Shown here: positions 1 through 64,000 of the stretch, in pieces
Layout: each line of letters starts with the position of its first letter
Position numbering within the stretch: the first letter of the stretch is position 1
NCBI RefSeq assembly: GCF_034380315.1
Contig: NZ_JAXMPB010000012.1
Coordinates: 21,055-85,054 of the forward strand
Source: Sphingopyxis sp.
Lineage (GTDB): Bacteria; Pseudomonadota; Alphaproteobacteria; Sphingomonadales; Sphingomonadaceae
Direction of reading: 5' to 3'
DNA: 64,000 nucleotides
The notes under the pieces: generated by a model
Database searches by the model: none
What the model was told of the DNA's origin: nothing
The model's input: the letters and a program-made list of their open reading frames with translations, nothing else
Position numbers and translations under genes: made by a program

Positions 1-389
1 AACATATCGAGTTTTTTCACCTCGCCCACCGCCTGCGTCGAAGCGGTCAGATCGACACCGGCACCCGGCTGGAAAAGATTGACCATGACAAGGCCGAGGC
101 TGATCGAAATCAGGCTGGCGAGCATGAACCAGATGATCGCGCGCACGCCGATCCGGCCCAGTGCGGTACTGTCGCCCATATGCGCGATGCCCGACACCAA
201 AGTGGCCAGGATCAAGGGCGCGACCAGCATCTTGATCAGGTTGAGGAAGATCGTCGACAGCAGGCCGAAACTCTTCAACCAATATTCGAACGTTTCGGTA
301 CCGGCAGGTACGGCGACGCGGACCAGATAACCGGCGACAACGCCCAGTATCATCCCGATCAGAATGTAGATTGTCAGGCGTTTCGCCAT
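1..389 (-). CDS. Dicarboxylate/amino acid:cation symporter (DAACS, DctA/GltP family), runs off window edge
   Basis: Manual translation from ATG at 389: MAKRLTIYILIGMILGVVAG...FLNLIKMLVAPLILATLVSGIA, typical DAACS N-terminus; GAGGGG SD upstream. Absent from the ORF track because it is truncated. Confidence 0.85.
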   Translation of the reverse strand, partial: MAKRLTIYILIGMILGVVAGYLVRVAVPAGTETFEYWLKSFGLLSTIFLNLIKMLVAPLILATLVSGIAHMGDSTALGRIGVRAIIWFMLASLISISLGLVMVNLFQPGAGVDLTASTQAVGEVKKLDM

Positions 390-483
390 TTGGTCATTCC
401 CCTCTTCGCCCACTCGGCAGCGAACCTCAAACAGGCCGCGTATCAGCCCGCGAGATCACGGGCAATCTTCAGATTTCATGTTG

Positions 484-2274
484 TCAAACGAGCAGTGCGA
501 TCGCCGCACATGTGGCCACCCCGACGACGATGGTCAGCGGGATTCCAGCCCGGAAAAAATCGATGAAACGATAGTTGCCCGCAGCATAGACCAATGTGTT
601 TGTCTGATAACCGATGGGCGTCGCAAAGCTCGCCGAGGCGGCGAACATGACCGCGATAACCAGCGGATAGGGATCGACGCCCAATTCGCGCGCGACCGCG
701 ATGGCCAGCGGCGTCACCAGAATGGCGACGGCATTGTTGGTAATAATCTCGGTCAGCAATACCGACACCACATAGGTGGCGACGATCAGCGCCCATGGCG
801 GCACTTCGCGCAGAAGCGGGGTCAACTCGCGCACCACCAGTCCGACACTGCCCGAGTTTTCGAGCGCCAGGCCGACCGCCAGCATCGCAAAGATCAGGAC
901 CAGCACATTGCCGTCGATCGAATCCCAAGCCTCATCGGCATCGATGCAGCGGGTGACGAGGATCAAGCCAACCCCGATGACCGCGGCAACGCCGATGTCC
1001 ATGATGTTGAAGGTCGCGAGCAGGATCACACCGAGCAGCGCACCAATCGCGATCGGCGCCTTGCTACGCCGGAATTCCCGTTCGCTGGTCGATCCCACGC
1101 CATAAAGATGCGGGTTCCCATACATCTGTTCGATCTGGTCGGCCCGTCCGGTCACGAGAACCCGGTCGATCGCCTGAACGCGCGCATTGGGAAGGTCCGG
1201 CCCCGGCGTCTTGCGGAAGCGAGCAATGCCGAGAATGCGCACCTTGAGCGCGGACAGGAAAGGAATTTCAACGAGGCGACGGCCGATCGCCGGATGGCTG
1301 GGCGCGATCATCGCTTCGACCACCATGTCGCTGTCCTGTGCGATATCGTCATGCCCGGCCGTCAGACCGATCGCCACATTCTTGTTTACACGCAGCGACA
1401 GGAGTTCGGCCAGTTCGAGACGCAGGACGAGGCGATCTTCCGCTTCCAGCACTTCATCGGCAACGCCGGTGCGGCGCAGGTTGGCGCCGCGCTTTAACCC
1501 GACAAGTTTGACGTTGGCGCGTTTGGCGAAGGGCACATCGCCGACGCGGCGGCCAACCAGATTGCCGCCCTTCAATATGCGAACCTCGGAAAGGAAGCTG
1601 CGATGCTCCTGGCTTAACGCGATTTGCGACGGCGTGTCGTCGGGCAGAAAACGACGCGCGATGAACAGCAACGCGAGCACGCCCGACACGCCCGCCACCA
1701 AGCCGACCGGCGTGATGGTGAAAATTCCGAACCGGTCGAGGCCATTTTCTTCGGCCACCGCAGCCACGAGCAGGTTGGTTGACGTGCCGACAAGGGTGGT
1801 TGTTCCGCCCAAAATACAGACGAAAGACAGCGGCATCAGCAATCGCTTGGCGCTGATCCCCAACGCCACCGCCAGTTTGAGCATGATCGGGATCATCACC
1901 ACGACGACCGGCGTGTTGTTGAGAAAAGCAGAGGCGACATAAACGCCGAGGAACATTTCCGCGAGGGCCAGCTTGGGATGCCGCTGGGCCCGCGCAATGA
2001 TGCGGTTCGCAATCGCGTCGAGCGTCCCGGTACGCAGCAAGGCGCCCGACAGGATGAACATCGCGCCGATCGTCACCGGGGCAGGATTGGAAAAGACCGA
2101 AAACAGATCCTTGCCCGACAAGATGCCAAGGAAAAGGAATGTGCAGGTTCCCAGGATCGCCACCACCGTCGCCGGGAAGCGCTCCATCACAAAACCCACG
2201 AACATCAGCCCCAGAACGATCAGGCCAATAATCGCCTGATATTCCAGGATGACGGTCTGGGCGGACTCGATCAT
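484..2274 (-). CDS. SLC13 family permease with TrkA-C (RCK_C) domains
   Basis: Hydrophobic N and C halves; motifs SAFLNNTPVV, LGGTTTLVGTSTNL, SFATPIGYQTN; soluble central region. Confidence 0.9.
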   Translation of the reverse strand: MIESAQTVILEYQAIIGLIVLGLMFVGFVMERFPATVVAILGTCTFLFLGILSGKDLFSVFSNPAPVTIGAMFILSGALLRTGTLDAIANRIIARAQRHPKLALAEMFLGVYVASAFLNNTPVVVVMIPIMLKLAVALGISAKRLLMPLSFVCILGGTTTLVGTSTNLLVAAVAEENGLDRFGIFTITPVGLVAGVSGVLALLFIARRFLPDDTPSQIALSQEHRSFLSEVRILKGGNLVGRRVGDVPFAKRANVKLVGLKRGANLRRTGVADEVLEAEDRLVLRLELAELLSLRVNKNVAIGLTAGHDDIAQDSDMVVEAMIAPSHPAIGRRLVEIPFLSALKVRILGIARFRKTPGPDLPNARVQAIDRVLVTGRADQIEQMYGNPHLYGVGSTSEREFRRSKAPIAIGALLGVILLATFNIMDIGVAAVIGVGLILVTRCIDADEAWDSIDGNVLVLIFAMLAVGLALENSGSVGLVVRELTPLLREVPPWALIVATYVVSVLLTEIITNNAVAILVTPLAIAVARELGVDPYPLVIAVMFAASASFATPIGYQTNTLVYAAGNYRFIDFFRAGIPLTIVVGVATCAAIALLV

Positions 2275-2281
2275 CGCGGTC

Positions 2282-3358
2282 TTATCCGCACTGGGCCCGA
2301 TGGAGCAGCTTGTGATCGGCGAGCACCAGCGCCATCATCGCTTCGACGACAGGCACGCCGCGAATGCCCACGCAGGGATCATGGCGCCCCTTGGTGACGA
2401 TATCGGTCGCTTCTCCCGCGCGGTTGATCGTCGGTACCGGCGTCAGGATCGAACTGGTCGGCTTGAAGGCGACGCGCACCACGACCGGCTGACCAGTTGA
2501 AATGCCACCCGCAATGCCGCCCGCATTATTCGACAGAAAATCGGGACGGTTGCTACCATCGGAGGCCGGGCGCATGGGATCGGCATTCTGTTCGCCGCGC
2601 AGCCGCGCCGCGCCGAAACCAGCGCCGATTTCGATCCCCTTGACCGCATTGATGCCCATCATTGCAGCCGCGAGGTCGGCGTCGAGCTTGCCATAAACCG
2701 GTGCGCCCCAGCCCGCGGGGACCCCGCTTGCCGCGCATTCGATTACCGCACCCAGCGAACTGCCCGCCTTGCGCGCTTCGTCCATCAGCCCTTCCCAACG
2801 CTGGGCCGCCGCAGGGTCAGGACAGAAAAAGGGATTGCGATCGATTTCCTCGAGATCGAAATTTGCAGCGTCGATGGCATCGCCGCCGATTTCGGCGACC
2901 CAGGCATGAATCTGCACCTCCGGGATCGCCAACCGCGCCACCGCGCCCGCAGCAACGCGCGCAGCGGTTTCACGCGCACTCGACCGGCCACCGCCGCGAT
3001 AGTCGCGAATCCCATATTTTGCATCATAGGCATAATCGGCATGACCGGGGCGATAGGCCTGGGCGATCTCCCCATAATCCTTCGATCGCTGATCGACATT
3101 ATCGATCATCAGGCTGATGGGCGTTCCTGTCGTCTTGCCTTCGAACACGCCCGACAGGATGCGGACCTGGTCCGGTTCGCGCCGCTGTGTCGTGTGGCGC
3201 GACTGCCCCGGTCGGCGCTTGTCGAGAAAAGGTTGGATGTCGGCTTCGGACAGCGAGAGGCGCGGCGGACAGCCATCGATCACGGCGCCTAGCGCAAGCC
3301 CGTGGCTTTCCCCCCAAGTCGTGAAACGAAGAACCCGCCCGAAACTGTTGAAACTCAT
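2282..3358 (-). CDS. aroC: Chorismate synthase
   Basis: [37 protein letters not shown] signatures. Confidence 0.98.
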
Positions 3359-3361
3359 CAC

Positions 3362-3892
3362 TTACCCCAATCGGCCGAATGCCGGTGCGTAATCTGCGCG
3401 GCCGCCTTGCGGCCAAGCCGCGCCGCTGTCCAGCATCATGGCCATGAAATACGGTCCTGCAAAGGGCGAGGTAAATCGCGCCGCAAGTTCGGGGACATAG
3501 CCGAAGCGCGGATAATAGTCCTGATGCCCCAGGACAAAGCTGATCGCGATTCCCCGCTCGCGCAGCGTCTGAAGGCCGGCGCGGATCAGCGAACCGCCAA
3601 TCCCCTGCCCCTGCACATCCGGCGCAGTGGCCACCGGCCCCAACCCGGCACCGGACAGCGAAACGCCGTCGGCTTCAACGTCCATGCGGCTGAACAATAC
3701 ATGCCCCACGATCGCCCGATCGCGCTCCGCAACAAGCGACAGCAGCACATCGCCATCGTCGGCAAGCCGGTGGACCAGTTCCGCCTCGCCCTGATGCCCA
3801 TATTCGGTCGCCGCAAAGGCCGTGCGGATCAGCGCCTGAATCGCTGCATCATCGGTCGCCGCAGCAGGCCGGATGCAAAGCGGATCAGGCAA
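3362..3892 (-). CDS. GNAT N-acetyltransferase (YhbS-like)
   Basis: LGPVATAPDVQGQGIGGSLI acetyl-CoA motif, VLGHQDYYPRFGY. Confidence 0.9.
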   Translation of the reverse strand: MPDPLCIRPAAATDDAAIQALIRTAFAATEYGHQGEAELVHRLADDGDVLLSLVAERDRAIVGHVLFSRMDVEADGVSLSGAGLGPVATAPDVQGQGIGGSLIRAGLQTLRERGIAISFVLGHQDYYPRFGYVPELAARFTSPFAGPYFMAMMLDSGAAWPQGGRADYAPAFGRLG

Positions 3893-4712
3893 GCGTGATG
3901 TCCGGTGCGTCTTCCTGCTTCATCCCGACGGTGTGATAGCCCGCATCGACATGATGGGTTTCACCGGTCACGCCCGCCGACAGGTCACTGAGCAAATAAA
4001 GCGCCGAACCGCCGACATCGTCGATGGTGACGTTGCGGCGTAGGGGGGCGTTATTTTCGTTCCATTTAAGTATAAGGCGGAAATCGCCGATACCCGAGGC
4101 GGCCAGCGTCTTGATCGGTCCCGCCGAAATCGCGTTCACGCGCACCCCTTGCGGGCCATAGTCGTTGGCGAGATATTTGACGCTGGTTTCGAGCGCCGAT
4201 TTCGCGACCCCCATGACGTTATAGTGCGGGATCACCTTTTCAGCGCCATAGTAGGACAGCGTCAGCAGCGATCCGCCGCCGGCCCCCGTTTCGGGATCGA
4301 AGGGCGTCATCATCTCTGCCGCGCGCCGGGCGACGGCGGTAAAGCTGTACACGCTGATGTTCATCGTCATCAGGAAATCGTCGAGCGTCACATCGGCATA
4401 TTTGCCCCGCAACGCTTCCTTGTTGGTATAGCCGATGGCGTGGACGACGAAATCGATCGTCGGCCAGCGCGCGGCCAGCGTCGCGAACGCCGCATCCAGA
4501 TTGTCCATGTCGCCGACGTCGCAGTCGATCAGGAAATCGCAGCCCAGCTGATCGGCCAGCGGCTTGACCCGTTTCAGCATCACATCGCCCTGATAGCTGA
4601 TCGCCAGCTCTGCCCCTTGCGCATGCAGCGCCCTGGCAATGCCCCAGGCGAGCGACTTGTCATTGGCAAGGCCCATGATCAATCCGCGCTTGCCCTTCAT
4701 CAGACCCGTCAT
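3885..4712 (-). CDS. fabI: Enoyl-ACP reductase FabI
   Basis: GLANDKSLAWGIA, YNVMGVAKSALE, VNAISAGPIKTLAA. Confidence 0.97.
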   Translation of the reverse strand: MTGLMKGKRGLIMGLANDKSLAWGIARALHAQGAELAISYQGDVMLKRVKPLADQLGCDFLIDCDVGDMDNLDAAFATLAARWPTIDFVVHAIGYTNKEALRGKYADVTLDDFLMTMNISVYSFTAVARRAAEMMTPFDPETGAGGGSLLTLSYYGAEKVIPHYNVMGVAKSALETSVKYLANDYGPQGVRVNAISAGPIKTLAASGIGDFRLILKWNENNAPLRRNVTIDDVGGSALYLLSDLSAGVTGETHHVDAGYHTVGMKQEDAPDITLA

Positions 4713-5791
4713 TCCGTTTCTCCGGCTTTCTTGTTTTCGACCAAAGTGTCGTCCGAGCGCCCCATAGCGTCATGTCCCAAATCCTCAACCTCGACGAGCG
4801 CGGCGTTGAGTTCGGCACCCATCACCATACCCAATCCGACGAGGTAGAAAAAGAAGAGCGCGATCATGACGCCCGCCAGGCTGCCATAAGTGGCGTCATA
4901 GCGGAAAAGGCCCGCAAGCAAAGGCGGCAGCGCCAGAGTGACCCCGATCCACCACAAGGTGGTGAAAAGCGCCCCCGGCCATTTGGGGAATTGCCGCCCG
5001 CGATATTTCGACGGGGTCAGCGACAGGAAGAGGAAATAGATCGCGACGAACAGCCCCACCCCCGACACGCCCCGCGAAATGGCGACGACCCCGGCCGCCT
5101 GATATGCCTGGGGCAGGACGCGGCTGACGAATTGTTCGACCCCGACGATCAGCACCTGCATACTGAACGACAACAGCATCAGCACCACCGCGCCCGTCAC
5201 GATCCCGATCGACAGCAAGCGATAGTGAAAGAAGCCCCGGCTGAAATGGGTGCCATAGGCGCGCCGCAGAATATCGCGGATCGTTTCGATGAGATTGCCC
5301 ACCGTCCACAGCGCGACGAGCGCGCCCAACCACAAAAAGGGACCGGTCCGCGCGTTCATCACCTCGCGGATCGGTTCGGCGAGTGCCCCCGCGACCGACG
5401 GCGGCATGGTCGAAAACACCGCCTCGACCGCTTCCTCTCCGCCGATGCTGCCGCCCACGAGGCTGAGCACCGCGGCGAGCAGGATGAAAAAGGGAAACAG
5501 GGCGATCAACGCCAGATAGGCGAGGTTTCCGGCGTGAATGAAGCCGTCGGTATAGGTGCCCACAACGACGCGCCGCAGCACGCGGAACAGCCGGGTTCCA
5601 GGACCGATTCTTTCCCGGCTGCGATCGAGCAAACCCTGCGCCCGCCCACGCAGCTTGATCCGCTTTTCGCGTTCGGCACGTGCCTCGGGGGAATGGGGCG
5701 AATGCCCTTCGGCCAGATATTCCTGATCGACTTCGGCGGCTACCTCGCGCGCCAGCGCATCGGCCGCTTGCTGCTCGAAGCGATCAGCCAC
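4709..5791 (-). CDS. YihY/virulence factor BrkB family membrane protein
   Basis: AGNLAYLALIALFP, YDATYGSLAGVMIALFFFY. Confidence 0.9.
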   Translation of the reverse strand: MADRFEQQAADALAREVAAEVDQEYLAEGHSPHSPEARAEREKRIKLRGRAQGLLDRSRERIGPGTRLFRVLRRVVVGTYTDGFIHAGNLAYLALIALFPFFILLAAVLSLVGGSIGGEEAVEAVFSTMPPSVAGALAEPIREVMNARTGPFLWLGALVALWTVGNLIETIRDILRRAYGTHFSRGFFHYRLLSIGIVTGAVVLMLLSFSMQVLIVGVEQFVSRVLPQAYQAAGVVAISRGVSGVGLFVAIYFLFLSLTPSKYRGRQFPKWPGALFTTLWWIGVTLALPPLLAGLFRYDATYGSLAGVMIALFFFYLVGLGMVMGAELNAALVEVEDLGHDAMGRSDDTLVENKKAGETE

Positions 5792-5794
5792 GCA

Positions 5795-6712
5795 TCACAC
5801 GCCAAGGTCCGCCCGCACCGCGCGACCGTCGGCCCACGCCTCGATCAACTTGGCGAGATCGGCATCATCGGCCGGAATATCGACCATCAAGCGAACAAGC
5901 TGGTCACCGCGCCCGCCGCCCTTTTGCGAAAAGCCCTTGCCCTTGAGCCGCATCACCTTGCCCGAGCTGGACCCGGCGGGGATCGACAGCATCACGGGCC
6001 CGTCGACGGTCGGCACCTTGATCTTTGCGCCCTTGACCGCCTCGGTCAGGGTAATCGGCAGGTCGAGGCGAATATGGGCGCCCTCGCGCACGAAAAAGGG
6101 GTGATCGCGCACGGTGATCGTGACGATCCCGTCGCCATGACCGCCCGGCCCCGCCTGTCCCTTGCCGGCCAGCCGCATCTGCGTGCCGGTTTCGACCCCG
6201 GCCGGAAGTTTGAGATCGATGGTCCCGCCATCGGCCAGTGTGATGCGTTGCGGCGCCTGGGTCGCGGCATCGACGAAATTGACCGCCAGCCGATAGGCGA
6301 CGTTCGCACCCTTTGCCGGGGGAGCGCTGCGCCCGCCGAAGCCGCCAAAGGGATTTCCGCCGCCACCCCCACCGCGACCAAACAACCCTTCGAAAATGTC
6401 GCCGAAATCGGCCCCTTCGCCGCCGAAGCCGCCCTGGCTGGCGCGCGGATCGCCGCGAAACCCGCCACCATAGCCATAGGGCATGGCCGGATTGCCGTCG
6501 CCGTCAATCTCTCCGCGGTCGAACTGCGCCCGCTTCGTCTTGTCGGACAGCAGGTCATAGGCCTTGGTCACATCGGAAAAGCGTTCCGCCGCCTTCGGAT
6601 TGTCCTTGTTCCGGTCGGGGTGCAATTCCTTTGCCAGCTTGCGATACGCCGATTTGATCTCGGCCTCGCTCGCGCTTTTCGCCACGCCCAGGGTGGAATA
6701 GGGATCTGCCAT
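5795..6712 (-). CDS. DnaJ-class chaperone (J domain, G/F region, DnaJ C-terminal domain, no Zn finger; CbpA-like)
   Basis: DPYSTLGV...LHPDRN J domain; Gly/Phe-rich linker; C-terminal GKGF...GDQLV. Confidence 0.92.
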   Translation of the reverse strand: MADPYSTLGVAKSASEAEIKSAYRKLAKELHPDRNKDNPKAAERFSDVTKAYDLLSDKTKRAQFDRGEIDGDGNPAMPYGYGGGFRGDPRASQGGFGGEGADFGDIFEGLFGRGGGGGGNPFGGFGGRSAPPAKGANVAYRLAVNFVDAATQAPQRITLADGGTIDLKLPAGVETGTQMRLAGKGQAGPGGHGDGIVTITVRDHPFFVREGAHIRLDLPITLTEAVKGAKIKVPTVDGPVMLSIPAGSSSGKVMRLKGKGFSQKGGGRGDQLVRLMVDIPADDADLAKLIEAWADGRAVRADLGV

Positions 6713-6842
6713 AACTCTTCTGTAGCCCGATTTCGCATGGGCCGTGAAGGCCCGATTGCGCGCTCATGTGGATATCCCCGCGGCGCGGGTCAAGTTCCCG
6801 TTCCGGCTCCGCTTTCGCTCGACCGCGACCGCGCGGCGCATT

Positions 6843-7436
6843 ATGAGTGCGGCCATGAGCATGAACCAACCCTTCGCCTTGTTCGACAGCTGGTACGCCG
6901 AAGCGCGCGCAAGCGAGCCAAATGACAGCAATGCGATGGCCCTTGCCACCACGACGCCCGATGGCCGGCCTTCGGTGCGCATGGTGCTGTTGAAGGGGCA
7001 CGGCCCCGACGGGTTCGTCTTTTACACCAATCTCGACAGCCGAAAGGGCGGCGAACTGGCCGCCAATCCGCATGTCGCCCTGTTGTTTCACTGGAAATCG
7101 CTGCGCCGCCAGATCCGGATCGAGGGCCCGGTATCGCCGGTCGATGAGGCAACCGCCGACGCCTATTTCGCGTCGCGCAGCCGCGACAGCCAATTGGGTG
7201 CATGGGCCAGCGACCAGTCGCGCCCGCTGGACAGCCGCGCCACTTTCGAGGCCCGTTTCGATGCGATGCAGACGAAATTCGAAGGTCAGGACGTCCCCCG
7301 CCCGCCGCGCTGGTCGGGCTGGCGCGTGACGCCCGAACGCATCGAATTCTGGCAGGATCGTGCCCACCGGCTGCACGAACGCACCGTCTTTACCCGCGAG
7401 GGTGAGGGCTGGACCAGCGGATTCCTGTTTCCATGA
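6843..7436 (+). CDS. pdxH: Pyridoxamine 5'-phosphate oxidase
   Basis: [34 protein letters not shown]; start may be 6843, 6855 or 6861. Confidence 0.96.
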
Positions 7437-8257
7437 GCTGGCGCCGCTTTCCCGTCACGCGCGTCGACGCTTTTGCCGACCGCGCTTTTTCGGGCAATCC
7501 GGCGGCGGTCATGCCCCTTGATGAATGGCTGAGCGACGATCTGTTGCAGGCGATGGCGGCGGAAAACAATCTGTCCGAAACCGCCTTTCTGGTTCCCGAC
7601 GAAAGCGACGCGGCCGATTATGAGCTGCGCTGGTTCACGCCGGGGATGGAGGTTGCCCTGTGCGGCCATGCCACGCTGGCCAGCGGCCACGTCCTGCTGT
7701 CGGCCGCGCCGTGGCGCAACGAAATGGTCTTTCGCACCCGCAAGGCCGGAATCCTGCGCGTCGCGCGGGCCGGAGACGATGACGAAGATCGTTACCGCAT
7801 GTCCTTGCCCGCCTATCCGGCCACGCCAAAATCCTTGCCAAGCATTGCAAAAGCCTTGGGCGGCGACATCGCCGAAACCTGTTGGCGCGATGATGGATAT
7901 GCGTTGATCGTCTATCGCGACGCCGCTGCGGTTCGGGCCCTGGAACCCGATTTCCGTGCCCTGCGCGCCGGAGGCGACATCGCCTATATCGCGACGGCCC
8001 CCGGCGACGGCGACCCGTCAGGCGCCGATATCGTCAGCCGCGTGTTCGTTCCGGGCGCGGGCATCGACGAAGACCCGGTGACGGGATCGGCGCATTGCGT
8101 CCTGGCACCATATTGGGCGGCGCGGTTGCAGCGCGATCATTTTTCCGCCTATCAGGCGAGCGCGCGCGGCGGACATCTGGCATGCCGCCTGGACGGCGAC
8201 CGGGTCGAGCTGTCGGGTGCGTGCGTTACGACGCTGACCGGCGAGTTCCTGCTATAG
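7433..8257 (+). CDS. PhzF family isomerase/epimerase
   Basis: [40 protein letters not shown]. Confidence 0.93.
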
Positions 8258-9409
8258 CGCCTGCGTGAGGTCGGCGAGGCGGCGGCGCAGCGCGGGAAAC
8301 TGTTCGTCACGGGTGACGCCCAGCCGCACGATCGTCACGCGCTGGGACGGCGAGACGATGATATACTGCCCCTGATGCCCGATGCAGGCGAACAGGTCGT
8401 TCGGCCCGCGGTCGGGCCATAGCGCCACCGGTTCCCCCGGCGAGCCAGGACGGTTGAGCCATATGTGGCCACCATAGGCCGCATCGTTCGCCGACGACGA
8501 CAGCATGAAGCGCATCCAGCTTTCGGGAAGCAGACGCTGGCCGTCCACGACGCCGTGACGGCGCAGAAACTCGCCGAACCGGGCATAGTCGCGCGCGGTC
8601 GCGTGCATGATCGATCCGCCGATCATCGTTCCCCTGGCGTCGAATTCCGGGGTCAGGCTGGTCATGCCGAGCGGTTCGACAAGGCGCCCGTCGATGAATT
8701 CGCGAACCGCCTCGCGCCGGGCCTCCGCATGGCGCGACGGGGTCAGCGTGTCGGCCAGAATGTCGGCCAGAATCACGCTGGTCGCCGAGCTGTAGTTGAA
8801 CAGCTCGCCAGGCCGCGCGACGGCGGGCTTGGCCTCCGCAAACCCCGCCATATCCTGTGCCGCCGCCCCGAACAGCATATCGACCGTGTCGCCATCCCAC
8901 ACCGGATCGCCGGCTTCGACATGTTCGAGCCCCGCCGACATGTGCAGCAATTGCCGCAAGGTGATCGCGCCGCGCGGATCGCCGCTGCGCTGCCATGCCG
9001 CGACGGGCGCCGGCCCGTCGAGCGACAAGCGCCCGTCGGACACGAGAAAGCCGATCAGTACCGCCGTGATGCTCTTGGCCATCGACCAGCTGATCAGCTT
9101 TGTCTCCGGCCCGAAACCCGGCGCATAGCGCTCGTAAATGGGCTCTCCGTCACGCAGCACAAAAAGCGCGCGCGTCTGTCCCACCTCATCGGCATCGGCG
9201 AACAGCGCGTCGGCCTTGCCCTTGATCGCCGGATCGAGCGCGGGAAGCAGCGGCAGGGTATCCGGCGTCACGGCATGATCGGGCGCGGCGCCAAGGTCCG
9301 GACGGGGTGCGGGCGGCGCAATACTGCCCTGTCCCGCCGCCTGGGTCAGCGACCAGCCGCAGAGCGCGGCGAGCGCGGCACTTGCCAGCATGGCTTTTTT
9401 CGTGATCAT
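8252..9409 (-). CDS. Serine hydrolase, beta-lactamase class C/AmpC-like family, with signal peptide
   Basis: SxxK (SWSMAKS), YSS, GHQGQ motifs; likely start ATG 9409 (MITKKAMLASAALAAL); the track ORF from 10069 is over-extended. Confidence 0.9.
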   Translation of the reverse strand: MITKKAMLASAALAALCGWSLTQAAGQGSIAPPAPRPDLGAAPDHAVTPDTLPLLPALDPAIKGKADALFADADEVGQTRALFVLRDGEPIYERYAPGFGPETKLISWSMAKSITAVLIGFLVSDGRLSLDGPAPVAAWQRSGDPRGAITLRQLLHMSAGLEHVEAGDPVWDGDTVDMLFGAAAQDMAGFAEAKPAVARPGELFNYSSATSVILADILADTLTPSRHAEARREAVREFIDGRLVEPLGMTSLTPEFDARGTMIGGSIMHATARDYARFGEFLRRHGVVDGQRLLPESWMRFMLSSSANDAAYGGHIWLNRPGSPGEPVALWPDRGPNDLFACIGHQGQYIIVSPSQRVTIVRLGVTRDEQFPALRRRLADLTQAL

Positions 9410-9415
9410 GGTGAT

Positions 9416-9865
9416 GTGACTAACACCAACCCGCCCGCATCGGCAACGCCGGACCCGTCGGCGGCGGCGCCCGGCCCCGACAACGGCGCCCCGTCGCCCG
9501 AAAAGCCCGAGGTGCCTGCCCGGCTGCGCGGGCGAAAGCGGAACGCCCCGCGTTGGGGCGGGTGCCTGCCCTGGGCGCTCGTGCTCGCGGTATTGCTGAC
9601 CGGGTTCCTGATCTGGAAATTCCCATCCTTCAAGGCGCAGGCCGAACTCGGATCGGCCTATGCCGCGCGCATCGGCTGTTCCTGCCGCTATGTGCAGGGG
9701 CGCAGCCTCGAAAGCTGCCAGAGCGATTTCGAACCCGGGATGGAAATCGTGTCGCTGAGCGAGGATCCGGCAACCAGGACGGTGACGGGCAGCGTCCCGC
9801 TGCTCGCCTCGCGCAGCGCGCGCTTCGCTGGCGCCAGCGGTTGCCTTCTCGACCCCAGCCGATAG
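9416..9865 (+). CDS. Membrane-anchored hypothetical protein resembling the N-terminal module of AmpC-like serine hydrolases
   Basis: 3' part of track ORF 8465..9865: TM helix WALVLAVLLTGFLIW, then GSAYAARIGCSCRYVQGRS...TRTVTGSVPLLASRSARFAGASGCLL; GTG start at 9416 uncertain. Confidence 0.75.
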   Translation: MTNTNPPASATPDPSAAAPGPDNGAPSPEKPEVPARLRGRKRNAPRWGGCLPWALVLAVLLTGFLIWKFPSFKAQAELGSAYAARIGCSCRYVQGRSLESCQSDFEPGMEIVSLSEDPATRTVTGSVPLLASRSARFAGASGCLLDPSR

Positions 9866-9981
9866 CCGCCGAAGCCGCCCGCAGAATAAGGATGCGCTGG
9901 AAACCGCGGACCTGGCCGGGGCGCATCCCCGCGCGTGCGGCGCAATGCCGCGGTCCTGTTTTCCATTCGCCCCCCACCGAC

Positions 9982-10920
9982 TCAGGCGTGGACGCCTCCC
10001 CCTTCCAGAAAGGCATCCATCGCCGCGTTGACTTGGTCGGGCGCCTCCCACGGCACGAAATGCCCGCACCCCGGCACCGTCACAATGGTGGCATTGGGGA
10101 CCAGTTCTTCGATCCCGTCAAGATTGCACGGCGGCAGCGCGGTGTCGTCGAGCGCCCAGATCACCAGCGTCGGAATGCCAAGCAGGGGAAAGGGCGCGGC
10201 CGGAAGCGGTGCGAAAGCGTCGGTCATCGCCGGAACGTCGATCGGCGAGGCGCGATACCAGTTGATCATCGCGCGGCAGGCGTCCCGGTCCTCCCAATCC
10301 TTGAGCAACCGGCCGATCTCGTCGGACGGTTGTAGCCCGCCGCTCGGCACGCGGTCGGCGAACGCATGGGCGAGCAGCCCCGCAATCCCATGCGCCTCGA
10401 TGATCGCGTCGCTCGCGGGGTCGCGGAAAACACGGATATACTGGCTCGACGCCCGTTGTTGCGGATCGGTCGCGAGCAGCCGTTGGAACAGGCCCGGATG
10501 CGGCGCATTGGCAATCACCGCGCGGGTGACGCGCCCGGCCCAGTCGGGATGCAGCCCGCCCGGCTGGCCGCCAAGCGCGATGCCCCAGGCGATCGCACCG
10601 CCCCAGTCATGACCCACGATCGTAAAGTCCCGCACATCGAGCGCATCGGCGAGCGCGAATATGTCGGCGATCAGCTTGTCGGGGGTATAGGCGTCGACCT
10701 GTTGCGGCTTTGACGAACCGCGATAGCCGCGCTGATCGGGGGCAATACAGCGAAAGCGCCTGGCAAAATGGGGAAGCTGGTGGCGCCAGGTACGATGCGA
10801 TTCGGGAAAGCCGTGCAGAAAGATCAGGACCGGCGCATCGCGCGGCCCTATGTCGACGGTATCGATTTCCACCCCGGTCGACAGCGTCACCCGCCGCAGT
10901 TCGAAATCGTCCATCGCCAT
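9982..10920 (-). CDS. Alpha/beta hydrolase (epoxide hydrolase-like)
   Basis: HGFPE oxyanion motif, GHDWGG Asp nucleophile, C-terminal GHFV. Confidence 0.92.
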   Translation of the reverse strand: MAMDDFELRRVTLSTGVEIDTVDIGPRDAPVLIFLHGFPESHRTWRHQLPHFARRFRCIAPDQRGYRGSSKPQQVDAYTPDKLIADIFALADALDVRDFTIVGHDWGGAIAWGIALGGQPGGLHPDWAGRVTRAVIANAPHPGLFQRLLATDPQQRASSQYIRVFRDPASDAIIEAHGIAGLLAHAFADRVPSGGLQPSDEIGRLLKDWEDRDACRAMINWYRASPIDVPAMTDAFAPLPAAPFPLLGIPTLVIWALDDTALPPCNLDGIEELVPNATIVTVPGCGHFVPWEAPDQVNAAMDAFLEGGGVHA

Positions 10921-10996
10921 CCACTCCTTTGGTTTCGTTTCGCAACGAGAGTGGCGACAAACCGCCCCGCTGACAAGAGTGTCAGTGAAATCGGAG

Positions 10997-11875
10997 CTAG
11001 TCCGGCCTTTTCAGCGCCTCGGGCAGCGGAATGAATTCGTCGCTGTCGCCGGGGACGAGGGGGAATTGGCCGTCTTTCCAGTTGTGTTTCGCCTGGTTGA
11101 TGCGATCGCGCGAGGAACTGACGAAATTCCACCACAGATGGCGCGGAGTCGAAAACGCCTCTCCGCCCAGCAGCATGACGCGCGCATCGCTGGTCGCGCG
11201 CAGCGTCATCGCCTGCCCCGGTTTCAAGATATAGAGGCTGTAGCGTTCGAGCCGCTCGCCATCGAGGCTGGCATCGCCCAGCGCCACCAGCACCGCGCGT
11301 TCGTCGGCGTCGGCCTCGATCGGGACGCTGGCCCCCGCATTCATCAATATGTCGGCATAGATGGTCGCGGCATGCTGGGTAATCGGCGAGGTCCGGCCCC
11401 AAAGGCTGCCCATGATGACCCGCGCCGACACACCGCCATCCTCGACCAGCGGCAGGTCATCCTTTGCGACATGTTCGAACGCCGGGGCGATCTCCTCCTT
11501 GCCGTCGGGCAGCGCGAGCCACGTTTGCATCCCCGAAATGGGTGATCCGGTCGCGCGCTCGGCCGCGGGGGTGCGTTCCGAATGGACGATGCCGCGCCCT
11601 GCGGTCATCAGATTGCACGCGCCGGGGCGGATCGTCGCGCGGGTCCCCAGGCTGTCGCGATGCTCGATCGCGCCTTCGAACAAATAGGTGACGGTCGCAA
11701 GGCTGATGTGCGGATGCGGCCGCACGTCCATGCCCTGTCCGATGTCGAAATGCGCCGGGCCGAACTGGTCGACGAAGATGAAGGGGCCAACCATCGTGCG
11801 CGCCTTGTCCGGCAAGGTCCGCCGAACGTCAAAAGCGCCGATATCGTGGGTCGAGGGCGTGATCGTGGTAAACAT
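10997..11875 (-). CDS. Pirin family protein
   Basis: GPFIFVDQFGP, HPHISLATVTYL, HRDSLG, MTAGRGIVHSE; ATG overlaps the upstream TGA (TGATG). Confidence 0.95.
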   Translation of the reverse strand: MFTTITPSTHDIGAFDVRRTLPDKARTMVGPFIFVDQFGPAHFDIGQGMDVRPHPHISLATVTYLFEGAIEHRDSLGTRATIRPGACNLMTAGRGIVHSERTPAAERATGSPISGMQTWLALPDGKEEIAPAFEHVAKDDLPLVEDGGVSARVIMGSLWGRTSPITQHAATIYADILMNAGASVPIEADADERAVLVALGDASLDGERLERYSLYILKPGQAMTLRATSDARVMLLGGEAFSTPRHLWWNFVSSSRDRINQAKHNWKDGQFPLVPGDSDEFIPLPEALKRPD

Positions 11876-12246
11876 CAGGCGATCCGGTCGAGCGCGCGGC
11901 GCGTCCGGTCGGTTTCGACATTGCCGGTGTTGAGCGTCGAACCCGGTTCGAGGAGCAGCACCTGGCATTCGCCGTCCAGCGCCTCTGGACAATGTTCGGT
12001 GCCGTGGGGGACGATGATGAATTCGCCCGGTCCGACGATTACGTCGCCGGTCCGAAGCCCCATCTTCATCCGCCCGGCGACGACGAGAAACAATTCGTCC
12101 TCGATGTCATGGTGATGCCAGTCGAATTTCCCTTCGAGTTTCACCAGCTTGACCTGGAAATCGTTGATGTCGCCCGCGACGCGCGGGTTCCATGCGTCGG
12201 GGATGGTGGCGAAAGCCTGCGCCAGATTGACCTTGTCGATCGTCAT
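11875..12246 (-). CDS. Cupin domain protein
   Basis: [11 protein letters not shown] and VPHGTEH cupin motifs. Confidence 0.9.
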
Positions 12247-12605
12247 GCCGTTGCGGTCCGCAATATGCTGTCCATCGCCTTTCCCTTCGCAAGTTCGTCG
12301 ATCAGCTTGTCGAGATAACGGATCTCGCGCATCAGCGGATCGTCCACCGTTTCGACGCGGACACCGCAGACGACGCCCCGTATCTGGTCGCGCGCGCCAT
12401 TCATCGCCGGAGCCGCCGTGAAAAAGCCGCGAAAGTCGGTTCCCGCCGCGATCACCGCGTCCAGTTGCAGCGGGTCGTAGCCGGTCAGCCAGCAGATGAT
12501 TTCATCGACTTCGGCCCTCGTGCGCCCCTTGCGCTCGGCCTTGGCGACATAATGGGGATAGACGCTGGCGAAGCTGGTCGAAAAGATGCGATGCTCCGCC
12601 ACCAC
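12243..12605 (-). CDS. DUF2200 family protein
   Basis: [25 protein letters not shown]...GVVCGVRVE...[15 protein letters not shown]. Confidence 0.9.
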
Positions 12606-12606
12606 C

Positions 12607-12921
12607 CTATTCCCCCGGCGCCGTCGCCTTGATCGCGAGGGCGTGGACGCGCTGTCCGGGCAGGTCGCCCAGCGCCTTGTTCACCGCGCGCTGGCGCGCG
12701 ACGCGGTTCTGGCCCGCAAAGCCAGCCCATTCGATCGTCAGGCTGAAATGCGATTCGCCGCTGCCGTCGTCGCCGGCGTGGCCGTGATGTTTCGCGCTGT
12801 CGTTATCGAGCGTGAAATCCGCGTCCGGAAAGGCGGCGCGCAGCATCGTTTCCATCTCGCGCTGGACCGGCCCGGCGGCGGGCTTTTGTATGGTATTATG
12901 TATGGGCTGATTTTCAGACAT
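12607..12921 (-). CDS. bolA: BolA family protein
   Basis: 3' part of track ORF 12607..13683: [23 protein letters not shown]. Confidence 0.9.
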
Positions 12922-12996
12922 GGGTTGACCATAGGCTTTTGCGCACCAAATGGTAAGAGCCCCCACGCACCCCCCGCTCGATCCCGAAAGCCCGTT

Positions 12997-13590
12997 TTGT
13001 CGTCCTCTGCCCGCCCCAACCGATTCCACGGCCGCGTCCCCCGCGAGGCCCCGTGCGCCGTCCCCGGTTGCAGGGAAGCCGGCGAATTTCGCGCGCCCGC
13101 GTCGGCGCATCGTTCGCCCGACGGGCCGCCGCCCTATCGCTGGTTGTGCCTGGACCATGTTCGCGAATTCAACGCGGGCTATAATTTCTTTGAAGGGATG
13201 AACGCCGACCAGATCATGGCCGCGCAGTCGCCGACCGCGGGATGGGAAACCGAAAGCCGCAGCTTTCGCCCCGCGGGCAGCGCCGACCTGCCGCCGCGCT
13301 GGGCCGATTTCAAGGACCCGATGGACGCGCTGGGCGCGCGGTTCCGTCAGCGCATGGACGAGGCCCGGCGCGAAGCCGCCGATCCCCGCTTTACCCGCGA
13401 GGAGCATCGCGCGCTGAAGCTGATGAACCTCGGCCCCGACGCCGACCGTTCGGCGCTGCGCCGCCGATACAGCGAACTGGTCCGCCAATATCATCCCGAC
13501 CGCAATGGCGGCGACCGCAGTTTTGAGGCAAGATTGGGCGAAGTGGTTTCGGCCTATCAGCTTTTGAGGAAGACACGGGCCTTCGCATAG
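12997..13590 (+). CDS. J-domain protein with Cys/His N-terminal module and C-terminal J domain
   Basis: CAVPGC...EFRAP...WLCLDHVREFNAGYNFF; YHPDRNGGD; TTG start inferred. Confidence 0.85.
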   Translation: MSSSARPNRFHGRVPREAPCAVPGCREAGEFRAPASAHRSPDGPPPYRWLCLDHVREFNAGYNFFEGMNADQIMAAQSPTAGWETESRSFRPAGSADLPPRWADFKDPMDALGARFRQRMDEARREAADPRFTREEHRALKLMNLGPDADRSALRRRYSELVRQYHPDRNGGDRSFEARLGEVVSAYQLLRKTRAFA

Positions 13591-13600
13591 GGAGCGGGAC

Positions 13601-14038
13601 ATGAGCGAACTCGACGCACGGCGGATCGAAACGGTGAAACGCCACATGGCGCTGGAAATCACCCACGACTGGGACGGCGTCATCGCGACGTTCGACCATC
13701 CCCGTTACGAATTGCTGGGCCCCGGCACCATTTTCGACGGCGAGACGGCGGTGCGATCCTATTTCGCCGCATCGCGCGAACCCTTTCCCGATCAGGCGAA
13801 CGAGATCATCGCGATCGCGGCCGACACCGAAAACAATATGATATTGGTCGAATTCTGGCTGACCGGGACGCATCTGGGTCCGTTGAAGCTGGGCGTGCGG
13901 ACCGTCGAACCCACCGGCAAGTCGTTCCGTATCCGCATGGCGGCCAGTTTCGAATTCGCCCCCGGCAGCGACAAGATCCTGTGCGAACGCCCCTATTACG
14001 ACCAATCGTCGGTGCTGCGCGCGCTGGGCATCCTCTGA
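13601..14038 (+). CDS. SnoaL-like ester cyclase / NTF2-fold protein
   Basis: FPDQ, EFWLTGTHLG, PTGKSF, CERPYYD. Confidence 0.85.
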   Translation: MSELDARRIETVKRHMALEITHDWDGVIATFDHPRYELLGPGTIFDGETAVRSYFAASREPFPDQANEIIAIAADTENNMILVEFWLTGTHLGPLKLGVRTVEPTGKSFRIRMAASFEFAPGSDKILCERPYYDQSSVLRALGIL

Positions 14039-14115
14039 ATAAGGCGTTGCAAGCCGAAACGGACAGCGATACCGCGCTCGGACGGTCGGTGGGAACGCAC
14101 CGACTCTATCTCCCT

Positions 14116-14217
14116 CGTCACCCTGAACCTGTTTCGGGGTCCATGGCCCGACCTTTCCGCCAGCGCGGCGCCAAAAGACAAGCCGGGCCATGGATGCTGA
14201 AACAGATCGGCATGACG
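14116..14217. repeat. REP-like long inverted repeat (CGTCA...TGACG family)
   Basis: Arms CGTCACCCTGAACCTGTTTCGGGGTCCATGGCCCG and CCGGGCCATGGATGCTGAAACAGATCGGCATGACG pair imperfectly. Confidence 0.8.
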
Positions 14218-14237
14218 AACATGACATGATGGACGCG

Positions 14238-15233
14238 ATGATGACCGATATCCCCAACAGCCTTCCCGATCACCACGGCTCGACGCTGCTTGCCGCGCCC
14301 GATACCGAGGTCGATGCGCGCGAAGTCTTTGGCGTCAATATCGACATGAAGGTCCCGGCGTTCAGCGAGGCCGACGAGCGCGTTCCCGACCTGGACCCCG
14401 CCTATGTCTTTGACGGCGACACCACGCTCGCGATCCTGGCCGGGTTCAAATACAACCGCCGCGTCATGGTGCAGGGATATCATGGCACCGGCAAATCGAC
14501 CCATATCGAACAGGTCGCCGCCCGCCTGAAATGGCCGTGCATCCGCGTCAACCTGGACGCGCATATCAGCCGCATCGACCTGGTCGGTCGCGACGCGATC
14601 GTGCTGAAGGACGGACAGCAAGTCACCGAATTTCGCGAAGGCCTGTTGCCCTGGGCGCTGCAGACGCCGACCGCGCTGGTGTTCGACGAATATGACGCGG
14701 GCCGCCCCGACGTGATGTTCGTGATCCAGCGCGTGCTGGAAACCGAAGGCAAGCTGACCCTGCTCGACCAGAATCGCGTCATCCGTCCCAACCCGCATTT
14801 CCGCCTGTTCGCGACCGCCAACACCGTCGGCCTGGGCGACACCAGCGGGCTGTATCACGGCACGCAGCAGATCAACCAGGGCCAGATGGACCGCTGGAAC
14901 ATCGTCGTCACGCTGAACTATCTGCCCGCCGCGACCGAAAGCGCGATCATCCTCGCCAAGGTGCCGGGCACCGACGACACGACGGTCGCCAATATGGTCA
15001 AGGTCGCCGACCTGACCCGCCAGGGCTTTATCAACGGCGACATCTCGACCGTCATGTCGCCCCGCACGGTGATCAGCTGGGCGCAGAATGCCGCGATCTT
15101 CAACAGCCTGGGCTTTGCGTTCCGCCTGTCGTTCCTCAACAAGTGCGACGAGGCCGAACGGATGATCGTCGCCGAATATTATCAGCGCGTATTCGGCGAA
15201 GATTTAGTGGAAAGCGTCGTGTCAAAATCATAA
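14238..15233 (+). CDS. cobS: Cobaltochelatase subunit CobS (MoxR-like AAA+ ATPase)
   Basis: Walker [28 protein letters not shown]; start ATG 14238 or 14241. Confidence 0.95.
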
Positions 15234-15267
15234 TATCTATCCCGGTTACATGAACCGGGGGGATTTT

Positions 15268-16119
15268 ATGAAGAAACAAACCGCATTCGCCGCGATTTTA
15301 CTTTTGGCATCGGGCTGTTCGGCGCCGCATTATAGCGTCAACCTGTCCAGCAAGGCCTTTCTGCCCCACAAGGGGGCCCCGGCGACGCTGGGCGCCGCAG
15401 AGTTCGCACCCGACGCGGTGATGTTCGAAACCCCGGTCGGATTTCGCAAGGCCGCCCGGCTGGACGCGCCGGTCGAGGCCCGGCTGGCGGGCAAGGATTT
15501 CAGCTTTGTTCCCGGCGACCAGTTCGCCGGAGCCACGCTCTATGGCAAATCGGCATCGCTGGTCCCGAAGGCGGCCGCCGTCTTTTGCGGCAATGAAAAG
15601 ATGAATGCGGTCAAGGCGCTGACCGCCCTGTCCACGCTGGGGGCGTCGTCGCTGCTCAACCGCACCGGGAACGCCACCCAGATATGCCTGATCGACAGCG
15701 AGAATGACGCGGCCTTCGACCAGGCCATCCTGTCGGGCGTCAAACGGGCCGAAGATGTCGCGCCCACGGCGATCACCCCGACCGCCTATAAGGTCGCGAT
15801 GAACGACGTGATGGCGGGCGAAAGCCTGGCGCGGATCATCTATCGCGGCAAAACCGGGATGGTCGGCGGACACATTAGTTTCGACCTGCACGTCATCGAA
15901 AGCGGCGCACGGCTGGCATTCGACAATGTCCGCCGCAAGGTGGACATCAAGTCGCTGCCCCAGGAGGTGGCGTTGATGGGCACGATCTTCACCGTCAAAA
16001 GCTATGATCCGGCGAGCGGGAAGATAGAGGTCGATGTTGCGCGCGGTTTTCCCGAGGGCACCTATGGCCTGACGACCACCACGCGCACATCCTATATCCC
16101 CATCTATATCCCGCGCTGA
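15268..16119 (+). CDS. Hypothetical lipoprotein
   Basis: MKKQTAFAAILLLASGC lipobox; GGGGGA SD; no family recognised. Confidence 0.8.
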   Translation: MKKQTAFAAILLLASGCSAPHYSVNLSSKAFLPHKGAPATLGAAEFAPDAVMFETPVGFRKAARLDAPVEARLAGKDFSFVPGDQFAGATLYGKSASLVPKAAAVFCGNEKMNAVKALTALSTLGASSLLNRTGNATQICLIDSENDAAFDQAILSGVKRAEDVAPTAITPTAYKVAMNDVMAGESLARIIYRGKTGMVGGHISFDLHVIESGARLAFDNVRRKVDIKSLPQEVALMGTIFTVKSYDPASGKIEVDVARGFPEGTYGLTTTTRTSYIPIYIPR

Positions 16120-16232
16120 CCGGGCGGCGCCAGCGAATGGGCGCGGCGGCATTGACAAGGGCGTTCGCCAGGCCGCATTGTTCGGCCAACGCCCATCGCG
16201 CGCCGCCGCGCCCCCTTTCCCGGAGTGCCGGC

Positions 16233-17495
16233 CTGACACCCGCGACCCGCCCCCTGCCCGGATCATCGCCGCGACGTCCCCTGCTGGCGGCCGCGCGCCG
16301 ATGGCGCCCCTGGCTGTCGGTGCTGGCGGCGATCCCGCTCGCCGGATGCATTTCGGCGGTCGATTATGGCAAGGTCCGCCACCCCGACTATGTCGCCGAT
16401 CCGCGCTGCACCCCGCAACCGGGCGCACCGGCCGACCCGGCGGCACTGCCGCATTTTTTCGTCACCAGCCGCCTGCCCGATTGCCGCAGCGCCGACATCC
16501 GCCTGCTCAGCCATCGCGGCGACCGGGTGCGCCAGGGTCGCTTTGCCGCGCCCCGCGACATCGACGTCGGCGGCAAGACGAAGTTTCGCGCGCCGCTGGC
16601 GCTGATGGACGAAGGCGACTGGTGGCAGGCGTTGCAGGCCGAAACCGACCGCCGGCAGGGCCGGGTGCTGCTGTACGTCCACGGATATCGGGAAAGCTTT
16701 GAATCGACGTCGAAGGACGCCGCCCAGATGGCGCGGATGACCGGTTTCGACGGCCCGGTGATCGAATATAGCTGGCCCTCGCAGGGGGATGTGCTGAAAT
16801 ATGCCGCCGACGAAACCAACATGTATCATGACGTGCGCAATTTCCGCGACTTCCTGCGCACGCTTGCCGACCGCCCCTGGGTGAAGGAGATTGTCATCGT
16901 CGCCCATTCGCTGGGCGCGCGGCTGGCGCTTCCCGCCATCGCGTCGGCCGACCGTTTGTCGCGGCGCGCCGACCGCACCGGCAATATTTCGACGATCATC
17001 CTCGCCTCTCCCGACATCGACCGCGAAACATTCGAACGCGACATCGGGGGCGATATATTGGCGCCGGACCGCGTTGCGCTTGGCCGCCACATCACCGTCT
17101 ATGCCTCGCTGAACGACCGCGCGCTGTCGGTGTCGCGCACCCTGCACGGTTATCCGCGGCTCGGTTCCCCCTATTGCTTCAACCCGTTCGAGGCGGCCGC
17201 GCTGGAGGCGAAGGGCCTGCCCGCCCGCTGTTACCCCGCCGCCATCCCCGGCCTGACGGTGATCGACACGACCGACGTGTCGCGCGGGTCGACAGGGCAC
17301 AGCAACTTCCTGCGCAGCGCGCCCGCGTGCCGTGACTTCATCGACGCAATCGCCGGCCAGAAAACGCGGCCCGGCCGTGTCGCCACCCATCTGGCGCATG
17401 TGTTCCGGCTGGCCCCCGACCCCGCCGACCCAAAGCCCGACAATGACCGCATCTGCGGCCGCACCCCCGATGCGGGGGATGACGAAAAAGGCTAG
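16233..17495 (+). CDS. Alpha/beta hydrolase (DUF900-like), probable lipoprotein
   Basis: LYVHGY, YSWPS, AHSLG elbow, LASPDID; lipobox LAGC; start uncertain (CTG 16233 behind GGAG). Confidence 0.85.
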   Translation: MTPATRPLPGSSPRRPLLAAARRWRPWLSVLAAIPLAGCISAVDYGKVRHPDYVADPRCTPQPGAPADPAALPHFFVTSRLPDCRSADIRLLSHRGDRVRQGRFAAPRDIDVGGKTKFRAPLALMDEGDWWQALQAETDRRQGRVLLYVHGYRESFESTSKDAAQMARMTGFDGPVIEYSWPSQGDVLKYAADETNMYHDVRNFRDFLRTLADRPWVKEIVIVAHSLGARLALPAIASADRLSRRADRTGNISTIILASPDIDRETFERDIGGDILAPDRVALGRHITVYASLNDRALSVSRTLHGYPRLGSPYCFNPFEAAALEAKGLPARCYPAAIPGLTVIDTTDVSRGSTGHSNFLRSAPACRDFIDAIAGQKTRPGRVATHLAHVFRLAPDPADPKPDNDRICGRTPDAGDDEKG

Positions 17496-17525
17496 GATAT
17501 CCGGCCCGGCGGATGACGAACGGCG

Positions 17526-17663
17526 TCAGATAAATCCGCACATGATGGCGAAATCGGTCAGCCAGACGACCGGCCCCTCGCCCCGCCACAGCCACAGACC
17601 GCCGACCGCAACGAGCAGGAACAGCACAAGCGCGACCGCATCCTGGCGCTGGAGCCGCTTCAC
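17526..17663 (-). CDS. 45-aa small membrane protein
   Basis: GTG overlaps the MFS TGA (GTGA); [45 protein letters not shown]. Confidence 0.6.
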
Positions 17664-18859
17664 GCCGGACGCAGCCTTTTGACCGGCGCATCGGCGATCG
17701 GCAGGTGGACGATCCCCGCAAGCAGGCCGAGCGCGATCGATATGCCCCACGCGATATCATAGCTGCCCGTCGCGTCGAAGATCACCCCCGCCATCCAGGC
17801 CCCGAAAAAGCTGCCGATCTGGTGGCTGAGGAACACCACGCCATAGAGCATCGACAGATAGCGGATGCCGAAGATCCGCCCGACGATGCCGCTGGTCAGC
17901 GGCACGGTGCCGAGCCACAGAAAGCCCATGGCGGCGGCAAAGGCCAGCGCGCTGGCATGGGTCAGCGGCAGCGCCAGGAACAGCAGGATCACCGCCGACC
18001 GCGCGACATAGAGCACCGACAGCACATATTTCTGGCGCATCATGTCGCCAAGGCGGCCGAACACATAGGAACCGAAAATGTTGAACAGGCCGACGAGCGC
18101 CAGCACCTGGGCGCCGATTTCAATCCCCAGCCCCTTGTCATCGAGATAGGCGGGAAGGTGCGTCGCGATGAAGGCGATGTGAAAACCGCAGACGAAAAAG
18201 CCGATGTTGAGCAGCCAATAGCCGCGATGCGCCGCCGCTTCGCGCAGCGCGTCGGCAACGCTCTGGTCATCCGATTCGACCGCGCCCGCGCCCGCGCCCG
18301 TGCCGCGCCCCGCGACCCCGATCGCCAACAACCCGCTGAGCGCCACCGCCGCCGCCATGATCCACAAGGTTTCATGATAGCCGATGGTCCCGAGCAGGCG
18401 CGAGGCGGCGGGGACGACCAGAAACTGTCCCAGCGACCCGCCCGCCGTAACGATGCCGAAGGCGCTGCTGCGCTGTTCGGGGCGGACGACCCGACCGACC
18501 GCGCCGAGCACGACGACAAAGGTGGTCGCCGACTGGGCCATGCCGATCAGCAGGCCGAAACTGACGTGCAGCCCCGCCGCATCGGTGGCAAGCGCCGCGC
18601 CGCCCAGCCCGGCGGCATAGAGCAGCGCCCCGAAGAACACGACGCGCCCCGCGCCATGCTTGTCGGCCAGCGCACCGACGAAGGGCTGGACCAGCCCGAA
18701 GAGAAGATTCTGGAGCGCCATCGCCAATCCGAAATCGGACCGGCTGATGCCGATGTCGGCGCTCATCTGCGGCAGGAACAAGCCGAAGCTCTGGCGGACG
18801 CCGAGCGCGACGGTCACGATGAACGCGGCGCAGGCGATGACGATCCATGGTTTCTTCAT
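17660..18859 (-). CDS. MFS transporter
   Basis: 12-TM pattern, [12 protein letters not shown] motif A; start MKKPWIV at 18859. Confidence 0.92.
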
Positions 18860-18982
18860 GGAGGAGATGGGGGGAGAGGCCATGGACCGCCGATGCGCCT
18901 GCCTTCCGTTCACGTCAAGCGAGCATCGCTAAGTTTGCCGACCATCTTTCTTCCCGCCGCAAAGCCGTTTACAGCCCCTTTC

Positions 18983-20806
18983 ATGTCCGCTCAGTCCCCC
19001 CTCGACGATTTCAAGGCCGCCCTGTCGAGCGTGGCGCGCGCCGTCACCCGCGATGCCGAGGTCGAGGTCGGTTTCACCGCCGACGCCCCGGCGCGTATCG
19101 GAAAGCAGATCAAGGTCCCGACCCCGTCGCGCACCCTGCCCGCCGAGCAGGTCGCCGAAGCGCGCGGCTTTGCCGACAGCTATGCGCTGCGCATGAAGCA
19201 TCACAGCGAGGCGCTGCACGCCGCGGGCCGCCCCGCCGAACCGGTCGCCGCCGCCGCATTCGATGCGATGGAACGCGCGCGGATCGAAGCACTGGGCGCG
19301 CGCAACATGGCGGGAATGCGCGACAATCTGGGCGCCGCACTGACGATGCGGATGCGGTCCGACCCGATCAGCCGCGCGCAGAGCCGCGACGATGTCCCGG
19401 TGTCGAGCGCGCTGGAGTTGATGCTGCGCGAGGCGCTGACCGGCGAAAAGCCGCCGCAGGGCACCGAAACCGGCCTGTCGCTGGTCCGCGAATGGATCAG
19501 CAAGGACGCCGGAACCGACCTCGACGCGATGGCCATGCTGCTCGACGACCAGGCCGCCTTTGCCGAGACCGCCAGGCTAGCGCTGCGCCACCTGGACCTG
19601 ATCGTCGGCGACGAGCCGATGGAAGAAGGCGCCGAGGACGGCGGCGACGAGGATGAAACCGAGGCAGAGGAAAGCGCCGAGGAACAGGAAAGCGAGGACG
19701 GCGGCACCGGCGAAAGCCAGGTCGACGCACGCGCCGAAATGGCGGGCGACCAGGCCGACGACGGCGACAGCGACCCCGATGCGCAGGAAATGGAAGCCGA
19801 CGGCGAACCCGAAATGGGCGGCGAAGGCGACGAGGGCATGTTGCCGGTGCGCCCCAACCGCCTGCCGACCGATGTTCCCGATTTCAACTATGTCCGCTTC
19901 ACCGAGAAGCATGACGAGATCATCGCCGCGACCGATTTGTGCGACGCCGACGAACTGGCGCGGCTGCGCTTTTACCTCGACCAGCAGATGGCGCATCTGC
20001 AGGGCGCGGTGACGAAGCTGGCCAACCGGTTGCAACGCCGCCTGATGGCGCAGCAGAACCGGGCGTGGGATTTCGACCAGGAGGAAGGCCAACTCGACGC
20101 CGCGCGGCTGGCGCGGGTGATCGTGTCGCCCGGCCAATCGCTGAGCTACAAGATCGAACGCGACACCGATTTTCGCGACACCGTCGTCACCCTGCTGATC
20201 GACAATTCGGGTTCGATGCGCGGACGCCCGATCAGCATCGCCGCGATCAGCGCCGACATCCTGGCCCGGACGCTGGAGCGTTGCGGCGTGAAGACCGAGA
20301 TATTGGGTTTTACGACGCGCACCTGGAAGGGCGGCCAAAGCCGTGAGGATTGGCTCGCCGCCGGGCGCCCCGCCCACCCCGGCCGCCTCAACGATCTTCG
20401 CCACATCATCTACAAACCCGCCGACGAACCCTATCGCCGGGCGCGCAAGTCGCTGGGGCTGATGATGCGCGAGGGGTTGCTGAAGGAAAATATCGACGGC
20501 GAGGCGCTGATGTGGGCGCACCACCGTATCGCCAATCGCCCCGAAGAACGCCGCATCCTGATGGTGATTTCGGACGGCGCCCCGGTCGACGACAGCACCC
20601 TGTCGGTCAACCACGGCGCGTATCTGGACCAGCATTTGCGCCAGGTGATCGAATGGATCGAGAACCGGTCGCCGGTCGAGCTGTGCGCGATCGGCATCGG
20701 CCACGACGTCACGCGCTATTACAGCCGCGCGGTGACGATCATGGATGCCGAGCAACTGGGCGGCACGATGGTCGAACAATTGGCGAGCCTGTTCGACATC
20801 GATTGA
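18983..20806 (+). CDS. cobT: Cobaltochelatase subunit CobT (acidic linker + VWA domain)
   Basis: 3' part of track ORF 17705..20806; [45 protein letters not shown]. Confidence 0.95.
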
Positions 20807-20850
20807 GCGGCGGGCGCTGCGCGAGCGATTGAAGGGGGCATGGAACGACA

Positions 20851-20876
20851 AAGGGAGCGACAATCGCCGCTCCCTT
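20851..20876. terminator. Hairpin between convergent genes (likely terminator)
   Basis: AAGGGAGCG-N8-CGCTCCCTT. Confidence 0.55.
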
Positions 20877-20895
20877 CGCGCCCCGTCGGTCGGGA

Positions 20896-21336
20896 TCAGA
20901 TTTTCTTGCCGGTCCAGGCCGCGGGATCGAAACCCTCCAGCGTATCGCCCTTTTCCCCCGCCGCGATTTCGGCATCGGTCAGAAACTTGATCGCAACGCC
21001 GCCAGCGGTCGTGCTGCCCCAGCTGAACGCCGTCATGTGACTGTCGCCATATTTGGCGCCGATCACCGCATCGGCATCAAGCTTTTCACCGCGTTCCCAA
21101 AGTTCGGCATAGATTTTCTTCTGCGACGGTTCCTTGCTGAAAATCGTCGCCTTGCGCACCCCGGCCGTCACCACGCCGACGATCCTGTAGGGCTTTTCCG
21201 TGATGTCGTGCGGAAAGACGGGAACCCCCATCTCTTCGTTCACCATCACATGAGCGACGTCCTTTTTCTTGGCATAGGCAGGTGTCGTCACCGCCGCGAC
21301 TGCCAGTGTCGCGGCCAGAAAAGTGTTCATACGCAT
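20896..21336 (-). CDS. Secreted hypothetical protein, YbjQ/UPF0145-like heavy-metal-binding-fold candidate
   Basis: Signal peptide ending AYA; YRIVGVV...GEKLDADAVIG...GVAIKF pattern. Confidence 0.65.
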   Translation of the reverse strand: MRMNTFLAATLAVAAVTTPAYAKKKDVAHVMVNEEMGVPVFPHDITEKPYRIVGVVTAGVRKATIFSKEPSQKKIYAELWERGEKLDADAVIGAKYGDSHMTAFSWGSTTAGGVAIKFLTDAEIAAGEKGDTLEGFDPAAWTGKKI

Positions 21337-21459
21337 TTCTGTCTGCTCCCCCAAATGAAGCCGATTAATTCGTCGCGAAAATTATCGCCGTCAACTGAAA
21401 TTCGACTTGGCATTCCCGATATTTCATGGCCTATGTCGGCGCGGGGAAACGGGGGAAAT

Positions 21460-22071
21460 ATGATGGTGTTTTCGGGCGTTCTGACGGCGGCCGTGCTGGC
21501 AGCAACGGCACAGGTCGATCCCGCCGCCGACACGGTAGCGCCGACGGCCAAAACCGCACCATCGGCCGAAACGGAAACGGCGCCGCCCCCCGAAATCGAA
21601 ACCCAAACCGCGATCGATGCCGCGCCGGCCACGCTGTTGGTGCCGCGCGACACGCCGGTTCATTTCATGGTGCTGTCCGAAGTGACCACCAAGACCCATG
21701 GCCCCGGCCATCGTTTCAAGCTGCGTGTCGATCGCCCCGTCGTCATCGACGGTCATATCGCCATTCCGGTGGGCGCGACCGGTTGGGGCGAAGTGACCGA
21801 TGCCGAATCGAGCGGCAATGTCGGCAAGTCCGGCAAGCTTTCGGCCCGGCTGCTTTATGTCGAGGCGAAGGACGTACAGGTTCCGGTAAACGGGACCAAC
21901 AGCGCCAAGGGCGCGGGCGGCACGGGCGAAACCGTACTCGGCGTCCTTGCCCTCGGGCCGCTCGGCCTGTTCGCCAAGGGCAATAATGCGAAGATCAAGG
22001 CGGGCGAACTGATGACCGGATTTGTCGAACAGGATACGGCGATCGCCATGCCCGCGACCGCCGGTCAATGA
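21460..22071 (+). CDS. Secreted hypothetical protein, VirB10/TrbI-like beta domain
   Basis: 3' part of track ORF 21037..22071; signal peptide, Pro/Ala/Thr linker, AIPVGATGWGEV...GKSGKLSARLLYV, hydrophobic helix, KIKAG. Confidence 0.65.
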   Translation: MMVFSGVLTAAVLAATAQVDPAADTVAPTAKTAPSAETETAPPPEIETQTAIDAAPATLLVPRDTPVHFMVLSEVTTKTHGPGHRFKLRVDRPVVIDGHIAIPVGATGWGEVTDAESSGNVGKSGKLSARLLYVEAKDVQVPVNGTNSAKGAGGTGETVLGVLALGPLGLFAKGNNAKIKAGELMTGFVEQDTAIAMPATAGQ

Positions 22072-22613
22072 CGGCGTTTCTCGCGCTGCTGCTGGTCGGC
22101 GGCGCCCAGACGGCGGGCCCGCCGCCGCCGTCCCCCCTGCCCCCGTCCACCCTGCCCCCGTCCCCGGTCGTCGAGGCATCGGCCGATCGGTTGAAGATTC
22201 CCGGCGGCAGCGCGATCGAACTCGTCACCCGCGACGCGGTGTCGAGCAAGCGCAACGTGAAGGGCGACCTGTTGTTCCTGTCGGTCGCCACGCCGGTCCT
22301 GTCCGGTGACAGCGTTGCGATACCCGCCGGTGCCACGGTCGTCGCCGAGCTGTCGCGGGTCGACAAGCGAAACACCTTTGGCCGGTCGGGCAAGATCGAC
22401 GTCCGCTTGCTCTATGTCGAGTTGCCCGGCGGACCGGCGCGCATCCACGGGTCGCTGGAAGCGCGCGGCAAGAGCGATGCTGGTGATGCCGCCGCAACCG
22501 CCGTCGCCTTCATCGCCCTGCCCTTTGTCGCGACCGGGCGCAGCGCCGAGATTCCGGCCGGAACCCCGGTCGTCGGACGGATCGACAGCGACATGTGGAT
22601 CGACCGGCGCTGA
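22068..22613 (+). CDS. Tandem paralog of the preceding VirB10/TrbI-like protein
   Basis: AIPAGATVVAEL...GRSGKIDVRLLYV...EIPAG; ATGA overlap with upstream gene. Confidence 0.65.
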   Translation: MTAFLALLLVGGAQTAGPPPPSPLPPSTLPPSPVVEASADRLKIPGGSAIELVTRDAVSSKRNVKGDLLFLSVATPVLSGDSVAIPAGATVVAELSRVDKRNTFGRSGKIDVRLLYVELPGGPARIHGSLEARGKSDAGDAAATAVAFIALPFVATGRSAEIPAGTPVVGRIDSDMWIDRR

Positions 22614-22788
22614 ATCCCGCCCCCGCACCCCGACGGGTGACAACCCCCGCCCCCCTCGTTACAACCGCCCCCGTGCAGCAGGGACTCGCGGCCTGACGAC
22701 GGGGAGCGCTGCGCGAAACTATGCCGAGGGTCGCCGGCATATTCTGGGGCCGTGCCATGATGGCGCGCAAGCAGAGGGGCGACTTTGC

Positions 22789-24435
22789 ATGAAAAAAGCA
22801 TCCGACCTGTTCATCGACTGCCTGGAAGAAGAAGGCGTCGAGTATATTTTCGGCGTGCCGGGCGAGGAGAATCTGGATTTCCTGGACAGCCTGTCGCGGT
22901 CGACGAAGATCAAGCTGATCCTGACACGCCACGAACAGGGGGCGGGCTTTATGGCCGCGACCTATGGCCGGCACACCGGAAAGACCGGCGTGTGCCTGGC
23001 GACGCTAGGCCCCGGCGCGACCAATTTCGTCACCGCCGCCGCCTATGCGCAGCTCGGCGGGATGCCGATGATGATGATCACCGGGCAAAAGCCGATCAAG
23101 AAATCGAAACAGGGCCGGTTCCAGATTCTGGACGTCTGTTCGATGATGTCGCCGATCACCAAATATACCCACCAGATGGCGAGTTCGGACAATATTCCGA
23201 GCCGCGTGCGCGAGGCCTTTCGTCTGGCCGAAGAGGAAAAGCCGGGCGCCGTGCACATCGAACTGCCCGAGGATATCGCCGACGAACATACCGAATCGAC
23301 GCCGCTGAAACGCAGCCTTTCGCGCCGCCCGACCGCCGATGTAAAATCGGTGCGCGAGGCGGTGAAGGCGCTGGAAAAGGCCAAATGCCCGGTACTGGTG
23401 ATCGGCGCGGGCGCCAACCGGACGATGACCAGCCGGATGCTGCTGCAATTCATCGAAAAGACCGGCATCCCCTTTTTGACCACCCAGCTCGGCAAGGGGG
23501 TGATCGACGAACGCCACCCCAAATTCCTGGGCTGTGCCGCCCTGAGCGCGGGCGATTTCGTCCACCGCGCGGTCGAGGCGTCCGACTGTATCGTCAATGT
23601 CGGGCATGACGTGATCGAAAAGCCGCCCTTTTTCATGAAACAGGGCGGCCCGACGGTGATCCATGTTTCGACCAAGACCGCCGAGGTCGATCCCGTTTAT
23701 TTCCCCGATATCGAAGTGATCGGCGACATCGCCAACGCGATCTGGCAGATCAAGGAGGATATCGTCCCCAACGGTGGATGGAAATTCGACCATCTGCTGG
23801 CCTATCGCAGGGCCGAGGTCGATCACACCGCGCCGCTGGCAGAGGATGCGCGCTTTCCGATCTTTCCGCCGCATCTGGTGCAACAGGTGCGCGACGCCAT
23901 GCCCGACGACGGGATCATCTGTCTCGACAATGGCGTCTATAAAATCTGGTTCGCGCGCGGTTACACCGCCTATCGCCCGAACACGGTGCTGCTCGACAAT
24001 GCGCTGGCGACGATGGGCGCCGGGCTGCCCAGCGCGATGATGTCGGCGATGCTGTACCCCGAGCGCAAGGTCATGGCGATCTGCGGCGACGGCGGTTTCA
24101 TGATGAACAGCCAGGAGATGGAGACCGCGGTGCGCCTGGGGCTCAACATCACCGTGCTGATCCTGAACGACAACAGCTATGGCATGATCCGCTGGAAACA
24201 GGCGAACATGGGGTTCAAGGATTGGGGGCTGACCTATGGCAACCCCGATTTCGTCAAATATGCCGAAAGCTATGGCGCGCACGGCCACCGCGTGACGAGC
24301 GCGGCGCATCTGGCCGAATTGCTGGCGCATACCCGCGACACGCCGGGCGTACACCTGATAGATTGTCCAGTGGACTATTCGGAGAATGACCAGATTTTGA
24401 ACATCGACATCAAGGCGTTGTCGAAGGAGCTGTAA
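22789..24435 (+). CDS. ThDP-dependent enzyme, acetolactate-synthase-large-subunit-like (possible 2-oxoacid decarboxylase)
   Basis: FGVPGEEN, RHEQGAGF, TLGPGATN, ThDP motif GDGGF...NDN. Confidence 0.92.
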   Translation: MKKASDLFIDCLEEEGVEYIFGVPGEENLDFLDSLSRSTKIKLILTRHEQGAGFMAATYGRHTGKTGVCLATLGPGATNFVTAAAYAQLGGMPMMMITGQKPIKKSKQGRFQILDVCSMMSPITKYTHQMASSDNIPSRVREAFRLAEEEKPGAVHIELPEDIADEHTESTPLKRSLSRRPTADVKSVREAVKALEKAKCPVLVIGAGANRTMTSRMLLQFIEKTGIPFLTTQLGKGVIDERHPKFLGCAALSAGDFVHRAVEASDCIVNVGHDVIEKPPFFMKQGGPTVIHVSTKTAEVDPVYFPDIEVIGDIANAIWQIKEDIVPNGGWKFDHLLAYRRAEVDHTAPLAEDARFPIFPPHLVQQVRDAMPDDGIICLDNGVYKIWFARGYTAYRPNTVLLDNALATMGAGLPSAMMSAMLYPERKVMAICGDGGFMMNSQEMETAVRLGLNITVLILNDNSYGMIRWKQANMGFKDWGLTYGNPDFVKYAESYGAHGHRVTSAAHLAELLAHTRDTPGVHLIDCPVDYSENDQILNIDIKALSKEL

Positions 24436-24442
24436 GCCCGAT

Positions 24443-24561
24443 TTCCCCTTCCGCCCACGGAAGGGGAAGCAAGAGCGGCGCGTTCGCTCGCCAGTCGCGA
24501 CGGGGCGGGCCATCCGCGCTGTTGCCGGCCCACCCCCAACCCCTTCCGCTAGCGGGAGGGG
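24443..24561. repeat. Double-hairpin REP-like element (CCCCTCCCGC..GCGGGAGGGG family)
   Basis: Hairpins TTCCCCTTCCG/CGGAAGGGGAA (24443-24468) and CCCCTTCCGCT/AGCGGGAGGGG; 24527-24561 is 33/35 identical to 29165-29199. Confidence 0.85.
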
Positions 24562-24572
24562 GGAGAAATCGA

Positions 24573-26006
24573 ATGACACTCAAGTCCGTCTATCCGCTCT
24601 ATCTCAACAACAAGGCGGCCCAGCCGAACGCCGACCTGGCCGTCACCGACAAGTTCACCGGCGAGGTCGCGTTCCGCACCGCGCTTGCGACCCCCGACGT
24701 CATCGACGAAGCCATTGCGGGCGCCGTGCGGGCCGCCGAGCCGATGGCGCGGCTCGCGAGTTTTGAAAAACAGGATGTGCTGAACCATTGCGTCGCCCGT
24801 TTCCGCGAGCGTTTCGACGAGCTGGCCTATGCGCTGTGCATCGAGGCGGGCAAGCCGATCGCCGATGCCGAGGGCGAGGTCAGCCGGCTGATCGATACGT
24901 TTCGCATCGCCGCCGAGGAAGCGGTGCGCAATTATGGCGAAATCCAGCCGCTCGACATTTCGGCGCGGGCGAAGGGATATATGGGGATGTGGAAGCGGGT
25001 GCCGATCGGCCCGTGCAGCTTTATCTCTCCCTTCAACTTTCCCTTGAACCTGGCCGCGCACAAGATCGCGCCCGCGATCGCGATCGGCTGTCCCTTTGTC
25101 ATGAAGCCCGCGTCGATGACCCCGCTCGGCGCGATCATCATGGGCGAGATACTCGCCGAATGCGATATCCTGCCCGAAGGCGCGTTCAGCATCCTGCCCG
25201 CGAGCCGCGACGGCGCCGACCTGTTCACCACCGATGAACGGTTGAAGCTGCTGTCCTTTACCGGATCGCCGGGGGTCGGCTGGGATTTGAAGGCCAAGGC
25301 GGGAAAGAAGAAGGTCGTGCTGGAGCTTGGCGGCAACGCCGCGGTCATCGTCGACAAGGACGCCGACCTCGATCATGCGCTCGCCCGCATCGTCTTTGGT
25401 GGTTATTATCAGTCGGGGCAAAGCTGCATCCACGTCCAGCGCGTGATCATCCATGCCGAGGTGTACGACCGTTTTCGCGACATGCTGAGCGCAAAGGTCA
25501 AGACACTGAAATCGGGCGATCCCAAGCATCGCGAAACCTTTATCGGTCCGATGATCTCCGCCAAGGAAGCGGCACGGCTGAAGGGATGGATCGACGCCGC
25601 GGTCGCCGGGGGCGCGACCCTGCTCGCGGGCGGCGGCTGCGCGGGCAATATGCTGGAGGCGGCGCTGCTGGAAAATGTTCCCCGCGACGCCGATGTGGTG
25701 GTCGAGGAAGCCTTCGGCCCCGTCGTCGTGCTGTCGAAGTTCAGCGAATGGGACGCCGCGCTGGCCGAGGTCAACGACAGCAAGTTCGGCCTGCAAGCCG
25801 GCATCTTCACGCGCGACATCCACAAGGTTCTGGAGGCGTGGGACCATCTCGACGTCGGGGGCATCGTCGTCAACGACGTGTCGTCCTATCGCGTCGACAA
25901 CATGCCCTATGGCGGGGTGAAGGATTCGGGCCTCGGCCGCGAGGGCATTCGTTTCGCGATGGAGGATATGAGCGAAATCCGCAATCTGGTGATCCGGCGG
26001 GCCTGA
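24573..26006 (+). CDS. NAD(P)-dependent aldehyde dehydrogenase
   Basis: PFNFPLN, FTGS, ELGGNA, GQSC catalytic Cys, EEAFGP. Confidence 0.95.
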   Translation: MTLKSVYPLYLNNKAAQPNADLAVTDKFTGEVAFRTALATPDVIDEAIAGAVRAAEPMARLASFEKQDVLNHCVARFRERFDELAYALCIEAGKPIADAEGEVSRLIDTFRIAAEEAVRNYGEIQPLDISARAKGYMGMWKRVPIGPCSFISPFNFPLNLAAHKIAPAIAIGCPFVMKPASMTPLGAIIMGEILAECDILPEGAFSILPASRDGADLFTTDERLKLLSFTGSPGVGWDLKAKAGKKKVVLELGGNAAVIVDKDADLDHALARIVFGGYYQSGQSCIHVQRVIIHAEVYDRFRDMLSAKVKTLKSGDPKHRETFIGPMISAKEAARLKGWIDAAVAGGATLLAGGGCAGNMLEAALLENVPRDADVVVEEAFGPVVVLSKFSEWDAALAEVNDSKFGLQAGIFTRDIHKVLEAWDHLDVGGIVVNDVSSYRVDNMPYGGVKDSGLGREGIRFAMEDMSEIRNLVIRRA

Positions 26007-26020
26007 CCCGCAGCCTGGCG

Positions 26021-26078
26021 CATCATGGCAAGCGCCGCGAAGCAATCCAGGGCGGTTCGCGCTGCCTGGATTGCCGCG
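26021..26078. repeat. Degenerate REP-like palindrome (GCGAAGCAATCCAG..CTGGATTGC family)
   Basis: CGCGAAGCAATCCAGG-N13-CCTGGATTGCCGCG. Confidence 0.7.
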
Positions 26079-26147
26079 ACCCCTTCGTCCCGGTCCGCCC
26101 CGGTCCGGACGAGCGACCGCCCCGACCGTCACCGAAGCGCCGCGAAA

Positions 26148-26165
26148 CTTTCTTCAAATTGTCGC
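26148..26165 (+). promoter_or_regulatory. Possible Pho box
   Basis: CTTTCTT-CAAA-TTGTCGC against consensus CTGTCAT-N4-CTGTCAT; further half-sites CCGTCAC at 26126 and CTGTAAC at 26182 in near-11-bp phase; lies upstream of plcP. Confidence 0.35.
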
Positions 26166-26239
26166 GGCTTTGAATCGAACGCTGTAACATTTCGCGTGTC
26201 TAGGCCGTGGGCAGCCCAAGGCTGCCTACGGAGTGCGAC

Positions 26240-27121
26240 ATGGCCTCGATTTCGACCCTGCCCATCCCCGCCCGCTTTCCCGACCCCTATACGACCAAGC
26301 CGCATGTGCCCGAACGGGTGATCGGCGAGCGCCGCAGCTATCGCGCCGTCTGGGTCAGCGACGTCCATCTGGGAACCCGCGGGTGCAACGCCGCGCTGCT
26401 GATCGACTTTCTCGACCATGTCGATTGCGAGACGCTGTATCTGGTCGGCGACATCATCGACGGCTGGCGGCTCAAGAAACGGCATTTCTGGCCGCCTGAA
26501 CACAATGACGTCGTGTGGCGGGTGCTGAAGCGCGCCAAGCGCGGCGAGCGCGTCATCTATGTCCCCGGCAATCATGACGAGATGGTCAAGCCGTTCGACG
26601 GTTTCGATTTCGGCGGCGTCCAGATCCGGCGCGAGGCAATCCACGAAACCGCCACCGGACGCCGGTTGCTGGTCGTCCACGGCGATGAATTCGACGCGGT
26701 GATGCTGGCGCACCGCTGGCTGGCCTTCGTCGGCGACGCCGCCTACACCGCGTTGATGAAGGCCAATGTGCTGGTCAATGCGGTGCGCAGCAAATTGGGT
26801 CTGCCCTATTGGTCGCTGTCGATGGTCGCCAAGCACAAGGTCAAGAATGCGGTCCAGTTCATCGGCCGTTACGAAGAGGTCGTCGCGCACGCCGCGCGAT
26901 CGCGCGGGGTCGACGGGGTGGTGTGCGGGCACATCCACAGCGCCGAAATGCGCGCGATCGACGGCGTCGATTATTATAATGACGGCGACTGGGTCGAAGG
27001 ATGCACCGCGCTGGTCGAGCATCACGACGGGCGCATGGAAATCCTGCACTGGGCCGACGAGGTCGCGGCGCGCGACGCCCCGGCCCCCATCGCGCTCGCC
27101 GCGTCGGCGCGGGCCGCGTGA
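26240..27121 (+). CDS. plcP: PlcP-type metallophosphoesterase/phospholipase C (often auto-annotated LpxH-like)
   Basis: SDVHLG, GDIIDGW, GNHD, HGDEFD, CGHIH, NDGDWVE; adjacent to an Agt-like glycosyltransferase. Confidence 0.8.
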   Translation: MASISTLPIPARFPDPYTTKPHVPERVIGERRSYRAVWVSDVHLGTRGCNAALLIDFLDHVDCETLYLVGDIIDGWRLKKRHFWPPEHNDVVWRVLKRAKRGERVIYVPGNHDEMVKPFDGFDFGGVQIRREAIHETATGRRLLVVHGDEFDAVMLAHRWLAFVGDAAYTALMKANVLVNAVRSKLGLPYWSLSMVAKHKVKNAVQFIGRYEEVVAHAARSRGVDGVVCGHIHSAEMRAIDGVDYYNDGDWVEGCTALVEHHDGRMEILHWADEVAARDAPAPIALAASARAA

Positions 27122-27134
27122 GGGGCCGGACGGC

Positions 27135-28184
27135 ATGAAGATATTGATCGTCAGCGACGCCTGGGAACCGCAGGTCAATGGGGTGGTCCGCACGCTGCAG
27201 GCGACGCTCGCCGAACTGCGCGTGGCGGGGCATGAGGTCGCGGTGATTTCGCCCGGCCTGTTCCGGTCGGTCCCCTGCCCCACCTATGGCGAAATCCGCC
27301 TCGCGCTGGCCGGCGCGCGCAGCGTCGGGCGGCATATCGCCGCCTTTGCCCCGCAGGCGATCCATATATCGACCGAGGGACCGCTGGGCCTGGCGGCGCG
27401 GCGCTGGTGCTTGCGCAACCGCTTTCCCTTTACCACCGCCTATCACACGCGCTTTCCCGAATATGTCGCGGCGCGCCTGCCCGTCCCGCCCGCGCTGGTG
27501 TGGCGTTTCATCCGGTGGTTCCACCGCCCGGCGCAGCATATCATGGTCGCAACGCGCAGCCTGGCACGCGAGCTGGCCGAACAGGGCCTGCCGCAGACGA
27601 TGATGTGGGAACGCGGCGTCGATCACGCCCTGTTTCGCCCCGACCGTGCCGCCCACCCCGCCCTTGCGGACCTGCCCCGCCCCATCCAGCTTTATGTCGG
27701 GCGCGTCGCGGTCGAGAAGAATATCGGCGCCTTTCTGGACACCGCGCATCCGGGAACCAAGGTGGTGGTCGGCGACGGCCCGGCGCTGGCCGCGCTTCGC
27801 GCCCGCCATCCCGGCGCCGTCTTTCTGGGCAAGCTGGGCGGTGACGATCTTGCCGCCGCCTATGCCGGGGCCGATGTTTTCGTGTTTCCCAGCCGCACCG
27901 ACACATTCGGGCTGGTGGTGATCGAGGCGCTGTCGTGCGGAACCCCGGTCGCCGCCTATCCGGTACCGGGACCGGGCGATATCGTGACCGGCGGCGCCGG
28001 CGCGCTCGACGAAAAACTGGGCCATGCCATCGCCCGGGCGCTGGCCTGCGACCGCGCCGACGCCGCGGCGCTCGGCGCCCGCTATAGCTGGGCGGGATGC
28101 ACGGCGCAGTTCGTCCGCGCGCTGACCTTTGTACCGGGCGATCCACTGCCCGGCACCGCCGCGCCGCTCGGCGTCGCGGCCTGA
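27135..28184 (+). CDS. GT4 glycosyltransferase, Agt-like glycolipid synthase
   Basis: MKILIVSDAWEPQVNGVVRTL, HISTEGPLG, YVGRVAVEKN, FPSRTDTFGLVVIEALSCG. Confidence 0.9.
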   Translation: MKILIVSDAWEPQVNGVVRTLQATLAELRVAGHEVAVISPGLFRSVPCPTYGEIRLALAGARSVGRHIAAFAPQAIHISTEGPLGLAARRWCLRNRFPFTTAYHTRFPEYVAARLPVPPALVWRFIRWFHRPAQHIMVATRSLARELAEQGLPQTMMWERGVDHALFRPDRAAHPALADLPRPIQLYVGRVAVEKNIGAFLDTAHPGTKVVVGDGPALAALRARHPGAVFLGKLGGDDLAAAYAGADVFVFPSRTDTFGLVVIEALSCGTPVAAYPVPGPGDIVTGGAGALDEKLGHAIARALACDRADAAALGARYSWAGCTAQFVRALTFVPGDPLPGTAAPLGVAA

Positions 28185-28237
28185 ACGGCGCGGTTTCCCG
28201 ATCGGCGGAAGGCCGGTTTTGGGGTGGAAAGCGGACA

Positions 28238-28687
28238 TCAGCCGCGTAATTTTTGACGCTGCCAACTTTCTCGACGAGCTAGGTGAGAGATCGATTTGAA
28301 GTAGCTCGTCCCTGCCCAGAGGTAATAGACTAGAATGGGCCCAAGGATGAACGCGGCTACCCAGAAATTGTCCCGCAAGAGATTGTAACCGCCGCTGCCT
28401 AAGAGCACAGCCGCGGCGCCGAAACAACCTAGATAGCCGCATCGGAACAATGCCCCGAGTGGGCTGAATGCCCGTCGCTCGACGTCGTCGCTGTCCTGAT
28501 CAAAATACAGTGCCCCAATTCGCGCTGCTGCCTGAGATGTCGACGCTTCGACACCCGCAGCAAATGCAATGATGAACAGCGCCCATGCCACTGGAGTTTC
28601 GTCAAATAGGAGCCGCGCGCCTACACTCAGCGTGAGTGCTATTCCCGCCACAAGCCACAGAAAATTTGGAGAACGGTGATCAAGCAT
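28238..28687 (-). CDS. Low-GC hypothetical membrane protein (about 4 TM, 149 aa)
   Basis: ATG 28687 in track ORF 28238..28804; spot GC 52-55% in lines 28261, 28321, 28561 vs 68-85% in lines 27961-28081. Confidence 0.7.
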   Translation of the reverse strand: MLDHRSPNFLWLVAGIALTLSVGARLLFDETPVAWALFIIAFAAGVEASTSQAAARIGALYFDQDSDDVERRAFSPLGALFRCGYLGCFGAAAVLLGSGGYNLLRDNFWVAAFILGPILVYYLWAGTSYFKSISHLARRESWQRQKLRG

Positions 28688-28798
28688 GGTGTGAGTGTGC
28701 CCCGTTACACCAATGTCCGCAATCGGTCGTTTCCTGCCATTCAATCCAAATCGGTGGTGAACGGCGACTTTGGGGGGCAAGCGGACGTTGCCCTCCTT

Positions 28799-28890
28799 CG
28801 TCATCCAGGACTTGATCCGGGATCCCGCTCTTTTGAGGCGCGGATCGCCTTCGATCTCAAGCGGGACCCCGGATCAAGTCCGGGGTGACG
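28799..28890. repeat. REP-like inverted repeat (CGTCATCCCGGACTTGATCCGGGATCC family)
   Basis: 31-nt arms CGTCATCCAGGACTTGATCCGGGATCCCGCT / AGCGGGACCCCGGATCAAGTCCGGGGTGACG. Confidence 0.9.
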
Positions 28891-28947
28891 ATGATGGATA
28901 GGTCAACTTCCGGTCGCAACCGCTCGCTAGCCGACGCACCTCCTTTT

Positions 28948-29030
28948 CCGTTCGTGTCGCGCGAAGTCGAGACACCCATCGATGCGGCGCCCGGCCCGAG
29001 GGGCATCTCGACTTCGCTCGATGCGAACGG
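28948..29030. repeat. REP-like inverted repeat (CCGTTCG..GAAGTCGAGA family)
   Basis: 25-nt arms CCGTTCGTGTCGCGCGAAGTCGAGA / TCTCGACTTCGCTCGATGCGAACGG. Confidence 0.9.
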
Positions 29031-29124
29031 GTTGAGGAGGCGGAGACGGCGGCTTCGGGGTCGTTTGCTGCCATGCGATCCAGATCGGCATGAAAAGCCG
29101 AAATGGCGTGGTCGGCTGCCCCGT

Positions 29125-29199
29125 TGCGCAAGCGCAGCGGGGTGGGCAAGAGCTCACCGCGGCTGGCCCACCCCCAACCCCTCCCGCTTGCGGGAGGGG
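29125..29199. repeat. Partial REP-like element of the CCCCTCCCGCTTGCGGGAGGGG family
   Basis: GGGGTGGG...CCCACCCC stem and terminal hairpin; 33/35 identical to 24527-24561. Confidence 0.85.
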
Positions 29200-29264
29200 A
29201 GAAGCGTGGCCGCAACCGGCCATGTAGCCGGCGCGGCGAACAGTCCGGGCGCGAGGGACAGGGG

Positions 29265-31781
29265 CTAGAAGGTCTTGCGCCATTCCAGCTCGATATAGCG
29301 GCCCAAGGGGTCGATATAGCCGGGTTGGTAGTTCAGCGGCACCACGCCATTGCCGTCGGTGATCCGCCGCTGGGCATCGAACAGATTGTCGACCGACAGG
29401 CGCAGGCGCGAGCCCTTGAGGAAGGGCAGATCCTCGGTCAGTTTCGGCATCTGGTTGAAATCGGCGAAGACGCGCAGGTTGAATGTCGCGAGGTCGCCGA
29501 AATTCAGGTCGCCATTCGCGCCGCCGACGATGCGGCTGCCGCTGTCATATTTGGCGCTGATCCGCCCGCCGATGCCCTTGTAGAACAGCCCGCCGTCGAG
29601 TTCGACCAGATGACGGCTGCTGCCGCCGCCCGTACCCGTTGCCGACCCGTTCAACAGATCGAGTTCGGGTACGCCGGGACCGATCATGATTTTATCGGTC
29701 AGCCGGACCGTGTGATAGAGCCCGACCTGCCAGCGCCCGCCCTGCGGCCGCCCGAACATGCCGCGCGGGCCGCCGCGCCCGCCGAAGCCGCGCCCCGTGC
29801 GCGGACCGCGCGGGGCATCGGCAGCGGGGGGCGGCGGCGCAGCGCCTTCCCCTGCGGCGGCAGCGCCGGGCCGCGCGCCGCGCGCGCGCTCCCCGCCCGA
29901 GCCGGGGCCACCGGCATCGGAACCGGCGCCACCCGAACCGCCACCACGGGGTCCGCCGCCGCGGCGTCCCTGCGCCTCCGGCTCGCCGAAGCTGCCGTTC
30001 ATGTTGAAGCCCCAGCGGACCTGCGAATTGGTTGCGCGGTCGAAATTGACCGGCCGCTGGTCGAGCGCGATCAACACGCCATTGCCATCGCGGATCGCGC
30101 GTCCCGGAAAGGCCGCCTCGATCTCTGGCGTGAGCAGGGGAAAGCCGTTGGCGGTATCGTCGCTGCGGTTGCGGTTATAGTCGACCGAAAAGCGCAGCCC
30201 TTCGACCATCGGCAGTTCCCAGTTGAGCCCCAGTTTGAAATCGCGGCGCCGTTCGGCACGCAACAAGGGATTGCCCCCCGTCGTCGTCGTGATTTCGACG
30301 GTCTGGCCGGTCGCGAAATCATAATAGGTCACGCCCGGCGTCACCAGCGGCGCGGCGCCGAGCTGGGTGACGCTGGGGGCGGCCTCGTCATTCTTGAAAC
30401 TGGCGAGCAGCGACAATTTGTCGGTGATGCCCCAGTTGAGCGTCGTGCCCCAGCTGGTCAGCGCAGAAAAGTCGCTCGGCCGCTCCGCCTGGGCGTTGAG
30501 GGTCAGCGACATGGTGCCGAAATTCCCAACCTCATATTCGGGATCGAACAGCGGAATGGTCAGCGATCCGAACACATTGGGGGTGTCGCGCGACAGGTCG
30601 CTGGCCGTGACCGTGCCGCCGCGTTCGGCGCGGCTGTCGTAGCGCAGACCCGTATATCCCCCGGTGATCGAGGCGCGGATCGGCCCCGCCCAGCCGTCGA
30701 CGACGCTGCCCGAAATATTGGCGTTGGACCCGAAGCTCTGGCTGCTGCTGTCGAAACGGTCGCGCGTGCCGCCTGCTCGGTCGGTGAAGGTGCGGGTATC
30801 GGCATCCGAATAATTGCCGGTGACCGACCAGCGCCAGTCGCCGATCATGCCGTTGACGCTGGCCGAGCTGGTCCAGTTCTGGCTGCGGCTGTTGCGGCGG
30901 AGCGGATCGCCCGCGCCGCCAAGTCCCGCCCCGAGCAGGCTGAGGCTGTCGGTCTGGTCGAAGCGCAGGCTGATCGAGGCGTCGGTCAGCTTGTCGATGT
31001 TGCGCATGAGCGTGCCGTCGATGACATAGGTGTCGGTCGCGGCAAGCAGACTGCGGTCGGACGATCCCAGGCCGCGCTCGCTTTCGAGCAGCATCCCCTT
31101 GCTTTCCCACCCGGCGTTGAGGTTCACCCGGCCGTTGGCGCCGATCGCCATGAAGGCCGGTTCAAGCTCGCTTTGGAACCGGCCGCCCTGCGTCGCGAGC
31201 CCGGCCTCTCCCTCCAGCGACATTTGCCGGAAATTCGACTTGAGCACCAAATTGACCACCCGTTCGGTCGCCGCATAGCCATATTGCAGCGCGACCTCTT
31301 CAGGGAAAATCTCGACCTTGGCGATCGCCTCGGGCGGGATGTTGCGGATCGCGCCAAAGCCCGCGACGCGGCGGCCATTGACCAGCATCACCGGCCGACC
31401 GCCGCCCCGACCGCGCCCCGACCGGGTCTGCGGTTCGAGCGCGGCCACCAATTCCTCAACCGACGAGGCGCCATAGCTGGCGATCGTCGCTTCATCGAGT
31501 TCGGCCTCTGCCGCGATATCGGTATCGAGTTGTCCCGCGAGGCGCGGCGCGGTGACGACGATCTCATCCTCTTCGGGTTCATATCCGTCGTCGGCCGGTG
31601 CCGCGGCGCCCTGGCCCGTCTCGGCGGGCTGATCGACCGCCGCGACCGCCGCCAGCGACGCGCCTTGCGCCATAGCGGGGGCCGCCAGACATGCGGCGCC
31701 CGACAGCATCACAGCCCGGGCCGACAGGGAAAGGGGGATGACTTTCATGGGGAGAGCAATTTCCTGTTCGATTGATTTCAT
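29265..31781 (-). CDS. TonB-dependent receptor-like outer membrane protein
   Basis: Signal peptide, EIVVTA TonB box, IAKVEIF plug, C-terminal YIDPLGRYIELEWRKTF; start may be 31748. Confidence 0.9.
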   Translation of the reverse strand: MKSIEQEIALPMKVIPLSLSARAVMLSGAACLAAPAMAQGASLAAVAAVDQPAETGQGAAAPADDGYEPEEDEIVVTAPRLAGQLDTDIAAEAELDEATIASYGASSVEELVAALEPQTRSGRGRGGGRPVMLVNGRRVAGFGAIRNIPPEAIAKVEIFPEEVALQYGYAATERVVNLVLKSNFRQMSLEGEAGLATQGGRFQSELEPAFMAIGANGRVNLNAGWESKGMLLESERGLGSSDRSLLAATDTYVIDGTLMRNIDKLTDASISLRFDQTDSLSLLGAGLGGAGDPLRRNSRSQNWTSSASVNGMIGDWRWSVTGNYSDADTRTFTDRAGGTRDRFDSSSQSFGSNANISGSVVDGWAGPIRASITGGYTGLRYDSRAERGGTVTASDLSRDTPNVFGSLTIPLFDPEYEVGNFGTMSLTLNAQAERPSDFSALTSWGTTLNWGITDKLSLLASFKNDEAAPSVTQLGAAPLVTPGVTYYDFATGQTVEITTTTGGNPLLRAERRRDFKLGLNWELPMVEGLRFSVDYNRNRSDDTANGFPLLTPEIEAAFPGRAIRDGNGVLIALDQRPVNFDRATNSQVRWGFNMNGSFGEPEAQGRRGGGPRGGGSGGAGSDAGGPGSGGERARGARPGAAAAGEGAAPPPPAADAPRGPRTGRGFGGRGGPRGMFGRPQGGRWQVGLYHTVRLTDKIMIGPGVPELDLLNGSATGTGGGSSRHLVELDGGLFYKGIGGRISAKYDSGSRIVGGANGDLNFGDLATFNLRVFADFNQMPKLTEDLPFLKGSRLRLSVDNLFDAQRRITDGNGVVPLNYQPGYIDPLGRYIELEWRKTF

Positions 31782-31941
31782 TATCTTTAACCGGCCGATC
31801 TGAACGGCCCGTGACGCACGATCGCCCCGACCGACCGTCTCGGCGCCAATTGTCGCACCAATATGTCAAGGCCAGCCTTCTTCCACCAACCGCACGCATC
31901 CGCCGCTGGACAGCATGGCGATCGCCCCTTATCGGCCACCC

Positions 31942-33546
31942 ATGCCGACTCCAGACAATGCCATCGCCCCCCGTCCGAACGAAAATGGCGAATCGATCCT
32001 GATCGTCGATTTCGGAAGCCAGGTCACACAGTTGATCGCCCGCCGCGTCCGCGAAGCGGGCGTCTATAGCGAGATCGTCCCGTTCAGCGCCGCCGAGGCC
32101 GCGCTGGCGCGAATGCAGCCCAAGGGCGTGATCCTGTCGGGTTCGCCCGCATCGGTTCCCGCCGAAGGCAGCCCGCGGGCGCCCCAGTCGATCTTTGACA
32201 GCGGCCTTCCCATCCTGGGCATCTGTTACGGCCAGCAGGTGATGAGCCAGCAGCTCGGCGGACAGGTCGAACCCGGCGGCAGCGACGGCGAGCGCGACGG
32301 CGAATTCGGCCGCGCCTTTCTGACCGTCACCGAACCCTGCGTGTTGTTCGACGGCCTGTGGGAAGTCGGCGAGCGCCATCAGGTGTGGATGAGCCACGGC
32401 GACCGCGTGACGCAATTCGCGCCCGGTTTCCGCATCGTCGCGGTGAGCGACGGCGCCCCCTTTGCGGTGATCGCCAATGACGAGCGCCGCTATTACGGGA
32501 CGCAGTTCCACCCCGAGGTCGTCCACACCCCCGACGGCGCGAAGCTGATCGCCAATTTCGTGCGCCACGTCTGCGGCTGTTCGGGTGAGTGGACGATGGC
32601 CGAGTTCCGCGCCACCAAGATTGCCGAAATCCGCGCCCAGGTCGGCGACCAGCGCGTGCTGTGCGGCCTGTCGGGCGGGGTGGACAGTGCGGTCGCGGCG
32701 GTGCTGATCCACGAGGCGATCGGCGATCAGCTGACCTGCGTTTTCGTCGACCATGGCCTGCTGCGCATGAACGAACGACAGCAGGTCGAAACGCTGTTCC
32801 GCGACCATTACAACATCCCGCTGGTTGTTGTGGATGCCGAGGAACGCTTCATGGCGGGCCTTTCCGGCGTCACCGATCCCGAAAAGAAGCGCAAGTTCAT
32901 CGGCGCCGAATTCATCAACGTGTTCGAGGAAGAGGCGAAGAAGATCGGCGGCGCCGACTTCCTGGCGCAGGGCACGCTGTACCCCGACGTCATCGAAAGC
33001 GTCAGCTTCACCGGCGGGCCGAGCGTGACGATCAAGAGCCACCACAATGTCGGCGGCCTGCCCGAACGCATGAACATGAAGCTGGTCGAACCCTTGCGCG
33101 AATTGTTCAAGGACGAGGTCCGCCTGCTCGGCAAGGAGCTGGGGCTGCCCGACGTGTTCGTCGGCCGCCACCCCTTCCCCGGCCCCGGCCTGGCGATCCG
33201 CATCCCCGGCGAGGTGACGAAGGAGCGCTGCGACATCTTGCGCAAGGCCGACGCGGTGTACCTTGAGGAGATCCGCAACGCGGGCCTGTACGATGCGATC
33301 TGGCAGGCGTTTGCGGTGCTGCTGCCGGTCAAGACGGTCGGCGTGATGGGCGACGGGCGCACCTATGACAGCGTCTGCGCGCTGCGCGCCGTGACCTCCA
33401 CCGACGGCATGACCGCCGACATCTATCCCTTTGACGCGAGCTTCCTGTCGCGCTGCGCGACGCGCATCATCAACGAGGTCCAGGGGATCAACCGCGTGGT
33501 ATATGACTATACCTCGAAACCCCCCGGCACGATTGAGTGGGAATGA
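31942..33546 (+). CDS. guaA: GMP synthase (glutamine-hydrolysing)
   Basis: [46 protein letters not shown]. Confidence 0.99.
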
Positions 33547-33701
33547 TTCAGGCCCGGTCGAACGCCGCCGTTTTAGCGCCATAGCGCCCATAATGCGCTG
33601 AAATTGATGGACGCATGCTTGCCAGCCATCGCCGTGGCGGTGATCGCGTCGGCGGCACGCCAAACGGCGCCGGAAGCGTTGATAGCGGGGGCGGAAAGGA
33701 A

Positions 33702-33729
33702 TCTGGCCGCATCCGGAGATGCGGCCAGA
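33702..33729 (-). terminator. Intrinsic terminator hairpin downstream of the GNAT gene
   Basis: Perfect TCTGGCCGCATC-CGGA-GATGCGGCCAGA, followed on the minus strand by TTCCTTT. Confidence 0.65.
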
Positions 33730-33742
33730 AAGTGCTGGTTCG

Positions 33743-34798
33743 TTAGAGGTCCAATTCGCGCTTGCGCGCGAGGAGCGCCCGGAATGCCGGATCATTGGCG
33801 AGGGTTTGCAGGGCCCAGAATTCTTCCAGCCACTCCGCTTCGCCCTCCCAGTCGCTTTCGATCAGAAGCCGAACATTTGCCAGCGCGCCTTCGCGGTCAT
33901 CCGCAAGTGCTCGTGCGCCGGCGGCATGGAAACGGCTCCAGCTGATCTGTTCGCTGGCCCGCTCGAAGTGCGCGGCCAGGTCGCGGCAGTGATCAGGGGA
34001 GAGGTCGCCGACATTTTCGGCAGGCAGCCTGCAACTATAGGCCACATGCCGATCCAGTTCGGAAAGGCCGATTGATCCACCAATCGCAATGGAGCCCTTG
34101 TTGGACGCATGGCTGTGCCACTCGACGCCATGAAGACCGCGCCGGACACACTCGGCGATCGTCATGGAAGCGACCATGCGTCCAAGCCCCTGGCGCCGGA
34201 AGCCGGATTCCGTACCGACGCCCACTTCGCAACGCTGGCCGCTGACGCTGTCCGTCAGGCTGTGACTGACGATCCGCCCATCGTAGAGAGCGCAGTAGCC
34301 GACAGCGAGGTTGAAGAACGCCTCTGGAGAGGTCCACCCTTCAACGCAGTCCTCCAGCACTTCAAGGTTGCCGGGATTGCGGTCGAACAGCGCACGATCG
34401 ATCGGCAGGATCTCAAATCCTGGACCTGGCTGGCGCACCGCCGGCCGTGCCGCGCCTGCCACATATCCCATGCGAATGCGGGGATGCGGAATTGCGAACG
34501 CATTGCTCCACGCCTTGGGAAGGCATGGCACCCAATGGGGCTCTGCAAAGACATAGGCCCAGTCGGGGATTATTTCCCGGAGGCCGCCGAGAGTTTCGGC
34601 CTCTGCGTCAGGGTTTCCGGCCAGATAGTAGGCGTCCCCATTGGCGACAACCGCCACCTGAGGATTGGCTGGGTCGTCCAGCCAGACCTCGCCGTCAATC
34701 GTACCGTCCAGGACGGATGCGACAGCGACATGGATCGAAGTGAGTTCAGTTAAAGTGGTCTGAGCGACCCAATAGGCCTCTTGCTCGATTTTTTGCAT
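33743..34798 (-). CDS. GNAT acetyltransferase with C-terminal helical (TPR-end-like) extension
   Basis: CEVGVGTESGFRRQGLG, NKGSIAI; tail FHAAGARALADDREGALANV...DPAFRALL. Confidence 0.8.
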   Translation of the reverse strand: MQKIEQEAYWVAQTTLTELTSIHVAVASVLDGTIDGEVWLDDPANPQVAVVANGDAYYLAGNPDAEAETLGGLREIIPDWAYVFAEPHWVPCLPKAWSNAFAIPHPRIRMGYVAGAARPAVRQPGPGFEILPIDRALFDRNPGNLEVLEDCVEGWTSPEAFFNLAVGYCALYDGRIVSHSLTDSVSGQRCEVGVGTESGFRRQGLGRMVASMTIAECVRRGLHGVEWHSHASNKGSIAIGGSIGLSELDRHVAYSCRLPAENVGDLSPDHCRDLAAHFERASEQISWSRFHAAGARALADDREGALANVRLLIESDWEGEAEWLEEFWALQTLANDPAFRALLARKRELDL

Positions 34799-35160
34799 GG
34801 ATAAGCGATCCTATGGATGCGGCGCTTTGCGCCTGCACCATCGATGGTAACAGGTGAAACAGATCATCTGCTTCATAGGCAGCCGGCATACGCCCGCCGG
34901 CACTCGGCATGATGTTGGCTGCCATCTTGTTACCCCGCTCATCACTATGGAATGCTGCGATTATTTCGCAGGTGATGCCCCTGTAATCGGTAGCCCGATG
35001 CCGCGCAAGCAGGCTGGTCTGATGCCGAGTTGGAAAGATCGCCGGAAAGTGTCTCGGGGACGGGCGGCCGTCGGGGGCATTCTGTGCGGGGACGGCGGCG
35101 TCGGCGCCCATGTAAGAAGAGGCGTGAAAAACAACCACGAGAACAGCTACTGTCCGAAGG

Positions 35161-35625
35161 ATGCGAGACAAACGATTCATCGCTGCACATCGCGGGGGGC
35201 CGCTGTCGCAGGCGCGGCATAGGTCACTTATGCGCTGGGCATTGAATTGTGCGGAACATGTCTTGCCGATCATGCCCGATGATGTTGACCCACGGCTGCG
35301 ACAGGCATTGGACATAGGCAGAAAATGGCAAGCGGGCGAGGAGACTACGGGTGCTGCGCAGAAGGCTTCGGTCGCTGCTCATGCCGCCGCGCGACGTTAT
35401 GAGCATCCGGCGTCGATTGCCGTCGCTCGATCCATTGCCCAGGCTGTCGCGACCGCCCACTTTGCGGACCACGCATTGGTGGCCGCGACCTATGCGTTGA
35501 AGGCTGTCAAATCCGCAGGCGGGTCGGTCGAAGACGAAACGGCCTGGCAGAATGGCGAGCTTGGCGACGACATTAAACATCTGGTCGTGCAGTGCAGGAC
35601 CCAGCGCGATAATTTGCTGTCCTGA
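35161..35625 (+). CDS. Imm5-like putative immunity protein
   Basis: HRSLMRWALNCAEHVL, DPRLRQAL, AAHAAAR, AQAVATAHFADHA. Confidence 0.75.
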   Translation: MRDKRFIAAHRGGPLSQARHRSLMRWALNCAEHVLPIMPDDVDPRLRQALDIGRKWQAGEETTGAAQKASVAAHAAARRYEHPASIAVARSIAQAVATAHFADHALVAATYALKAVKSAGGSVEDETAWQNGELGDDIKHLVVQCRTQRDNLLS

Positions 35626-35682
35626 AACGTCGCTCAATGCAACGAAACAACTTTCAGCCCTTGATAGGCCTGCCGCTCGCCG

Positions 35683-35796
35683 TGCCTTGGCGAGATCCCA
35701 CCAGTGATAATCGACGCCATCCTCAAGCCCGGCATAGCCCTGCGTATCATCGCCGGGCCGGCGCTCGAGAACGATCGAGCGGCCGTCCGGCATGAT
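35683..35796 (-). pseudogene. trbI: Fragment of trbI (VirB10) from a Trb-type conjugative element
   Basis: IMPDGRSIVLERRPGDDTQGYAGLEDGVDYHWWDLAKA matches the TrbI C-terminal motif as recalled; flanks are unrelated. Confidence 0.85.
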
Positions 35797-35970
35797 GGGG
35801 CAGTTCGCGCCTAGCGACCCGCCCGCCCTCCATCGAATCTTCACAATCATCTTGTTGACAAGAAAGGATTTTATAACGATCCAGCGCAGCGAGAAGTCGC
35901 TCAACTCGTTGGCGGACGATCGAACCACGCCCGCGTCTTGCGGGTTTTCATCGCAATGACTGGACACGCC

Positions 35971-36462
35971 ATGAGCGCCCCCCTTCCCCCGCGCGACGCC
36001 GAGATTTCCTTTCGCCGCATCACCGCCCTCAACGTCTGTGACGTTTGCGACCTGAGCCGCACGCTGTCCGCCGAACAGCGCGGCGTCGTCGCCGACAACG
36101 GCACGTCGATCGCCGAAGGTTTCTGTTCGCAAAACGCCTGGTTTCGCGCGATCCATGCCGACGAAACGCTGATCGGGTTCGTCATGCTTCACAAGGGGTA
36201 TGACTGGGACGACGGCATCGAATGTCCGGGCGTTTACCTGTGGCGTTTCATGATCGCCGGTCCGTTCCAGAAACGCGGCTATGGCCGCCGCGCGATCGCG
36301 ATGATCATCGAACATCTGAAAGTCGAGGGCTGGCACGAACTTTACACCAGCTTTGGCCTTGGCGCCGGCAGCCCGCAGGATTTCTATCTTGGCATGGGGT
36401 TTGAGTTGACCGGCGACACCTATGACGAAGAATTGGAAGCGGTGCTGCGCTTTGGCGCGTGA
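35971..36462 (+). CDS. GNAT, spermidine/diamine N-acetyltransferase-like
   Basis: LWRFMIAGPFQKRGYGRRA, FYLGMGF. Confidence 0.85.
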   Translation: MSAPLPPRDAEISFRRITALNVCDVCDLSRTLSAEQRGVVADNGTSIAEGFCSQNAWFRAIHADETLIGFVMLHKGYDWDDGIECPGVYLWRFMIAGPFQKRGYGRRAIAMIIEHLKVEGWHELYTSFGLGAGSPQDFYLGMGFELTGDTYDEELEAVLRFGA

Positions 36463-36491
36463 CCCCGGCCCATTGACAACGAAAGACCGAA

Positions 36492-37343
36492 ATGACCGAT
36501 CATCGCCAATGGCATGAAGCCAACCGCCTGTCGTGGAACGCGGCCACTGTCGCGCACAACAGCCACAAGGGCGATCAGGCCGCCTTTTTCCATAAGGGCG
36601 GATCGACCCTCTATCCCGAGGATATCGACCTCTTGGGCGATGTCGCGGGGCGCGACCTGCTGCACCTGCAATGCAATGCCGGTCAGGACAGCCTGAGCGT
36701 CGCGCGGCTGGGGGCGCATGTCACCGGGGTCGATATTTCGGACGAGGCAATCGATTTTGCCCAAAGCCTGTCAGCGGAGAGCGGGATCACGGCGCAGTTC
36801 GAGCGGGCCGACCTGTTCGACTGGTTCGACGAGGCCCGGCGCGCGGAGCGGACGTTCGATATCGTCTTTTCCTCCTATGGCACCATCTGCTGGTTATCGG
36901 ACATCGATCGCTGGGCGTGCGGGATCGCGGACGTCCTGCGCCCCGGCGGGCGGTTTTCCTTCATCGAATTCCATCCCTTTGCGTTGACCTTCGATGAAAA
37001 ATGGCAGCCGCATTACAGCTATTTCAACGCAGGCCCGATCAGCGAGGCCGGTGTCACCGACTATGTCGGAGCATCGGGCGAAGCGCTGGCGCGCGACGGG
37101 TTCGAGGCGGGCGTGCAGGATTTCGCCAATCCCCACCCCTCGTTCGAATTTGCCTGGGGAATCGGCGACGTGGTGTCTGCACTGGTGCGCGCCGGGCTGA
37201 CGATCGACCGGCTGGTCGAATATCCCCACGTCAACGGATGGCGCGCCTTTGAAACGATGCGCGACCTGGGCGAAGGACGATTTGCGCCCCCCGACACCAT
37301 GCCACGCCTGCCGCTGATGTACGGCATCGCGGCCCACAGGTAG
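36492..37343 (+). CDS. Class I SAM-dependent methyltransferase
   Basis: LLHLQCNAGQDSL, GVDISDEAI, FDIVFSSYG, LRPGG. Confidence 0.9.
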   Translation: MTDHRQWHEANRLSWNAATVAHNSHKGDQAAFFHKGGSTLYPEDIDLLGDVAGRDLLHLQCNAGQDSLSVARLGAHVTGVDISDEAIDFAQSLSAESGITAQFERADLFDWFDEARRAERTFDIVFSSYGTICWLSDIDRWACGIADVLRPGGRFSFIEFHPFALTFDEKWQPHYSYFNAGPISEAGVTDYVGASGEALARDGFEAGVQDFANPHPSFEFAWGIGDVVSALVRAGLTIDRLVEYPHVNGWRAFETMRDLGEGRFAPPDTMPRLPLMYGIAAHR

Positions 37344-37405
37344 GGCGCGACGGAAAGATATTCCTGATCTGGCGGCAAAGCCCTTGGAACTCTGTCGTTT
37401 CAACC

Positions 37406-37415
37406 TGTATAGACG
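37406..37415. promoter_or_regulatory. HutC operator-like box
   Basis: TGTATAGACG (reverse complement 9/10 to the box at 44764), upstream of hutC. Confidence 0.6.
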
Positions 37416-37451
37416 GGTTATGATTTACGCTGCGCCAAAGCCGTTCGGCCC

Positions 37452-38195
37452 GTGACGACGACAGGATTCGCGAAAGCAGGCGGCACGCCGCCCGCCCCGC
37501 TTTATGCCGCGATCAAGCAGCACATCTGCGATGCGGTGCGCGACGGGACGTTGAAGCCCGGCGACCGCGTGGCGTCGGAGGCCGAACTGGTCGAACAATT
37601 CGGTGTATCGCGCATGACCGCGAACCGCGCCCTGCGCGAGTTGCAGTCGGCCGGCGTCATCGTCCGGCGCGCCGGCAGCGGATCCTTCATCGCCGAGCCG
37701 CGGCCCATCGGTCAGATGATCGAAATCCGCAACATCGCCGACGAAGTGCGCGAACGCGGACACGCCTATCGCGCACGGGTGATCCAGAATGTCGAGGAAC
37801 GCGCGAGCGGCGACATGGCCGCCCTGCTGGAGGTGCCGGCAGGCACGCGGCTGTTCCATTCGATCATCGTGCACCATGAAGCCGAATTTCCGATCCAGCT
37901 TGAGGAACGCTTCGTCCTGGCATCGATCGCGCCCGATTATGGCGCCATGGACTTCACCCAGGCGACGCCGAACGAATATCTGACCCAGATCGCCCCGCTG
38001 GAGCGCGTCGAGCACCGGGTCAGCGCGACGATGCCCGACGAACGCACGCGCACGATGCTGGCCCTCGTTGACAGCGAACCGGTGCTGCGCATGACCCGGC
38101 GGACGTGGAGCCGCGGCCGGTTGGTGTCGCACGCATGGCTGACCCATCCCGGCACGCGGTTCGAATTGTCGGCCGCCTTTTCGCTCGACGACTGA
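37452..38195 (+). CDS. hutC: Histidine utilisation repressor HutC (GntR-UTRA), copy 1
   Basis: PLYAAIK, SEAELVEQFGVSRMTANRALREL, IRNIADEV, UTRA domain. Confidence 0.9.
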   Translation: MTTTGFAKAGGTPPAPLYAAIKQHICDAVRDGTLKPGDRVASEAELVEQFGVSRMTANRALRELQSAGVIVRRAGSGSFIAEPRPIGQMIEIRNIADEVRERGHAYRARVIQNVEERASGDMAALLEVPAGTRLFHSIIVHHEAEFPIQLEERFVLASIAPDYGAMDFTQATPNEYLTQIAPLERVEHRVSATMPDERTRTMLALVDSEPVLRMTRRTWSRGRLVSHAWLTHPGTRFELSAAFSLDD

Positions 38196-38217
38196 CGCCG
38201 CCGAGCGAGGCTGACGG

Positions 38218-38955
38218 TCAGGCCGTACCGGTCCGGACCACCGCCGGCTTGCGCCGACGGCGCAGCCACCGGAAATCGGCGCGACTGAAGCTTTTGAACA
38301 AGAGATAGAATCCCGTGCCCGACATCCACAATGTGCCGAAGGCGACGAAGATGATCAGCGGGTGGTTGAAGCTTTTCCGGTCCACATAATCCATATTGTG
38401 CAGCATCCAGAAAAAGTCCCACGTCCGCCAGGTATCGCCGCGCATCACCAGGAAACGCCCGGTATCCGCCGCGACATAGGCGCTGCTGTTTTCCGCATCG
38501 TCGAAATCGACGCGCCACATCGCGCCATTATGGTCGCGGGCCTCCAGATTCGCCTTGTCGAGGCGGCTGGTCTTGCGGACCGGCGCTTCGTTCATCATCG
38601 CCGCAATCGCTTCGGCGAGCGCGGCATCGACGACGATGGCGCTGCCGTCGGCCGCGTCGAACAGGCGCACGCCGGTTGCGGTGCGCAGTTCATAAACCGG
38701 ACGGGCCCCAAGGTCGCGCAGCACGATGCTGGTCGCGCCCTTGGCTTGCGGCAGCGCGGCGGGGGCGAAATATTCGCCCTCTGCCAGCGGGTGTTCATGC
38801 CCCATGCCGCCGCCGTGACCGCCGACCTTGCCCTTGTCGAGCAGCGCCATCACCGAGCCGCTGAGCGCCCAGAGCAGGAACTGGATGCCAAGGACGAGCC
38901 CCACCCATTTGTGAATGCGCCGAAACAGGAGCGGCGAAAGACGGATTTTCTTCAT
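38218..38955 (-). CDS. PepSY-domain membrane protein
   Basis: RRIHKWVGLVLGIQFLLWALSG; WDFFWMLHNMDY; His-rich HGGGMGHEH. Confidence 0.85.
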   Translation of the reverse strand: MKKIRLSPLLFRRIHKWVGLVLGIQFLLWALSGSVMALLDKGKVGGHGGGMGHEHPLAEGEYFAPAALPQAKGATSIVLRDLGARPVYELRTATGVRLFDAADGSAIVVDAALAEAIAAMMNEAPVRKTSRLDKANLEARDHNGAMWRVDFDDAENSSAYVAADTGRFLVMRGDTWRTWDFFWMLHNMDYVDRKSFNHPLIIFVAFGTLWMSGTGFYLLFKSFSRADFRWLRRRRKPAVVRTGTA

Positions 38956-39656
38956 GCCTTTTTCCTTTTGCGGCGCGGGAAGGACCAGATCAGCAGCCAG
39001 GCCCCGCTGACCGCCATGGCAAAGACGCTCCAGGTCGCGATGCGGAGCAGCGGATTGTTGACGTCGCTGCGTTCGTCATAGTCCATGATGTGCAGCATCC
39101 AGGCGATGTCGAAGATCCGCCAAAGCGCATGGCGACGCGAAATTAGCTCGCCCGTCATCGGCGACAGATAGAGCGTCGGCCGGTTCCAGCCTTCGAATTC
39201 GATCTGCCAATATGGGGGCTTGCGCGCCTGCATTTCCTGCGGCGCCTCGGTCAGCAGGCGGACCGAAACAATCTTGCCCTGCCCCGTATAGATCCGCCGG
39301 GCGGCGGCGCGCACCTGATCCTCGGTCAGCGCGGGAAGCGCCGTCGCCGTCGCCGCGTCATAGAGGCGCGGCCCGTCCGGGGTTTCCGCCCGCCAGACCG
39401 GGCGGTCCAGAAAGCGTTGCAGGCGCACCTCGGACACCCCCGGTGCCGCCGCGACGATGCGCGACGGCGGTGCGAGCGCCGCCAGGTCGAAAGGCGCGGC
39501 CGGCGCCTCGCGCACCAGATGATCGCCGTGAATGATGTCGATATGCACCGCGACCATATAGAGGCCGGTCAGCGTCCAGAGCAGAGCCTGGGCGCCGACC
39601 ACCAGGGCCAGCCACTTGTGCGTTCGCCGGATGAATAACGGCCAACGGATCGTCAT
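38952..39656 (-). CDS. PepSY-domain membrane protein (paralog)
   Basis: RRTHKWLALVVGAQALLWTLTG; FDIAWMLHIMDY. Confidence 0.85.
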   Translation of the reverse strand: MTIRWPLFIRRTHKWLALVVGAQALLWTLTGLYMVAVHIDIIHGDHLVREAPAAPFDLAALAPPSRIVAAAPGVSEVRLQRFLDRPVWRAETPDGPRLYDAATATALPALTEDQVRAAARRIYTGQGKIVSVRLLTEAPQEMQARKPPYWQIEFEGWNRPTLYLSPMTGELISRRHALWRIFDIAWMLHIMDYDERSDVNNPLLRIATWSVFAMAVSGAWLLIWSFPRRKRKKA

Positions 39657-39670
39657 GCTTGCCCCCTCCC

Positions 39671-42370
39671 TCAAAAAGCGGTGCGGAAACCGACATAGAA
39701 GCGCCGGCCGAGCAAGTCATAGGTCATCGTGTCGGTATTCGCATCGGTGAAGCTTTGGATATAGGGCGCCTTGCGATCGAACAGATTGTCGACGCCAAGC
39801 TGGAACCGCGTCTTTTCGTCAATCTCGTAGGCGAGCTGAAGATTGTGATAAAAGACGTTCGGGGTGCGATAGCCGATGTCGCCGGGGTCGGCGTTGAAGT
39901 CGGTCGCCTTGCCGATCCACTGCGTCGACCAGGTCGCGCTGATCCCGTCCTTTTCCGCGGTCAGCATGCCATAGCCGCGCCATTTCGGATAACCGCCATT
40001 GCCGCCGCCGATGAAGCCGTCGAAGTCGATGGGCGCACCGCCGGGGAAGGGATAGACGACATATTTGTCGAGATAGGTCAGGTTGACGTCGAGCGACACC
40101 GACACGTCGCCGACCATCCGGTCATAGACGAGACCAAGGTCGAGCCCGCTCATTTCCTCGCGGCCCGTGTTGATCGGCTGCGCCGACAGGAAGGTGACTT
40201 CGCCGGTCAGCGTGCTGCGGGTGAAATCGTCGCAGAAGGGATGCGACAGATTCTGGCTGGCATAGCAGACGGCAAGCTTGGTCGAACCCGGAATGGCGCG
40301 GATCGCATCCTTGATCTTGATATCGAACCAGTCGGCGGTGAGCGACAGGCCGGGCACCAGTCCCTTGGGCGAAATCACCGTTCCGACGGTCCAGGTCGTC
40401 GAGCTTTCGGGCTTCAGATTCTGGTTGCCGCCCACGGTGGTCAGGATCGTGGTGCCAAGCTGGACATAATTGGCCGGAACACCCGACGCCTGGCAATTGG
40501 CGACAAGCGTCGCATTGCCGCTGGTCGAATAGCGCGAGCAGGGGTCGGTGGTGGTCAGATTGCCTTCGGACACACCGCCGAACAATTCGGGGACGTTCGG
40601 AATGCGGAAGCCGGTGCCATAGGTGCCGCGCAGCCGGATACTGTCATTGACGACCCAGTCGACGCCCAACTTGTAGTTCCAGTCGCCGCCGAACAGATCA
40701 TAGTCTGAATAGCGCACCGCCCCGTCGAGGGTCAGCGCCTTGAAAAAGGCGGTGTCGGCGAGGACCGGAACCGACAGTTCGAGATAGGCTTCCTTCGCCT
40801 TGCTCGACCCCGAAATCGGATCCTGCTGGTTGGTGTTGGCAATCCCCGCGACGGTGAACGGGTCGGGATCGCGCCAGCCCTTTTCCTTGCGATAGACAAG
40901 GCCGGTGGCAAAGGCGACCGGACCCGCGGGCAGGTTGAAGAGATTGCCGGTCAGATCGGCGGTGAAGGTCGCGAGTTGGTTGCCGCCATGATCGCGCGAG
41001 GTGAAGAGAATATAGTCCAGCACCTCGGGCGTCAGGTCGCCGGCGCCCAGATAGTCGCCGCACGGGATGGCGGCGCCCGCGGTCAGGCTGCACTTGCTGG
41101 TGTCGATCGAATTGCGGACCCGTTCCAGATTGGCGATGTTGGTCGAACCGTCGATCCCGGTATTGCGGCCGAAACCGCCCGCCACTTCCCACGTCCAGTC
41201 ATTGGACAGGGTGCCGCGCAGGCCGAAGCTGCCCTGCCATGTGTTGGTTTCCTGATAGAATTGGCGCGGCCCCGGTTCCGCCAGGCGGCGCTGGATCAGG
41301 ACGATATTCTCGCCCGTCGGATTGGTGGGGTTGCTGGCCGAGATGGCAAGGTTGCGCAGCGTGCCCGGCGTCGCGATCTGGTTCGATTTGCGGAAGGTAT
41401 AAAGGAACTCGCCGAACGCCTTGATATTGTCGCTGATGTCATAGTCGGCGAAAAAGGCAGTGCTGACCCGCTCAACCGGACTGACCGCGTTCAGGAAAGG
41501 CGCCGAGTTGAAATTATGCTTGGCCGCGCTGTAGGGTTCGAAAAAATCACCGTCGCCGCCAAGGGTCTGGTTGAAATTAATCTGTTGCCCGCTGGGCAGC
41601 ACCGCCCGGCCACCGATCGTCGACGCGCTGTTCACGCAGCTGAGCGAGCCCGGCGTGACTTCGGCCAGCGAACAGGGCGCACGGCTGGCCATGTTGACCG
41701 CCCGCGTCTTTTGATAGGTGACGGCCGCCATGAAGCCGCCGCGATCGCCGCGCACGCCCCACAGCAGATCGGCGGTGAAGTCCGCCCCGTCGCCCTTTTC
41801 GGTGATCCCCTGTCGCACGCTGAGGCCGAGGCCTTCATAATCGGTCCGCGTGACGAGGTTGACCACGCCCGCCATCGCATCGGCGCCATAGATGGCCGAC
41901 GCGCCATCCTTCAGCACGTCGGTCCGCGCAAGCGCCGCAACCGGAATCATGTTGAGATCGGGAGAGCTGTTGGCCCCGGTGCCCCCCGCGACGAGACGGC
42001 GGCCGTTGAGCAGCACCAGCGTACGCTTGATGCCAAGGCCGCGAAGATTGACCTGTGCCGTGCCATAGCCGTTGCTGGTCCAATAGGCCGAGCTCTGGTT
42101 GCCTGCGAAACCGGCGTTGGCCGGCAGGCGCTGCAGTACGGTTTCGATGTTCACGACACCGGTATTCTCGATCTGCTCGGCCGAAACGACGGTCGCCGGA
42201 CCGACGCCCGCAAGGTCCTGGCGGCGAATGCGCGATCCGGTGACGACGATATCGCTGGCGGCGGTCGCGCCCTCTGCCGCCGGCGCGGCGGTGTCGGCTT
42301 GCGCAAAGGCGGGTGTGGAAAGGCAAGCGACGGCAGCGGCGCCCGCGAGCAAATGAGTCCTGATAGTCAT
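39671..42370 (-). CDS. TonB-dependent receptor
   Basis: Signal peptide ending AFA, DIVVTGSRI, VLKDGASAIYGADAMAGVVN, C-terminal YDLLGRRFYVGFRTAF. Confidence 0.95.
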   Translation of the reverse strand: MTIRTHLLAGAAAVACLSTPAFAQADTAAPAAEGATAASDIVVTGSRIRRQDLAGVGPATVVSAEQIENTGVVNIETVLQRLPANAGFAGNQSSAYWTSNGYGTAQVNLRGLGIKRTLVLLNGRRLVAGGTGANSSPDLNMIPVAALARTDVLKDGASAIYGADAMAGVVNLVTRTDYEGLGLSVRQGITEKGDGADFTADLLWGVRGDRGGFMAAVTYQKTRAVNMASRAPCSLAEVTPGSLSCVNSASTIGGRAVLPSGQQINFNQTLGGDGDFFEPYSAAKHNFNSAPFLNAVSPVERVSTAFFADYDISDNIKAFGEFLYTFRKSNQIATPGTLRNLAISASNPTNPTGENIVLIQRRLAEPGPRQFYQETNTWQGSFGLRGTLSNDWTWEVAGGFGRNTGIDGSTNIANLERVRNSIDTSKCSLTAGAAIPCGDYLGAGDLTPEVLDYILFTSRDHGGNQLATFTADLTGNLFNLPAGPVAFATGLVYRKEKGWRDPDPFTVAGIANTNQQDPISGSSKAKEAYLELSVPVLADTAFFKALTLDGAVRYSDYDLFGGDWNYKLGVDWVVNDSIRLRGTYGTGFRIPNVPELFGGVSEGNLTTTDPCSRYSTSGNATLVANCQASGVPANYVQLGTTILTTVGGNQNLKPESSTTWTVGTVISPKGLVPGLSLTADWFDIKIKDAIRAIPGSTKLAVCYASQNLSHPFCDDFTRSTLTGEVTFLSAQPINTGREEMSGLDLGLVYDRMVGDVSVSLDVNLTYLDKYVVYPFPGGAPIDFDGFIGGGNGGYPKWRGYGMLTAEKDGISATWSTQWIGKATDFNADPGDIGYRTPNVFYHNLQLAYEIDEKTRFQLGVDNLFDRKAPYIQSFTDANTDTMTYDLLGRRFYVGFRTAF

Positions 42371-42416
42371 GCGACATCCCCTGATGCTTATGGAATAGCG
42401 TGCAGAGAGCATCGAT

Positions 42417-42426
42417 TGTATATACA
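42417..42426. promoter_or_regulatory. HutC operator (perfect palindrome)
   Basis: TGTATATACA fits the TGTA-N2-TACA HutC consensus; 46 bp upstream of the TBDR start. Confidence 0.8.
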
Positions 42427-42442
42427 GGTCAATAGAGAATTT

Positions 42443-42456
42443 TTGATTTAAATCAA
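42443..42456. promoter_or_regulatory. FNR/FixK-type box
   Basis: TTGAT-TTAA-ATCAA, a perfect TTGAT-N4-ATCAA. Confidence 0.5.
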
Positions 42457-42550
42457 ATATTTAACTGAAATTCGGAGCGACGTACCCGGTAGTGTTAATA
42501 CGCGGTTCCTTCCCCTACCCCTCAAAGTTTCGGGACATTTTTTTGCACGC

Positions 42551-42578
42551 AAAAGCCACCCCCACGAAAGAGGGTGGC
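42551..42578 (-). terminator. Intrinsic terminator after hutF-hutC2
   Basis: Minus strand GCCACCCTCTTTCGTGGGGGTGGC followed by TTTT. Confidence 0.75.
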
Positions 42579-42636
42579 GCAAGGAGGTTCCAGACTGAAA
42601 TGAAATATCGCGCGAAAGCGGAGGGATAGGCGCCGG

Positions 42637-43362
42637 TCAACCGCCCGCCATGCTGCGCGCCGACCCGAAGCGGGCGATCAGATCATATGCGGCACCGACG
42701 AAATGCTGGCGCACCAGCGTAATCCCCTCATTCCCCCGCCACGTCCGGCGTTCGACGAAGAGACAGGCGGTCGCGGCGGGTATTTTGAGCCGCGCGGCGG
42801 TCGCGCGATCGGCAGCGACGGCGGCGATTCGCGTCTCTGCCTCGGTCCAGGGTACATGTTTGAGCAGCCAGGCGCCCGGCGAAGCCCCGTCGAAATCCTG
42901 CCCGGCAATTTCGGGAACCGCCGACAGGCTGACAAACCGCGTTTCATGCGCGAGCGGGACGCCGTCGGCGTGGTGGACACCCTCGATCGCCAGCAGTTCG
43001 CCGCGCCCCGCGAGTTGGACCTCGACCGCCGATCCGGCGTCGGGTCGCTTTGCCTCTCGCCCCAGAAGTTCGAAGCGGTAATGCTGGCCGCGCTGGACCA
43101 CCTCCTGCTCCAGATCGGGGACGTCGAGCACCATCGAATGAACCTTGGGCCGCGCGACGAACGATCCCGCGCGCTTGCGACGATCGATCAGCCCGGCGGC
43201 CGCGAGCGCCGACAGCGCCTTGTTCACCGTCATCCGCGCGCAGCCATATTCGCGCATCAGATCATGCTCGGTCGGCAGACGGGCACCGGGCACCAGCGCG
43301 CCCGACAGGATCGCCGCCTCTATCTCGCTGCGGATGCGTTCGTGCAGCGGCAGCGTCGTCAC
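42637..43362 (-). CDS. hutC: HutC-type GntR-UTRA repressor, copy 2
   Basis: PLHERIR, PTEHDLMREYGCARMTVNKAL, WLLKHVPWT; GTG overlaps the hutF stop. Confidence 0.85.
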   Translation of the reverse strand: MTTLPLHERIRSEIEAAILSGALVPGARLPTEHDLMREYGCARMTVNKALSALAAAGLIDRRKRAGSFVARPKVHSMVLDVPDLEQEVVQRGQHYRFELLGREAKRPDAGSAVEVQLAGRGELLAIEGVHHADGVPLAHETRFVSLSAVPEIAGQDFDGASPGAWLLKHVPWTEAETRIAAVAADRATAARLKIPAATACLFVERRTWRGNEGITLVRQHFVGAAYDLIARFGSARSMAGG

Positions 43363-44735
43363 GCGACGAGCGGCTCCAGCGCGCGGCGATAGTCCGCCGC
43401 GATGCGATCGCGCGCGACGTGCCGCCCGCCGCGCACGACCTCTGCGCCCCGGCGCCACACGCAATCGATCGCGCCGCGCCCGGCGGCGAAGAGAAAGGAA
43501 TCGATCAGCGCAGCGCCGCTGCGCCCGCCCAGCGAGGGATGTCGGATATCGAGGCTGACCATGTCGGCCGCATGCCCCACCGCCAGCCCGGCGGCAACCC
43601 CGAGCGCCTGCGCCCCGCCCGTCAGCGCGCCGTCGAACAGCGCCTGCCCGGTCGACCGCCCGGCGCCGGGCGCCAATATGTTGCGCCCGCGCGCAAACAG
43701 GCGCTGGCCATATTCAAACCAGCGCAATTCCTCGCTCATGTCGATCAGCACATTGGAATCGGAACCGACGCCAAAGCGCCCGCCCGCCGCCAGAAACGCC
43801 TCCGCCGGAAACAGGCCGTCGCCCAGATTGGCCTCGGTCACGGGGCACAGGCCCGCCACCGCGCCGCTCGCCGCCAGCGCGCGCGTTTCGGCCTCTGTCA
43901 TATGCGTTGCGTGGACGAGGCACCAGCGCGGGTCGACCGCGGCATGGCCGAGCAGCCATTCCACCGGCCGCTGCCCGCTCCACGCCAGGCAATCCTCGAC
44001 CTCCTTCACCTGTTCGGCGATGTGGATGTGGATCGGGCTGCCGCCCGCGAGCCCCGCCAGCGCGCCAAGCTCATCCTCCGTGACGGCGCGCAGGCTGTGC
44101 GGTGCGACGCCGACGATCGCATCGGGCAAATCCGCCGCCGCAGCCCGCGCCGCGTCGAGCAGGCGGGCAAAGCCGTCGAGATCGTGAACGAAGCGGCGCT
44201 GGCCCGGATTGGGCGGCGTGCCGCCGAAACCGGCATGGGCATAGAAGACGGGCAGATGGGTGAGCGCGATACCCGTGTCGGCGGCGGCCGCGACGATCGC
44301 GCGGGTCATTTCGGCCGGGTCGGCATAAGCGTCCCCACCGGGCGCGCGATGCAGGTAGTGAAATTCGCCGACGCGCGTAAACCCGCTTTCGAGCATTTCG
44401 ACATAGGCGAGCGCCGCGATGGCGCGGAGCCCGTCGGGGTCGATGCGATCGACGAAGCGATACATGATGTCGCGCCAGGTCCAGAAACTGTCGCCCCCCG
44501 GCCCGCGCACCTCCGCGAGCCCGGCCATGCCGCGCTGGAAAGCATGGCTGTGCAGATTGGGCATCCCCGGAAGGCCGACCGCGTGACGCGCGTCATCCGC
44601 TTCCGCCTCCACCCCTTCGGCCAGGGTGACGATCCGCCCATCGGCGATCCCGATGCGAACCTGTCCGGCCCAGCCGCCGGGCAGCAGCGCATGGCGGAAA
44701 TGCAGGGTCGTTTCGGGTCTGGCTTCGTCGGTCAT
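43359..44735 (-). CDS. hutF: Formimidoylglutamate deiminase
   Basis: [46 protein letters not shown]. Confidence 0.95.
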
Positions 44736-44763
44736 CGGCAACCTCTCGGGCTCGTTTCAATTA

Positions 44764-44773
44764 TGTCTATACA
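44764..44773. promoter_or_regulatory. HutC operator in the hutF/hutI divergent promoter
   Basis: TGTCTATACA. Confidence 0.75.
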
Positions 44774-44821
44774 TTATTGGCGAAGGATGCAATGATTGGC
44801 TGCGAAGGGAGATTCGACAGG

Positions 44822-46021
44822 ATGCGATGCGACAGGCTGTGGCGCCACGCGCGGCTCGCGACGATGGCCGGTCCCGACATGGGGCTGATCGAGGATGGGC
44901 TGATCGCCGCGATCGACGGCCGCATCGCCTATGCCGGTCCCGCCGCGGACGCACCCGCATTTGACGCCGCCGAGCGCATCGATTGCGAAGGTCGCTGGAT
45001 CACCCCCGGCCTGATCGATTGCCACACCCACATCGTCCACGCGGGCAACCGCGCGCACGAATTCGAACTGCGACTGGAAGGCGCATCCTATGAAGAGATC
45101 GCGCGCGCCGGAGGCGGCATCGTATCGACGATGCGCGCGACCCGTGCGGCGAGCGAGGCCGAACTGGTCGCCGCGGCCCTGCCCCGCGTCGATGCGCTGA
45201 TCGCAGAAGGCGTCACCACGATCGAAGTCAAATCGGGCTATGGCCTGGACACCGCCAATGAACTGAAAATGCTGCGCGCCGCGCGGCGCTTGGGAACCGA
45301 GCGCCCGGTCAGCATCGCGACCACATTTCTGGGCGCCCACGCCCTGCCGCCCGAATATGCGGACGACGCCGACGGTTATATCGCGCTGGTCGCCGGCGAG
45401 ATGCTGCCCGCGGCGATCCGCGATGGCCTTGCCGATGCCCTCGATGCCTTTTGCGAAGGCATCGGGTTCAGCGCCGAACAGACCGAAAAGCTGTTCGAGG
45501 CCGCCACGCGCGCGAACCTGCCCGTCAAGCTGCACGCCGAACAATTGTCGAACCAGCATGGCGCGGCGCTTGCCGCGCGATACGGCGCGCTGTCGGCCGA
45601 TCATCTGGAATATCTGGACGAGGCGGGGGTTGCCGCAATGGCCAAGGCAGGGACGGTCGCGACGCTGCTACCCGGCGCCTTTTACTTCATGCGCGAAACC
45701 CGGTTGCCGCCGATAGCCGCGCTGCGGGCGGCGGGCGTACCGATCGCGCTGGCGACCGACTGTAACCCCGGCACCTCTCCGCTCACATCGCTGTTGCTCG
45801 TCCTCAACATGGGCGCGACGCTGTTCCACCTGACCGTCGCCGAATGCCTGGCGGGCGTCACGCGCAATGCCGCGCGCGCGTTGGGCCGCGCGGACGAAAT
45901 CGGCACGCTGGAAGCCGGAAAGCGCTGCGACCTCGCCATCTGGGACATCGAACGTCCCGCCGAACTTGTCTATCGCATGGGAGCGAACCCGCTCCATGCC
46001 CGTATCTGGAGTGGCCAATGA
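44822..46021 (+). CDS. hutI: Imidazolonepropionase
   Basis: [35 protein letters not shown]. Confidence 0.97.
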
Positions 46022-47550
46022 CCGAAATCCTGCTCATCCCCGGCGCCGTCGCGCTGGCCGACTGGCGCGCCGTCTATCGCGGCGCCGCGTTGCGGCTTGA
46101 CCCGGCGTCGGCGCCGCGCATCGCCGAAAGCGCGGCGGCGGTCGAGCGGATCCTGGCCAAGGGCGCGCCCGTCTATGGCATCAACACCGGCTTCGGCAAA
46201 CTGGCGAGCGTACGCATCGACGATGCCGATCTTGCGACCTTGCAGCGCAACATCGTGCTGAGCCACGCGGCCGGCACCGGCGCCCCGTCCCCCATCGCCG
46301 TCGTCCGCCTGATGATGGCGCTGAAGCTCGCGAGCCTTGCGCAGGGGGCCTCCGGGGTCCGTCCCGAAACCGTCGCCCTGCTCGAAGCCATGCTGGCCAG
46401 GGGGCTGACCCCCGTGATCCCGGCGCAGGGATCGGTCGGGGCGAGCGGCGATCTGGCCCCGCTGTCGCACATGGCGGTCGCGATGATCGGCATGGGAGAG
46501 ATTTTCGTCGGTGACGCCCGCCTGCCCGCCGCCGAGGCGCTGGCGAAGGCGGGCCTCGCCCCGATCGAACTGGCCGCCAAGGAAGGGCTCGCGCTGCTCA
46601 ACGGCACGCAATTTTCGGCCGCCAACGCGCTCGCCGGGCTGTTCGAGGCCGAACAATTGTTCGAAGCCGCGCTGGTCACGGGCGCCTTGTCGACCGAGGC
46701 CGCCAAGGGGTCGGACACCCCCTTTGATCCGCGCATCCATCTGCTGCGCCGCCATCGCGGCCAGATCGAGGTCGCCAACGCACTGCGGACGCTGATGGCC
46801 GGGTCGGCAATCCGCGCCAGCCACCTGGAAGGCGACACGCGGGTCCAGGACCCCTATTGCCTGCGCTGCCAGCCGCAGGTGATGGGCGCCGCGCTCGACC
46901 TGCTGCGCCAGGCGGGAACGACGCTGGAAATCGAGGCAAACGGCGTTTCGGACAATCCGCTGATCTTCCCCGAAAGCGACGAAGCGCTGTCGGGCGGCAA
47001 TTTCCACGCCGAACCCGTCGCTTTTGCCGCCGACATGATCGCCATGGCGATTTGCGAGATCGGATCGATTTCCGAACGGCGCATCGCGATGCTGGTCGAT
47101 CCCGCGCTGTCGGGCCTGCCCGCCTTTCTGACCCCGCAGCCGGGATTGAATTCGGGCTTCATGATCCCACAGGTGACGGCCGCGGCGCTGGTCAGCGAAA
47201 ACAAGCAGCGCGCCTATCCCGCCAGCGTCGATTCGATCCCGACCTCCGCCAATCAGGAGGATCATGTGTCGATGGCTGCGCATGGCGCCCGCCGCCTGCT
47301 CGACATGGCCGAAAATGCGACCGCAGTGATCGGCATCGAACTGCTCGCCGCAGCGCAAGGGTGCGATTTCCACAATGGGCTGGCTTCGTCCGAGGCGCTC
47401 GAACGCGCCCGCGCGCTGCTGCGCGGCGCGGTGCCGATGCTCGACCATGATCGCCATTTCCATCCCGACATGGAGGCCGCGAACGCGCTGGTGCGCAGCG
47501 GCGCACTGGCGTCGGCGGCCGGGGTTGCGTTGCCCGGCGTCGCGGGCTGA
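46018..47550 (+). CDS. hutH: Histidine ammonia-lyase
   Basis: [11 protein letters not shown] motif [32 protein letters not shown]. Confidence 0.98.
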
Positions 47551-48353
47551 TGGATTGGCTGCACATTCATCGGGGGGAGGCGCCGCTGGTCGTCGCCTTT
47601 CCCCATGGCGGCACCCGGCTTGCGGGGCGCGGCGAGCGCTTTTGCTCGCCGTGGCGGGCGCGGCTCGACACCGACTGGTGGATCGCCGAGCTTTATGCCT
47701 TTGTCCGCGACATGGGCGCGACGACGGTGGCGACCGATATTTCGCGCGCGGTGATCGACATGAACCGCGATCCGTCCGGCGCCTCGCTCTATCCAGGGCA
47801 GGCGACGACCGAATTGTGCCCGACGACCAGCTTTGAAGGCGATCCGCTCTATCCCGGCGCCAGCCCCGATGCCGACGAGATCGCCGACCGGAAGCGAAGC
47901 TTTTTCGATCCCTATCATGGCGCGGTCGCCGCCGAGCTGGAGCGGCTGCGCGCGCGGCACGGCCGCGTCGTGCTGTATGACGCGCATTCGATCCGAAGCC
48001 GCGTACCCCGCCTGTTCGACGGCGAGTTGCCGCAATATAACATCGGAACCAACGGCGGCACGACCTGCGCCGTCGAACTCGAAACCGCCGTCGCGGCGAT
48101 CTGCGCGGCGAGCGGCGAGAGCCATGTCGTCAACGGCCGTTTCAAGGGCGGCTGGACGACGCGCCACTATGGACGGCCGGAAGACGGCATCCACGCGATC
48201 CAGATGGAGCTGGCGATGCGCGGTTACATGACCGAACCCGCCGTTCCGGACGAGGGCAACTGGCCCGCCCCCCTTCACCTCGACCCCGCGATCCTGCCCG
48301 TGCTGCGGCAGATCATCGCCGCCACCCTCGACTTTGCGAAAGGACACGCATGA
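47550..48353 (+). CDS. hutG: N-formylglutamate deformylase
   Basis: [40 protein letters not shown]. Confidence 0.93.
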
Positions 48354-50017
48354 CCCGTCTCGACAACAGCCGCATCATCAAGGCCCCTACGGGCGCCGAG
48401 TTGAACGCGAAAAGCTGGCTCACCGAAGCGCCGCTGCGCATGTTGATGAACAATTTGCACCCCGACGTCGCCGAACGGCCCGAGGAACTGGTCGTCTATG
48501 GCGGGATCGGCCGCGCGGCGCGCGACTGGGAAAGCTATGACAAGATCGTCGAAACGCTGAAGCGACTGGAGGACGACCAGACCCTGCTCGTCCAGTCGGG
48601 CAAGCCGGTCGGCGTGTTCCGTACCCACGCCGATGCGCCGCGCGTCCTGATCGCCAACAGCAATCTGGTGCCGCACTGGGCGAACTGGGAGCATTTTGGC
48701 GAACTCGATAAGCGCGGGCTCGCCATGTATGGCCAGATGACCGCGGGCTCGTGGATTTATATCGGCACGCAGGGCATCGTTCAGGGCACTTATGAAACCT
48801 TTGTCGAGATGGGCCGCCAGCATTATGGCGGCGACCTGTCGGGCAAGTGGCTGCTGACCGCGGGGCTCGGCGGAATGGGCGGCGCGCAGCCGCTCGCGGC
48901 GGTGATGGCGGGCGCGTCGTGCCTGGCGATCGAATGCCAGCCGAGCCGCATCGAAATGCGCCTGCGCACCGGCTATCTCGACGTCGCAGCGCAGACGATC
49001 GACGAAGCGATGGCGATCATCGAGAAAAGCTGCGCCGACAAAAAGCCGGTCTCGGTCGGCCTGCTCGGCAACGCCGCCGAAATATTGCCGCAGCTTTACG
49101 AACGCGGCATCCGCCCCGACCTGCTCACCGACCAGACGAGCGCGCACGACCCGGTGAACGGCTATCTGCCCATCGGCTGGAGCGTCGCCGACTGGGTGGA
49201 AAAGCGCGAAAGCGATCCCCAGGCCGTCGCCAAGGCGGCCAAGGCATCGATGGCGGTGCATGTCCGCGCGATGCTCGATTTCCAGGCGGCTGGCGTGCCG
49301 ACGACCGATTATGGCAATAATATCCGCCAGGTGGCAAAGGACGAAGGCGTCGACAATGCGTTCGACTTCCCCGGCTTCGTTCCGGCCTATATCCGTCCGC
49401 TCTTCTGCCGCGGCATCGGCCCCTTTCGCTGGGCGGCGCTGTCGGGCGATCCCGAAGACATCTACAAGACCGACGCCAAGGTGAAGGAATTGCTGCCCGA
49501 CAATGCGCATCTTCACCGCTGGCTCGACATGGCGCGCGAGAAGATCCATTTTCAGGGGCTGCCCGCGCGCATCTGTTGGGTGGGCCTTAGCGACCGTCAT
49601 CGGCTGGGCATGGCGTTCAACGAGATGGTCGCGTCGGGCGAACTCAAAGCCCCGGTGGTTATCGGCCGCGATCACCTCGACAGCGGGTCGGTCGCCAGCC
49701 CGAACCGCGAGACCGAGGCGATGCGCGACGGCACCGACGCGGTGTCCGACTGGCCGCTGCTCAACGCGCTGCTCAACACCGCAAGCGGCGCAACCTGGGT
49801 GTCGCTGCACCATGGCGGCGGGGTCGGCATGGGATTTTCGCAGCATAGCGGCATGGTGATCGTCGCCGACGGCACGGCCGAGGCGGCGGCGCGGCTGGAG
49901 CGCGTACTGTGGAACGATCCGGCGACCGGCGTGATGCGCCACGCCGATGCAGGCTACGACATCGCGCTCGACTGCGCGCGCGACAAGGGCCTCGACCTGC
50001 CCGGCATATTGGGGTGA
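48350..50017 (+). CDS. hutU: Urocanate hydratase
   Basis: [38 protein letters not shown]. Confidence 0.99.
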
Positions 50018-50574
50018 GGCGCCCGCCGATCCTCCTTCCCGCCAGCACGCGCACTCCGCGCCCCTGGCGGAATGGCGGCGGCGTGACCCACGACCTGCGG
50101 CTCTACCCGGAGGGTGCCGGGGACGATGATTTCCTGTGGCGCGCCAGCATCGCATCGATCACGGCGCCCGGCCCCTTTTCGGCCTGGCCCGGCATCGACC
50201 GAACGCTGGCCCCGCTCACCGGGACGCTCGCGTTGAGTATCGACGGCGCGACGGCGATGCTGCACCCCGGCGACCCGCCGCAGGCCTTCGCCGGTGAAGC
50301 CGTGGCAAGCGGCCATCCGGTCGGCGGTGCCTGCACAGCGCTGAACATCATGGCGCGCCGCGGGCGGGCCCGCGCGGAGATATCGCGCGACCGCACGATC
50401 ATCCCCGGAACGGCCGCGCAGATCCTGCTGCTCGCCGATCAGGCGGCAATGCTGAGGATGGAGGACGACGATATCCCGCTCGATACAGGCGACGCGCTGG
50501 TCCTTGAAAGCCCGCGTTCGGCGATCGAGAGCGACCGCCCCCTGCTCATCGTCCGATTGTTCGATACGCCATGA
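50014..50574 (+). CDS. hutD: HutD family protein
   Basis: [26 protein letters not shown]; GTG overlaps the hutU TGA. Confidence 0.88.
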
Positions 50575-50624
50575 CCGGCGATGAGGCCCGGCGCCATGTT
50601 TCCTTCCTAACAAATGGGGGTGGA

Positions 50625-51911
50625 TCAGCCCTTGCCGCCTGCGCCACCCCAACCCGCATTGTGGATCTTCAGAAACTCGGCAGCCTTGCGAGCCAGCTCC
50701 ACCGGCACCTCGGGCAGGACGACCGCGCCGACTTCGCGGGACGGTAGGGCGATCGTGGCCCAGGCCAGAGCGGTTTTCTCGCCACGCTGATTGGTCGCGC
50801 ATATCTCGACATCGACCATATGCCCGGCATCGGCGGCGTATTTCCGAACGACGCGCCCGGTCAGCATCTGAAGATCGCCGATATAGTTGAATTTTCGGAT
50901 TTCGTCGCGCTGGGACACCACAAAGCCGTCGTCGCCCGCCCAGTCGGTCAGCAGGTGGTGCAACCAGAATTCCCGCTGCAACCCCCAGTCATAGGCCTCC
51001 GGATTTCCGACCTGCTTGGCAAGGTCGCGATCCCAATGGACGCGCGCCTCTGTATCGTAAACGCCCTGGTCATTGCGCGAATACATGCCGCGCATGATCT
51101 GGCGGTCCTTTGCGGCCACCCGGCCCGTGGCGAGCATTCGATAGGGTGCGAAGCCGTAACCCGCGCAATGCGCAAGAAAGACGTCGGTGACGGTCAGCGG
51201 ACCCTTGCGGATCGGGGACAGTTCGTCGCCCTCCGCGACGTCCTCCCAAAAGCGCCCCTGTCCGCCGCGCGGCGCTTCGCCCAGATAGTCGGCGTCGATC
51301 GCCTTCACCTCATCCTTCGAATAATGCGCCATCTCCAGCGCCGCATATTTGCCCTTTTCCCGCGCCGTCTTGCGCTCGGCAATGATCCGCAGCGCGCGAT
51401 AGATGCCGACCACTTCGCCACGCTGATTGAACTTCACATAGCGCCGGACGATGTGAACCGTGCGCCCGCCGAATTCGGATGCCTTGACCTCGACACTGTC
51501 CTCGCCCTCGAAGCTGAAAATCGTGTCGCCGGCATAGATCGGCCGATACCAGTTCCACGTGCCCCCCGACATGAACATCTGGCACCCGGGAAACAGACCT
51601 CTCGCCCTGGCCCGCATGTCTTTGGGCAGGCGTTCACCGCGAAGCGGTTCGTTGACGACCGCCATCATGATGGCCGGAGCGATCGGCGCGCCCCAGCGCG
51701 TACGCCGCGCATAATCGCTATCGACATAGAGCGGATTATCGTCGCCCACATTAAGAGCGAAATTGCGGATCGTGTCGGCGGACAGGCAGGAATGAAACTC
51801 GCGGGTCTGGTTCGGTTCGTCGAGGCCCACCATCTCCTTCTGCAAGGCGATGTCCTCATCGGTAATGACCCCGACATTCTTCGCATCGGGCGAGGGCTTA
51901 TCCGGCTGCAT
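50625..51911 (-). CDS. Tandem hot-dog-fold (MaoC/FAS1-like) acyl-CoA dehydratase-like protein
   Basis: IRNFALNVGDDNPLY...APAI, SGGTWNWYRPIYAGD; second repeat RVHWDRDLA...AYDWG. Confidence 0.75.
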   Translation of the reverse strand: MQPDKPSPDAKNVGVITDEDIALQKEMVGLDEPNQTREFHSCLSADTIRNFALNVGDDNPLYVDSDYARRTRWGAPIAPAIMMAVVNEPLRGERLPKDMRARARGLFPGCQMFMSGGTWNWYRPIYAGDTIFSFEGEDSVEVKASEFGGRTVHIVRRYVKFNQRGEVVGIYRALRIIAERKTAREKGKYAALEMAHYSKDEVKAIDADYLGEAPRGGQGRFWEDVAEGDELSPIRKGPLTVTDVFLAHCAGYGFAPYRMLATGRVAAKDRQIMRGMYSRNDQGVYDTEARVHWDRDLAKQVGNPEAYDWGLQREFWLHHLLTDWAGDDGFVVSQRDEIRKFNYIGDLQMLTGRVVRKYAADAGHMVDVEICATNQRGEKTALAWATIALPSREVGAVVLPEVPVELARKAAEFLKIHNAGWGGAGGKG

Positions 51912-51912
51912 T

Positions 51913-53109
51913 CTATAGTTCCTTCTGCTGGATCGTAGGGAGGATGCTCAGCACCTCTTCATTATGCTGACCGAGTTTCGGGCTTGGGCCGCGCGGCGTC
52001 ATGGCGGCGCCATCGAAATCGATCGGGCTGGCAACCGACGGGATTGGCGGAAAATCCGGCTGGCCCGGTATCTCGACAAAGGCCCCCGAATGGATGGCCT
52101 GCGGATCGTTCAGCACATCCTCGAGCGACTGGACCGGAGCCCACCAGAGGTCGAACTCGTCGAACCGGTCCTGCCAATATTGGCGGTCGTGCCGGGCGAT
52201 CTCGCGATCGATTTCGGCGATCAGGGCCTTGCGGTTCGCGACCTGGTCGCGCGTCGTGCGGAATCGGGGATCGTCAAGCAGATCGGGCCGATCGATCGCC
52301 TTGACCAGCTTTGGCCAATGACGCGCCGCCTCGACGCCCAACATCCACAGCCAGCGGTCGTCCTTGGCACGATAGCAGTTCACAAGCGGGGTCGGCGCCT
52401 CTTCGCGCGGGCGCTTGACGACCGACTTGCCGAAATTCTGCTGCATCGTGATGTCCGTGCCCAGGGCATAAAGACCGGTCCGCAGCAACGACGCATCGAC
52501 CACGCCGCCGACCCCCGTGCGTTCGCGCCGGTACAATGCCGCAACGATGCCCGACACCATCGTCACGCCGGTAATATGGTCGCCAAGCGCCGGCGGGATC
52601 GATTGCGGCGGCGCCCCGCGCGGGGCCACCTCCACCGCTATGCCGCTGCGCGCCCAAAAGGCGCCGACATCATATCCCGCGCGGTCGCGATCGGGGCCTT
52701 GCGCCCCATAGCCCGTCACCCGGCCATAGATCAGACGGGGAAAACGCGACCGCACCGAAGCCGCATCGAGCCCAAGCCTTTCGAGCGCGTCGGTGCGGAC
52801 GTTGGTGACGAACACGTCGGCCGTTTCGAGCAGCGCGAACATCCGTTCGGCGTCGGCGGCATCGCGAAGATTGAGCACCACACTGCGCTTGCCCCGATTG
52901 TCCAGTTCGAAAGGCGCCATTCGTCCTTCGTCCATTCCGAGTGCGCGGAACGCCTGCCGCTGCGGGTCGCCGGTCGGCGGCTCGACCTTGATCACGTCGG
53001 CGCCCCAATCGGCCATGATGCCGCCCGCCGCGGGCGCCGCGATCCATACGCCGAGTTCGACCACTTTCACTCCGGCAAGCGGTCTTGCGCCTTCCGTTCC
53101 GTTCATCAT
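51913..53109 (-). CDS. Family III CoA-transferase (CaiB/BaiF)
   Basis: PLAGVKVVEL, GADVIKVEP, NRGKRS, GYD, ALGDH, PKLGQHN. Confidence 0.93.
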   Translation of the reverse strand: MMNGTEGARPLAGVKVVELGVWIAAPAAGGIMADWGADVIKVEPPTGDPQRQAFRALGMDEGRMAPFELDNRGKRSVVLNLRDAADAERMFALLETADVFVTNVRTDALERLGLDAASVRSRFPRLIYGRVTGYGAQGPDRDRAGYDVGAFWARSGIAVEVAPRGAPPQSIPPALGDHITGVTMVSGIVAALYRRERTGVGGVVDASLLRTGLYALGTDITMQQNFGKSVVKRPREEAPTPLVNCYRAKDDRWLWMLGVEAARHWPKLVKAIDRPDLLDDPRFRTTRDQVANRKALIAEIDREIARHDRQYWQDRFDEFDLWWAPVQSLEDVLNDPQAIHSGAFVEIPGQPDFPPIPSVASPIDFDGAAMTPRGPSPKLGQHNEEVLSILPTIQQKEL

Positions 53110-54410
53110 TCGTTACTTTCGCTATGCACCAGGGCTTCGTTGAAATTTCGGCGGGCCAGCCACAGGAAAAACGGGGTGCCCCAGCCGACGGTCGTGGCGA
53201 TCATCAACGCCAGTCGCAGAGCTTCGCCAGGGCCGGCCGCAGCATGGAAATGGTCGCTCAGCACGCCGATCAGAAACGGAGCAAGCCCGACACCAAGCAG
53301 GCTGGTGAACAGCCCGTAAACCGCGCTGGCGCTCGCCCGCATGCCCGCGGGGACCACCGAATGCAGGCCCGCGATCGCCGAGCCGAATCCCAGCGCGCCG
53401 ACAATGTTGATCAGGAACAGGCCCGCAATCGTGAAGGAAAGCGACGGCGAGGACAGCAGCCCCCAATAGGCCGGCACGATCAGGAGATTTACAAGAAGTG
53501 GAAGCGTCAGCAGCCAATGCACGCCGCGCGCGACGAGCCGGTTGGTCAGGAAGCCGCCAACGATCGCACCGACGGCCGCGCCGACGCCCATTGCGAGGCC
53601 GAAGTATAGCCCGACCTCCGCCGTGGACAGGCCGAAGCGCCGGATAAGATAGGCCGGCATCCATTGCGCCACCCCGTAAAGGACAAAACCCGTGCAGGTC
53701 GACGAGAGCACGATGTAGAGGAACGTGCGATTTCGGATGAGCGCCGCGAGCACATCGGAGAAAGGCAGGCCTTCCCTGGTTGCGGCTCCCCTGTCCTGGG
53801 CGCCGCGCACCGGATCCTTCAGCGTCCACCACAGGAGGAGAGCGAAGGGCAGACCGAGCGCGCCGGCGACGACAAAGGCCGTCCGCCACCCGACCTGTCC
53901 AGCGAGCCAGCCGCCCCCGGCGAGCCCGACCGTCAGCCCGACCGAACCGCCCGCGGCAAGGATCGCATAGGCAGCGGCACGCCGTTCAATCCCGCAATAG
54001 TCGGCAATCAGCGATTGCGACGCGGGCATCGAGCTGGCTTCGCCGAAACCGACGAACAGCCGCGCCACCAGAAGATGCCAGAAGCTGGCCGCCATCCCGC
54101 AAGCCGCGGTCGCGATGCTCCAACCGGTGATCGCGACGCCCATCAGCATCCGCCGACTGTAAAGATCGGCAAGCCGCCCCAGAAAAATGCCCGCCGCCGC
54201 ATAGAATGCCGCAAAGGCAAGGCCCGTTACGATGCCGATCTGCGTGTCGGTCATGGGTATGTCCCGACGAATATCTTCGATCAGGACAGCCAGAATCATG
54301 CGGTCGACGTAATTGAGCATGTTCACCGCAAACAGCAGCCACACGACATACCACACATAGCCGTTGGAAGGGCCGGCAACGCTGAAAGGACGATGGGACA
54401 GAGGGTTCAT
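53106..54410 (-). CDS. MFS transporter (spinster-like)
   Basis: LNYVDRMILAVL, LGRLADLYSRR, GFGEAS. Confidence 0.92.
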   Translation of the reverse strand: MNPLSHRPFSVAGPSNGYVWYVVWLLFAVNMLNYVDRMILAVLIEDIRRDIPMTDTQIGIVTGLAFAAFYAAAGIFLGRLADLYSRRMLMGVAITGWSIATAACGMAASFWHLLVARLFVGFGEASSMPASQSLIADYCGIERRAAAYAILAAGGSVGLTVGLAGGGWLAGQVGWRTAFVVAGALGLPFALLLWWTLKDPVRGAQDRGAATREGLPFSDVLAALIRNRTFLYIVLSSTCTGFVLYGVAQWMPAYLIRRFGLSTAEVGLYFGLAMGVGAAVGAIVGGFLTNRLVARGVHWLLTLPLLVNLLIVPAYWGLLSSPSLSFTIAGLFLINIVGALGFGSAIAGLHSVVPAGMRASASAVYGLFTSLLGVGLAPFLIGVLSDHFHAAAGPGEALRLALMIATTVGWGTPFFLWLARRNFNEALVHSESNE

Positions 54411-54484
54411 CCTGATCTGTGGCCGCCCGCCAATGCGGTGACGGGCGGCGGCTGGGAAAGGCTGCGACAGGAAGGCGGCGGCCG

Positions 54485-56839
54485 TCAGTGCTGCAGGCGC
54501 AGGGTCAGGCCCGCAATTCGCGGATCGCCCGGATTGCGGTTGAACGACCCGCTCTGAAGCGGGACATGGTTGATCAGGCTGCTGTAATCCTTGTCGAACA
54601 AGTTGCTGACGAACGCCTCTATCGTCCATCGGCGGTCCGCCGACCCGAAGCCCGCCCGGGCGTTCACGAGAGCGTAGGAACCGACCAGCATTTCGGGATC
54701 GAGACCGGTTCCCAGATACTGCCCCGATTGCCAGCGGAAGTTCGCGTTGCCGAAAGCACGCAGCCCCGTGCCGGCAATGTTGCTGTCATAGGAAACGCCG
54801 CCGGTGACGGCCCATTTCGGCGCCGACGCCACGCGCCCGCCCGCGAGCCTTGGCAATCCCGGTATCGGCTTGTTGTCCTTGTCGAAACGGGCATCGACAT
54901 ATGTGATGCCAGCATTCAGGTTCAGACCGCGCGTCGGCCTTGCGCTGGCTTCCAGTTCAACGCCCTTGGTCCGCGCCTTTTCCGCATTGAAGGTGCGAAA
55001 GCGCAGTCCGTCAAAGTTCAGAATCTGGAAATCGGCGAAATCGGTATAAAATGCGGTTGCGTTCAGCGTCACCCGCCCGTCGGCCATGGTGGAACGAAGG
55101 CCGAGTTCGAAGGAAGTGGCCCGTTCGCCATCGAACGACGGGTCGCCCGGCGCATTCGGATCGAAGGGCGTCGTGACGGCCGCCGTGCGTTCGAGGTTGA
55201 AGCCGCCGCCCTTGTATCCGCGGGACACGCTGACATAGGTCATCAGGTCCGACGTCCACTGCTGACTGAGGTTGAATGTCCCCGTCATTTCCTGGCCCGA
55301 AATCCGCGTTCCCGGCGCAAAGTCGGGAACAAGCGGGCTCCAGAAGCCCAGGCAGAGCAGACCGGCAAGCGGGCTTGCCACGGCCGCCGGATTGCACGCG
55401 GGCACGTTGGCGGCGAATTCGCCCGTCGCGCGCTTGCTCTCGTCCGTGAAACGCACGCCCAAGGTGGCGGTCAACCGGTCGGTCAGCTTGAAACTGTTGT
55501 GCGTGAACAGCGCGAACTGTTCGGTCTTCTGGGTGAAATCGTCGCGCGTCGCCGGACCCTCGGGAAAATTCGATCCGACCGGCAAGCCGGTAACAGCGCT
55601 GATGACGCCAACCCCGCCGACAAGACTTCCGATGTAATTTTCGAACTGGCTGCCGAAATCCAGACGCTGCGTCATCGCCACATTCTCTTTGAGGTAGAAG
55701 GCCCCAATCAGCCAGTCGAGCGCGCCGGCCTGTCCCGCCAGCCTGATTTCCTGTGTGAATGTGTCGATCCGCGCGTCGAGCGCCGGATCGGTTCCCGCGA
55801 AATCCAGCGTCGTGAAATCCGAATCGGTCCTCTGTTGCCCTTCCCAGTCGCGATAGGCCGTGATCGACGTCAGCTTGACGCCCCCGATGTCCCAGTTGAT
55901 TTCACCCGAAATGCCGAACGATGTGGTGGCGTTTCCAATCGGGTCGTTGATCGCGGCCTTCCGCCCGCCCGCCGGAGCCAGTTGCCCGCCCAATGCCCGG
56001 ATGCGCGCACCGGCGGGGCCTTCGATCAACGGGACCGACACGCAGCATTTTTCGTCAATGTCGCTGTAATCGACGATGATCCGCGTCGACAGATTGGCGG
56101 CCGGCTCGATCAGCAACTGGCCCCGCAGGAACCAGCGATTGCGATCGTTGACGGCCCCGCCCAGAATATTCTCGATCACGCCGCCGCGCTCGTTGACGCC
56201 GCCCGTCAGGCGCACAGCCGCCAAATTTTCGATCACCGGAGCCGTGACCGTCCCGCGCACGATGCGGCCGTCATATTCGGTAACCGTCGCCTCGACCTGA
56301 TAGTCGAAATCGAATCGCGGCGCCTTGGTGACGATATTGATCGCACCGGCCGAGGTGTTGCGACCGAACAGCGTGCCCTGCGGTCCGCGCAACACCTCAA
56401 CCCGCTCGAGATCGGCAAGGTCGCCCATGCCGAAGCCCGACCGGCTCAGATAAACGCCGTCGAGAAAAATCCCCACTGCGCTTTCGAGTCCGACATTGTT
56501 CCCCGATGTGCCGATGCCCCGGATCCGAATCGTCGGCGTGAACAATTCGGTATCGGAGCGCGTGAACGACAGGCTCGGCGAGATGATCTGCAACTGCGAC
56601 AGGTCGGCGGCCCCGGCATCGGCGAGCTTGTCGCCGGAAAAGGCCGATACGGCGAGCGGTACGTCCTGCAGATTCTGCGCGCGTTTTTGCGCGGTCACGA
56701 TGATGTCGGCATGATCGCCGCCGTCATCGCCCTTCGCCGCCGCGTCGGCCGCCTGCGCACGGGCGGGAGCCCCAAGAAGCAAGCCAAGCGAAGCCGACAG
56801 GGCCACGACGGAAATCGAACCACAGAACCATTTTTGCAT
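54485..56839 (-). CDS. TonB-dependent receptor
   Basis: DIIVTAQKRAQNLQDVP, VEVLRGPQGTLFGRNTSAGA; ends RIAGLTLRLQH rather than the usual terminal Phe. Confidence 0.93.
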   Translation of the reverse strand: MQKWFCGSISVVALSASLGLLLGAPARAQAADAAAKGDDGGDHADIIVTAQKRAQNLQDVPLAVSAFSGDKLADAGAADLSQLQIISPSLSFTRSDTELFTPTIRIRGIGTSGNNVGLESAVGIFLDGVYLSRSGFGMGDLADLERVEVLRGPQGTLFGRNTSAGAINIVTKAPRFDFDYQVEATVTEYDGRIVRGTVTAPVIENLAAVRLTGGVNERGGVIENILGGAVNDRNRWFLRGQLLIEPAANLSTRIIVDYSDIDEKCCVSVPLIEGPAGARIRALGGQLAPAGGRKAAINDPIGNATTSFGISGEINWDIGGVKLTSITAYRDWEGQQRTDSDFTTLDFAGTDPALDARIDTFTQEIRLAGQAGALDWLIGAFYLKENVAMTQRLDFGSQFENYIGSLVGGVGVISAVTGLPVGSNFPEGPATRDDFTQKTEQFALFTHNSFKLTDRLTATLGVRFTDESKRATGEFAANVPACNPAAVASPLAGLLCLGFWSPLVPDFAPGTRISGQEMTGTFNLSQQWTSDLMTYVSVSRGYKGGGFNLERTAAVTTPFDPNAPGDPSFDGERATSFELGLRSTMADGRVTLNATAFYTDFADFQILNFDGLRFRTFNAEKARTKGVELEASARPTRGLNLNAGITYVDARFDKDNKPIPGLPRLAGGRVASAPKWAVTGGVSYDSNIAGTGLRAFGNANFRWQSGQYLGTGLDPEMLVGSYALVNARAGFGSADRRWTIEAFVSNLFDKDYSSLINHVPLQSGSFNRNPGDPRIAGLTLRLQH

Positions 56840-56861
56840 ATCTCCACTCCCACTTTTATAT

Positions 56862-56898
56862 AGAACATTTATGTTCTTTATCGAACTTTGATGTTTCG
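56862..56898. promoter_or_regulatory. Tandem palindromic operator candidates upstream of the TBDR
   Basis: Perfect inverted repeat AGAACATTTATGTTCT (56862-56877) and CGAACTTTGATGTTTCG (56882-56898). Confidence 0.6.
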
Positions 56899-56972
56899 TT
56901 TAGTGAGTTATGGCGCGATACGCAAGGGCCGCCGTCCGGCGCGTGCAAGCGGACAGCAAAAGGTCAGGAATG

Positions 56973-57806
56973 TCAGATGGAAAGGGCGAGAATCTGACCG
57001 GTTCTGGGCAGCACCCCGGCGCCCAGATCGGACATGCGCGCACGCGACGCCGCGACATAGAGAAGCGGTCGATGCGGATCGACCGCGACGTCATAGACCG
57101 GGATATCCATTGCGATCTGCCGGTCCACCTTGCCGTCGGCCGTCACGCGAACCAACGAAGAAGGGCCGATCATCGCCGCCCATATGCGATCGGCATGATC
57201 GATCGCCAGCCCGTCGGGACGCCCGGCCTCGAAGCGAACATGTTCGCGCCGTTCGACAATGCGCTCCCCCTCAGCCGAGAGCGCCAGGCAGCTTATCCGC
57301 TGCCCGATCGTCTCGGCGACGAACAGCCGCTTTCCGTCACCAGAAAGCACCATTCCGTTCGGAAAATCGAAGCCTTGCGCAAATATTTCCGATCGGCCCG
57401 CGCGATCGACCCGATAGATATTCGCCGAGCGCGGCGCCTCCGCCCGCAGATCGAAGCCATATTCCCCGACCAGCAGATCGCCGCTTGGCAACGCCAGCAT
57501 TTCATTGAGCATCGACGCCCCGTGCGCGGACAGATCGGCGAAAGCGCCCTGCCCGGCGCTGCCCCCCGTCCACTGCAACCGGCGCGCGGCCTTGTCCACG
57601 ATCAGCGGGCTGCCATCGGGACCAAAAGCTATTCCGCCAAAATAGGTGCGAGCTGCATACTCCTCTCGCAGCCCGCCCGGCCCATCCTCATCGAGGCCCA
57701 ATGACAAGAGCCGACCATCGTACATATCGACAAACCACAGCCGTCCATCCCGAATGCGCAGCGATTCAGGGAAAACCAGGTTCGAGGCCAGAATGGTCGC
57801 TTGCAT
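56973..57806 (-). CDS. SMP-30/gluconolactonase/LRE family protein
   Basis: FPESLR, LNE, FPNG, PDGLAID beta-propeller metal-site motifs. Confidence 0.9.
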   Translation of the reverse strand: MQATILASNLVFPESLRIRDGRLWFVDMYDGRLLSLGLDEDGPGGLREEYAARTYFGGIAFGPDGSPLIVDKAARRLQWTGGSAGQGAFADLSAHGASMLNEMLALPSGDLLVGEYGFDLRAEAPRSANIYRVDRAGRSEIFAQGFDFPNGMVLSGDGKRLFVAETIGQRISCLALSAEGERIVERREHVRFEAGRPDGLAIDHADRIWAAMIGPSSLVRVTADGKVDRQIAMDIPVYDVAVDPHRPLLYVAASRARMSDLGAGVLPRTGQILALSI

Positions 57807-57821
57807 GACGCCCCTTTAAAT

Positions 57822-57832
57822 CGAACATTGAT
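57822..57832 (+). promoter_or_regulatory. Operator motif copy in the SMP-30/SDR divergent promoter
   Basis: CGAACATTGAT, identical to the copy at 60242-60252 (minus strand). Confidence 0.5.
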
Positions 57833-57896
57833 ATCTTGTTTTCTTTAGCCAGCCGCCATAGGGTTGGCAACAAGCAGAAGGGAAGAGTGAACCGGG

Positions 57897-58673
57897 ATGA
57901 ATGAGGAAAGCCACGGGATCATCATCACGGGCGCGGCCGGCGGAATCGGTTCGGCCACCATCGCGCGGCTTGCGGGGGCGGCGTCGATCCGCATCGGACT
58001 GCTCGATATGGATGCCGAGGCCATCGACCGGCTTGTCGCACACTATGCCGATGCCCCTTGCCACATGATCCCGCTCCCTTGCGACCTGCAGGATGCCATA
58101 TCGATAGCCGCCGCCATCGACCGCTTCGCGGAGTCCGGACCGATCGACACGTTGTTCGCCAACGCCGGCATCATGACCGCTCCGGACGCTTTCGAAACCA
58201 TCGACGCCGCCGCAATCGACCGATCGCTGGCTGTCAATCTGCGCGCCGTGACCTTGTGCACCCGCCTCGCCTGGCCGCACTTCCGATCCGGATCGGCTCA
58301 TGTGATCGTCAACGCATCCGGCGCGGGTCGCCATCCACTCGCGTCCGACCCGGTATATTCCGCAGCCAAGGCCGGAGCGATCATGTTCGCCCGCGCATGC
58401 GCCGCCCGACGGAACGAAACGGGCATCCGTTTCAACGCGCTGGCGCCCGGCGTGGTCGACACGCCGATCCTGCGCGACCCCCGAACGGGCGAATGGCGCG
58501 GCGAGGTGCGCGATTTCGCGGGGGAGTATCAGTTAATCGACCCCGACGAGATCGCGGTGGCCGCTTTGCGGTTGATGGACGACCCCGATCTGAACGACCA
58601 GCTTGTCAGCATCGCCAACCGTCGCCGGGACACGCCCCCTTCCACCACCCCGGCGCCCTCCCGCAACGCCTAG
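57897..58673 (+). CDS. SDR oxidoreductase
   Basis: TGAAGGIG, ANAGI, YSAAK, PGVVDT. Confidence 0.92.
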   Translation: MNEESHGIIITGAAGGIGSATIARLAGAASIRIGLLDMDAEAIDRLVAHYADAPCHMIPLPCDLQDAISIAAAIDRFAESGPIDTLFANAGIMTAPDAFETIDAAAIDRSLAVNLRAVTLCTRLAWPHFRSGSAHVIVNASGAGRHPLASDPVYSAAKAGAIMFARACAARRNETGIRFNALAPGVVDTPILRDPRTGEWRGEVRDFAGEYQLIDPDEIAVAALRLMDDPDLNDQLVSIANRRRDTPPSTTPAPSRNA

Positions 58674-58695
58674 AATATCCCAAGGATTCCTTTGA

Positions 58696-59502
58696 ATGAC
58701 GCCTTGCCTTCTCGTCCAACGCACCGGCCATGTCGCCACGCTGACGCTCAACCGCCCCGAGGCGCGCAATGCCTTTTCCCCCGAACTCGCCGTGCGGCTT
58801 GACGAGGCGTGCCAGCAATTGCGGGATGATCGTGAAGTCCGCGCCATTGTCCTGGCGGCGGCGGGGACCGACAGTTTTTGCGCGGGCGGCGATCTGAAGC
58901 TGATGATCCCGCTCATCACCGGCGCGCGCAAGGCCGAAACCGACTATGATCATGCGGCCCTTGCGCTGATGCGGGAGAAAGGACGCCCCCTGCCGACCCA
59001 TGGCGACATCGGCAAACCGCTGATCGCCGCCATCGAGGCCCCGGCGCTTGGCGGCGGCCTTGAACTGGCGCTCGCCTGCGACATGATCGTCGCGTCCGAG
59101 AATGCCTCTTTCGCGGCGCCCGAAGTCGCCTCGGGCGCCTATCCCGCGCGTATCACCTATCTGCTGCCACGCCGCCTGCCCTATTCACTGGCTTCCGAAA
59201 TGCTGCTTTCCGGGTCCCGGTTGTCCGCCACCCGCGCCTATCATTTGGGCCTTGTCAACGAACTGGTGCCAGCGGGGACGGCCATTGCCGCCGCCCAGAA
59301 ACTTGCCGAGCGCATCGCCCGTAACGCGCCGATCTCGGTCCGGTCGGCACGCGCGGTCGCCCACCTTGCGATGTCGGACCCAGCCGCCGATGTGGACGGG
59401 CTCGACCGCGCCATGATCCGCAAGGTCTATACGAGCCAGGATGCGCGCGAAGGGCCCCGCGCCTTCGCCGAAAAGCGCGCGCCGGTGTTTTGCGACCACT
59501 GA
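58696..59502 (+). CDS. Enoyl-CoA hydratase/isomerase
   Basis: LNRPEARNA, FCAGGDL, GGGLE, PEV, DAREG. Confidence 0.93.
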   Translation: MTPCLLVQRTGHVATLTLNRPEARNAFSPELAVRLDEACQQLRDDREVRAIVLAAAGTDSFCAGGDLKLMIPLITGARKAETDYDHAALALMREKGRPLPTHGDIGKPLIAAIEAPALGGGLELALACDMIVASENASFAAPEVASGAYPARITYLLPRRLPYSLASEMLLSGSRLSATRAYHLGLVNELVPAGTAIAAAQKLAERIARNAPISVRSARAVAHLAMSDPAADVDGLDRAMIRKVYTSQDAREGPRAFAEKRAPVFCDH

Positions 59503-59520
59503 GCGCACCGCGCGCGCGGT

Positions 59521-60171
59521 TCAATCCGGCCGCTTTCCTGTCGAAACCTGACTGAGCACGGAATCGACGGCCCAGTCGATCATACCGGGTTCCCGCATGT
59601 CGGTGCCCGAAACGAGCAGGCGGAAATAGAGTAGCCCGGTCAGCGTATCGAGAATCCATTCAGGATCGGCATCGGGACGAAGCTCGCCTTGCTCGATCGC
59701 CTTCAGCAGGCGCCGACGCGACCCTTCGCGGCGCTGATCGGCCAGACGCGGCAGCAAGCCGGCAAAGGCCGGTTCGTTACGGGTCGCTTCGATCAACGAG
59801 GGTAGCGCCCGGCCCCAAATGGAGCGTTTGAGCGCCACCGCGAGCCGTTCATAAATATTGATGAGATCGCGCCGCACATCGCCGGTATCGGGTGCCGGCG
59901 AGCGAGGGCCCAACGCAAAATCGAACGCAGCTATCGCGAGTTCGGGCACGTTTTTCCAATATCGATAAATGGTCGAACGCGCGACGCCGCTTCGTTCCGA
60001 CACCAGCCCGATCGTCAATTGACGATATCCGACTTCACTCAACAACAGAAGCGTCGCATCGAGGACCGCCGCCACCGTGCGCTCCATTTGCGATGTTTTC
60101 GGAGCACGGCGGGCCGGCTTTGCCGTCTGACGGGCCACAGCGTCGGTTATGCCTGTTCTGGTTTCTGTCAC
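59521..60171 (-). CDS. TetR/AcrR family regulator
   Basis: VLDATLLLLSEVGY...VSERSGVARSTIYRYW; start uncertain (GTG 60171). Confidence 0.9.
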   Translation of the reverse strand: MTETRTGITDAVARQTAKPARRAPKTSQMERTVAAVLDATLLLLSEVGYRQLTIGLVSERSGVARSTIYRYWKNVPELAIAAFDFALGPRSPAPDTGDVRRDLINIYERLAVALKRSIWGRALPSLIEATRNEPAFAGLLPRLADQRREGSRRRLLKAIEQGELRPDADPEWILDTLTGLLYFRLLVSGTDMREPGMIDWAVDSVLSQVSTGKRPD

Positions 60172-60241
60172 TTTTCGCCCCTGGACCAGTATCTTCCGGC
60201 GTTCCCCGCCTGTCTCGATCCTATCCCCGATAATCGGCTTG

Positions 60242-60252
60242 ATCAATGTTCG
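60242..60252 (-). promoter_or_regulatory. Operator motif copy in the tetR/BVMO divergent promoter
   Basis: Reverse complement CGAACATTGAT. Confidence 0.5.
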
Positions 60253-60293
60253 CATAGGCATTAAGCGATACACATATGTCTTATATAAAAAAT

Positions 60294-62258
60294 GTGGCGG
60301 GAGAGCCAGAAGCATCGGTTCGCATCGACGAACGCATCGCATCCGATCCGGTGGAGCGGCCCATCGCCACCCCGCCGGAACCCGCTTTCGTGCGCCGTGC
60401 CCTCGAACAGGCCGACATGAACGCACTTCGCATCGCGCTTTACCACCAAACCCGCGACAGCGAATTGCTCGACATGGCGCTCGCCCGCTTTCCGGTGCGT
60501 GGCGGCGCGTTCGAAGCGCGCGTTGTTGCAAGACACCATCATGACGCGATCAAGCAAAAGGCACTCGCCTTTCTGACCGATCCGGACAATATTCGTCGCG
60601 ACCCGCCGACCCGCGACGAGGCCGAGCAATTGATGCGCCATTTCCAGGGAAGCGAGCTTTCGCCCGCCGCCCTCGATTTCGGGTACGGCGATCTTGGTAT
60701 CGACAAGAAAGCTCGCGACGCCGAATGGGCGGCGAAACCAAGCGCGGAACGGCTGGAGAATTTCGACGTCACGATCGTCGGCGGCGGTATAAGCGGCCTG
60801 GCCATCGCCCGGCAGCTTGGGCGTCTGGGCCTGAAGCACCATATCCTCGAAAAGCGCGACAGCTTTGGCGGCACGTGGCACATAAATGACTATCCGGAGG
60901 CCCGGGTCGATATCTCGACCTTCCTATACCAGTATAAATTCGATCTCGAATATCCGTGGAAAAGCCATTTCGCGACGCAGCCCGAACTCGTCGAATATAT
61001 GGAATATGTCGTCGACAAATATGGGCTGCGCGATCGGATCGAACTGAATACCGAATTGCAGGCCGCGTCGTGGAACGACGATCTTTCCAAATGGGAACTG
61101 ACGATCCGTTTGCCCGATGGTTCGACCGAGCATCGACTGACGAGCATCGTGATCAGCGCTGTCGGCCTGTTCGGCACACCGAAAATGCCCGACATCCAGG
61201 GCATCGAAGATTTCGAAGGCGCAATGTTCCATACCACCGAATGGGATCATGGCTTCGTTCCCGACGGCAAACGCATCGCGGTCATCGGCACCGGTTCGAC
61301 CAGTACGCAACTGATGCCTTCACTCGCCGAAAAGGCCGAACAGCTGACTGTCTATCAGCGCACGCCCAGCTGGATCACGCCGGTCCACGACTATCACGGC
61401 ACCGTCTCGCCCGAACTGCGCTGGCTGCTCGATACCATGCCCGGTTATACGAACTGGCATGTCTATTCACTGCACGTGGCCGATCTGCAACTTCAGGAGT
61501 TCCAGGACCTCGATCGCGAATGGATCGCAGGCGGCGGCAAGGTCAACGAACGCAACGACCGGCTGCGCGAAAACCTGATCCGCTATATTCGCGAAGAATG
61601 CGCGGGTCGCGACGATCTGTACGACAGGCTGGTCCCCGATTATGCGCCGACGGCCCGGCGGCTCGTCATCGACAACGGCTTTTATCGGGCCCTGCGGCGC
61701 GAGAATGTCGCGCTGGACAGCGCCGGGATCGACCGCATCACACGAACGGGCATCGTGTCGAAAGATGGCACAAGTCGCGATTTCGACCTCATCGTCCTCG
61801 GCGCGGGTTTCCAGGTTTCACGCTATCTTTGGCCCACAAGCTATCGCGGTCGTAACGGCATGACGCTGGAACAATTGTGGGAAGCCGACGGCGCCCGCGC
61901 CCATCTGGGCATCAACCTGCCCGAATTCCCCAACATGTTCGTTATCTATGGCCCCAATGCACAGGCGCGATCGGGCAGCTTTCATTCGTGGATCGAGATA
62001 TTGTCGCGCTATATCTGCGGATTGATCACCCACATGATCGAGACGGGCGGAACATCCATCGAAGTCAGGAAAGCGGCTTTCGATGCCTATAATGATCGGA
62101 TGGATCAGGCCATGACATCGACCTTGTGGGAAGCCGAAGGGCAAGGCGGCTATTATCTCAATGAACAGGGTCGCTCGGGCGTCAACATGCCGTGGCGCAT
62201 CTATGACTTCTACGACATGCTTCGGAATCCCGAGATGAAGGATTTCACCGTCCGATAG
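60294..62258 (+). CDS. Type I Baeyer-Villiger monooxygenase with N-terminal extension (HAPMO-like)
   Basis: GGGISG, GGTWHINDYP, fingerprint FEGAMFHTTEW (FxGxxxHxxxW), GTGST; start uncertain (60276 or 60294). Confidence 0.9.
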   Translation: MAGEPEASVRIDERIASDPVERPIATPPEPAFVRRALEQADMNALRIALYHQTRDSELLDMALARFPVRGGAFEARVVARHHHDAIKQKALAFLTDPDNIRRDPPTRDEAEQLMRHFQGSELSPAALDFGYGDLGIDKKARDAEWAAKPSAERLENFDVTIVGGGISGLAIARQLGRLGLKHHILEKRDSFGGTWHINDYPEARVDISTFLYQYKFDLEYPWKSHFATQPELVEYMEYVVDKYGLRDRIELNTELQAASWNDDLSKWELTIRLPDGSTEHRLTSIVISAVGLFGTPKMPDIQGIEDFEGAMFHTTEWDHGFVPDGKRIAVIGTGSTSTQLMPSLAEKAEQLTVYQRTPSWITPVHDYHGTVSPELRWLLDTMPGYTNWHVYSLHVADLQLQEFQDLDREWIAGGGKVNERNDRLRENLIRYIREECAGRDDLYDRLVPDYAPTARRLVIDNGFYRALRRENVALDSAGIDRITRTGIVSKDGTSRDFDLIVLGAGFQVSRYLWPTSYRGRNGMTLEQLWEADGARAHLGINLPEFPNMFVIYGPNAQARSGSFHSWIEILSRYICGLITHMIETGGTSIEVRKAAFDAYNDRMDQAMTSTLWEAEGQGGYYLNEQGRSGVNMPWRIYDFYDMLRNPEMKDFTVR

Positions 62259-62343
62259 ACGGCGGCCCGGCACAAGGCAGCGGGGTCAAGCAGGACGCGA
62301 CGAGGCGCGCCCAAACGATATATGTGATGAAGGCAGGTGCAAC

Positions 62344-63948
62344 ATGGCTTTGAACTTCGGCGACATATTGGATGCGGTCGCACAGCGGCGCGCCACGCAG
62401 CCGGCACTGTCATCCGACGATGGCGATCGCACATGGGCCGAGTTTGATGCCCGCACCAACGCCCTGGCACGCGGGCTTTCGAAGCACGGCATCGCAACCG
62501 GTGACAAGATTTGCTTTCTGCTGTTCAATGGCGCGCCCTATGTCGAGCTTCTGGCCGCCTGTTTCAAAGGGCGCTTCGTCCATGTGAACGCGAACTTTCG
62601 CTACACGACCGCCGAACTGCAATATATCCTCGAAAACTCCGACAGCACTGCCCTTGTCTATGATCGTCGACTGGCCGATGTCGTCGGCGCGCTGGATTCG
62701 GGCCTGCGCAAGCGATTGCTGCTGATCGAGGCGGGGCAGCAAGGTAACGACGGCCCGGTGCGTATCGAGGGCGCGCGCGATTTCGAAGCGTTTCTGAGCG
62801 GCCACGACCCCCGCCCGCTAGGCATAGCACGCTCTGCCGACGATCTGCTGTTCATCTATACCGGCGGCACGACCGGAATGCCCAAGGGCGTCATGTGGCC
62901 GCACCAGTCGCTCGCCCTCGGGCTGTTCGCCGACTTCTTCGGCCGCGTCGAAGGCGAGGCACAACTGGCTGACTGGATGATCCTGCTCGACACGCCGCGG
63001 GCCTATTTGCGACCGCTAATCGCATCGCCCCTGATGCATGGAACCGGGCTGCTCGCCGCGATTACGACGATGTGCAACGGCGGCCATATCGTCGTGACCG
63101 ACAATGCCGGAAGCTTCGACGCCGCCCGCCACTGGGATCTGGTCCAGCGCCACCGTGCCGATGCAATCGGCATCGTCGGCGACGCCTTTGCCCGCCCCCT
63201 GCTCGCCGCGTTCGACGCGGGATGCTATGATGCATCCTCGCTTCGGCTGATCGGTTCGTCGGGTGTTATGTGGAGCGCGGACGTCAAACAGGCGCTGCTC
63301 GATCGCATACCCGCCGCGACCCTGTTCGACTCGCTCGGGTCATCGGAAGCGATGAATCTGGGCAGTTCCATTACCGCGCGCGGCGGCGACAGCGGCACCA
63401 GCAGCTTTGGCATCGGTGACGGCTGCAAGGTCTTTGACGATGATTTGAACGAGGTGCAGCCAGGATCGGGCAAGATCGGCTTTCTTGCTCGTCCCGGCGC
63501 GCTGCCGCTCGGCTATTACAAGGATAGCGAGAAGACGGCGCAGACTTTCCGGACCATTCGCGGAATACGTTATTCGGTCCCTGGCGATATGTGCATGATC
63601 GAAGCCGACGGCACGATCACGCTGCTGGGGCGCGGCAGCGGCTGCATCAATTCAGGGGGCGAAAAGATCTTCCCCGAGGAAATCGAAGAAGCGTTGAAAA
63701 CGCATCCCGGTGTGGACGATGCTCTCGTGTTTGGCATCGAAGACCCGAAATGGGGACAGGCGGTGCATGCCGTCGTTCGCCGGAACGGGGCATCCGGCGC
63801 CGAGGAAGAGGCGCTGAAGACCTTCCTTGCCGATCGGCTCGCTCGATACAAATTACCCAAACGGATGCGATTCACCGAACGCAGCCTGCGGCTTGCGAAT
63901 GGCAAAGCCGACTACCGGCTGGCGCGGAGCATTGACGCATCGGGGTGA
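62344..63948 (+). CDS. Acyl-CoA synthetase (FadD19-like AMP-binding enzyme)
   Basis: YTGGTTGMPKG, GSSE, PGD, INSGGEKIFPEE, YKLPK. Confidence 0.93.
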   Translation: MALNFGDILDAVAQRRATQPALSSDDGDRTWAEFDARTNALARGLSKHGIATGDKICFLLFNGAPYVELLAACFKGRFVHVNANFRYTTAELQYILENSDSTALVYDRRLADVVGALDSGLRKRLLLIEAGQQGNDGPVRIEGARDFEAFLSGHDPRPLGIARSADDLLFIYTGGTTGMPKGVMWPHQSLALGLFADFFGRVEGEAQLADWMILLDTPRAYLRPLIASPLMHGTGLLAAITTMCNGGHIVVTDNAGSFDAARHWDLVQRHRADAIGIVGDAFARPLLAAFDAGCYDASSLRLIGSSGVMWSADVKQALLDRIPAATLFDSLGSSEAMNLGSSITARGGDSGTSSFGIGDGCKVFDDDLNEVQPGSGKIGFLARPGALPLGYYKDSEKTAQTFRTIRGIRYSVPGDMCMIEADGTITLLGRGSGCINSGGEKIFPEEIEEALKTHPGVDDALVFGIEDPKWGQAVHAVVRRNGASGAEEEALKTFLADRLARYKLPKRMRFTERSLRLANGKADYRLARSIDASG

Positions 63949-64000
63949 AGCAACGCCCCCGAGCCTGGCCGATCGACAGTCCCCGGAAAGCCCCCTTCAA

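Follow-up and report, generated by a model that had tools for sequence, protein, structure and literature searches.

Hairpin-bounded DNA modules between two Sphingopyxis genes and a candidate gene-cassette arrangement

Results

The window analysed here, a stretch of 64,000 nucleotides from Sphingopyxis sp. (assembly GCF_034380315.1, contig NZ_JAXMPB010000012.1), carries between two Sphingopyxis genes an insert of 1.1 kb in which small DNA modules, bounded by hairpins, follow one another in a chain. We consider it somewhat probable that this insert arose by lineage-specific insertion of small cassettes with hairpin-forming ends, named XL and xR. Indeed, in other genomes homologues of two cargo genes occur in four to six unrelated neighbourhoods, and each time they are enclosed by the same two ~20-nt arms.

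The insert is flanked on the left by the gene of a GT4-family glycosyltransferase (GT; 27135..28184, plus strand, 349 aa; Pfam PF13439, PF13692 and PF00534) and on the right by the gene of a TonB-dependent-receptor-like (TBDR-like) outer-membrane protein (29265..31781, minus strand, 838 aa), whose match to the Plug domain is weak and below the Pfam cut-off. The TBDR-like gene is syntenic in seven other Sphingopyxis species, and in five other species the stop codon of the GT gene overlaps that of the TBDR-like gene. As the earlier note on this DNA had anticipated, the interval varies among related genomes: nothing lies there in five other Sphingopyxis species, two have a different filling, and in S. 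bauzanensis and S. indica other hairpin inserts occupy the GT|TBDR junction. The species with empty sites are too diverged for target-site duplications or exact junctions to be read. An Rfam scan of 27500-30000 returned chance-level miRNA and sRNA matches only, and no sigma-70 promoter or intrinsic terminator was detected in a scan of the interval, leader included.

The repeat called X is a ~77-nt imperfect hairpin with a left arm (XL, consensus of ~20 nt AAyGTCCGCAATCGGTCGTTT), a centre of ~35 nt and a right arm (xR, consensus of ~20 nt CTTTGGGGTGGrAAGCGGAyrT); where cassettes abut, the XL arm of one, the centre and the xR arm of the next make up this hairpin. The six palindromic units A to F described previously are real and were all recovered in place, and A, B+C and E+F are three copies of X in the same orientation. 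The first copy, unit A (28190..28238, plus strand), is an internally deleted X by comparison with other X copies, and its xR arm TTTGGGGTGGAAAGCGGACAT (28218-28238) matches the xR consensus exactly, with 0 such matches expected by chance. The second (28712..28789, plus strand; nhmmer E 2e-18) runs from XL (28712-28733) through the centre to xR (28768-28789) and has four near-identical copies in the genome, while the third (29045..29125, plus strand; nhmmer E 3e-7) is diverged and forms direct repeat D5 with B. Unit D (28899..28927, plus strand), within the linker L (28895-28946), is an XL-like fragment (TAGGTCAACTTCCGGTCG) followed by a CAACCGGTCG duplication, and a seventh unit, GTGGCCGCAACCGGCCATGTAGCCGGC (29206..29232, plus strand), is XL/L-like, its likeness to linker L (GGTCGCAACCGGTCGCTAGCCGAC) being judged by eye. 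B-C and E-F had been read as dimers; both linkers do measure 19 nt, but the partners are not separate sites, each pair being one ~77-nt X. The proposal of six equal recombination sites was rejected, the units being halves of X. The reported core match of 26/30 between B-C and E-F was reproduced, with B and E similar at 26/30 (family D5, 87% of 30 nt) and A and C at 73% over 22 nt (D15). Matches go beyond shuffled sequence, with two in the window for the xR motif, one for the XL/E motif and two for the arm of the published SRM repeat, each against 0.00 expected. None of the contrary outcomes named in the earlier note was observed.

The nested-stem fold proposed for B-C was then evaluated on 22 members of the X family, in which the stems are paired in 79% of the cells compared to 27-49% when the partners are slid. 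The covariation score, 0.212, exceeds that of shuffles (0.149; 0/500 reach it), a control which related sequences can exceed without structure, but RNAalifold alone yields almost no consensus structure. The outer stem reads AAyGTCCGC/GCGGACrTT, with internal loops of ~15 nt on each side as read from the sequence, and in the third copy it is compensated (GGCGGC/GCTGCC). Together, these data support the view that the hairpin geometry of X is kept through some compensatory changes.

The first slot of the insert holds a gene of 149 aa predicted to encode a membrane protein (cargo 1; 28238..28687, minus strand). Its stop codon TGA (reverse strand, 28238-28240) shares the last base of unit A and of the xR arm, as had been noticed earlier, and a 24-nt leader (28688..28711, minus strand), conserved in 7/7 aligned cassette copies, joins the XL arm to its start codon. 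At 55%, the GC content of cargo 1 is below the 63.8% of the genome; no Pfam or NCBIfam match was obtained for its product and it has only 17 homologues. Its dN/dS values of 0.15-0.48 mark it as a real gene, foreign-looking in this genome. Homologues occur in five other neighbourhoods (YgjP|PBP, beta-lactamase|TBDR, EamA|DUF3011 and two more) with the same arms throughout, and in each context the stop codon abuts xR and XL lies ~25 nt upstream of the start. In S. panaciterrae the GT|TBDR junction is empty (L003) and the YgjP|PBP junction occupied (L105), the reverse of the situation in the window's genome. A second cargo (209 aa) shows the same arms in four contexts, one of them a minimal copy with the arms only. 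That cargo 1 is found in related bacteria at different chromosomal sites with the same two short ends points to what would be a gene-cassette system.

Minimal cassettes bounded by ~20-nt arms also sit at junctions with no other repeat (L232/L235 and the left end of L105), and junctions that measure 0-40 bp in relatives are occupied elsewhere. Across X, identity among seven aligned cassette copies decays gradually, with no drop at a single point, which makes recombination by homology between X copies no less plausible than a site-specific mechanism. The claim of a cassette system stands in so far as cargo moves with its flanking units, but the cassette boundaries look graded and no recombinase was found.

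Five loci of the genome itself have X or xR units on both sides of unrelated low-GC segments (476-1059 nt), and X adjoins variable low-GC genes at 5/8 X loci. The predicted enrichment of the units at the borders of variable genes was confirmed, 9/14 X matches lying beside low-GC segments against 1.6 expected (0/2000 simulations reach this), and X units adjoin variable low-GC genes likewise on several metagenome contigs, among 120 loci which were picked by the xR motif itself, most being chance or xR-only matches and ~8 informative. In one array (L109), three complete X and two further xR arms, all co-oriented, separate small ORFs. The orientation of cargo relative to the X units is mixed. X cassettes occur one by one amid housekeeping genes; those around the C1 arrays were recognised by eye in the translations as trpS, ubiB, ubiE, mutM, rpsT and dnaA. 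A machinery-bearing island between two C1 arrays was considered and rejected, the genes there being housekeeping genes. A search for an "empty" xR|XL palindrome returned only an unrelated GTCCGCTT palindrome family.

The remaining modules had been treated as cargo-like spacers, a description that does not hold, since they are not neutral. REP1 (H1; 28798..28891, no strand) is inverted repeat I1, with 32-nt arms that are 91% complementary. Both arms (28799-28827, plus, and 28862-28890, minus, with a 30-nt spacer between) match the degenerate pattern published for SRM, HGTCWYN(0-2)YYVSBRHN(0-5)WNVSBRGN(0-2)RNCYNB (Chenal et al. 2025, Nat Commun, PMC11893778), each consisting, as SRMs do, of CGTCAy, a hairpin and TCC. 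Elsewhere in the genome REP1 arms bracket a 100-aa GIY-YIG gene (C1:418191-418490 and C5:169271-169570), the arms being inverted and 33 nt long at these two loci and at L094, L097, L099 and L239. The single-domain, putatively Ssn-type product matches PF01541 (E 1.8e-9) and its nearest solved structure is UPF0213 BH0048 (E 1e-3). REP1, a published Ssn-related motif pair, is the gene-less form of such a putative SRM-ssn-SRM cassette. In three other genomes the Ssn cassettes have no X arms, hence Ssn need not be the X enzyme.

REP2 (H2; 28948..29030, no strand; inverted repeat I2) is a hairpin repeat with 34-nt arms that belongs to a genus-wide family and forms ~17 solo pairs in the genome; no partner gene was found for it in its own genome, in 104 local loci or in plasmids. 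REP3 (H3; 29119..29199, no strand; inverted repeat I6) is composed of a hairpin CCCCGTTGCGC..GCGCAGCGGGG, an inner pair GGGGTGGGCA/GCCCACCCC and a hairpin CCCCTCCCGCTTGCGGGAGGGG. At one locus (C3:428802-429232) its arms bracket a 131-aa DUF559 gene (PF04480, E 8e-36), of whose nuclease cassette REP3 is the gene-less form.

Part of this chain recurs as a composite, X-REP1-L-REP2-X (28712-29092, 380 bp), which is present at six genome loci with 89-97% identity and is the commonest dispersed repeat of at least 250 bp in the genome. The other copies keep the fixed order (C1:419351-419730, C1:411200-411509, C1:157435-157758, C2:557558-557938 and C4:13923-14237) and partial copies exist as well. Linker L recurs with REP1/REP2 in seven copies, the start of unit D continues into a full X at C1:418536, and locus L082 reads xR-H1-GTCCGCAATCGG. 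Across the genus the composite is matched in 129/136 genomes, mostly via REP1 or REP2, and through REP2 only in many.

Discussion

The arrangement that we favour is one in which a cassette would consist of a segment lying between a ~20-nt xR arm and a ~20-nt XL arm. Slot 1, between xR and XL-type units, would then carry the foreign-looking membrane-protein gene, slot 2 an Ssn cassette without its gene (REP1), behind whose XL-like end REP2 has settled, and slot 3 an empty DUF559-nuclease cassette (REP3). We infer the mechanism, since no mobilising enzyme was identified: no X-linked enzyme is present in the window, and housekeeping genes border the arrays. Cassettes would insert de novo at gene 3' junctions, in a manner dependent on single-stranded DNA or hairpins and driven by an enzyme acting in trans, and recombination within X would afterwards shuffle them. 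For their part, the genome's GIY-YIG nucleases of Ssn type and its DUF559 nucleases probably nick their own hairpins.

A bolder version, which we hold to be rather unlikely, takes these nucleases for the machinery itself. It would describe an integrase-free gene-cassette system of the Sphingomonadaceae, in which ORFs between ~20-nt ends are moved as single-stranded DNA by hairpin-specific nucleases. The cassettes would be single ORFs for membrane, secreted and immunity proteins or small nucleases, each end would fold with the end of the neighbouring cassette into an attC-like hairpin, insertion would take place at gene 3' junctions with exchange as single-stranded DNA, and Ssn-type GIY-YIG or DUF559 nucleases together with host repair would replace a recombinase.

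In the literature searched, nothing on a sphingomonad cassette or repeat system was found beyond Chenal et al. 2025, who name Sphingomonas and Rhizorhabdus as SRM-rich (PMC11893778). The present system resembles that of Ssn and SRM by a ~100-aa single-domain GIY-YIG gene lying between inverted SRMs, in the window's genome as in other sphingomonads, and by repeats that cluster beside variable membrane, secreted and immunity genes, like NTS in Neisseria. It differs in that X brackets co-moving cargo genes, a feature absent from the description in PMC11893778, and in that the window's genome has only ~20 true SRMs. Units A-F are not SRMs either; X was tried as one and rejected, the pattern not being matched. 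The dRS3/NIME arrays of Neisseria are a related system listed alongside Ssn.

The strongest competitor, although in our view an unlikely one, is that X, REP1 and REP2 are selfish repeats that serve as homology anchors only, as in NIME and the minimal mobile elements of Neisseria. DNA taken up by transformation or brought by gene-transfer agents (GTA) would integrate beside the composite through homologous or homology-facilitated illegitimate recombination, with Ssn trimming incoming single strands at its motifs and no dedicated cassette recombinase. Four different cargos all lie on the X side of composites that are 93-97% identical, with a short xR alone on the far side, which is consistent with such anchoring, as is the gradual decay of identity across X. 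Furthermore, Ssn limits the integration of motif-bearing transforming DNA in Neisseria (PMC11893778), and Sphingopyxis sp. FD7 carries a ssn copy within a cluster of GTA-like head genes. However, the minimal cassettes at repeat-free junctions argue against anchors of this kind, and the fact that junctions of 0-40 bp became occupied requires a homology-independent step.

That the insert is a plain mosaic, a BIME-like pile-up of unrelated REP- or MITE-like hairpins at a permissive junction of convergent genes, with the low-GC ORFs acquired independently by horizontal transfer and X having no role in movement, is improbable and already disfavoured. The other hairpin inserts of S. bauzanensis and S. 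indica, the wide occurrence of REP1 and REP2 parts in the genus and the failure to find an X enzyme are what such a pile-up would lead one to expect, but two unrelated cargos keep both arms and the register, with the stop abutting xR, at four to six unrelated loci each, and the low-GC enrichment beside X is strong. Like REP/BIME and REPIN-RAYT systems, the insert is an intergenic palindromic mosaic with a fixed grammar, conserved linkers, doublet hairpins and partner genes flanked by their own repeats. In contrast to BIMEs, its units measure 80-100 nt and some have protein-coding cargo. The partner genes encode hydrolytic nucleases (GIY-YIG, DUF559), and the co-occurring HUH gene of RAYT type suggested in the earlier note did not materialise: a search for Y1 HUH/RAYT (PF01797) in the genome gave 0 matches while the positive controls matched. 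With MITEs and other non-autonomous cargo elements the cassettes share conserved short ends, variable content, several locations and the lack of an internal transposase; unlike those of MITEs, their ends are dissimilar and share only an inner 8-nt inverted repeat (GCGGACAT/ATGTCCGC), and no parent IS is known for them. The assembly showed no IS present in several copies. An IS200/IS605-like origin was rejected, given that there is no Y1 gene and that the individual arms are not hairpins.

Least of all do we expect a true integron-type system, in which X would be a divergent attC, folded as single-stranded DNA and recombined by an IntI-like tyrosine recombinase from another locus: as in integrons and CALIN, imperfect hairpins in one orientation lie between low-GC ORFs poor in promoters (the L109 array among them), the stop codon overlaps the site, a part-site is kept at each cassette end, an identical cassette occurs in different arrays and the nested stems are kept, but the RYYYAAC/GTTRRRY cores are absent as judged by sequence reading, the internal loops reach ~15 nt per side where attC has a spacer of ~5 nt, ORF orientation is mixed, and the cassettes are single and chromosome-wide, beside other hairpin repeats and housekeeping genes, with no intI, attI or Pc next to the X arrays and only GT and TBDR-like genes at the flanks in the window. 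The attC-like geometry without attC sequence that had been proposed thus survives in its nested stems and not in its loops, and the ~15-nt loops together with the missing cores mean that X is not attC. Cury et al. are said to have found, in 2016, that complete integrons are absent from Alphaproteobacteria.

Should XL/xR cassettes be mobile in the way the comparisons suggest, Alphaproteobacteria, which to our knowledge have been reported to lack complete integrons, would have their own route of single-gene capture and shuffling, one connected with the hairpin repeats that populate their intergenic regions and are still poorly understood. This would provide a testable link between Ssn single-strand nucleases, DUF559 nucleases of unknown function and the way in which accessory genes for membrane, secreted and immunity proteins are acquired. 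Such cassettes would also account for many of the spurious "hypothetical proteins" and of the assembly breaks that sphingomonad genomes contain.

Composition of the repeat array

In the 3.9-Mb Sphingopyxis draft genome (63.8% GC; the window is C12:21055-85054), the repeat array lies in a 1,080-bp interval separating two convergent genes, a GT4 glycosyltransferase gene (27135-28184, + strand) and a TonB-dependent-receptor-like (TBDR) gene (29265-31781, - strand). Within the latter, ~300 nt at 85% GC (29700-29999) encode a low-complexity segment rich in Gly/Pro/Arg/Ala. All six palindromic units A to F lie where the earlier note had placed them; 26 of 30 bases are identical between B and E and 73% of 22 between A and C, and the unit consensus motifs have zero matches in shuffled windows. 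B and C with their linker form one ~77-nt imperfect hairpin, called X, and E and F with theirs form another, each with a ~35-nt centre between an XL and an xR arm. Unit A is an X carrying an internal deletion, while D is an XL-like fragment whose sequence runs on into a complete X at C1:418536; a seventh XL-like unit, after REP3 (29206-29232), was recognised by eye only. In total, the genome holds 14 X copies as well as isolated xR arms.

The nested-stem fold proposed for B-C was evaluated on 22 family members, drawn from our genome and metagenome contigs. Pairing is kept across the family, since 79% of cells pair in the proposed stems versus 27-49% with the partners slid, and the covariation score is above that of 500/500 shuffles. 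The outer stem shows compensated variants (GTCCGC/GCGGAC, GGCGGC/GCTGCC, CGACA/TGTCG). However, RNAalifold run alone on the family predicts almost no structure, and for this reason we hold with moderate confidence that X folds as a nested-stem hairpin. X is not attC: it lacks the attC cores, and its internal loops measure ~15 nt.

From 28712 to 29092 the array is a single composite of X units, hairpin repeats and a linker (L) in the order X-REP1-L-REP2-X. It recurs at five other loci of the genome with order and orientation kept and 89-97% identity, and partial copies are present too. Among dispersed repeats of at least 250 bp the composite is the assembly's most abundant.

Hairpin repeats and their partner genes

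Single-domain GIY-YIG "Ssn" nucleases cut single-stranded DNA beside hairpin repeats (Chenal et al. 2025, PMC11893778); such NTS/SRM (Ssn-related motif) repeats flank the ssn genes themselves, and sphingomonads are named as repeat-rich (PMC11893778). Both arms of REP1 fit the published degenerate SRM pattern (PMC11893778), and its two 33-nt arms flank a 100-aa GIY-YIG gene (PF01541) at C1:418191-418490 and C5:169271-169570. Judged on sequence, these two features make REP1 an inverted SRM pair minus its gene, a known kind of element. The C5 copy, 95% identical to the intact one, has an in-frame TAA within the GIY motif (TIY*VG) and keeps SRM arms on both sides, followed by L-REP2. The arm-gene-arm unit is also found in Sphingopyxis sp. 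FD7, Sphingobium yanoikuyae and metagenome contigs, in a different neighbourhood each time. In FD7 (L094, 2452-2839) SRM-ssn-SRM lies between large terminase and portal genes, in a GTA-like or prophage head cluster, with another SRM upstream.

REP3 arms (CCCCTCCCGCnnGCGGGAGGGG and GGGGTGGGCA) flank a 131-aa DUF559 gene at C3:428802-429232. REP2 belongs to a hairpin family present genus-wide, for which a partner gene was looked for and none was found. A second REP3-type hairpin pair, CCCCTTCCGC..GCGGGAGGGG, stands at 24445-24561, ~2.6 kb upstream of the glycosyltransferase gene. Since a counterpart occupies the matching position in six of seven other Sphingopyxis loci (L001-L004, L006, L007; none found in L005), the insertion is apparently old and has been retained.

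Cassettes bracketed by X

The module map of the genome follows a consistent grammar. At five loci co-oriented X/xR units flank a segment that is 476-1059 nt long and low in GC (53-56%), with content unrelated from one locus to the next: a 149-aa membrane protein in the window (cargo 1), a 209-aa secreted protein at C1:411-412 kb (cargo 2), a 211-aa protein at C1:418-419 kb, in an array where an ssn cassette also lies between X units, an Imm11 immunity protein at C2:557-559 kb, and a 718-nt segment at C1:156-157 kb. That the units border low-GC genes, as had been suggested, is borne out by 9 of 14 X matches adjoining a 450-nt window of at most 56% GC, versus 1.6 expected for random sites.

Cargo 1 has only 17 homologues in a large protein collection, and dN/dS against homologues is 0.15-0.48, which argues that it is a real gene. 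Homologues occur in five other contexts, namely YgjP|PBP in S. panaciterrae, beta-lactamase|TBDR, EamA|DUF3011 and two metagenome contexts. In all contexts the xR arm abuts or closely trails the stop codon, the XL arm precedes the start by ~25 nt, and similarity among cassette copies fades just beyond the arms. In two different genomes (L105 3470-3750, L106 3480-3760) the cassette is followed by a repeat module, …CTTCAAATAGGyCTTTCCTACATTATCCGGC…, which terminates in another xR arm; a fragment of it adjoins the C4 composite (C4:14240-14300).

The glycosyltransferase|TBDR junction is empty in S. panaciterrae, with overlapping stop codons, and YgjP|PBP is occupied; in our genome the reverse holds, YgjP|PBP being ~40 bp. 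The glycosyltransferase|TBDR junction is a hot spot, with unrelated hairpin inserts occupying it in two further species. The S. indica insert (L006, ~6560-6650) includes an SRM pair with arms CGTCATTCCCGCGAAAGCGGGAATCCAG, identical to the Neisseria NTS consensus, adjoined by an XL-like motif.

Cargo 2 follows the pattern of cargo 1, having nine homologues in four contexts, with an xR arm after the stop codon in every homologue examined. Its XL arm is clear in our genome and in L232/L235, whereas L236 has a diverged version and L237/L238 keep only GGACAT as a remnant. The copy in L232/L235 is a minimal, arms-only cassette. The metagenome loci were chosen by the xR motif itself. Contig L109 carries three complete X and two additional xR arms, all co-oriented with small ORFs between; X-bracketed low-GC ORFs are also seen on L110, L124, L223 and L230, and one X adjoins a low-GC ORF on L227 and L194.

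Possible mode of movement

These loci share conserved ends around varying cargo; one and the same cassette occupies several locations, some sites are empty, and the structure of X is partly conserved. We infer from this comparison, as somewhat the better supported reading, that these are hairpin-ended mobile cassettes; novelty of the system rests on negative searches of the literature covered. Cassettes would enter by an insertion step without need for homology, because minimal arms-only copies exist and junctions of 0-40 bp in relatives became occupied. Homologous recombination would shuffle them later, since identity decays gradually across X and four cargos lie on one and the same flank of the 380-bp composite, which may offer incoming DNA a homologous anchor. 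The main rival is a homology-only model, which we consider less likely.

For the hairpin-ended cassettes, Ssn and DUF559 are candidate suppliers of nicks; neither is tied to X, because Ssn cassettes occur in three other genomes without X arms. No Y1 HUH transposase was found in the genome and no multi-copy IS was seen in the assembly; the X arrays sit among housekeeping genes. The Imm11 cargo (C2:558050-558760) matches PF07791 (E 3e-10), a hint that polymorphic-toxin immunity genes travel as X-bracketed cassettes.
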